The translations under genes and the position numbers were made by a program. A DNA stretch of 49,722 bases, counting the filler, from Catajapyx aquilonaris (taxonomy: Eukaryota), in NCBI GenBank assembly GCA_000934665.2. It is 2 parts of 2 records of this genome, joined end to end, with 100 filler letters (N's around TTAATTAATTAA, not from the genome) between each part and the next. Parts side by side here need not be neighbours in the genome. Positions count along the whole stretch, not along the records: positions 29,385 to 49,722 come from JYFJ02006289.1; 1 more part is not named here. One strand, given 5' to 3'. Every line of letters begins with the position of its first letter. Within the stretch, counting starts at the first letter, position 1. Shown piece after piece: positions 1-49,722 of the stretch. The notes under the pieces are model-generated. The model searched no databases, was not told where the DNA came from, and worked only from the letters and a program-made list of their open reading frames with translations.

Positions 1-319
1 AATGAAATCTGTCACAAATGCAATATTGGCTCACCCGAAAATTATGCAGGACCAAAATAGGCGAAATTTCCTTCTGCCGTCTCCTTTTTGCAAATTTCAT
101 ACCTGGAAAACAATACTGTATTTTCCCACCGAGGCGAGGGTCCAAGAAATTGTCTGTTATACCCGAGGTGAAGTGAAAATGAGTCTGTTATATCAGGAGT
201 GAAAATACACAGTGCCTAATGGAAGCATGCCGGGACAGCCTTTATAACCAAGTATGTTATAGCCGAGGCTGTTGTATCCGGATTCAACTGTAAATCTGTA
301 ATAAGTACAATGCGTTCAC

Positions 320-1232
320 CAAAGAGCTTAAAACTAGGAAGAGTGGAAAAAACAGCCGGTAGCATAGCAACCGTGTCGCCAATCGACTGACCTGCCACCT
401 GGCGAGTCGACAGCGAAACTCGATACTGTATTGTACAATACGGTAGATCGAGGCAGTGCCGGAAATATGGCAATAAAAGCCCCAGAGGTTGGAAATAAGT
501 CATAGGTACTAGTATACTCCCGTCAAATTGCCGACAAAACACGTTGCAGAAGACCTGTGAATAAAAAAACCATCACGAAAAGCAAATATTATTTGCCAGA
601 AGTTTATTGATTTCCACTACAATCCCACATTCTGCTCTATACAATACACACCAAGGTACACACTGATAATGATGCTGAACATGGTCACATGACAGGAAGA
701 TATACCCCCAGCTGCTATGTCCATCTTGTCGTGGCGGGACGGGCTTGTTCTTCTTCCCGTGAACTCGAGAACCGTGGAGGGCCCTTTGGTAACGAAAATA
801 ATGTGATCCGAGACCCTGTGCGCGAACAGCAGTAGTAGCACGCGGCACCCGAACGTCTACGCCACACTATGCCGGCAAAGAAACTTGTTCAATTTCGAAA
901 TTCGAACGTGATTTCTAAGCAACGAGGTGATTATTTGTATTGTTAGGTGCAGGGTGGCCAGCTGCGCAGAATATCAGTTTCGGGTCCAATATTAGTTCCT
1001 TAACCCCATACGACCTCATATTGGTCAGTTTTTAGATTTATAACTCTTAATTATGTGCCTCTTGATATTAAATCAACACAGTTTATTGAAATTCATCTCG
1101 ACAGCACTCGACGGTGCCTCCTAGTGGCGCCGCGTAGTGAGCCATCAGCAAAACACGTTGGCCAAACAACTGGCCAAAAAGTGGCGACGCTTGGACACCG
1201 TTTTTTCCACTCTTCCTAGTATAAGCTCTTTG
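320..1232 (-). mobile_element. Non-autonomous DNA transposon, probably P-element superfamily, with degraded THAP relic
   Basis: Terminal inverted repeats of about 35 bp: CAAAGAGCTTAAAACTAGGAAGAGTGGAAAAAAC from 320 versus GTTTTTTCCACTCTTCCTAGTATAAGCTCTTTG ending 1232. Perfect 8-bp TSD GCGTTCAC at 312-319 and 1233-1240. The minus strand around 710-880 gives frameshifted THAP-like pieces (PA*CGV..FGCR; ITLFSLPK...RW). Confidence 0.85.
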
Positions 1233-1369
1233 GCGTTCACCTTATAGCAGCGGCAGGGTATAACGGGTATAACATTTCGCTAATAACAATATGGCTAGTT
1301 GGTAAACAAGAATTGACGTCTCTAGGTGATGGCATTATGAACTAATGAATTAATGACAGAAAAAATACG

Positions 1370-1760
1370 AGGTAAAAAAATCACAGCTCCAATCCTGTAG
1401 CAGTGGGAACTGTGAGATTTTGAACATAGATACGGACCATCCCACTGCATCTTCGGCCCTTTGACGATGAAACTGCATTCCGAATAGTTATTGAGAAAAA
1501 AAATTGAGACGTATTTTTTGGTGGTTAAATTTTTTTTGCGGCGTTTTGAAGAAGAATTAAGTAAAAGTGTAAATGGTAGGAAATCAAGTCACGACGGTGG
1601 GGATCTGTGTTCAAAATTTGGAAGCTCTACCTACAGCAGAACTTGAGTTAGGGCGAATAAAAAAAACGTAACAAGAAGAACAACAAGTAGGAAAAATTCA
1701 TTGTTGAAACATTGTTGAAATCTATGCTACGGTCTTACTTAAGGGCTATCGCCCTTAAAA
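1370..1760 (-). mobile_element. Possible Helentron/DINE-1-like non-autonomous element fragment
   Basis: Perfect terminal palindrome TTAAGGGC-TATC-GCCCTTAA (1739-1758) next to a T/A run. On the minus strand it is followed by a short CTT/GTT low-complexity tract and a TAACTC...AAATTTTGAACACAG core, with an inverted degenerate copy near 1385-1430. Boundaries approximate. Confidence 0.4.
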
Positions 1761-2955
1761 TTCAAAGTAAACTTAGAAGTAGCAGTAGCAGTAGTAGTAA
1801 CAAAAATAATATCCTGCCAACCTGAGTTTAGCAATGTACACAATATAGGAGAGCTCACAGTCACCAGTGCTGACAGCGCTGAGTTTAGCAACGTAATGAA
1901 ATATATACACTATTTTCCTCTTGATCGCCATAAATGACCAAATGCCATTTTTGACACCGGGTGTCACACAAGGCAACAATTTTGACAACAATTTTTTTAA
2001 ATGTCATTATAACACTTTTTAGATATTCTTCACCTCAACGGGTGCAACAGGTAAATTCAGTTGTTTTAAACTCCGTAAAATACCAACATTTGACGGAATT
2101 ATTGCCACTTCAGTCCGTCTGTAGCAGCCTCAACCGGGCTATACGGCAGCAGAGAAAGCATGGCCTCTCATTGCTAGATTTACTTCCAGGCATTCAGGGA
2201 CACTTTTCATGAGACGTCTGCATGTAATGACACCCAAGTAGTTTTCCAAACTAAAAGTTGAACATTTTAGGGAAGGCGTCTAAAATCCAAAATGACTTCA
2301 GGGACCGGATATTATGCTCAGTTACAAAGTTTCATAGCAGCCTTTTCTACTCTTTTTTTAAACAAAAAGGGGAAGATCCGGGACAAAGTTTATTTTTCCA
2401 GATGATTTTGCGTAAAACGGGAAAAAAGAGCGTACTCATCTTGTCATAATAAGCAGCAAAACTGGGTTCGTCCCATCTCGCAAATAACCTGGGCAGTAAT
2501 GAACCATTCGACAGATGAGCAGGGACGATCAAAGCGTGAGGAGGGGGGACTTTAACACTGGGGATCATCCCTGTTGATGGGGGAAGCAACAGCTATATCC
2601 CTCCCCTCTTCCCTTACACCCCCTCCCTACTTTCCAGTGCGGAAATTGAAGAAGCTGCGAAATTGGATGCCGAGGCCTCTTTCGCAAAGTCCGTGGCCCT
2701 CCCTCTCCGAAAAGGGAAAGCAGACGAGGCGCTTCACAGCAGGAATTGGCCTCTAATGACTTTGTAACTTCTCATGTAAGCTATCTGGCACGATTGTAAA
2801 GAAAACAATCTCACGACCGTCAAAAGAAGGTAAGAGAGCACAAAACCTGAGGAAGGGAATAAACGGCCGGCAAGATGGCGGCGCCCTTGTCATCCAGAGT
2901 TGGAATTAAAGGGTCATTAGCGAGGTGTGCTGTTACAGCCATGGCAGGGAATGTA

Positions 2956-3226
2956 CAGGGTGGTCCGAAGTACTTCCTATATACACTGTTGAACTTCATG
3001 TGGCCATAAAGTGCGATAGGCTATATAATTTTGTATGGCGGGCAGACACATCTTATGACACTTCCATCGCATAAAATTGCACGGTAACATTTTTCAATGT
3101 TAACTGCAAGTTTGTGCGAGGACATCTTGTACCTTCTGTACTCCCGTAACCATAATGACACCTGAACATAATGTTCTCCATGAGTTCATCCTAGAAACTT
3201 GGTAGATATTATTACGGATCACCCTG
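2956..3226. mobile_element. Tc1/mariner-type MITE
   Basis: TA|CAGGGTGGTCCGAAGTA at the left end and TATTACGGATCACCCTG|TG at the right end (imperfect TIR, TA TSD mutated on the right); about 270 bp, non-coding. Confidence 0.65.
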
Positions 3227-6200
3227 TGCATCCGATCACAGCCGCTGGGCCGTTACATCATAAAAGACGTAACCGAAAATGGGCCGGCTACAAAAACGTG
3301 AGGTTTTGGTTGCTGCTGTGGGCTTTGAAAGCGGATACTCTATGAGAGAGGGGTTTACGGGGCATGAAACGACTAGGTAGGGTAGTTATGGTCGATTTCC
3401 TTCGAGCGCATCCCGTTGTTCCTGAAAGCCCCTGGCAATAATTGGCGTCCAGGAAAAAGGAAGGAACTGAGAAAGATCGGACATATGAACTCATTCACTG
3501 ATTTTTGTTGCCCATTTCTGGACTCTTCCTGGCTATATTCATTTAACATTGGCTTTAAACACGCTAATCTACATTGGACAATAGCCTACTGCATTCGAGG
3601 ATGCCTGTGCTGTTATCAGTCTATTCAAACATGTAAGCCCTAGTTTATCAGGCATTTAGCCCGCCAAGCCGTATGATTCGCAGATGTTTTATCTTCGCAA
3701 AATTAAGATAATGCTTTTGCAAAAGCTGGATTTGTAATATTAATCAGGGTGAAAGCAGGAGCAGTTTATGTCCTTCGTTCTTCAATACGCATTTTTCATT
3801 ACAAAATATATTTTAGAAAAGCGTTAAGAAGACAACGAATTCTTAACTTTTTACCTAGAAATCAACAATTTATGAGCATTATCGGTGATGAAATATCCAG
3901 TAACTGCTTTTTTTACTAATTTTAAAATTGATTGTAAGTAAGGTTTTATGAATGAATATTAATGGAGATTTTCATATTGCCTCTTGGTACATAAAGATTT
4001 AATTAGATACGATTTGGTCTCAAAATTATCGGACAGATAGATGTCACAAGCCTTTTGTTAGTCACATTGTTCATGTTGCAGATAGTCTGTGATCTCACTA
4101 TTATTCTAAGGCTGAAGGCATGACATTTGAAAATATTTTCACCAGCTTCAACTCTGGTGACAATGAGTTCTGCCAAACTGCATTCACCAAGAGGAGGAGG
4201 TAAAAAAATAGTGGGCAGAGACGGTACATATATAAGGCAGGCGCTGAGGCTGAAGCCAGTTTGCAACCTCGCAAAAGAATTTTCCTCCGATTCCAGCTTG
4301 ATTTGCTTGTCATTTGAAATTCTATTGCTTTCCTAGTCCAAAAGGAGGGGAGGAGCCCAACATGTCCTCTGTCTTTTTTCCTTTGTGTTGCTGCCTTTTT
4401 GCCTCTCTCTTCTGCCCATAACCATTCAAATTTGGGACGCACCCGAGCCTCTGCAGCGAATCCAGAGCACCAGCTGCCTTACAAACACCGCTGCCTTTCC
4501 CCAGAAAATAAAAAAATAGAAGAGACGACCCGAGCCATCAAGTTTTCAAAGCAGCACCAAATCCAATTGATTGGGTCATTAGGATCGTCAGTGCTTGGCA
4601 CTCAACTGCAATCGTTACCTCCCCCTCCCATCAATATGCAGAAAATTAAATCACTTGTAAGGGTTTTCATATTGTGTTCGCGGTACATAAAAAGAGATCC
4701 CATTTTCCGCATGGAGGAACTGCCTAAATGACTTTTGAAATCCGATCCCGTCAAGGGTAACAAGCTTAGGAAGCAATCAACTCCCCTGATTGAATGTTAT
4801 TGAAAAGAAGCGCCCAGGAACGTGTTTGATGATTTAGGTTTTTCTCCCCCTGCTCTTCGTTTTTTATGTTATTATTCCTCCTAGAGCACACGGGCTGGAA
4901 ATAGCTCCCAGATGGCTTTGCATGTTACAGACTGCGGCTGTATATATGTGGATGATGTTTGTTTTAGGACACCGGGAATCAAATTTCCTGTTTTATGGAT
5001 ACCGGAGAGCTCTTTATTCTCTGCGCAAAAAAAAATCGGTCCACTTACAGCTTTGTTTTACTTCGGAACGAGGAAGACAAATACTGGGGGAAGCGGGTTT
5101 CCATCATCTGTACTTGACCGGACAAAGAAGAGTTGATGGAAATTTTACGAGGTGGACTGCTGCGTGTGTCAGTGTGAACGGCGTGACTCAACTTCCTAGA
5201 GTGTAATCATTTGCAATCATGAAATGCAAATCTAACATAATCACGTTTTGGTCAGAATTGGGGTACTATTGTATGGTGCTTTCTGATGGACAAGTCAGTT
5301 TTGTGCTGCACCAATAAAAGTTCCCTAGAGAAGTTTTCGAGAGAGAAAAGTTGTCCCTTAAGGGTTAATGCAATTTTCAAACTTCAAACCCTCCTAAATC
5401 GAAATCAGTCAAATCGGACTCTGATTGTTCTGCATTTCATATCTTTATTTGAAAACAATGAATCACAATGGACTGATCGTGAGATACGATCCTTTTTCAC
5501 TGTGCTTCTTTTACTGAAGTAGTTACAGGAGTTAACTGAATGTTGAGTCATTACGCAACATCATGTACATTGTGACCCACAAACTTCCAGGAGTTTATGC
5601 AAGTGAACGTTTGTCTTGCCCCTTGGCCAGCAGCTGTTTAAGAAGGCGTTGCACCTTTTTGCAGTACAACTCTCTGTGCGCTGCAGACGTATAATACACA
5701 AGTCCGACACATTTTATGGGAACATGGCCTCAGCAATATGAGTGCAAGTGGTCTTATGGAAGGTATATATACGGAAGTGCAGCCTCATTGCCTCGAATTA
5801 TGCATGATTGCGCTTTATGCATTTAGAGTTATTAAATATTAAATCTGCCCAGGAGCACAATACTTACTGACCTCATTGCTCGCTCGGATGGCTTAACTGC
5901 AATATTAATATAGCTCGAATTAATTTTATTCCGCAGACACTGTACAGTACTACACCATTTTTTTTTGCATATCGTGTTGTACAGAGAATGACATTAATCG
6001 AGCTTACCATTTGTATGCATGTGACATCATTTAAACAAACATTACAGGAACGGGAATAACGGCTGGTAATATTATGGGAAGTTTTCTAATAATATTATGT
6101 AGAGGTAGCCTATACTCACAATAGTAGGCTACACAAAGATTCTGTGTCAGACTGAGTTTAAACAAATGGCGCCAATTCAAATATATTGATGAATACATAT

Positions 6201-9200
6201 TATTAAATTTATGTATTATGTACAGTGCGTCAAACTGAAGCCTGTATACAAAAACCAGCAGAAAACTTAGGCCTAGCTATAAAATGACATGATTGTACAG
6301 TACACAACTTTGTTCTTCTCAATGGCTGTACAGGGTGCTGTAGGCCCACTCCAGCACTGTAGTCATGGATCGAAATCGGTTCCTGATCCATTAATTTATC
6401 TCTCTTCTTCTTTCTTTTTTTACAGTCCTCCACCCCCACCCCATCCCCCATGATGCTGCATCTTGAAGCAAAGGATTTGTCAGTTGCAACTTCCCACAAA
6501 CTGAATCCCCGTGTATTTCCCACTACCTTGTTCGTTCCAATTCACCCTGTCACCACGGGTTTTCAGGTGTCAAGATCTCCAATACGTGCGGGTTCCCCGG
6601 AAAGTGCTAAAGTAATTCCTGCGGAATCCTCGGGGACACTCGATTGTCCCGGAGGCGGGTCGAACGAATGAAGAGAAGGAAAAGAGGGTAAGAATACGAA
6701 GGGGTGGAAAACGATAAGAAAAGTAGGAAAAGTACAGTCAGTTCGAATTCAGTAAGGGTCTGTTGAAATATCACTTGTTATGATAACAAGCTCATTTTAT
6801 GGCACGTTATGGAAACGGATTCTTTCCAGAGGAAAATTACAGAAGTTTAAAAATTATCACTTATTTTCCAATAATCCATTAATACGATGTTGTCTCAAAA
6901 CGATTCAGAAACTTAGGCTCACATTTGCAGTAATTATAAACCACCGAACATACACTTGTAATCCCAAGGTAATGCGGTTGGACACCTTAAATCTAGAACG
7001 ATTAAGATATGCATTGCGCAGTATTGTATTTCAGATGAGAATCAGTATAAGATTCTTCAATAATTATGTATTTTAGAAATCTTAAAATGAAAAATTATTT
7101 TTCATACCGCATGTTGCCTTAGCATTGTACCAGACTGTGTACATAACTGATAAACGAGCACCATTCGACATTTTGGTTTTTCACTCTTTCCAGGCCCGAA
7201 ACAGTGGCAAAGCAAGTGTATCAAAAATGTAGTGCAGGTGGAAAAATAAATAGCCAAAAACCCAAAGGGAGCCATTTGCAGTGAATGTAACTGTGAGAGG
7301 TGGTGCAAGCAAATAGCAGGCAATAGTGGGAGGGTTGGGAAGGGGGGGCTTTGAGTCTTCCAAGGAAAGGAAAAGCCGACTCTTCAGGAAGGCATTTCCA
7401 TAATGGCTGAGCAGAATGTCCTGTTTGGAGTCGAGCCTTGTTCTTGATTCCTCTTTACGGGCGGAAGGGACGGTAAACGTTGATAAAGAATGATTGTCAT
7501 TTTCGGGTAACGCTTTAGACCGCTTTTGCCGCTCGCCCCCCCCCCCCTCCTTCAGTAATTTAGTGCCATATTACTCGGAGGAGGCAATATTAGCAGTCCG
7601 GGAAGTAACTCATTCATTCCGCCCATTCATGTGCAAATTTTCGAGAAAGGCTTCACCTTCAACCGATAAACTTGAGGAGACAATTGAACTTGACGGCCGC
7701 GTAATTCTGAGCTTATGTTAGCATATTGCGAACAACTCGTGCTCGCCATTTTTCACTTCAAAAAATGAGGGTCGGAAAGGAAGGTTATTTCCACTATTTT
7801 TCCTATCCTCCCCCCCCTTCACCTCCAGCATCACCACGCACACCCCTTCTCTTTTTTTCCTCTTTTCCTTGTAATCAGGAGCTTGTTAATATGCAAACCA
7901 GTCTAATGAGACTTTCTAGAGCAATGATAAAACTTTGCGCCGCGGAGAAAGCGTGCATATTCATGGCTGTCTGGAGGTGTATTTGTGAGTCGGAGCAAAA
8001 ACTTGAGGAGCTTTTTCGGATGAACTCGTGACTGAAGGCGATTGCTTGGAGAGAAAAAAAAAGAGCACGAGAGGAGTGGAATGGGGTAGTAGGGGAAAAA
8101 AGGGGGTGGAAAAAATACACCCCTTAGACTTTTTTATGCATGATACTCCAGACCGTTTTATGGAGTCAAATAACTTGGCTGCAGTAATGGTCTCCTAAGC
8201 TGTTCGGACTGGAGTCGGGGAAATTTGGGGGCCATTTAAGGGCCGTGCGGACTTGAAAACACGCGACCTCAAAAATGTCATTCGGGCTGCCCTTTTTTTG
8301 TATGTGTGCGGTGGGGGGAGAGGTTTTTGGACTAGGAATAATTAACTCGTTACGTGGACAAGTGGACTACTGAGACGTTTGGTAAGGTAAAGTTGCATGC
8401 TCTTTTTTTACTCCACTTGGTTTGGGACACGCAATTTTTTTTCCAAATTCTCTGACTGTTCTGGCAACTGCCACTCTGAATTTAACATTAATCTAATGGT
8501 TTGCACAAAAACTAGAGACCTAATCTACCTACAGTTTTTTTTAATGAAACATGGTCTGCACATATTATACTGTATGACACTTGGGGCTATCATTTATTGC
8601 GCATATTAATGTGCTAGTATTATGCACATATGCAAGATGGTGATCTTCTAGTCTGCAATTCATGGGTCGCTTATCCCATCAACTAGCAAAAATCACGATA
8701 AGTAAATATGGCCGAAATTAAATTGGCGAGTCCGGTTCCTACAAGGTGGGGTTCCTAGCCAAAAATGAGATGCTTGTTCAGCGGCCAAGGTTTTATCGAG
8801 AGTCGGTTTTCGTTCCCAGAAAATCTGGCTGCCTCCCTAAAATACGGGTAATTATTCACCCCTCCCAAATTTTATCTTCATCTCTGGGAAACAGAGCCCA
8901 CCTAATGAAAACAAACGTCGCAACAACTGGATGGGTTGTAGTGAAGGACACTAGACAAACTCCCCCTTGAAGTGGGCCATGCACTGCCTAATGCTCGTCA
9001 CCTTGAATCCTGAAGCTGGCTTAATTAATGAGAGAGGCAGAGGCACAGAATGGTTTTTAAAAATCTTTATTTGTTTACCGCTCCACTCTTGAGGTGCGGA
9101 AAACTTCCTTCGGCCATTATAGAATTTTTGGCACCTCTTTTGAGGACGCTCGATGTCACATGCCAAAAAACGTTTCGGCCAGAGTTTCTGACGCTAAACA

Positions 9201-10642
9201 ACCAACAGCACTCGAGTAAGGGAATTCAGACGTAGGCTGATGGTTGTGCAGCACTGTGCTGCGTTTGGCTTATAGTTACAGCTTCCAAAACCATGCACAC
9301 TGCTGTTGAGACCAAGTTTCAAAGACATGCTTGAACACCCTGTAGTAGAAGGCTCTCGTTGCCAGAGTGTCCTTCTCAAGGCTTGGTGGCGGCGGACTCT
9401 GATAGTGAAGTGAAACGTGAAGCTCAGATTCTATTCTCGATTACTGCTGAGATAAATAGCCTGGAGTACCATCGTCAAACCAAATTAGATCCCGCATCAA
9501 ACCGGATAGATGGGACTATAGAAATGGGAGAGTGGGTGCAAGCCACTGCCTATAATCTGTCTAGCCCGCAATATCCTTGGCCCCAGCACCCCCCCTTGTA
9601 AACTCAGGCCTGAAACTTGGAGCGACGTCGTATATACACGAGAAGTGAGACTGTTGCCTTTCCCTTCCTCATACTTGGTCTTTGCATGCACTTAAATTAG
9701 TCTAATTACCAAGGCTGACGTGGCTAATGAAATCTGGAGCGCCAGGTTGGTGGGGAGGTGGAGAAATGGGACTCGGGTCAGGACGGAAAAGGAGGAGTCG
9801 AATGGGACTCAGGAGGGCAGCACCGGAGAAAAAGGACTACTACTACAAAAGTTTCATTTTGAGTGGTTTTTGTAAAGAAGTAAAGGAGCAAATTTTTGCG
9901 TTTAAATTGCGATACTTCTGCAGAGTGTGACTAGTGCAAAGGGTGTGGAGGAGAAGTTCTCGGCTGCTATTCTGGTGTACATTTTAGGCCAGTTGGACCA
10001 GGTCCGGAATTAGGATTTGCATAACTTATCTATAAAATTGATTAATATTTTGAAACTTTCATATTTTTGCATTTACGTACCCTGGCCTTTGTGTTTGGCC
10101 CGTTTGGCATGGCAAATTCCTCATCAGATCGCGACAAACAATTACACTTTAGCAACACACACACACATGTATGGCCTTCCCATGCAACACGACACGCTTG
10201 TTCCACGGTACTTGGAGCCGACGCCTTACCATGTGTACCTGTCACCCTTTGTTCTTGTGCACGGGCCTTTTTCGGCACTCTTGTCATGCATATTGGCACT
10301 GAAGCGTCTATCTCCAGATCTGCAGGCTATTCATTAGCCTGGCTCGGCCGCCCTGTTTATAAATAGCACTGACCAGTTGTTTTGCCGATGAAGTTGCGTG
10401 TAGTTGGCCCGCGAAGCAAATCGACATTGCTCTCGTGAATGTGCAATCTAAATGCAATTTTCTTGTCTTGTTCTTCTTCCGTGCGGCGCGTGTTCATTTC
10501 GCACGCAGGCCTTTTCCCGATTTTTCTCGCCCAAATTTTCTGAAGGGCGTTGGCGTCTCGAGCAGGCTGCAGAAAGTTGTCCAATTTAATTATTCTCGCT
10601 AATTATCATCACAGACAATTTAGGACTTGACCTAGAACAGTT

Positions 10643-10811
10643 ACTGTAGGGGTCAGCAAAAATTATAGGAGTGTGAGCACTGCAACATTGACCGAAATTT
10701 TCGTTCCACTGCCAGTTACTTAGAAGTACTTAGAAGTATCAGTATTGGCAGTGGTACTGATAAATTAGCAGTGGAACGAAATTTCCATCAATTTTTGAGG
10801 ACCACAGATAT
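10643..10811. mobile_element. Degenerate MITE-like fold-back element
   Basis: Weak outer inverted repeat (CTGTAGGGGTCAGCAAAAATT / AATTTTTGAGGACCACAG) and a clearer inner one (AAATTTTCGTTCCACTGC / GCAGTGGAACGAAATTT). Confidence 0.4.
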
Positions 10812-13800
10812 TGAGGCCAATATTAATTTTTTAATGCTTATTATACAGTTTATCCTGGAAGTCAGGCTAACCTGCGCTCAACCGAGACGCTTTGGTTGCC
10901 CTTCAGAGTTAGGATAAAACTCACTCTCATCATGATTGTGTAGTTTCCGGTGCAACAAACCCCATGCAAAAGCAGAGTCCTTCGCTATAAAGTTTAATGG
11001 AAGAGCCTGCGGGTTTGAGGAGGGCAAAGGACAAAAACACACAGAAAAGGGTTCAAACTGCAAACAATGAGACCACTACAGTAAAGATTGTCCTTTAAAA
11101 AATGCAACATGCATTGGAAGTGAAGGACATCAGATCGATCCGAGACACCTTTTAAACTTAATAATATCGAGTGTAACATATGGCGGTTCGTTAAAAGTAA
11201 TAAATTTCTGGTGTCCAGTGTTTTGCTATATCAATGCTGTATACATTTTAAATAATATGCAGTGAATTTTATAAGCACTCATGCAAACTTCAAATCGTCG
11301 TACCTGAAAGACATTAAAGTTTGATAGTTCCAGTGAGGGTTGCGCATTTTCAAGTCTTCATTTTTTATATTCCTCTAGCCTGCAATAAATGCGTTTGGAT
11401 CCTATAGGTATCGGATGGCAAAGGCTCCAAGTTGGTTATTCCCGTGAGATGCCGGGAAATGTACTCTTCGAGGATTGATTTTTTTACTGCACGAAAATGG
11501 CACGCAAAAATAACAGTATTTTCCCTCTCTCTAGGTTTTCTTATCTGCGACAAACCGTGTTTGAAACAAGCCATGGATTTCCTCCATTTGTCTTCATATC
11601 TGTAATTGAAAGAAGGTTACATGTTCACTGCGGCACATGAGCTATTCCTGGCAAGTATTCACTGTACTCGTAATAATTTAATGGTTTCAGATGGCAATCT
11701 CTGAAGTGGCCAGTGCTTATTTCAGTAAATATTTAATTTCGGAGCAATATTCCATGTTGATTACAGAGGTTTGCATAAGTGCTTCGCCGGTTGTGTCGTA
11801 TCACTCGACCTTCCAGAGTGCCAATATTGTTTTATAAGTAGGTCCTCCCTTCACCTGCACCACAGGGGCCATATCAAGTGACACCTAACCCGACACCCAG
11901 TCGTGTCGTCGCTTGTTATTTTCTCGGCACCTTTTCAGCGACCGAGCAATATCTCCCGAGGCCATTTCTTACACTGCGGCGGTCTAGCTTCTGGCCGCGT
12001 CTGTAAATTCTGTCGACAGGATAAATGTCCCCGGCATCCAATTGCGACTCCGGAGGGTTTCAGTGTGGGTGGGGGAGGTAAATTTCTCGCATTGCGGAGG
12101 AAAGGCTGGCATTATCTTCCGGTACGGGATCAAAGGATTGCGGAACTCTATTAAATGCTTGTGCATAAAGTGAAAACGACATTTCACCGGTGGGAGGCCC
12201 TGGCGACTTGTGTTGAGCAGCCGAGCAAGCCCACCCCTCTTTATTGTCCTGTACTGAACCTAAAGAGCTAATAATGAGTTTGCTAATGCGCTTTACGGGT
12301 TATTCCGGGTTCCTAACCGTAACTTCTCCTAATGTAAACCCCCAGGCCGGAGCTCCACTTGGAATAGTTTACTTGGTAAGAGGAGGGAAAGCGGACCTGC
12401 CGAGTTTGCTCATTCCGAATGGATTCATTCCTGCTACAAACATAAACTCGTAGGGTCCCTTTTTACTACGAGGCATGTCTCTCCCTGCGTGTTGGGTGCA
12501 GCAAAACGAAATATCGCCTACATAAATGGGGGTAAAGCAGGCATAAAGCCCGGGAGCGTCACCCACAACCGTCCAGATACCCGAGAGAGGAGAGTCTCTC
12601 AAAGTTGTAAGCTGTTTAGGCCCATATTTTTGGCTCTCAAGTGTCGGCGACGCCACTTTTCATGGCGGCCTCTCTCTCTCTCGACGGAACCAAATCACGA
12701 CCTGATTTGCTGGGCCCGGAGCTTTAGCCCTCGCGGGTTAATTCGGACAGACCATTCTCCCCGAGTAAACGAGTGCTTCTGAACGAGTGGTTCAATCTGT
12801 TGTCTTAAACCTCGGGTCAAGCCATGCTTCTTGGAGCGATGTGCCAGCAGCAGGGGCATGCAGGCCGATAAGCCGCCGCGAGTGGTTGTTAAACCAGTGC
12901 AGTCTCTTTCCTCTGGCAGAATAAAACGGCCCCAAACAGCCTGTGGATAAAGCCAGCTCTTTACAGTGTGCTGAGCAGTTGCTGAGCATCAGAGCAAAAA
13001 GGGAACAAGCGAATAATGCTGCTGGTTATTTATTATTCGGAAGGGGTCTCTAATTGCTTTCCTTAAAAAATATATAGTGGATTAAACCAGCGAGAGGTGA
13101 CAAACACAATGGTTTCACTAACATGTTCCACTTTCCATCCGGATAATGCTTCAACAGGCCACTTTATATACCTTCCGGTCGAGCAAGGCCAGTAACAATT
13201 CACGTAAAATCTTGTTGCCCCATTGAGGTTGCCGGGCTCTGGGGTCTATCGTGACGTTCTAACCATCCAGCCCGGTGCTTTACCACATAACATTCCACAA
13301 TGTTATAGACGTCCCCTNCCCCCCCCCCCCCCGCCTCCCGTTTCGCCAGCTCGATTTTCCAAGGTTTGCGAGCAAAATGAACGTGTGCTGTATACACTTT
13401 GATGCATATACAATGTTGGGCTAGAAGAGAAACTCTCTGGTTTTCATCCCTCCTCCACACCTTCCCCTCCCCCCTCCTTAAATCAGCATTATTCATGACA
13501 TGTGGCACCTTTTATGCCGCAGGTACCTCCCGCGACGTTTCCAGTGTGTCGCGCTGAATTTGCAATGGCCAGCCTCCAGGAATATTACAGACGCGGTTTC
13601 TTTTCTCTCACTTTTTTTTTAAAAGGAAAGGTAGTGTGTGTGTGTCCCTCTCTCTCACTTTTCGTATGCCAAATGAAGTTTCCGTTTTCTGTCGCATTTT
13701 TTTTCTTCTTCTTCACCAGCCAACCACCTCCTTGCCTAGGCGACGCTCAAAAGTTAATCTCTGGAGAGGGCAAAAGGGAAGTAAGTTGTAACGTATTCTG

Positions 13801-16800
13801 AACTCGTGCTGGGATAAGGATGGACAGAGTGCTGCTGCATTGGAGAAGGAAAAGGGGAGCTTATCCAATCCGGTTTCATCTTCCATTGCTCAAAACCGAA
13901 GCTGGGATATTCTCTTTCCGATAGTTACGAATGATTTTCAACTTTTTGTAGTTACACACTGCACGATATGTGACTATCAGCACACTGCAAATTTTTTTTC
14001 CTAATCTGCGATCACATTTTGCTCAACATTTTAAAGCAATGCTTAATAGCGGCTTAAGGGTAATGAGGTCGTAACTGACAAGCGGGGTTTGGAAATTTTG
14101 ATGACGTCCTGTCATGAGGCTGCATAACGAGGCTTGACTCGCCGTATAATGGAATCATCTAGGAGGCAGCAAATATTCCAAAGTTACATTCCGAAGGTAC
14201 AATTCCGAGACATCTTCATTAAATCTGGGCTGGTTGGTTGCATCTAAGCAGCAGTAGATAATCAAAGGGCGTATATTCACAATTAGCTGCGCCGCAGAAA
14301 TGCGCCGTAATGACTTGGCGCATCAATAACCTACCACGGGTTTGTCTCTTGGCATGTAATATTCATAAAGCCTGGATGGATTTCCGGGCACTTGAGAGAG
14401 GTATGGTTGACTGGGGCTGAATTGAGAATAAGAGACTGTCTTGAAATATTACAAGTATCTCTGGGTCTTCTTCGTCAGCCTGCAGATAACTTGTCATTGG
14501 TTTGGTTTAACTTAATTGTCCATTTTAGGCCCGGTTGTCAACTGAAATTAAGAAGGAAATCGCCGATTGCTTTTGTGTGTTCTGAACACGTCTGTCGCAG
14601 ATTTTTTGCAAAGCGGAACGATTTATCTACCAGCAGGTTTCCCTGCGCAACAATTCAGTTGGAACTCTGAAACTTGGATAGTTTACCTACTTCTTAGCAG
14701 TGCCGCAATTAATGAACCTTGCCCTTCCCTCCAAAAAGTGCAAAAGAACCCCGAAACTAGGTTGCCTACTTTTTTCTCTCTCTCTCCTTAAAAGCGAAAC
14801 CCTCCCATTTTGCTCATCGAACCTGACAAACGTGGCATTTACCTAATCGAATTCCTCCTCGCTTTCCGAGTGAATGAAGAAACACCTTAACTTATCTAGC
14901 TGCAAAGTTCCTTGTCAGAGCTATTAATTGGCCCCGCTTTTTTGCTCTCCCCCAAAAACTTTCCTCATCAAAAAAGTTAAGTCCGCTTCTTGTTACGCAT
15001 ACAAAATAGTAATGTTGAGGAGCTCTATAAGTCGCCTGCATAAGCAAAACGGGGGAGGGGTTGGAGGAACACAATCGGATTCATATTCTTCCCCGCATGG
15101 TTGGGGAGGGGTGGGGCATTTAGGTAATTTGTAGGGAAATGGAGCATCCCCAGCAGCACCAACTCCGTTTTGGTGCCATTTATCTCATTTCTCCTGAAGT
15201 GAGGCAGCGGCAAGGCGGAGACACACGGAGAAGGAGAAGCGGCCCCATCGACTTCCGCTTCAGTTCCATTCACTTTGGCTCCGGTCCTCCCAGACTAATT
15301 AGTTGATTTTCGGAGCTTATTCTGTCTCCGAAGCAACGAATTATTTAGGCCAGCTTGAGACCTAAGGCTCTTTGCCATTGCCTGCTGCTGGTGTCACCCG
15401 CTTTTGTAATAGAGGGGCTAGGATGTGTACTACCTTGACAGAGTCAAGTTACTCGCCTTGTTTATTGCCCAGAAGGCCTCGTTGCATTTTTACAGGTCGC
15501 AAAAAAAACCTCCAACATTGCATATTCTCTAGGCCTTAATGACACGTCCGGTACTGGCTGATAGTTACACAGCATTTTTAACCCTTTGCCTCAGTATGAA
15601 AGTTAAATTTTTGGACTAAAGCACAGTGTGTGCCTGCGGTTGACTTTCCCTTTGCGGGGAATGCAAGCGAACGTCTGCATCATTCATTTAAAACCTGTGA
15701 CCAAACCGTCCTGTCATGTAGGTTATACAGTGCAAAATATTTAGCGACTTTCATCGCGTAATTCTCCAGCATTTATGCCGAAAGTATTGCGCGACGTTTT
15801 CGTTTAGTTGAATTTTTATGATCACTCCGTTATTATAACAAAATACACCTGCATTTTAATACCGATCTTCCTGACAGAGTCCAGGTGTAACAAACGATGG
15901 ATTCAACCATGAACTAACGCTATTTATACAGAATCTGCTGTTAATGAAGCTACTGTACTTGAAATTATTCTAGAGAAATTCATACTACATGATAGTAATG
16001 TAATATTAAATATTAAATAATATAATTTATGATGTAGCCAATATTTCTGCATTAAAATTACAAAGCGTTCCTGCTACAGTAATAACCAAATAATAGGCCG
16101 GTTCCGGAACGGGTCTGGTTTCCTCAGTCCTGTGTAAATGAGCCCAATGGGTGTGCCTATATAACCTTCTATAGTTCTATAAGCAAAGTGTCACGTTAAG
16201 GACCCCAATATCTTTGTGTTCAGGTCTCAGACTGAGCAACCCAGCTTTGTGCTAATTCCTGGTCGGCATCAAGTTTCACATCAAGTAGAGCCGTTGACAT
16301 GCGCGTGGCGTTTTGGCAGCATCTTGGTTGGGGGGGAGGGGTGGACCAGAGAAGGGTAAGGCTTAATATGCCGCGGGATGCTGCTACAGCCTCACCTCGA
16401 ATCCGAAACCCCCTACAACAACTTCATTTGCGATGCACGTTGCAGTCGACTCACGTCTCGTCTTCATCCTCCTCGATGTGGGCGCCGACGCCTCGGAAAT
16501 TCCTTGGAATACACTTGCAATAAATAGGGGAACCCAAGAAGGGGGCGGGACGCTCCTATTTTTTTTGGTAGCCCCCCCCCCCCCCAAAAAAAAACCCAAC
16601 CACTATCACCATCTCAAGGCTCTAGAGTCTAGAGTTACGTATAGGTGATGCTTGGTCTGCAGCCTCAAGATGCTGGGTCTATACAACATCAGAAACCCCT
16701 ATCATTTAGGGCAGATTGCTGATTGGAATCAAGCTAATTGCACTAACAAGGTGATAAATGATGGCATGTGAAAGAAATAAAGTCTCCCCATTCGGGTTTT

Positions 16801-19800
16801 AAAAAACTGCGTTATTCCTTATGGACATTCATAATAATTTTTGGCATCGTAGAGTGCGGCTGGGAATTAATGGTGTCTGCTGATGGCGCCACGAGCTGAC
16901 GGGGCAAAAGAGCGAATCGAAATGATGAATTGCCAACAATACATCCATTGGTTCGATTCGCTCTTTTGCCTCCATCGGCTGGTGGAGCCACAAGTACGAC
17001 ACCATTAATGCCCAGCACGTTACAGGGGGACTTCGTAGCTCCAGGAGAAATATGACCATTATGAAATTCAGATATTTTTTTCCCTGAATTATGTCATACT
17101 TGCAAGAATCTAGTTGTCACCACCTGTGTACAGCCACGCATTTGAACTATTATGTTCATTTTAATTCCGGACACAAACCCAGCGTGTAATGTTGAATGCC
17201 CTCCACTTGGGAGTATAGTGTGCGTCAACTCGACGTCCGTATAAGTGTGCATATGTGTGATATCTGGCGTGAAACCCCGTTAATGGGGCGTAACTTTGGT
17301 TTTGAATAGAGGGTTGAAAGCGATATCGGGTAATCATGATTTAGCTTGCTTCGGCGGGGGGGACTCCAATTACGGCACTTGCATTTCATGCGGCAGGGAA
17401 AGTGTGTAGGATAGGGGTAGGAAATATATCGGGGGGGTGGTTTTTGTGTTTTTATCAGAGCCGCAAACGATGGACCATAAGCGATCGTTTGCGGGGGGCA
17501 GAACATCACTTGCCCGCCAATTTACAGGCGCCCCGGAGTACCAACTGGAAAATGGCACCCTGGAAAATTCGCAAACAAAAAAAAATTTATATGCCAATCG
17601 GCCTCCCCCCCTTTTTTTGTGTACACGCACAAATTACGCGCCTTTTTGTGCATCCCATTGTCAGCAAAACTTATAAAAAATGCATTGGGATCTGCCTGAC
17701 AATAGATCTATTGTGTGTGATTGATGGATAAATGATTACTTGACAGCTAATTCTTGTGGGTAATTAGGTCGGACCTGCTGCCATTTTGCACTGCCTGCTT
17801 TTAAAGGATGCATTGATTGGCTCCATTCTTATCGGGCAAAAACCTGGCAGCATCCGGAGCGGTCCAATCGCATATCACGGCTAGTCGTTATGATGAAATA
17901 CGTGTGTACGTTAGGCGACAATGTAATATTTTTATGTTGTCGTTGAAGCTGTCATTGCGGTGCAGTGATCCACTCACACGATTGAAATTTAGTGACAGGG
18001 AGCCAATCTCATTAATGATGTGTAAATTATTAGTAGTAGTATTTGGAATATTATAGGGTCATATGCATATCCAATAGGTCCCGTTGTATCATGTTGTGCG
18101 TTATATCTACTGGAACACTTAATTACTCCAGCTTTGTACTTAGATTTTACACAATGATTAGTAATGACTGCCTATAGATGCGATGTGTAATTACACCCCG
18201 TGTGCATACGTTGAAAATCCTGGCAATCGAGACAATATTGAATTTTCCTTGCGCGAATGAACAACATGCGAGGCAGTAAATTCATTCCCTTCCCCCTGCA
18301 ATCATTTATGGGGAAGCACAAGGAGCAAAGTCCGAAGCATCGGAAAAGGGGGGTGGAGCTGATTTATTGCTCGAAATAAATAGGTTTTCATCAGATCCTT
18401 CGGGCAAATTAACAATAATTAAGCGTGCCTGCGGACGTCGTAAATCACGTTTGATGGTGGGATGGCAGGAATTCAGCCTCATGTTGTTCACTTCACCTAG
18501 TCGACATTGCTTTTCTGATGTTTTATATAAAAAAAATTTCATCAGTATTCCTCCCTGCTGGTTCCGTCTTCTGTCGACACCAATTTCCCTCAGGGTAGCT
18601 GAGATATAGGTGTAAAGCATGTGAGGCAAGAATTTCGCAATATATTTCGAGATGAAAAGTGGAACTAACTTGGAAAGCTTTTTAATGCGACCTGATATGA
18701 AAGAGGGAATTTTGTTCGTACAAAAACACGCTTCAAGTTGAGTTTATTTAACTCTTTGCTTGATCGGGAATAAAGCTCCTTTTTATATTGTATATTATAA
18801 AGGTCACCTGAGATCAAAGGTAAAGTCAGTTCCTTTTTGTGTTGGCTTGAACGCTTCTTCCTCTTGTACAAAGCTTCTGACACACTCCCCGTTAGCACGA
18901 ACAAGTTGACGAACGGCTGATGGAGGCCTACTCAACTGAGCATAAGTGGATATTTTCGCCTGAAATTTTGTCGCAAATAGGTTTTTGGCCCCGGTGACAG
19001 CGGCAAAATTGAGCTGCCGTCAAAAATCGCTTCAGCTTATGGGAAGGGCAAAAAATAGTACAAACAGGCTTTGAGGAACAGCTTGGCGGTCAAGGCACTG
19101 AGTATGCAATATACAACTAGGTCATTTGCGAGTGAATAATTACACATGCAATAGCCCAAACTTAACCCTGCCTCTTCGAGTCATATTTGTTGCATTATAA
19201 TGCAACATATAAAGTTTTTCAAAATCCATAGGTATCACTTCGATTGAAATTCTTAACCATCAATATCACAGCTACTAAATACATATTCCTGTTACTTGAG
19301 AATTCAGTTCATGCATCAATTTTTTTAACTCACGGTAAATCTGGCATTGAGTACCCAAATCATATGAAGATACATTAATCAAGTGAAACTTTATGATTCA
19401 TAAAGATTTTGTCAAGTTGGGCTTCCAGGTCGCGCTTGCATCTCATTGTTGTAAAAGTGGAATGCCTGACGTTTGGATTGCATTTAGAGGTATAAGGTTA
19501 CAAGTAAAAACCGCAAATTATTGCTCGCAGACTCGTCCCGCACTTCCGATATGAGCCAGGAAGGTTTGAAAAATGGTCGGTCTGGCGCAGAGAGTGAGAT
19601 ATGCAATAAAATTTTTAAAAAAAGTTAGGCAACAATACATGGAGGGGTGGGTGGGGGTGGATTCATAAACGCGGATGGTACAGATTGCATCGATGCTGAT
19701 GGACAGCGGTTAACGGCGACATAAATCGAGGTCCCGGAATCACCGCTGCTTTATGACGCGTGTCTTGCGCAATTTGCCTTTAAATCATAGCCAGTCCCTG

Positions 19801-21374
19801 GGACATTAGCACGACGCCTGCATGAAAGTATTGGCGCCAACGAATTTTTCATGCGTGCCCGGTTTACGCCCACTCATGTAAGCCCAAACTAAAGACAGTT
19901 GCATATTCATATCCCCCACAGCGTTACATACCCGACGATTTATGATAATGCTGGAAAATGGCTCGGTGCTATATGTAGGGATGTGGTATAAAAATTGCTC
20001 TACTTTTCAGACCATGTTCTGTACATAGTTACTTCGCTCGTTGTGAACTATTTAGGACTTTTTCCACCATATCCTCTAAAGTTGGGTGTCATCTGGTTTA
20101 GTGGACATCTCTGCGGAACCACTAGTTTCTTACATCCTCCATCCTGAACACAAAATGAATCCTGAGATATTCCAATATTCACGTTTATTTCCAACCCTTC
20201 TTCCTGTCTATTTTTTCTTCTTCTTCTTCAAAAGATGGCAGATGGGACCCCCCCCCCCCTCTCCTCCTTGATAAAGCCTGCACATAAATCCCCAGCCACA
20301 CCTTGCCTGCCGACTTTTCCCGGAGACACGCAGCAGAAATGGAAATCATTCAAGTGAGAGGAAAGATTGAATCTATGAGGCGCCTCTAATCTGATGATTC
20401 CGGTTGGCTGCTTGCAATCTGTTGTTCTTCCGGTAGCCAAGTCATTTCTAGGTCAGGAAGCACATCGGCCCTGCCATCTTGTCCTTCTCTTGTGTCTGCT
20501 CGCTATTTCTTCCACACTGTTCCAGCCTATGATTTGGGTCGACAAAAGCTGGGAAGACCAAGACTCTTCTTTTTTATTTGCTTTAAGACCGAGCGAGACT
20601 CTCTCGAATTCCGTCACACCGGATATTTATTGTTGGACCTAGCCCAGAGAGGAATTCGGTAAACCCCCTTTTGTGACAAAAATGTGGGTTCTCATAGGCG
20701 CGACAAAGTAACGGAATTGCTTAATATTTCCTGCTGTAAGGTGAGCATCCGATTGTTGTCACCAGTCCTCTCTGAAAATAATGCATAATAATTATGCTGT
20801 ATACGAGTATCAAACGTGAGCATTTCATTATCTCTTTTCCTTTCAACACTTCTGGGAAGATATAGGCTCCAAGCCTGGGGGCGACACCATAAATAATGTC
20901 AATGTCAGCCGAAAAATAGTGATCATATAGTCAATACATCAGAACCACCTAGGATATCCAACGCCATTCCTTTTATTAAAACGGGACATGAAGTGTGCAA
21001 ACACCGGCTAAAGAGCAAAGCAAACAGAAGGGGGTGGGATAGAGGGGGGGCAGAAAAAAATGGTGTTGAATATCCGGCAGAATTATCAGAATCTACTGTG
21101 TCAAGTATTGGCTTACGCCTCGGAATAAATCAATACCATTTTTTATATATATGAAGGGCTTCATATTGAACCATGCGGTGTAACCAATTTTCATCCTAAA
21201 CAGTGTAATGCGTTGTAAAAAAGTGAAATTGATGCACCAACAATGAGGGCCCGTTGCGATAAAGCGATTACGAGCCGTGCAGCAGGTTAATTAATTAGAT
21301 TGCCACTTCTGATCCCTTATTCCTTCCTCTGCTTTGATAAGATTTTCAGGGGAGTTTCCCGCTTTGGAAGAGTG

Positions 21375-21377
<3 letters not shown>

Positions 21378-21436
<59 letters not shown>
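21378..21436. repeat. (CT)n microsatellite running into an assembly gap
   Basis: Pure CT dinucleotide run immediately before the N block. Confidence 0.95.
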
Positions 21437-21581
21437 NNNNNNNNNNNNNNNNNNNNNNNNNNNNNNNNNNNNNNNNNNNNNNNNNNNNNNNNNNNNNNNN
21501 NNNNNNNNNNNNNNNNNNNNNNNNNNNNNNNNNNNNNNNNNNNNNNNNNNNNNNNNNNNNNNNNNNNNNNNNNNNNNNNNN
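21437..21581. other. Assembly gap (145 N)
   Basis: Run of N between a (CT)n tract and a C run. Confidence 0.98.
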
Positions 21582-24361
21582 CCCCCCCTCCCATCCGCCC
21601 CCCCCCCACAGGAAAAAAAACTGGGATGCAAAAAAAATGTCACCCTCAAAACTACGAGTTCCATTATTTGCTTTTAAAAAGCTGGGATGTGGCGGTATCA
21701 CTTTAAGGGAAGTGGAATTTATACCTCTAACAAGCAGCCATTTCTCCTGTTGCTGAATTTTTATATACAAGTACATAATCCAACGGGGGAATCGTACAGT
21801 ATGGCACGTTAATAATGGTAACAGATGACAATTTTGCGTGACAAGCTGCTGTTGCAGGTTATGTAATCATGATATCTGATATATAATGAATTCCAGGGTG
21901 CCTCAAGTTAATCTTAATTAGAAGCACATGCATGTGACAGCAATGAATCAGTAAAACAGTGGGCTACTTCTTCAATTTGAAAATCCCCTCTTGATTTCTA
22001 TCACTTATTAATATTTGAACACCGCGAGACATGTATTCATATTTGTCACTAAACTGCCCATGAGATAAAGGTTTTTATGCTACGTAAGTGTGATGGTTTT
22101 AAAAATTAATAAATATCTTGCAAAATAAATTACAAAGCAACAATTCATCCAGCAATTTAAGCGTGTTTTTGGAGTGACAAACCATTAACTCCTTCCATTC
22201 CTGGCACAGTCAAAATTCCTGCTAAGTAGAGGCAATACTAACTTTACCTCCATTACAGGATTGGCAATTACACAAATAGTGTCGCAGAGTCATGGTTAGG
22301 ATTTGCGAATATCCATTACACAAGAGCAATGTATAATGCACCGTGGTAATTTCGCAAAGTAAGTGGGGTTTATTAAATTGAAAAACAATTTGTCAAGCTG
22401 CGGCCTTCACACCATTTTTTGGCCGTGGGACTTGTCAACTAGGTCAGCTTAGCCATGTTGTGCTATAAATTTTAAGAGAACACGGTGTTTTCTGGACCGT
22501 CCAGACACGGAGGAGCAGCCAAAAGGCTCCGGATCTTCCGGGTCTGTGAACGACGCAGGCCATATTTCCTAGTTACACCTGTAACTTCTGACGGGATGAT
22601 AAGTGTGCACAATCTCATCTCATCACGCTTCGCCTGGACTGCTGCGGGAACAAGCATATGTTTATACGAATAATACAAAAAAAAAAATGAGTGAGAGAGA
22701 GAGTGTGTTTGGATGGGGTGGGTTGGAAGGGAGTGTGAGAAATTATGAAATGCAAAAGCCGCAAGTGAAAGATGGGCTTCACACTCCGCAGAGAGGTTTG
22801 TGCCAGATTAAACTATTCATCCTTGTTAGATTACAGATCATACGCCGCACTATGTAGTGGAACACGCATGATGCTTTCGATGCGATGTAGGTTATTCTCT
22901 ATTCATCTTTCTGAGGATGAGACTTATGGGGTGATTTATTTGTTCTCTTCTATACACACGCATGTACTACCCTACAATCGCGACTAGAATGAGAAAAACG
23001 ATGCTGCAAGGGTCGAACTAATTGTTGAGTTAAGCAATTGATAACACTTTACATAATTATAATCACCTGTAGTCTACACTACCTCTCACTTATCAGGTAC
23101 TTATGCAGTGACCTACCTGTGTCACTATTGCTTTGAATCATCTCCTGTTTTCCAAATTGACCAAATTGGATGTCACTCTTCGGGATCATTTTGGTTATAT
23201 CTTAAAGGTACAGTACATACAATTACCCGAAACATTTTTGACATACACTCCAGCATCTCCACTATTTAGGAATTTGAGCGAGTTGTTGTTATACGCCAAC
23301 AGTTATTTTATGCTAATGTGGAACAACAAAGTTGCTTGGTCCAAGTTATAGGGTAAAAATAGTTGCTTATAATTGCGTTGAAGTGTTCCTTGCATCAATA
23401 TGTAATTTTGTGCTCATAATATGAACGTTAAAGCAATAAGCAGTTATTGACATTTTATACTATGTATGCGTTTCAAAGAAAAGAAAAATTGGTGCATTTT
23501 ACCTCTCACCTGTCATTTTTTTAAACTGCTGGATGCAGATAAATATGTTAAGTAAATTCCAGTAAAAATAATTGCGAGGTCGTGACCTTATCTACGATAA
23601 AAAACATAACTCTACTATGAAGTAATGAATGGAACTCGTGGCAGGCCATGGTATACTGTACGGAGCAAATGCTGTATAATGCGGTAAAATTATAAGTTAC
23701 TGTATTTTATTCACGCATTTTCTCCCAAAATGAACTTATTGTACGTAATCTCCTTATTTTGGTAACAAGTGTGTGCATGAGATGCCCCCACTCTGCAACT
23801 TTAATTCATTCATGTGGCCAACTCCTTATTGTCACTGTACGTATATATTTTCATCCAGTCTGCCAGGAAGTCGCAAATATTAATAGGCTGCCATAGAAGA
23901 ATACAACAATTGCAAAATTTTGTTCATGTGATGGGAAGCTATTTTACCACGTATTAAGACGCTGGTACTTATGTTTGAAAGATACCAAAATTTCGAATTA
24001 TGGCCTCCAAAATAGTGATTTCTTCTTAGCTCAAAAATTGCCATTTTAGCAATTTTTTACTAAATTATCCGTAAAATGAAACTTGCATTGCTCTGTTGAT
24101 ATTTCCGCAAGATTTGGAGAGTAGATTACAAAATTTGTCGATTCAAAAACCTTTTCTTCGCCAAACGCATGTTAATGCAGTCGCCTAATATAATTGACAA
24201 TAAAATTTAATATCTCAATATAAACGTGAGTGTAATCCCATTTTGGATTGATTGCCCAAGGTGTATCTGACAGATGCGATATACTTGGGCTCTATATTTT
24301 GAAATAAAAAAGGTTATCGCAACCAGCAAAATGTTTCACCTTCCTTTACAACAAATTGTCA

Positions 24362-24474
24362 TACACGGACAAATATAGTTACTCCAAGAAATTAGTACCT
24401 ATGCAATTGCTTGTTAGGAAATGTTTTCCTAACAAGCAATTGAATTTCTTGGAGTAACAATATTTGTCTGTGTA
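24362..24474. repeat. Near-perfect inverted repeat (fold-back MITE, TA|CAC...GTG|TA)
   Basis: Outer 32-nt arms (24362-24393 / 24443-24474, 2 mismatches), inner perfect 18-nt arms (24404-24421 / 24425-24442), 3-nt loop and a one-sided 10-nt bulge. Confidence 0.85.
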
Positions 24475-25497
24475 CTAAGAACTTGCTTTCTCGATATACA
24501 TCGGTACAGCATGGGATAGTTTTACTCGTACTGTATTAAATAATATATTATCCAATCATTTACTTACAGTTATAGAAAATTACAGTCCAGCGTTACCTTG
24601 TTCTATGTCTGCTCCATATAGAGTTGCCTTTCGCTCCATCTGTGAGTCACTCTCACAACTTTTACTACCCCGTAAAATCGAAATTACTTCAAATAAATAA
24701 GTTATGTTACACCTAATGTTATTTCTTGATTAGTGATTTATCCCTCTGCACTGTAATGGTATTCAGTTGTTTAGTATGTACTGTATCCTAAAAATAAATT
24801 CATTACGATAAGTAGACTTATGTTTCAGCCCAATGGTTGCGCCGCTGGTCTCTTTATTATTGATATTACTGCTTATAGACAAGTTCGTGATAATTATTAT
24901 GTTTGGAATTTGTTCGATAAATTAATAGGCCTAGTTCTGACCTTTAATCAGTCGTGAGGCAACATTCCCGCTGTAATAGGACTCGAAACAGAAAGCACTC
25001 AGCCTGTTTGCAAATGCCAATAACAATCACCGACTCTCATCGATAAGTAGACTATGTGATACTGTATCCGATGTTATTGTGACATAAACACTCTTATCAC
25101 GCATACTGTGATTGGATACGTTTCACCACAACCAATATCGTAATACATGGAATCAATAATATCTTTACAGGCGCCACTTGGAAATCGAAGAGAGATCAGG
25201 CCCTTCAATTTTGATATGCTTCTGAAAATATTCAATAATTCTGGTTTAATCACATAAATGGTTACAATATGCAATCGAGGCGTAAGTGATTCTCATAAAG
25301 TTAAGTAGACTACACTACTTTGATCACTTATTTGCTGTATCCGTCATGTTTATTTTATACTTTTAAATTTCTCTCTCAAATTAAACCTGCTTGTCTGAAC
25401 TGCCAGGGACTTGTGTGGATAGTGCAGGCTCTTTATTATTAAATCTTTCAACACACTCGGCGCCCACTTCCCGGTAACTTATCTATTTCCTCCTTAT

Positions 25498-25570
25498 CAG
25501 TGGCGTCGCTAGGCAGGTGCGGGGGGTGCGGACCGCACCGGGTGCCACCCTCAAAGGGGGTGACACCCAA
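25498..25570 (+). mobile_element. hAT-like MITE terminal fragment
   Basis: CAGTGGCGTCGCTAGG...GGGGTGCGGACCGCACCGGGTG...GGGGGTGACACC resembles the ends of widespread animal hAT MITEs; no partner end found. Confidence 0.5.
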
Positions 25571-25667
25571 GTGATGTGTGAAATATTTTGGAACCCTTGA
25601 GAGAATGTATGCTTTCTTTGCGGCTTCCACACATCGATGGAAACTACGGAAATAATTTAAAGGTGGA

Positions 25668-26315
25668 TGAGGTGTGATCAAAAAGTTCCTGTACTGTCGA
25701 TATACCGTGAAATCCAGTGGAGGTACGAACTTGTGACGTTAGGGGGCGCTAGGTACACCTTTCATCTATTAGTCTGAAAAATTTCGTCTTCATAGGGGCA
25801 CATGTTTCCGAGTTTCGGCAGTTTTCTTGACACCGTGTTGTTGTGCTTCTGCGATTTTTCGAAATCGCTTATGTTAGGGAGCAAAAGATTTGTGAATTTT
25901 TCTTCCAGCTCAACAAAACTTCGGATGCAACCAACCGAATGCTGAACAAGGCTTTTGATGAGCAAGTTGTAAGACAAGCAATAACATATATGAGTGGGTT
26001 AACAGCTTCGAAGGTGGCGCGTCAAGTTTGCAGCAAAATCAACTCAATGCTGATCCTTTTCTTTGACATTTTAGGAATTGTGCATATGGAGTTTCTCCCT
26101 CCTGGTAAAACTGTCAACGGCAAGTATTAGGGCCTACTGGGATGGTTTGAGACGATTTAGGCTCAAATGGCCGGAGATGTGGAAGAACATATACGTAGAC
26201 TGGTTGCTGCACCATGACAATGCCGCCTGCACACACCTCACGCGTAGTCAGGGACTTCCTGATAAAAAATAACATGACCACTGTTCCCCACCCTGCATAT
26301 TCGTTTGTCCTGGCC
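25668..26315 (+). mobile_element. Degenerate, internally deleted mariner transposon
   Basis: Mariner-type end GAGGTGTGATCAAAAAGTTCC near 25668. Frameshifted transposase motifs MLILFFDILGIVHMEFLPPGKTVNGKY, WLLHHDNA, AHTSRVVRDFLIKNNMTTVPHPAYS across ORFs 25843-26130, 26078-26272 and 26214-26465. Confidence 0.9.
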
Positions 26316-26317
26316 AA

Positions 26318-26440
26318 GGGGGTACTCACTTCGGTACTCCGGTGTACACCGGCAGTGGTACTCTTTGGTACTCCGGTGTACACCTGCAGTGGTACTCTTC
26401 GGTACTCCTTAGGTACTCCTTGGTACTCCCTGGTGCTCCC
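26318..26440. repeat. Short GGTACTC-based tandem repeat
   Basis: Repeated GGTACTC(C/T) units, including two copies of GGTACTCCGGTGTACACC(G/T)GCAGTGGTACTC; it truncates the mariner relic. Confidence 0.75.
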
Positions 26441-26514
26441 AGACAATAAACAAATATGCCTCTAACTTCGGGAGCTTTTCCCGCTCGTGACGGGCTCGTG
26501 AGGGGCTTAAAAAA

Positions 26515-26827
26515 TGGAGCCGGGGATCGAACCCGGGACCTTTCACATGCAAAGCGAACGCTCTACCACTTTATAACTGATATTAAGGAGGTTGGCCCAG
26601 CATTGCCTTTCAACCTCCAAGGATAGGGAAGGAAGGAAGCGGCTGTGGCCTATAATACGGAAGCGACCCCGGAATTATCCTAGAAAGACCGTGGAAAACC
26701 ACAGAAAACCACGGTCATGGTTGCCGGCCCCGGGATTCGAACCCAGGACCTCCCGATTAGCAGTCGGACGCCCTATCCACTATGCCAACCTGCTTCGGTA
26801 GACGCTCTACCACTGAGATACACCCCC
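26515..26827 (-). pseudogene. tRNA-Ala(TGC) pseudogene interrupted by a SINE
   Basis: Removing the insert and one TSD gives GGGGGTG TA TCTC AGTGGTA GAGC G TTCGC TTTGCAT GTGAA AGGTC CCGGG TTCGATC CCCGG CTCCA followed by TTTTTT. Anticodon and T arms are intact with a G3:U70-type end, but there is a D-stem substitution and a 3-nt deletion in the acceptor stem. Confidence 0.9.
26571..26801 (-). mobile_element. Full-length tRNA-derived SINE (231 bp)
   Basis: On the minus strand: A box TGGCATAGTGG, B box GGTTCGAATCC, body GTGGTTTTCTGTGGTTTTCC...TAGGCCACAGCCGCTTCCTTCC, 3' hairpin GGAGGTTG..CAACCTCC and a short AT tail. Flanked by a 13-bp TSD ACGCTCTACCACT (26558-26570, 26802-26814). Confidence 0.9.
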
Positions 26828-28869
26828 ACTTCGTAGGATGTTATTGCTTCATTACGAGGAGACCTATATGAACATGTTCATAACACATAATATTGAACAT
26901 AATTTCATGTAGGGTGACGCCATGTCCAAATCTCCAAAAGAAGGGCATAGATGCTCTGTATAGGCTGTGTACAATACACACTATATTATACTAATAAATA
27001 CGCCTTTTTTACTTCAGCATAACCGAATCTACGATTTCAAACGTCCTATTTAATGTCTCTGTCTCTCTAAAGTGAGTGATGACCAATAGTTTCACAACTA
27101 TCTGTTCTCTTCCTCAGATGCAGGACAGAGCTCCTGTTCACATAAACCCCCTGGAGGAGGAGGAGCAAGAAATGCAGAGAGGAACGCTCGAAGGAATATT
27201 CAAGAATATTGAAGCACCGTCATCACCGTCATACCTAGCAGAAGCTACATCTCAATTGTCAACTGTGCGATTAAACAGATTAACTTTTTTCATGTAATGC
27301 GTGTTGTGCCCGTATCTGTGGATCGGAAAAAACAAAAACCAGCTTGCTAATAAAGAACCTTAATTCAGTATCCCTCCATCAATTCTTCCTCGTTGAGATT
27401 CCAGGTCAATTACGAGTAATTTTGGTGTGCCAGGTCTTCGGGTGCCAGGTCTTCAGGGAGGCAAGTACAGTATATTAGTATTAAGGAAATTTAGAATAGA
27501 AAAGGCTTCAATTTTATAGCATGTCATTGCATCTAAACATTAAAATCCGTTACTCAAGTATTCGTTCGAGTTAAACATTGGCCTGTATTACAGTACTAGC
27601 TAATTACCCGCATATGCAGTAGATATTTGTCATGTGTTGCATTGGTCTAGTGGCTAATATGGAGCTAATAATGGCAAAAAAATTGAATCTAGATAATGTG
27701 CGTCATACCTGATTTTCAGACAACCCAGTTCACAACTGCATCAGATACTATCAATCTCGTTGGACCATTCGCAATGCTTAATTGTAACCAGGAACCTCCC
27801 ATTAAATGTGCATAATAAATGTTTCAAACAGTCGGCATTATTCAGTTATTATGTTTTCTTTTAACTGATCCACGTTCATATTTTTAGATAATTTTTTGAC
27901 AATTTTTAATCCTTCATTTTGTACTCGTCAAGACTACATGATTGTAGGTGAGCGCTTCCTGCACATATACTCGAGCAGAGTTAGTTATCTTTCCTTCATA
28001 TTAATTTCTTCATATCAATTTATTATTGGCTCTCGCAGCGATCCACAAGTATTTTTTCAATAGAGCAGGATTTTATTTATGACAAGTTTTAAGCGCCCTA
28101 AAAACAATGTGTACGCATGGTATACACAGCAAATTGTGTACTGCATTGTACTAACTAATGTACATAATGCAGTACACAATGTGCATTTTTAAAAAAAATC
28201 GCAACGCTGTGTACCATGGATACACGTTGCTTTTGAGAGAGTACCCCTTGAAGTATCAGTTCGAGAGTAACATCCTGTGATGATGGGGGTGGCGTACTGC
28301 TGACAGAATAATTTGGGAACATGCGCAGTTTCTTATCATTATTTGTTTGTTTTTGACGAGTGTGAGAGTCGATGCTCTTCATGTGTGGGAATCTATTATT
28401 TTCTTCTAGTGGACATGTCCCTTTTAGGCCTTCTGTAGCAGGTATAGGGTGGCCATTTCCAAATCTTCAGAAAGAAAGACACAGCTGGTAGGTATATCGT
28501 ATATGTTTTATACAGTACAATACATTGTGTGACCCATTACCTCGGGTCACACCCTGACTAGCTCAGTAACGCAGGTTCAGTTGGAGAAAAGATATCAGAC
28601 TGTGAGACTGGGAGAAAAGGGTGGAACCATGGGGTGGAAGAAGTGGGGGGAAAACTGGAAAAGCCGCGAAAATAATGGTTTCTGATAACATACTGTATAA
28701 TGAATTTACCTTTTTTACTTGATATAACTGAAACACAATTTTTTTACTTATTAGCACACTAATAAGGCTAAAAATGTAACCTAAATCAAACATTTTATGG
28801 TGATTGTTGAATTTTGTGGCGCCCTTTCTTTACAATAAGTACATGCTGGAGAGAGTGTCAGTATCGAAG

Positions 28870-28945
28870 TAGCGCAGTGGTCTAGTGGTTAAGACTCTCT
28901 CTTCGTAACCTGAAGGTTGAAGGATCGAATCCTGAAAGGAAGCCG
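28870..28945 (+). repeat. Degenerate tRNA-like sequence / SINE head
   Basis: A box TGGTCTAGTGG (28878-28888) and B-box-like GGATCGAATCC (28922-28932) at tRNA spacing; stems poorly paired. Confidence 0.55.
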
Positions 28946-29069
28946 TCGTTTCTTTTTATCGCTATGGACCTTTCTCGCTGTTACTTCATCTCTCATTTCC
29001 CATTTATCTTTGAAGTGCATCTGGTAAATACAGTAGGCTAGACCCTTCCAACACTCACACTCTCGTTGC

Positions 29070-29145
29070 AGCATAGCGTGGCTGTGTGGTAACGCGTCAG
29101 ACTCTCAATCGGGAGATGTGGGTTCAAATCCCGTGTCTCCTTGGT
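29070..29145 (+). repeat. Degenerate tRNA-like sequence / SINE head
   Basis: A box TGGCTGTGTGG (29079-29089), B box GGTTCAAATCC (29121-29131), and an anticodon-like arm TCAGA-CTCTCAA-TCGGG similar to the head of the SINE at 26571-26801. Confidence 0.6.
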
Positions 29146-29284
29146 TGAGAGTCGGAAAAAAAAATTTGCAGCCGACATCTCTGGCCAAGATGGCGACTGT
29201 TCCTTCGCAGTTTCCCCAACACTTCTTCAGAGGTGTCGGAGGAGCAGCGAAGAGGGGGGGGGAGGGGGAAGAAGGAAGGAAGGG

Positions 29285-29384
29285 NNNNNNNNNNNNNNNN
29301 NNNNNNNNNNNNNNNNNNNNNNNNNNNNTTAATTAATTAANNNNNNNNNNNNNNNNNNNNNNNNNNNNNNNNNNNNNNNNNNNN
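29285..29384. other. Artificial contig spacer (44N-TTAATTAATTAA-44N)
   Basis: Exactly 100 bp and symmetric; the central 12-mer has stop codons in all six frames. Confidence 0.95.
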
Positions 29385-29569
29385 GCAAGTCCTTAAAATA
29401 CTCTCCCCATCGCCCTTTTGCCTCTCCTCCATCCCACAGCATGTCACCCATCTTATCCTTCACACCCACTACACTAACCCCACGGCCAGTTCTTAACCTC
29501 CTAACAGTCTTCCAAAAAGACTTCTCATCCTCCTTTACTTTTTTACTAATTTACTTTTTTTACTTTTTT

Positions 29570-30165
29570 TTACTAATATAATGATAATATAATGGTAATT
29601 ACTAATATAATATACCGGTAATGGTAATTACTAATATAATATACGGTAATGGTAATTACTAATATAATGATAATGGTAATTACTAATATAATGATAATGG
29701 TAATTACTAATAATATAATGGTAATTACTAATATAATGATAATATAACGGTAATTACTAATAAAATGATAATATAATGGTAATTACTAATATAATATACC
29801 GGTAATGGTAATTACTAATATAATATACCGGTAATGGTAATTACTAATATAATATACCGGTAATGGTAATTACTAATATAATGATAATGGTAATTACTAA
29901 TAATATAATGGTAATTACTAATATAATGATAATATAATGGTAATTACTAATATAATGATAATATAATGGTAATTACTAATATAATGATAATATAATGGTA
30001 ATTACTAATATAATGATAATATAATGGTAATTACTAATATAATATGATGGAAATTACTAAATAATATACTGGTAATAATAATAATAATACAATGGTAATT
30101 ACTAAATAATATAGGCCTACTGGTAATAATAATAATAATAATATAATGGTAATTACTAATATAAT
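29570..30165. repeat. AT-rich minisatellite
   Basis: Variable-length units (about 22-33 bp) with core AATGGTAATTACTAATATAAT. Confidence 0.9.
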
Positions 30166-30371
30166 AAAATAGGAGTTACTAATAGTACAGGAATTAATAT
30201 AACGAACAGGAAATAAATAACCGGAACTAATATAACAGGAAAAATATGAATTTAAAAATATATATATATTTCTCTAAAGGACGTATGTACTCAACTTTTT
30301 TTTTTTTTTTTGCGTATGTCTTGTGACAGGACTGACCAAGTTTTATTTCTGCAATAATTTTTTAATTACAG

Positions 30372-33300
30372 GATGAGCACCTGAAGGCGACGCTACATTC
30401 CTTCTTGAGCGGGGAGCATGCGGACAATCTCCTCCGGATAAAGTGCCTCCTTGCGTACATCATCGACTATCTGAAGTCGGAGAAGGCCACTGCGGAAGAG
30501 AAGCAGGTGAATTAAATTAAGTTTTTAAAATGTGCGGAAAACCAAACGGCGATCCGACGTCGTCGTCACGCAACAATACGAGTAAACAGTGTCGACAAAA
30601 GGGACGTTGTTTGAGGGTATTGTTGAATGAGAACAAAACGATGAAGTCAGATCGTAGTTTCGTTTTCCGCACTTTAGGGCGATTCCTGAATTTTTAATGC
30701 CTTTTTAAAACCTCGATATAATGGTCATTATATGCGGGAAAGTTTACCTTATTGAAATTAATAAAGGACTGGATAAAAAGGGCGTTATATCAAGGTTTTA
30801 CTGTATTAGCATTTCGATTAATGCGCCTGAAACCATTCCATTCATTAGCATTATGATTGTCTTATTCTTTTCCCAGCGTTTGATCGAGACTTATCCGAAG
30901 CTAGAAGAGCTTCTCGGAGGTGTGATTTTCTTGGTTCAAAGATGGATGGAACCTCTCACCAACCACAGCTACGTGCCTCAGGACCTGGTTGAAACTGTCT
31001 CGTTGCTGCACCAGTTGCTGCCGTTCCTCTCCAATGATCAGGTTGAATCATACACTTTATTTTGACCAGGTGTAATCCGTAACAATTAAGTATCGCTAAT
31101 TGTTATGCGGCTCGTACCTTTCAGTTGACGAAGAAAAAGGCGATTGTCGAAATATGTGAGTCGTGGGGTGTTAAGGAGCTTGAAGGCTACGAGGACGTCG
31201 TGGACAACACAATAATGCTTCGAATCCAATGGGCTGCGAAGGTATTCAACTCCATACTTTTTTTCTACAGCCAAAATTTTTGTTGCCATTCCTATATACA
31301 CTTACAGTGTGGATTATTAAATGCTCGTCCTCATCTTGTCATTATTAGGCTGAAGATATACGCCACCTGAACCAAGTGTCCAAACTGCTTCAGTTTTGCA
31401 CGGTTGACGAGAAAAGTCCCAACTCATTACGAGTCTTGCTAACGAGCAAGATAAGAAGCCGGCTCTACTTGCATTCGAAGCAAGGGAAGAAGTTTCTCGG
31501 AAAGTTATTTGCAATATCTCCCGAGTACACGCAGGTAAAATATATCCATTAAGTGTAACCATGCGCTAGTTCACGCAAATTTTTATTGCAGTACTTGCAC
31601 GTGAAAGTGAAGCTGATTCTGAGGCAGTGCAACTTCGGCGATGCTGAAATATATGGTGAGATATATTTCTGCGCTTGGACCAACGCTAATGGGCCTGCCA
31701 AGAAGGTGAGATGTACTTTTCAAGTATTCTTCAAGTATATACAAGTACATTTTACAAGTACATTACTTACAGCTTACATTTTACAAGGACATTACAGCTT
31801 ACATTTTACAAGTACATTACAGCTTACATTTTACAAGGACATTACAGCTTACATTTTACGAGTACATTACAGCTTACATTTTACTAGTACATTGCACATT
31901 ACATTTTACGAGTACATTACAGCTTACATTTTACGAGTACATTGCACATTACATTTTACGAGTACATTACAGCTTACATTTTACAAGTACATTACAGCTT
32001 AGATTTTAAGAGTACATTACAGCTTACATTTTACAAGTACATTACAGCTTACATTTTACGAGTACATTACAGCTTACATTTTAAGAATGCATTGCAGATT
32101 ACATTTTACATGTACATTACAGCTTACATTTTACAAGGACAGCTTACAGTTTACAAGGACATTACAGCTTACGTGTTACAAGGACATTACAGCTTACATT
32201 TTATGAGTACATTTCTTCAAGTATTTTTATCCGATATTGGATGTGCAAATTGTGTAATGAGATTTATTTGCAGGAAATTGAACATGCGATGCAAGACATT
32301 ATGCACAGACTGGTATTGTCTAAGAGAAGCGATAATGCCGAGACGATGATGCTTCCCGGACAAATCTACATGCGGTTTCTCTCCTTTTGGCACAAGAATT
32401 ATGGATATCCTGAAATGAAGAAGACTCTTGCGCGACTCTACACGCCCATCTTGTGGCGTAGGCTGAAGGTACTTGTTTTTAAAAAAGTCGTACGGAGACT
32501 TGAGCTCAACATTTGTAATTTTTCCAGGCTGTTAACCACAGCGTACGAGCGAACGCAGCCATAGTTCTAATGGACATTTTCCCATTGGAAGCATTCGACA
32601 TTCGATTCGATAACAAGGAGAGTTTGCTGCTGAAGCAATGCAACGCTTTCATATCGTTACTGTTGGATGATCATCAGGTCGTACGACTTGTTATTCTTCA
32701 GGTAAGTGGAAGGATTCAGGTCGTAACAATGCAGCAATGTACGACCTTCAGTGTCCGCTACCTTGTTAAAATGGAAGCTTTAAAGTTGCGTTTACATGCG
32801 CGCGATTAGTGAGCGATCAGACCAATTGTTTGGGGCGGAAATATACCGTTACTTTCGCTCAGCTGGTCACTAATCAAATCGTTCGCATGTAGCTTAAAGT
32901 AAATGTTTGCTTAGCGTACTGTAAAAATTGTTATTTTTTCCCGTAATTGATATCACCGAATGATTCAGGCGCAGCGATATGATTTGTTGACCTCTGATCA
33001 TTTTACAGGGAATTGCCGAGATAATCGGATCCTTCTGGAGGGTTTTCCCGGAAGATATGCTGCACAGTATGCTGGATATCATAACCGCAAAATTGGCTTA
33101 CGACGACAGTTGGTACAAGGTGCGAGTGGCGGCCATCAAATCTGTGCAGAAAATGATCGAGAAGTGCGGCTCTCTCTTTCCGACGAAATTTGTGTACAAT
33201 CTTCGGGTGAGTAGATCGATGGTGTGCTGCGTATGATGAATGTTAACCTTTTGCTATAATTTGACAGGAGGTTGTATCGGATGACCATGCGGCAGTCCAG

Positions 33301-36080
33301 GTGGCGCTCCTGAAGCTTCTGCAGACAATGAAGCGGACTGCGTACTCCCTGGAATACTGGAAGCTTGTTCCACTCTCGGAGCTTCTGGAGTTGCTTCTGT
33401 TGGACCGTGAGGCAGTGAGCAAAGGAGCCGTGACTCTTCTGCAGGAGACCTACCATCCTCTCGAGTGTCCGGATTCAAAACTGCTCCACCGCAGCCTGAA
33501 ACTCTCCCTCATGGGATCTCACTACACCCGCCGATTCTACCACCACTCAACCGCGGCTTTAAGCATCAGAAACACATCGTATTACATGCTCCTCGTATGC
33601 CACGCTCTGCAGCAAGGGATACAAGACTCGAGAGTCGAGGTGAGAAAATTAGGATCAACGTGAAAAACACTATGAAAACATATACATTTTCAGAACTTGA
33701 AGCAATTGCGGATTGCGGATAGCGACAGTGGGAGCGAAATGGATACCAGTAAGTTGCGGTTCGCTTTTGCGACTCGCTTAAATTTAACCGCGCGCTTCTT
33801 TTTCAAGCTCCGCCTGGCGAATCGAGCCAGGCGTCGTCATCAGGCGCGGAAGACAAGGAGATGTCGGTTAAGACACTTCTGTGCACTCCGAAGAGCCAGA
33901 TTGCCCTGCTTGAGAATGTGCTGATCTTATGGATCGTTAATGACAAGCGTCTGTCGGATCAGGGAGCCGCATGCCTTAGGCGCCTGGAAACTAGTTACGG
34001 AAAGGGATTCCCGCTCTTCTTTGCGCATTTCAAGGTATAGGACCACTACGAACAATTCACTACCGAAAAATTCACTACATACACTTTTTTTTCTGTGCAG
34101 GACACGGATGGGTTCGAGACGCTGATGCATCTTGCGACTCTGCTCCCCATCGGTAAAGTGGACATGATGTACCAGCACACTCTGACCAAGATGGAGTCAC
34201 TGGAGGACTCGTGCTCTAACCACATCCTATTTTGCCTCCTTCATTTCTTCATCGATTCCGACAAGAGCAAGGTTCTGCTTAAGAAGATACGGACTGCGAT
34301 CAAACATACTTTACGAAGCACGGAAGGGGTAAGGCGGATTAGCAAAATAATATTTCGCGTATTCATTTGATGTGTTGCGATTTTTAGGAACAGGCTGGCG
34401 ACTGCTCCTTTGCGACGAGAGACATGCGGCCGTTGGTAGCCCTCCGATGCGTTCGAGTCCTTCTCTCGCAGGAATATCTGAGGTCCAACATATTGCAGAA
34501 CTTTCCGACGTCGCTGTTCCAAGTTCACGAGTCGCTATCTGCAATCACGGTAAATGTCATGCGCCTGAATTTAGTGGAGGATTTAGTGTTTAAATTGTTG
34601 ATCGGTTTTACAGGCGACGCTGGAAAAACGGATGGATCAAGGGAAGCCATTTGACGGGCCGTGCTGCGATCAGTTTTTGGAGGAAGGTCTGCAGCTGTTG
34701 CCGGAGCTGACGCTTCACTTGCGGACAGTTCCGCCGCAGACGACGCTGAAGCTTAACTCGCTCGAGTTCCTCTGCTTCGTTGTCAATTGGGCTTACGAGT
34801 AAGACCTGCCGATTTTGGTTGCAGCCATTGTAATACCGCGATTGCAATTTTCACAGCACGTTGTTGCCGAACGTTTCGGACAAGTCCGTGTCCAGCATGG
34901 AACTCGAGTTGAAGTTGAAAGAAAGGAAGACTCTCGGCGACTGGCCTGCTCAGATCCTTCAGAACATGGTGGAGGTGATCAGCAACGGGCTTATTCTCTG
35001 CTCGTCCGCGGTGCTGGTTAATTCCTTACTCGGACTCATGCATCGGCTGTTGGAAAAAGGTAAATAGCCGCATCAGCTGCGCAATGTTCGGAACTAACGC
35101 TCGTTTCAACAGGAGGAGTAAACACGTGCGTGAGAGTGTCGAAGGCGCTGTTTCTCGTGGCCTCGAGAAAGGTTTTAGATAAGGAAGTATGGCAGGATAA
35201 TGAGAAGTTTTATGCCGTGATGTCCACCGCGGCTAAAGTTTTGGTCATAGCGGAAAGGCGGGATCCGGAGGACAAGGTTCGTTTCTACCATGTTTTTTTG
35301 ATTGTGTGTTTCGACTACGATTTAATCCGGTTTGCAGACTGCGACTAAGGTGAAGCCGACGTGGCAGAAGATTTTGAATTTGCTGGCGAAACATCCCGGC
35401 GAAGCTCGGAGAGGATGCAAGATTCTGATCACGAAACTGCTGAACGCCTCTGCCGCCATGATTAGACACATGATGGAGAAAGTACGTTTTGGTCATTCGT
35501 AATCCGCTTTGATGCGCTAATTTCTATCGTTTGCAGCCGGACATGGAGTGCGCATTAGGCGTCGTAACATCGCCTCCGACGTTCGTAGCAGTTGTTCTCA
35601 GCATAATGTTCCGTTCAAAGGAATTCAAGGTGCTGTTCCTTGAAGAAATGTGCGAAACTTTCAGAAATTTGAAGTTGGAAGATGATAAGGTACTGATTCG
35701 TGTCAGTCCAACGTACCATTTAATAACGTTTCAAACGTTTTGCAGGTTTTTCTTAAAGCCTTCTCGTACGTTGTGGTCATTTCGATCGTCGTGGTTCGAA
35801 GCAAGGAGGCAGAGAAAGGTCAGGTGTTGACCTGCGTCGATTACCTTAAAAACCGCATGAGGTCCTTTCTGATGCTGACGAACAATCCGACCGATGGCGA
35901 TTCCTCCGGGAACGACAGCACCCTTTCTTCACTGGAAAGGAATTCCAGGTAATCCGGAACGTTGCGAACGTCCAAAGCGTATTTTTTTTAAAACGCTCCG
36001 TTTCATTTTGCAGAAAAGCGAGGAAGATGTCGTGGGAGCTTCTAGTGAAGGCCGAGGAAAAGTTGCAGAACATCCAGTAG
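30372..36080 (+). CDS. NCAPG2: Condensin-2 complex subunit G2 (5' end incomplete)
   Basis: 20 frame-consistent GT-AG exons: 30372-30506, 30877-31041, 31125-31241, 31349-31534, 31592-31705, 32274-32468, 32528-32701, 33009-33206, 33268-33639, 33694-33748, 33808-34034, 34101-34328, 34388-34549, 34614-34798, 34857-35059, 35113-35276, 35338-35481, 35537-35689, 35746-35948, 36014-36080 (TAG); 1148 codons before the stop. Motifs YGEIYFCAW, LARLYTPILWRRLKAVNHSVRANAA..LMDIFP, KLAYD..VRV and RRFYHH match recalled CAP-G2 (YGEIYFRAW; LYRLYKPILWRGLKARNSEVRSNAA). No in-frame start exon identified. Confidence 0.9.
31746..32214. repeat. 25-bp intronic minisatellite
   Basis: About 18 copies of TTACATTTTAC(A/G)AG(T/G)ACATTACAGC inside the NCAPG2 intron 31706-32273. 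Confidence 0.95.
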
Positions 36081-36890
36081 ACATATTCTGCCATCGTGTA
36101 CATTTATAGCAGTATTTATTTAGTTTTACGTTTGTGCACATCGTTTATTTTATTCACAAATTACTGCATTTTATTTGGTTGTAATTTGTTTTTGAAGAAA
36201 AGGGAACGGTCGGCATGAGCATTTTTATTATTGACATGTGCAGTTGCTCGATTCGTTACGTACAAAATACCATTATTATTGTATCCACCAGTACAATTAC
36301 ATGCAACAAGGACCAACTGTTAACGAACAGGTTTTACTGCGAGTAACAGTCCAACCTTAATTATTATCGTGAGCATTACAAATGAGAAGACAATGTGACA
36401 GCCATTTGTTTTCGCAATATATCACTGTCGGACATGTGCGATTGTATGTATATAACCTAAATTTGAATACAATGTGTTTACCCCCGAGGCAATTTTTCTG
36501 TACAATAAGATTAAGCGAAGTGTTTCGAAAAAAGAGATAAGTTTCGCCACGTTACTTTAATTAGAGGCGACTCTGAACGGCACGGTAAGGCACTAATTGG
36601 CATATTAAGTGACGAAAAGCGTCGAATAATTTCTAATTTATTTCCGCAGATCTCTTCGCATTTTCCGCCTGTGGGTTCGGAGCTTCTCGGATTGCAAGCC
36701 GTTGACGAAACCACCGAAGGAATCGCAGGTTCCGTACTATTTGTTACTTGAATCGTACTGGTAGTGTACAAGTTATTTTCATCCGGTTATTCCCCAGGAC
36801 AATTGCACGCAATGGATTTGGTCTTCCTTGTTGAATAATTAGTGCGTTTATTTGCAGCCTTTTTTTATCTTTCAGTAGGCAGCTACGGAA

Positions 36891-38249
36891 ATGATCAACA
36901 GCACCACTTTCTGCGGCCTGGATGATCTCAGTAGTTCCGAGGCTTGTCAACTGTTGGATCCAACTCCGGATTGCTGCTTTCCTAATTTGTCCGATTATTT
37001 CGTCAACTTCGCTATAATCTACTGGGTGTTTCTGGCCATATTCGGAAGCACAGTACATTTGCTGACAATAGTCGTCATCATTTACGGAAGGAAGAAGTGT
37101 AAAGATCCGTTGAGGCAAGTAATTCCGTTCGTATACGTTGCGATTCGCTAATATATTTTTTTCCAGTCCGCTCCTTAGCGTCACGACGACCCTTCTGCTG
37201 AACTTGAACGTCGCAGATTTCCTCAGCTGCTCCACAATATTTCCGCTAAATGCCGTCACCTATTTTTATCGCGGATGGCCCTTCAGTCCCAAGCTTTGCC
37301 ATGCCGTCGCATTTCTACGAGACGTATTTTCCTATTCGTCCCGGACAAGTCTCGCCGCAATGGTACTTTGCAGGTTAGTTCCTATTTATCGCGGTATCAC
37401 CAATCAATTATTTAAATATTTAACTTGTATTTGCAGACTGTTGGGTCTCACTTATCGGAAAGCATGTCGGATAATCTTCGGAACATTACATGGCGCCCCA
37501 GTAATAATTGGGATTTGGCTCATCTCGTTTGGAGCGTTCGCAATAATCTTTTTGAGTGTAAGTCATATATGTTCGTTTATGTTAATGCCGATGCGAACAC
37601 CGTATTTTTTTGTGCAGGAGATTGGATCTTTCGCGTACAGTAAATCAGCAGGACAGTGCATGCCTCTTCCTTACGAGCGATTCGAATCTGGGATGATCAT
37701 TGGAGCCGTGTTTTTACTTCCGTGGTTGGTCCTAGTGTTTTCGCTTTTGGGAGTGGTCGTCAAACTTCATCTTAGCAAGAAAAATATATTCGCTATTCCG
37801 TAAGTTTAACGAATAATTGTCAAAATGAGATTCACCCACATTATCTTTCAGCGGATTGGCTTCGACGACTCGAGAGCAGCTGCGGTTAAAGGAGAGTCGC
37901 ATGACCACATTTTGCGCGCTTCTCGCAGCCTCGTCGACCGTAACCACAATTCCACTTGTCACGATGTATTTCTGCTGCTATGAACATTCCAAAAAGTCGG
38001 CGTATCCGTACATCCATCTCATAGCTCTATTGCGAATTTTGCTGGACTTTAACATCTACATCCTTAGGTGAGACATTATTCGCAACACTCAATGACATTA
38101 TATGATCGTACTCTACTTTTTTCAGGATCAGTTGCTACAGAGAATCGTACCTTATCTTCTTCAGAGACGTGAGAAGTCGGCTGCGGCATCTTATTAGCAG
38201 ACCCTTCGATAAAACTAATCGTGATAGTAATTACTGTGTAATAATGTAA
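36891..38249 (+). CDS. Divergent rhodopsin-class GPCR (moody/Tre1/GPR84-like), copy A, 357 aa
   Basis: Exons 36891-37114, 37167-37373, 37437-37557, 37618-37799, 37852-38067, 38126-38249. Seven hydrophobic segments, NLNVADFL (TM2), WPFSPKLC (ECL1/TM3), ECL2 Cys (GQC), FLLPW (TM5) and helix-8-like YRESY. Intron 1 is GC-AG. Subfamily assignment is tentative. Confidence 0.85.
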
Positions 38250-38562
38250 TTGTTGCACATTTCCTAGGGAAACTGTTGCGACACTCTGCATGATACAGTC
38301 GACAATACGACTTTCGCTGATGGAAAAACACCGATTCTGACGTGAACTAATGAAACCTTGTAACTCGCATTGTACTGACAACGTACAAGAAATAACGTTT
38401 AGTAACTTGTCGCATCATTGTCCTTGTCACTTATTTTTATTCGGTCATTAATATTAAGTTGTTTGTGTGGAATTGCATACAATACGAAAATGATTCGTCT
38501 TTACATGAATAATGCATGGTAAGTTGCAGCCTTATATTTCATGAGCAGTACGTACGATAATA

Positions 38563-39938
38563 ATGTTCAAGGAGACCGTATTCTGCGGCCTAGATGACCT
38601 TAGCACATCCGAAGCGTGTCAGTCGTTGGATCCAGCACCGGACTGCTGCTTTCCTAATTTTCCGCACGCTTTCGTCGACATTGCTGCGATATTCTTGTTG
38701 TTTCTGGCGGTATTTGGGAGCGTAGGACATTTGCTGACTATAGTTGTCATCGTTTACGGAAGGACAAAGTGTAAAGATCCGTTGAGGCAAGTTACATGCT
38801 TCGTTATACATTGCGATTTGTTAATGTATTATATATTTTTCAGTCCGCTGCTTAGCGTCACGACGACGCTTCTGCTGAATTTGAACGTCGCAGATTTTCT
38901 CACATGCTCTACAATATTGCCGCTGAATGCCCTCACCTATTTTCATCACGGATGGCGCTTCAATCCGAACCTTTGCCATGCGTTTGCGTTTATACGATGC
39001 GTATTTTCCTACTCGTCCCGGACTAGTCTCGCCGCAATGGTTCTCTGCAGGTTAGTCGTCTTTCTGTGCCTATCAGCCGTCGACATTAATGTATCGCATT
39101 TGCAGACTGTTGGGGTTAACCTATGGGAAACTTTGTCGGATAATATTCGGCACATTCCACAGTGCGCCGGCGATATTCGGGATATGGATCATCTCGTTTG
39201 GAGCGTTCGCTGGGATTTGGATGAAGGTCTGTCGCACAATGGACCATGCAAAAACTATGCACGTTTATTTATTTATTATTTATTTAGTTTACCCCGAAGA
39301 GGTCGTCGCTACTGATTCAATATTCCGCATGTTTCATTGTAGGATGTACGGATTTTTGGGTACAGCAAGGCAGCAGGACAGTGCATGCCTCTTCCTTACG
39401 AGCGATTCGAATCTGGGATGGTCATCGGAGGAATTTACCTTCTTCCGTGGTTGGTCCTCGTATTTTCGCTAGCGGGAGTAGTCATCAAAAATCATTTCAG
39501 CAAGAAGAATTTGTTTGCCATTCCGTAAGTTACTTTTAAGTGCATAATTGCAAACGTGATTCGCCGCAATCAATTTTCAGCGGGTTGGCTTCTACGACTC
39601 GAGCGCAACTGCGATTAAGAGAGACCCGCATGACCATACTATGCGCGCTTCTCGCAGCGTCATCGACCGTAACCACAATTCCGCTAGTCATCATGTACTT
39701 TTGCTGCTGGGAACATTCCAGGCACTCGCCATATCCGTACGTTCAACTCATATCTCTCTTGCGGATATTTCTGGACTTCAATATCTACATCCTTAGGTGA
39801 GACCCTTTTTTTTTTGCGCACTTCAATGATTTTTTTAAATTCCACGATTAAATTTTCAGGATCAGTTGCTACAGAGACTCGTACATTAGGTTCTTCAGAG
39901 ACGTGAAATGTTGGTTGCGGCATCTTATTCGCAGATAA
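38563..39938 (+). CDS. Divergent rhodopsin-class GPCR, tandem copy B, 342 aa
   Basis: Exons 38563-38786, 38844-39050, 39106-39226, 39343-39524, 39581-39796, 39860-39938. The first five exon lengths (224/207/121/182/216) are identical to copy A, with the same motifs and the same GC-AG intron 1. Confidence 0.85.
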
Positions 39939-40286
39939 TTGCTAATAATGTAACGTCTCGATGTAATCATTGGTAATTGTACTGTACGATGCATGTCGTT
40001 ATACTGACTTATTGTCTGCTGGCCAGGCTGGCCGTATTACTAACAATTGTGTGCACCATGGGAGTTAAATAAATAAATAATTAATAAATAATATGTATAT
40101 GAGAAGGAATTTTATTAATAAATATTTTTGTAAGAAACTTGTGGACTTTCTTTATGAACATGTTTATGACCGAAATGGTAATCGCATAAATTGGCATGAA
40201 CAATTCCCATGTATTTTAATACACATTATTCATTACAATAATTGAAATCGTGTATTATTGTAATATACAGTACTGTGTATACAGTA

Positions 40287-40445
40287 TATCGATTTTTTGT
40301 GTGCAAAACATATCGATACGTGGTGGCTTATCGATATATATCAAAAAATATCGATATCCTCTAGCGGCATATTTGATAACTAGTTTTTCATCTGGCAACT
40401 TCACGTTCGATCAGGTTAGTGTCCACTTCGTCTGGCAACGCTGAA
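40287..40445 (+). promoter_or_regulatory. Putative TBL3 promoter with DRE cluster
   Basis: TATCGATA at 40311-40318, 40329-40336 and 40349-40356, a near-match TATCGATT at 40287-40294, and two TCTGGCAAC motifs just upstream of the ATG at 40454. Confidence 0.65.
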
Positions 40446-40453
40446 AATCCAAG

Positions 40454-40659
40454 ATGGCGGCCGAGAAGAAAAAGCGTGGTCAAAAACACAAGTTAAACTT
40501 GAAGGAAAAGTGAGTTAAATTGGATAAAATAATTGCAATTAATTGCATAAATACTCATTACCGTGTTCATTACAGGTATGAGGTCCAGACTGACTATGGC
40601 CCGTTCTACACCGGAGGAAAAATACAGGTGAAACCGCCATTGAAAATATTATTTATTAT

Positions 40660-40715
<56 letters not shown>

Positions 40716-43700
40716 GCAGTGGACTAAAGATGGAGATTATTTGCTGTGTCAGAGCGGAGATGAACTCCAGGTGGTCAGCATGGAGACTGGGCAGAAGGTG
40801 CGGGGGTTCAGGATGGACGAGGACGCGGTGGTGACCTTTGACCTGAGTCCGGACAACCAGGTGCTGGTCACCTACCACAAATCTGGGGTCTTCTATCAAC
40901 TCGCATGGAGCGGTCAGTATTATTAATTGACCTCCCTAACCATGTGCCATGTGGCTCGAAATAGGGTATTATAAATGATAATTAATAAATGAATACATAA
41001 TATATAAGTACGTGAATAAGCATACAAATACATAAAATGAGTACATAAATCAATATAAATTACTAATGAAATGTGTAAATAAATGACAGAATAATGACAT
41101 GAATGAATAAGTAAATAGGCCTACGTAAACATAAATTAATTAGGAAATAACAAAATAAGTTAATAAACAAATCAATTAGTTATTAAAGGAAGTCAACAAA
41201 TTATAAGTTAGTAAACAAAGATTAAATAGGAAATGAACAAATTAATGAGGAAATTAGTCAACAAATTAATTTTTTAAATGAACAAATTAATTTTTAAGAA
41301 TGAACAATTAATTTTAAAATAAATGAACAAATTAATAAAAAAGATGAACAAATTAATAAAAAAGACGAACAAATTAATAAAAAATATGAACAAATTAATA
41401 AGTTAAATATGATTAAATTGCACAGTACAAATGTTTCAGTATCAGGAAATGATCCAATTAAATGAAACTAAATGAACACGCGATTAAAACCGAAATGATT
41501 TCAGATTTGTCCACGACCCGTGTTTGGAAGTCGATCCACCGCGGCCCTGTGTCCCTCCTGACCTTTGACCCGACCTCCACGTTGCTGGCCAGCGGAGGCA
41601 GCGACTCCAGCATAAAAGTGTGGGACGTGGGCAAACACTACTGCACACACAACCTGAAAGGAGCCGCCGGAGTCTTCAGGTAATTCTCGCTTGGAAAATG
41701 CGGCTTGCATTGTTGGTTCTACCGGGTTAATATTTCCAGCGTGGTCCAGTTCCATCCGGACATGTCCCGGATGCGGATATACGGTGCGACGAGTGGCGAT
41801 CCCAAGATTTGCGCCTGGAACCTGAAGACTTCGAGTATGGTCGCGACGTTGAAAGGACATTTCAGTACCATCACAGCCCTTGTGTTCACCGCTGACGGGA
41901 ACAGAATGCTCAGGTTTATCTCGCTCTCAATCAAGGAGAATGAGTGTTCTATTGCGCTCATATTTATTTGGTTCTCTTTTCCAACAGCTGCGGACGAGAC
42001 CGAGTCGTAATAATGTGGGATCTACAGAGCGACACGGCTTTGAAGACCATTCTGGCGCTCGAGTGTCTTGAAGGCTTGGTCCTTTTGCCTGACGGACAAT
42101 CCTTTCCCGAACTTGGGGTCGACCCAACTGCAGGCCCGCATTACATAACGGCAGGCGAACGTGGCCAGTTGCGGACATGGAGTGTTGCATTAGGCCGTGA
42201 AACCATCCCGGTTCCACCAAGCAGCCAACCAGGATCGCAGCTAGTTCATCTGTCGTTGCATCTGTCGAAAATGGAGATCCGCACCGCAACGCATGATCAT
42301 CACATTTGCTTTCACGCACTGTCCGACTTATCGCAGCGACGTCAGATGGTCGGGAGCAACGAGGAGGTGCTGGATTTAGCATTCCTCGGCGACTCGTTGG
42401 TTGTTGCTACGAACAGTCCGGTTATCCGATTGTATGATTTGGCTACGTGGTCCTGCCTGCCGATAGCTGGACACTCGGACACTGTAATGTCCGTCGCATC
42501 GGGTCCAAAGCCGGACTTGTTCGCATCGGCATCTAAAGACAGGACTGTGCGGATATGGAAAGTTGCGGATGGAAAAGCCATTTGCGTCGCCGTCGGAAGC
42601 GGACATACCGGAGCTGTCGGTGCCATCTGCTTCGGTAACTTAACTGCAACCAGGCTGGTCACAGGCGCTGGCGATACATGCATGAAAGTGTGGGAATTGG
42701 ACAAGTCGGCTCTCCGCAGCGGCCAAGAGGCAACGTTGGCGTGCGTCCGAACCGAAGTGGCGCACGAGAAGGACATAAACTGTGTGTGCTACTCGCCAAA
42801 CGATAAGATAATCGCAACCGGATCGCAAGATAAGACTGCTAAGGTCGGCTTGTTGCTAGGCCGTTAACGAGTTGAAATTAACCTCTACTGTTTTGCAGAT
42901 ATGGGACGCAATTAGCGGCGACCTCATGGGAACAATGAGAGGTCATCGCAGAGGCGTATGGTGGACAAGGTTTTCTCCTGTGGATCAAGTGTTGGTTACG
43001 GCTTCAGGCGATGCGACCATCAAAATCTGGGCCATTATAGACCAAGTTTGCCTTAAAGTAAGTCGCTTTCGGCACATTGTCGGGACATTGGTCGGATATT
43101 GTCTGTATATTGTCGGGATATTGTTGGGACATTGTTCGGATATTGTTGGGATATTGTTGGGACATTGTCTGGATATTGTCGGGAAATTCTTTGGATATTG
43201 TCAGTATATTGTTGGGACATTGTTCGGATATTGTCTGGATATTGTTGGGACATTGTTCGGATATTGTCTGGATATTGTTGGGACATTGTTCGGATATTGT
43301 CGGGACAGTGTTCGGATATTGTCTGGATATTGTCGGCACATTGTCTGGATATTGCTGGCACATTGTCCAGATACGCTCCGGATATTGCCGGCACATTGTC
43401 CAGATATCGTCTGCACATTTTAAGTACTCACACTTTTCATTTGCAGACGCTTGAAGGCCATTCATGCTCGGTCCTACGAGTCGAGTTCATATCACGTGGA
43501 ATGCAGCTGGTTAGTTCAGCGTCCGATGGCATCGTTAAGCTCTGGAATGTGAAGGAGAACGAGTGTGTTAATACGTTCGGACAACACGACGATAAGGTTT
43601 GGGCCATTGCGGTTTCACAAGATGAGATGCGGCTGGCGACTGGCGGATCGGATTCGCATTTGGTCATTTGGAAGGATGTGACCGAATCGGAACGGATGGA

Positions 43701-44433
43701 AGAGGAGGAGAAACGAGATAAGCTGCTGCAGGAAGAGCAGACTCTCTCCAATCTGATGCATCAAGGAAAGTTCGTTAAGGCGTTAAAACATGCCATTCGG
43801 CTTGATATGCCGTTGAAGGCGTTGAACATTTTGAAGAGTAAGTACATGCGGATTAGGACTTTGCAACGTTTTCTATTATTTCGATCAACTTTCAGGACTT
43901 AAGCTGGACGGTGATGGTTTACAAGGCGCGGTGATGAGCCTGCGTGAGGACCAGCGGAAGGAGCTGCTTCGGTTTGCCTGCGAGTGGAATACGAACGGGA
44001 AGAACTGCCACGAAGCGCAGGATATCATCGGAGTGCTTCTGCGGACTGGGACGGACGACGAGTTCCTCTCGATGCCCAAATCCAGGGAGACGTTAGAGGC
44101 TCTGCTGCCGTACACGCAACGGCACATGACCCGCCTCAATTCGCTGGCTCGCAACCTTGCTTTCATCGACTACGTTGCGACTTCAATGAAAGCGACGCTC
44201 CAACCCAGGTACTGTTCGATCATACTTGTTGTTACTTGTTGTTAACGACTAAACATTTCAGAGAGGAACCGGCGCAACAGTCGAAACCACCGTATGTCAT
44301 AGACGTGGTTGGAGAAACTAAAGTTGCTGCGGAATCGACTGACAAGTCGGAGAGGGTGTTAGGACGCAAGAAAAAGCGACAGGTCCAGGAAGAAACAAGA
44401 AAGAAGAAGGCGAAAGTTATAAGTGCGGAATGA
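40454..44433 (+). CDS. TBL3: Transducin beta-like protein 3 / UTP13 (WD40 SSU processome component), 846 aa
   Basis: Exons 40454-40509, 40576-40627, 40720-40912, 41505-41679, 41740-41913, 41988-42843, 42899-43057, 43447-43837, 43896-44208, 44262-44433. Signature motifs PFYTGGKIQ, HYCTHNLKG, AHEKDINCVCYSPNDKIIATGSQDKTAK, GHRRGVW, and Utp13 C-terminal WNTNGKNCHEAQ and EALLPYTQRHMTRL. Confidence 0.96.
40651..40715. repeat. (TAT)n microsatellite in TBL3 intron 2
   Basis: Run of TAT triplets ending just before the TTGCAG acceptor at 40719. Confidence 0.95.
41230..41400. repeat. A-rich ~20-bp tandem repeat in TBL3 intron 3
   Basis: Repeated ATGAACAAATTAAT(AAAAA) units. Confidence 0.75.
43071..43410. 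repeat. 11-bp/33-bp minisatellite in TBL3 intron 7
   Basis: 11-mers GGACATTGTTC / GGATATTGTCT / GGATATTGTTG arranged as 33-bp trimers. Confidence 0.95.
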
Positions 44434-44982
44434 TTAAAATTTGAAAGTTTTATAATTATTGCTTTTTATTTGTAATGTAAATGGTTCGATGCCGTAATGT
44501 AAGAATGTGTGACCCCCCCTTTTTTTTTACATTACGGCATGAACTATCGCCTTCCGTTTTCAAGTCGACAATGAAAATTTTAATTAAAAACACTGCGCAA
44601 TCTATATGATCGTTACACTTTTGCGTTACAATCGACTGCGAATGTTGGATCGTTTCCAAGAAACTCGAGCATTTCTCATTAGCCATTGTTTTGCTTCTTC
44701 GAAAATATTCCTTGCAATTCTATTGTTTCTGGTTGCTACGACTTTTCCGAGCTGACAATAAACATTCTTCTGCTGACTGCGAAAGAACTTAGCCGCCATT
44801 GTTCCTCTCAACTACGACAGAAAAGCAAGCTATCATAACGAGGGTAAGGACTAATTAAGATTAACATGCGACTAGGTAAAGTGATAGGATATTACCCAAA
44901 TGAGTGCGATCATGCAAAGAAACAATTGTAATTACTGAACGTCGCTTTGTGTTCATTAGTTGCGACTGACAGTGGTGACAGG

Positions 44983-45939
44983 ATGAAGCCGTCGGTTGTG
45001 TCCGTGATCTTAGCCATCCTTTTGGTGAGTACGATCGCTTCAATGCGGACGTGTTCATGAACTTGTCGATTCGCAGGCGCGAGTACAGAGTCGTTGCGTG
45101 ACTCACGGAGCGTGCGATTACACCAGCGGCGCTCCATGCCAGAAGGACACATACCCAATTTTGATGGACGACCCGGAAGCGCAACAGAAATTTACATCGA
45201 TGTGTCCCGAAGCGGCCGCACATTTGGGTAAGAACATCTGTTCGAATCGCAATGTGTTAGTAACGTCCTTTTCCGAGCAGCGGCTGGCGGATGGAAAACA
45301 TGTTGTTCGGCGCAACAGATCGACCTGGCCAAGCAAGATTTTGGGCTTGAATTGGCCGAAGCAATGTTGGGTCAATGTCCGTCCTGCGTACGTAACATTA
45401 AGCAGCTAATGTGCAACATCGTGTGCTCTCCGAACCAGTCAAGCTTCATGAAAGTTGACGAAACGAAGGAATCGAACGATGCTCCCGGATCCATACAAGT
45501 ATTGAAAATGACTGTGCATGTGACGAAATCGTTCGCTGAAGATTCGTACCAGTCGTGCAAAGATATTATTTCGTCGATGACCGATACACTCGCTATGGAT
45601 TGGATGTGCGGACGGTGGGGATCAAATAATTGCACTGCGGACAGGTGAGAAAATTATTATTTCATATCGGGATCCAACATAAATCTCATTCCGATTTCAC
45701 AGATGGTTTGATTACATGGGCAACAATCCATTCTCGCCGTTTACGACCACATACAAAATATCGGACAATAAAGTCGGCAACTTTGTGCCGTTAAACTCAC
45801 GGATGATTCCATGCAACTTGCAGCCAACGGTGAGTCGAACGTACTTCTAAACAATGAGCAGTTCATGACCATCTCGTTACAGCCTGACACTGCGGCCTGC
45901 AATTGTCAAGACTGCCCAGCGTCCTGCTCCGGACATTAG
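44983..45939 (+). CDS. Secreted protein consisting only of an NPC1 N-terminal (sterol-binding) domain, 246 aa
   Basis: Exons 44983-45024, 45077-45227, 45281-45644, 45703-45829, 45883-45939 (TAG). Signal peptide MKPSVVSVILAILLARVQS, then CVTHGAC, CCSAQQI, QCPSCVRNIKQLMCNIVCSPNQSSFM, SFAEDSYQSCKD, MCGRWGSNNCTADRWFDYMG, SPF and CNCQDCPASCSGH*. AATAAA at 45994-45999. Confidence 0.9.
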
Positions 45940-46206
45940 GACTACGTGCTCAAACTTTGCACATCAACTGTAACAACGAAAGCAACGGTCAAAAATAAAT
46001 GCAACATGACTTAACGCTAATTTATCACCTACAACTTGCAGATCACATGATCATTAAGCCAGTCTTATTCGATGCGGGAAATTAATACTAGCCTACATTT
46101 GAACCAATAACTTAACATACTGAACAGGCATGTGAGCGATTAGCGCCAATGAGCAATTAAATTCGGTTTCATCGAGCGAATCGCTCACATTAGACGCAGC
46201 ATTTCA

Positions 46207-48375
46207 TCACACGTAATGAGTGCCTTCTAAGAACTCACTGACGCTGTTAACATTGCAGGACCACTCGTTCAGTAGGTCCGGGTGCGGCAAGCCACACCCG
46301 AACGATTCTCGCACGTACTCGTACGACTGGGGCGAACACATGTGCAGATTGAGCGCGAAGCACTGCAGCTCCGGACTCAAGTCCGCGTCCTGATCCCCGT
46401 TCATCAGTCGCTTGAACAGTTCGCCGGCCAGCCCGTTCAGCGCACTGCTCCTGTCCACCCGATTCAGTCGCTCCGTCTCCAGCCTCAGCATTTCCTTCAG
46501 CTGGTCCACGTTCCTCTCCTGCTCCACCGTGCGTTCCCTGCAGGCCTTCAGGAGCTGCCTGCATTCCTCAAGCTGATGATCCTTCCTCGCAAGCAGCTTC
46601 TCGTACTTCACTTTGACCTGACCTCCCTCCGACGTGTAGCAATGGTCGTGCCTCGTGCCCAAATCCGGCAGATCTTCGCTCGAAGGTCTCGCCGAGTCTG
46701 AATCGTCTGAAGCGGACTACGAAAGGAAAACACAATAATTATTCCGGCAACTTGTTTCGACACTCACGCACTTTTCATTACCATTTAATCGAAGAGCCAT
46801 CCATACATAATATAAAGCAAAGTCTTGTTTGTTTGTCCATTTCGTACCCATTTTATACCCATTTTCTGCCTATTTCGTATCCATTTTGTATCAATTTCTT
46901 ACCCATTTTGTGCCCGTTTTGTATCAATTTCTTACTCATTTTGTGCCCATTTTGTATCAATTTCTTACTCATTTTGTGCCCATTTTGTATCAATTTCCTA
47001 CTCATTTTTGTGCCTGTTTAACACCCATTTTATACCCGTTTAGCATCAGGTTTCATACCCGTTTTGTGCTCATTTAGCGTCCGTTTCGTACTCACTTTAT
47101 GCCCATTTCATACCCATTCGGAATTCATTTTGTACCAAACTTCGTAACGATTTCTTAACTCATTTTGTATCTATTTGGGTGCCTGGTTTTATACCCATTT
47201 CATACCCATTTATTGTCCATTTTGTGCCCATTTCATACCCATTTAGTATCGATTTCATTCCCAGTTCATATCCATTTCTTATCAATTTTGTGCCCATTTC
47301 ATACCCATTTCCGATCAATTTTGTGCCCATTTCATACCCATTTCTGATCAATCTTGTGCCCACTTTGTAACCATTTCTGATCAATTTCTTATCAATTTTG
47401 TGCCCATTTCATACCCATTTCCAATCAATTTCTTAACAATTTTGTGCCCATTTCATACCCATTTCCAATCAATTTCTTAACAATTTTGTGCCCATTTCAT
47501 ACCCATTTCTGATCAATCTTGTGCCCACTTTGTAACCATTTATCATCAATTTCTTATCAATTTTGTGCCCATTTCATACCCATTTCCAATCAATTTCTTA
47601 ACAATTTTGTGCCCATTTCATACCCATTTCTGATCAATCTTGTGCCCACTTTGTAACCATTTATCATCAATTTTGTGCCCACTTTGTAACCATTTATCAT
47701 CAATTTTGTGCCCACTTTGTAACCATTTATCATCAATTTTGTGCCCACTTTGTAACCATTTATCATCAATTTTGTGCCCATTTTGTAACCATTTATCATC
47801 AATTTTGTGCCCATCTTATGCCCATTTCTGTATCCTCGCAAAGAACGGGTTCCGTGCTGGTTTCAGCTAGATTTAATTCAGGTGCGCATGATGACACACA
47901 CCTGATTCTGCTCAGGGCCTGGGCCTGCGTGTCCGTTCTCCTTGGGCGCGACGCTGGCCAGTGGGACGGCGTCTTCCTTCAGCTGCCGTCGGTGCCTGTA
48001 GCCCTCGAGGAAGGAGTCGTCCCTGAAGTGGTTGGAGCACACCTGGTGGTGTACGGAGGCCTCGAAGCCATCCGCATCGTTACGCAAGGCCTGGACCCAC
48101 TTGGACAGCAAACGGGGCTTGTGCAACGGAAATCTGCAGGAAGGTCATACCCCGGTACTTCGTTAACAATGAGCATGCCGCATACTGCGACTAGATTGTA
48201 AATTGCTGGCCATTAACTGGTTTGAAATAATAATAATAATTTACATGACCGTTAACAATTTTTTTTTTTTGTTGTTGTACACAATGGAACACTCTGGAAC
48301 AAACCGATGGAACGTGATTCCTGCTCCCTTCCTGAACCGATTCTTGCATCCGAATGCTGAGCAGGACTTGGGCAT
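46207..48375 (-). CDS. THAP-domain protein derived from the N-terminal part of a P-element/THAP9-like transposase, 270 aa
   Basis: Exons 48375-48305, 48133-47902, 46716-46207. C2CH THAP domain (MPKSCSAFGC..FHRFP..KW..VCSNHF..LKEDAVP), DHCY motif, coiled coil, then SPELQCFALNLHMCSPQSYEYVRESFGCGLPHPDLLNEW typical of P-transposase HTH regions. Ends in TGA TGA before any catalytic domain. Confidence 0.9.
46836..47830. repeat. 11-bp/33-bp minisatellite in THAP gene intron 2
   Basis: 11-mers ATCAATTTTGT / GCCCATTTCAT / ACCCATTTCTG and variants, as 33- and 44-bp units over about 1 kb. Confidence 0.95.
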
Positions 48376-48399
48376 CTTGTGCTTCTGCCCCCCCAAGGG

Positions 48400-48725
48400 C
48401 GAGACCAGGGGCGGGACTGGGGGCCGAACCAGGGGCAGGAACAGGGAACAAAAAGAGGAGCCTCGCCGGTTAGGCAGCGTCAAAATTGTGTTCCTGAACA
48501 ATGCGCACAGTTGGGTGCGCGCTGTTCCTGTTCAACGCGCATGTCCGCGCACAATGACGCATGCGCAGTAGCACCCAACGCACTATTAATGAACGCATGC
48601 GCAATTGCGTCCGACGCATTATTAAGGAAAAGAAAAATGGCGGAAATTTCAAACAATGCAAGTTGACACTTTGACGCGCAATTAGGGGCGTTACATGTAC
48701 TGTACATGCGCGTGCGTCATGCAAA
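48400..48725. promoter_or_regulatory. CpG-rich putative (bidirectional) promoter with NRF1/EWG-like sites
   Basis: ACGCATGCGCA at 48557-48567 and 48593-48603, further GCGCATG / CATGCGCG half-sites, a GGGGCGGG box and a YY1-like AAAATGGCGG, all upstream of the THAP ATG. Confidence 0.5.
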
Positions 48726-48933
48726 TTGCTAGAGGAATGAGCGTGTGTGACACGGATGTCGAACTTAACACGGATTCTCGCGTGTTAATGAGCAGGAAGC
48801 GTCTCATCCGCTTCAGCTTTTCATATATGTTGTGAACCAGTAAATAAATATCACGCCAATGCAATGTATGTACTGTAATAATATTTTTTAAAAATCAAGT
48901 GTACCTACAGTAGACTCAGAAGTGTGTGTGAAA

Positions 48934-49005
48934 ATGGCCAGAATCTCGTCAATATTTGTGACTGTGATTATTATCGCTGTTTGCTTCATTAGCCTCATTA
49001 GCAGT
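48934..49005 (+). CDS. Probable first coding exon (signal peptide) of a secreted/membrane protein continuing beyond the window
   Basis: AAAATGG start context, MARISSIFVTVIIIAVCFISLISS, then a perfect GTAAGT donor (49006-49011, phase 0); upstream CTACAG acceptor at 48910. Confidence 0.6.
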
Positions 49006-49190
49006 GTAAGTGTCGAATTTCGTGTTGAAATTATCGCCCAAGTAATGCAAAGTGTAATTATTACGCTCATTGCCGTTCGGAAAATTACAGCTCATCTTGG
49101 GCGTTATCAACAGAGTTGACACGCGCAAACTTAATTAACTTCAGACAAAAATGCACGTTAAAAAACAACATTATTTTACAATTGACGCTT

Positions 49191-49722
49191 CATACATTTT
49201 CATTACATTTCATGCATTTTCGTACATACAATTATTTATTTGTTTTATGCATACATTTTCATTACATTTCATGCATTTTCATACATACAATGGTTTATTT
49301 ATTTTATGCATACCTTTTCATTACATTTCATACATTTTCATACGTACAATTATTTATTTATTTTATGCATACATTTTCATTACATTTCATGCATTTTCAT
49401 GCGTACAATGATTTATTTATTTTATGCATACATTTTCATTACATTTCATGCATTTTCATACATACAATTATTTATTTATTTTATGCATACCTTTTCATTA
49501 CATTTCATACATTTTCATACGTACAATTATTTATTTATTTTATGCATACATTTTCATTACATTTCATGCATTTTCACAATTATTTATTTATTTTATGCAT
49601 ACATTTTCATTACATTTCATGCATATTCACAATTATTTATTTATTTTATGCATACATTTTCATTACATTTCATGCATTTTCACAATTATTTATTTATTTT
49701 ATGCATACATTTTAATTACATT
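49191..49722. repeat. 59-bp/53-bp AT-rich minisatellite
   Basis: Six 59-bp units from 49191, then 53-bp units from 49545; continues past the window end. Confidence 0.95.

Follow-up and report, generated by a model that had tools for sequence, protein, structure and literature searches.

Arthropods are sterol auxotrophs; all of their sterol is obtained from food and moved through aqueous compartments. The soluble sterol carriers known are NPC2/ML proteins, SCP-2, and lipophorin. Of these, the NPC2/ML-domain proteins are small, secreted or luminal, disulfide-rich carriers of a single sterol and are expanded in arthropods. In human NPC1, the N-terminal domain (NTD) binds one cholesterol molecule and exchanges it with NPC2.

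Eight Npc2 genes are described in Drosophila (PMC10609107). As to the NTD, that of human NPC1L1 (22-284) produced in insect High-5 cells is reported to be a soluble, secreted, and monomeric cholesterol binder, and the domain has nine conserved disulfides (PMC3078110). In human NPC1, cholesterol binding is reported to be abolished by Q79A and by P202A/F203A (PMC4718804). Short natural proteins of this kind have been found in Ixodes scapularis, in which LC-MS/MS of nymph saliva revealed two "NPC1" proteins (274 and 286 aa) and four further short NPC1-like genes are present in the genome beside full-length NPC1 genes (PMC7930271). The available text of that paper reports no functional study of the short proteins, and our literature search found none of any natural metazoan NTD-only protein. 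Adebali et al. (2016) described a separate cholesterol-binding NTD protein in Naegleria, most chromalveolates, and oomycetes (PMC4990510).

Here, we describe an NTD-only gene in a 49.7-kb stretch of DNA (the window), the host of which is placed beside insects in a tree of the TBL3 gene from the window, i.e., it is an arthropod. Judging from its sequence, the gene is probably a functional, lineage-specific NPC1 paralogue that has been cut down to the N-terminal sterol-binding domain, and the predicted product is likely to be a soluble protein, secreted or luminal, that binds sterol. The protein fits the form known from tick saliva, having a length of 246 aa (255-286 aa in the others), a signal peptide, the NTD only, and no transmembrane (TM) segment.

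Gene structure and surroundings

The gene consists of five exons on the plus strand (44983-45939) with a CDS of 741 nt, encoding a protein of 246 aa with 18 Cys. The four introns (52, 53, 58, and 53 nt) are all of the GT-AG type, and none has a length divisible by 3; thus, the frame is preserved by splicing alone. Exon 1 (44983..45024) contains the ATG and 14 codons that make up the bulk of the signal peptide, followed by the donor GTGAGT. This ATG is the first in its ORF, and an in-frame stop lies immediately upstream of 44932. Exon 2 (45077..45227), bordered by an AG acceptor and a GTAAGA donor, encodes the end of the signal peptide and the first part of the NTD, including Cys 21, 27, 35, and 57. 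The NPC1_N core (residues 65-186) is encoded by exon 3 (45281..45644), which holds nine Cys in total, including a Cys-Cys pair, as well as Gln77. Exon 4 (45703..45829) encodes residues 186-228, which include the Pro-Phe loop (195-199) as well as Cys223, and exon 5 (45883..45939) encodes the last four Cys (234, 236, 239, and 243), followed by Ser-Gly-His and TAG. This TAG (45937-45939) is the sole stop of the CDS and is located three residues past the final Cys of the NPC1_N domain. A candidate polyadenylation signal, AATAAA (45994..45999, plus strand), was found by motif match 55 nt past the last base of the stop.

The gene is bounded on its downstream side by a separate convergent ORF (46207..46716, minus strand), the last coding ORF of a THAP/P-element-transposase-like gene, whose stop (46207-46209) lies 268 nt downstream of the NTD gene. 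This ORF is derived from a transposable element, as it matches the P-element-transposase HTH domain (Tnp_P_element, 5.7e-13), and a THAP domain (1.5e-10) was found farther up at 47881-48144. The original prediction had described five clean exons for a signal peptide and a complete NTD with 18 Cys, a stop that follows the last Cys by three residues, with AATAAA about 55 nt on, and the end of a convergent gene about 270 bp downstream. All of these were confirmed, and the eight splice dinucleotides are intact.

The neighborhood of the locus is rich in transposon-derived (P-element/THAP-like and mariner-like) sequences and minisatellites. Capture of the NTD gene by a mobile element was considered and rejected, since no direct or inverted repeats of at least 18 nt were found in 43900-46800. 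Rfam and ARAGORN searches over the window gave no RNA gene near the NTD locus; their single match in the whole window was a tRNA-Ser at 26722-26793.

Domain identity and predicted fold

Exon 3 alone matched Pfam NPC1_N (PF16414) with an E value of 8.2e-30 and 104.7 bits (cut-off, 27), covering profile positions 52-159. Exon 4 extends this match at 163-205 (E 0.0018, under the cut-off when taken alone). Among PDB structures, exon 3 matched the NTDs of NPC1L1 (3qnt, 1.2e-16) and NPC1 (3gkh, 8.8e-15). Exon 2 alone had no match in Pfam or in the PDB at the threshold of E<=10, and exon 4 alone had 0 PDB matches at E<=10; because neither exon matches the PDB, their residue mapping rests on a MAFFT alignment. 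When spliced, residues 18-244 of the protein align with 26-258 of a 1325-aa cricket NPC1 at 34% identity (E 1.7e-42). The match of the gene to the NPC1 N-terminal domain is far above chance expectation.

The only hydrophobic stretch in the 246-aa protein is residues 4-15, the core of the signal peptide. No hydrophobic segment follows residue 15, and neither a TM segment nor a GPI-like tail was found. The product has two N-glycosylation sequons, and its soluble form would be ~25 kDa.

The fold was modeled on exon 3 alone (120 of the 246 aa), and the AF2 model had a pLDDT of 89.2. In the Foldseek search against the PDB, all 11 matches of this exon 3 model at E<=0.001 were NTDs of NPC1, NPC1L1, or NCR1 (TMq 0.68-0.74); the original prediction had proposed a comparison of the predicted structure with the human NPC1 NTD. 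The next matches were Juno and folate-receptor chains (E ~0.8-1.3, TMq 0.34). The folate receptor family (Folate_rec, PF03024) was also matched by exon 3 at 30.1 bits, just above the cut-off of 29.8, and by the longer ORF at 29.7 bits, just below it. Membership of this family was rejected, as the Folate_rec match is ~75 bits weaker than that of NPC1_N and the corresponding fold matches have E values of 0.8-1.3; the kinship is a distant clan relation only.

Homologues and phylogenetic placement

Word-index searches at two length ranges found no close orthologue of exon 3, and, among about 15 billion proteins, no possible orthologue exceeded about 37-44% identity. Identity peaked at 37% across the domain and at 34-44% across exon 3. 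An exhaustive search of representative sequences gave 805 matches at E<=0.001, the best with 34% identity and 112 bits, and none at E<=1e-30.

Short NTD-only models are present in RefSeq, including a 267-aa protein of Ornithodoros turicata (XP_064455043.1), 255-aa proteins of Limulus polyphemus (XP_013783069.1) and Tachypleus tridentatus (XP_076350024.1), and three 268-aa proteins of the fish Ophioblennius macclurei. The original prediction had proposed a search for NTD-only orthologues in relatives; short forms exist elsewhere, but no close orthologue was found.

Two trees were constructed, one quick and one careful. The quick tree has 66 rows, for which only the 65 homologues were kept whose alignment runs from model residue <=60 to >=235; the careful one has 29 rows, with 28 chosen homologues from named and some unnamed taxa. 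In both, the window protein is a long unplaced branch in no starred clade, with a length of 1.47-1.71 substitutions/column compared with medians of 0.75-1.11. The Limulus short form groups with Limulus full-length NPC1, and a fish short form groups with a full-length protein (96/84). A clade of the window protein with the Ornithodoros and Limulus short forms was rejected by the AU test (p 0.0028, log-likelihood 23.7 lower), a result to be read with caution because long branches are involved; the Ixodes saliva proteins were outside the set. Given this rejection of a single clade, NTD-only genes probably arose repeatedly.

Integrity of the gene

Conserved columns were defined as those at least 80% conserved across 17 full-length NPC1 homologues in a MAFFT alignment. 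The window protein retains all 18 Cys columns, which correspond to nine predicted disulfides, and the four Cys of exon 2 align with Cys in 15-17 of the 17 full-length proteins. Over all conserved columns, it retains 31 of 38, within the ranges of the full-length rows (31-38, leave-one-out) and of nine other short forms (29-37). Most full-length NPC1s retain more of the conserved non-Cys columns than it does. The long branch, together with this value at the bottom of the full-length range, could reflect relaxed constraint.

The principal alternative is that the gene died recently or was never expressed, being a partial duplicate, that is, a functionless 5' piece of a full-length but divergent NPC1 paralogue that was copied or severed by rearrangement near the transposon-rich region. 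The long, unplaced branch, the lack of an orthologue among about 15 billion proteins, and the P-element/THAP-like, mariner-like, and minisatellite sequences close by are in line with it. We nevertheless consider it unlikely. The cut is exact, as the stop, the AATAAA, the gene's own ATG, and its signal peptide all indicate, and the flanks lack repeats of the kind searched for. The open frame, the eight splice dinucleotides, and the 18 Cys are intact. In a drift simulation that scored these three jointly, with substitutions only and indels uncounted, joint survival was 15% at 0.02 substitutions/site, 0.7% at 0.05, and 0.05% at 0.1; any decay would therefore be very recent. Furthermore, all 17 full-length homologues continue past the position of the last Cys with a sequence that is often Pro-rich and then hydrophobic, whereas the in-frame sequence past the TAG contains neither a Pro-rich linker nor a hydrophobic helix, so the stop is not a fresh nonsense mutation within a longer exon. 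The claim of a stand-alone gene rather than a broken copy is thus supported within the window, where the intact frame and Cys, the conserved columns, the lack of TM exons (see below), and the drift simulation all favor it.

Ligand-critical residues

Gln77 is aligned with residue 79 of human NPC1 according to the native-numbered structure 3jd8_A, in which exon 3 query residue 3 corresponds to chain residue 70, and its column is Gln in 15 of the 17 full-length rows. Likewise, P198 aligns to a conserved Pro column (Pro in 15/17), and the Pro-Phe pair is present. By alignment, the two ligand-critical positions (the Q79 equivalent and Pro-Phe) are conserved in the window protein. On the other side, two of the seven changed columns are non-conservative (Y24H and P163S). 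The residue preceding Cys35 is Pro in the window protein; we take this position to be that of Asn41 in human NPC1, a contact of the 3-hydroxyl group.

The changed columns and the long branch may instead point to a real secreted NTD-only protein that is not a sterol carrier but binds another lipid or a lipid-modified ligand, or acts as a regulator or decoy competing with membrane NPC1 for NPC2 or sterol. The wider ligand-binding clan, seen in the borderline Folate_rec score and the Juno and folate-receptor chains next in the Foldseek list, would accommodate such a role, and for the NPC1L1 NTD, a pocket larger than that of the NPC1 NTD and a wider sterol specificity are reported (PMC3078110). 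Retention of the Q79-equivalent Gln and the Pro-Phe pair, the ~75-bit margin of NPC1_N over Folate_rec, and the fact that the characterized family members among the PDB and Foldseek matches are all sterol binders make this unlikely.

Other NPC1 exons in the window

No NPC1 transmembrane or other NPC1 exons were found outside 44900-46000 across the 49.7-kb window. With 25 full-length NPC1 queries, tblastn gave 65 HSPs, every one within 44900-46000, and the 91 HSPs elsewhere in the window had a best E value of 0.38. Among 299 ORFs of at least 60 aa scanned with Pfam in six frames, none had a Patched or sterol-sensing match, and Pfam scans of the window gave no ML-domain (NPC2) match. The full-length NPC1/NPC1L1 architecture (Patched/sterol-sensing and middle and C-terminal luminal domains) is thus missing within the window. 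A further reading is highly improbable, namely that the five exons are the 5' end or a short isoform of a full-length NPC1 whose TM exons lie beyond the window, with a long intron that harbors the THAP-like gene. In its favor, the window continues a mere 3.8 kb past the stop, nested genes within long introns are common in arthropods, and several isoforms are annotated for the Limulus short forms. Against it stand the searches above, the AATAAA, and the convergent gene directly downstream; in addition, exon 5 carries both the stop and the last four Cys of the domain, so that a second exon with the same Cys cluster would be required for a long isoform.

Proposed function

For the soluble NTD-only paralogue, the following account of its transcription and secretion, of its binding of sterol, and of whatever physiological role it has is inferred. 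The 246-aa precursor would enter the ER via its cleavable signal peptide, and the NTD would fold into a helical domain with nine disulfides. Without a membrane anchor, it would exit as a soluble protein bound either for the lumen of endolysosomes or for the fluid outside the cells (gut lumen, haemolymph, or gland secretion). At its destination, one sterol molecule would be bound in the conserved pocket and shuttled among membranes, lipoproteins, and other sterol proteins, which would be of use to a host that does not make sterols. The NPC2-independent, ecdysteroid-precursor, and semiochemical carrier roles proposed for the product are speculation. A naturally free NPC1 head domain would represent a further type of sterol carrier, the biochemistry of which is predictable from the human domain.

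Short NTD-only genes occur in a soft tick, horseshoe crabs, and a fish, and now in a pancrustacean lineage; their not forming one clade suggests repeated evolution and hence usefulness. A broader and only tentative reading is that sterol-auxotrophic arthropods and some other animals repeatedly made soluble, secreted sterol shuttles by excising the NTD from NPC1 duplicates. The window copy might then be an ancient, rapidly evolving, lineage-specific member, with changes at pocket-lining positions that reflect a shifted ligand range, e.g., dietary phytosterols or ecdysteroid precursors. If repeated excision is true, these proteins would constitute a second class of extracellular sterol carrier, similar to NPC2. 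As a point of annotation, NTD-only genes are automatically named "NPC1" or "NPC1L1" despite the missing transporter.

Comparison with known systems

The window protein resembles the human NPC1 and NPC1L1 NTDs (3gkh and 3qnt; PF16414) over the whole length of the domain, in the 18 Cys columns, the Q79-equivalent Gln, and the Pro-Phe pair, and in the predicted fold of exon 3, the part modeled. However, its identity to them is about 30-34%, and 7 of the 38 conserved columns differ. Human NPC1 and NPC1L1 are ~1300-aa proteins with 13 TMs, in which additional sequence, often Pro-rich, and a TM helix come after the NTD, whereas the window protein ends three residues past the last Cys. NPC2/ML-domain proteins are functional analogues with an unrelated fold and family.

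The protist NTD protein is also encoded by a stand-alone gene (~300 aa) and is an NPC1 NTD homologue with a signal peptide, but it has a predicted C-terminal TM, which the window protein lacks (PMC4990510). According to the same report, it occurs only where NPC1 (12 TMs) lacks the NTD, i.e., as part of a split two-part transporter (PMC4990510). The host of the window protein, in contrast, is a metazoan, for which full-length NPC1 is the rule.

The RefSeq NTD-only models, which bear automatic names only, are closer in form. Like the window protein, they consist of a signal peptide and NPC1_N, end at profile positions 223-230 of 244, and have 18/18 Cys. Each of them groups with the full-length NPC1s of its own lineage, unlike the unplaced window copy. 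The short NPC1s of Ixodes scapularis share with the window protein an arthropod host, a similar size, and alignment to the cholesterol-binding NTD only (PMC7930271). They differ in their chelicerate host, the window host being a non-chelicerate, and the AU test on the soft-tick and Limulus forms speaks against common descent with chelicerate short forms. Because such short "NPC1" proteins are already known from a soft tick, horseshoe crabs, a fish, and Ixodes saliva, the novelty implied in the original prediction was overstated. The Ixodes proteins are demonstrably secreted (PMC7930271), the very fate proposed for the window protein, and the window gene is thus a credible, not unprecedented, candidate for a soluble sterol carrier.

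Gene structure and neighborhood

The description of the gene in the original prediction was borne out by reading positions 44500–46800 and by scripted exon assembly. The gene, designated here as the NPC1_N gene, lies on the + strand and has five exons (44983–45024, 45077–45227, 45281–45644, 45703–45829, and 45883–45939), separated by introns of 52, 53, 58, and 53 nt. All introns follow the GT...AG rule with a pyrimidine-rich tract before the AG, and because none of the four lengths is divisible by three, the frame is kept only with splicing. The start ATG is the first within the ORF, and an in-frame stop lies shortly 5′ of it. The 741-nt CDS contains one stop and encodes 246 amino acids (the window protein), including the predicted 18 cysteines. 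The TAG (45937–45939) is located three residues past the 18th and last cysteine, and the AATAAA motif (45994–45999, +), a candidate poly(A) signal, is also present, both as originally described.

A convergent gene had been placed about 270 bp downstream. The stop (46207–46209) of an ORF on the − strand (46207–46716) is indeed 268 nt past the TAG, but the gene to which it belongs is transposon-derived and truncated. This P-element/THAP9-like gene (46207–48531, −) has a THAP zinc finger split between 48244–48531 and 47881–48144 (Pfam, 1.5e-10 for the latter) and a P-element transposase HTH domain (46210–46716; Pfam, 5.7e-13) with a stop directly after it, and no catalytic part of the transposase was detected by Pfam in the window. 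The gene may have been domesticated or may persist as a repressor-like remnant. Its intron contains a complex minisatellite (46837–47834; periods of 11, 33, 66, 121, and 165 bp), which gives rise to long spurious ORFs on both strands. Further downstream, an AT-rich 59-bp tandem repeat (49191–49722; 9.3 copies, 92% matches) continues past the window end. No direct or inverted repeats of at least 18 nt flanking the NPC1_N gene were found within 43900–46800.

The upstream neighbor on the same strand is the gene of Utp13/TBL3 (~40717–44245, +), a U3 snoRNP protein, whose product shows at most 47% identity to any named homolog. A tree was built from the HSP-joined TBL3 protein and 30 named homologs, chosen for taxon spread among the 120 matches listed, in a set without crustaceans, myriapods, or springtails. 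In this 31-row tree, TBL3 was placed inside the arthropods, where a scorpion was also grouped (SH-aLRT 95), and all 23 sampled winged insects formed its sister group (support 99), which makes C. aquilonaris an arthropod beyond the insect orders sampled. The low identity and the tree position indicate that the lineage of C. aquilonaris is poorly represented in protein databases.

Elsewhere in the window, ORFs at 37123–37800 and 38545–39312 (+) match rhodopsin-family GPCRs over their first half (7tm_1; 5.9e-09 and 1.1e-09, respectively) and may be tandem paralogs or exons of one gene. ORF pieces within 31559–32561 (+) match Condensin2nSMC, a condensin II non-SMC subunit domain, in different frames (9.6e-09 and 2e-04). 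A tRNA-Ser(GCT) gene (26722–26793, −; Rfam 38.4 bits, ARAGORN) adjoins a mariner-type transposase fragment (25831–26127, +; Transposase_1, 6e-06). N runs at 13318, 21437–21581, 29285–29328, and 29341–29384 total 234 bases and were treated as assembly gaps.

Domain identity, conservation, and predicted fold

Exon 3, the domain core, alone scored 104.7 bits against Pfam NPC1_N (8.2e-30; cut-off 27), a profile that exon 4 carries on. Among PDB sequences, exon 3 matched 15 chains, every one of them NPC1, NPC1L1, or yeast NCR1, with the NPC1L1 N-terminal domain (NTD) 3qnt as the best (1.2e-16). At 34% identity (E = 1.7e-42), residues 18–244 of the window protein align with residues 26–258 of a Gryllus longicercus (cricket) NPC1 of 1325 aa. 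The structural comparison with the NPC1 NTD proposed alongside the original prediction was made for exon 3 only, modeled with an alignment of 64 homologs (mean pLDDT 89.2). In a Foldseek search against the PDB, all 11 matches at E ≤ 0.001 were NTDs of NPC1, NPC1L1, or NCR1 (TMq 0.68–0.74). The next matches were Juno and folate receptors (E of about 0.8–1.3), in line with a borderline Pfam Folate_rec score of exon 3 (30.1; cut-off 29.8); both reflect a distant clan relationship.

Conservation was measured in alignment columns at least 80% conserved among 17 full-length homologs. The window protein keeps 18 of 18 Cys columns and 31 of 38 conserved columns, the seven changes being Y24H, L53F, R96Q, T112V, V160I, P163S, and S235N. 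The same score ranges from 31 to 38 in full-length rows (leave-one-out) and from 29 to 37 in nine other short proteins. Gln77, four residues past a Cys–Cys pair, is opposite human residue 79, as mapped on the native-numbered PDB chain 3jd8_A (query residue 3 = chain residue 70), and a Pro–Phe pair occupies a conserved Pro column in the alignment. Cholesterol binding is reported to be abolished by Q79A and likewise by P202A/F203A (PMC4718804). Past the last cysteine, all 17 full-length proteins run on, many being Pro-rich and then hydrophobic, whereas the window protein stops. Its only hydrophobic segment is at residues 4–15, it has two N-glycosylation sequons (N116 and N181), and the predicted mature chain has ~227 residues (24.8 kDa, pI 5.0).

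Functional state of the NPC1_N gene

We consider it probable, and the likeliest of the readings, that the gene encodes a functional, soluble sterol-binding protein that derives from NPC1 and is either secreted or luminal. That the gene is a recently dead partial duplicate seems unlikely: the cut is exact, and a start, signal peptide, and poly(A) signal of its own are present. In a substitution-only simulation of the CDS and eight splice dinucleotides (4000 runs per rate), the intact frame, all 18 cysteines, and all splice sites jointly survived in 38%, 15%, 0.7%, and 0.05% of runs at 0.01, 0.02, 0.05, and 0.1 substitutions per site, respectively, and indels, left out here, would push survival lower still. 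A pseudogene is thus possible only with very recent death. A long branch and slightly lower conservation of non-Cys columns are common to the window protein and other NTD-only proteins (short forms). Lost contacts with the remainder of the transporter would account for both as readily as relaxed selection. It is likewise unlikely that the protein, though real and secreted, has a different ligand or a regulatory function.

Further NPC1 exons were sought by two routes. A Pfam scan of all 299 stop-to-stop ORFs of at least 60 aa in the window, excluding those touching N runs, detected no Patched or sterol-sensing domain, exon 3 being the sole NPC1-related match. In tblastn with 25 full-length NPC1 queries of at least 1000 aa, 65 of the 156 HSPs fell inside 44900–46000, and the best of the 91 outside had an E-value of 0.38, giving no NPC1 exon elsewhere in the window. 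The frame past the TAG, as read from the sequence, has no Pro-rich linker or hydrophobic helix, so a fresh nonsense mutation in a longer exon is ruled out. Because the stop and the last four cysteines are both in exon 5, a long isoform would need a second exon with the same Cys cluster, which is absent from the 3.8 kb remaining downstream in the window, and a longer gene with transmembrane exons past the window is, with no other NPC1 exon in the window, very improbable.

Relatives and origin of the short forms

A word-index search with exon 3 gave zero relatives in both length ranges. When 1.84 billion representatives were searched exhaustively, 805 matches reached E ≤ 0.001 and 124 of them E ≤ 1e-10, but none reached E ≤ 1e-30, and top identities were 34–44%; no close relative of the window protein was present in the collections searched. 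Many matches were short, and looking up the names of 30 proteins in all revealed bona fide annotated NTD-only proteins among them: XP_064455043.1 of Ornithodoros turicata (267 aa), XP_013783069.1 and three further isoforms of Limulus polyphemus, XP_076350024.1 of Tachypleus tridentatus (255 aa), and three proteins of the fish Ophioblennius macclurei (268 aa). Short proteins of a firefly, a dragonfly, and Timema reach the linker (NPC1_N positions 241–243), which suggests truncated models of full-length genes.

A careful 29-row tree placed the short form of Limulus beside its full-length NPC1, and that of the fish beside a full-length protein (support 96/84). The window protein formed a long branch (1.71 substitutions/column) outside a supported 11-row clade (96/94) to which the named insect NPC1s belong. 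The AU test rejected one clade of the window protein with the tick and Limulus short forms (p = 0.0028), a result that is suggestive and, with long branches involved, not final. The label "short" needed 12 changes for 16 rows in a quick tree of 66 rows. From these groupings, the AU test, and the label changes, the NTD-only genes look polyphyletic.

In some animal proteins, the NPC1_N domain is repeated or found at atypical positions. The best match in a 1220-aa sea-urchin protein begins at residue 550, and a 1459-aa clam protein has a match at 442–621, indicating reuse of the domain in architectures besides NPC1.

Comparison with known systems

Human NPC1L1 NTD produced in insect cells is described as a soluble, secreted, cholesterol-binding monomer with nine conserved disulfides (PMC3078110). 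In protists with NTD-less NPC1, a separate NTD homolog has been reported that is ~300 aa long and bears both a signal peptide and a C-terminal TM, and that account states that it is confined to such organisms (PMC4990510). The literature searched contained no functional work on a naturally occurring NTD-only protein of metazoans. In Ixodes scapularis, two "NPC1" proteins of 274 and 286 aa, which align only with the cholesterol-binding NTD, were reportedly detected in nymph saliva by LC-MS/MS, and the genome is listed as having four further short NPC1-like genes plus five that encode >1300 aa (PMC7930271). The short forms of Ornithodoros, Limulus, Tachypleus, and Ophioblennius end at position 223–230 of the 244-position NPC1_N profile, and the window protein does so alike. 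It is a divergent new member of a kind that databases and one tick saliva proteome already document.
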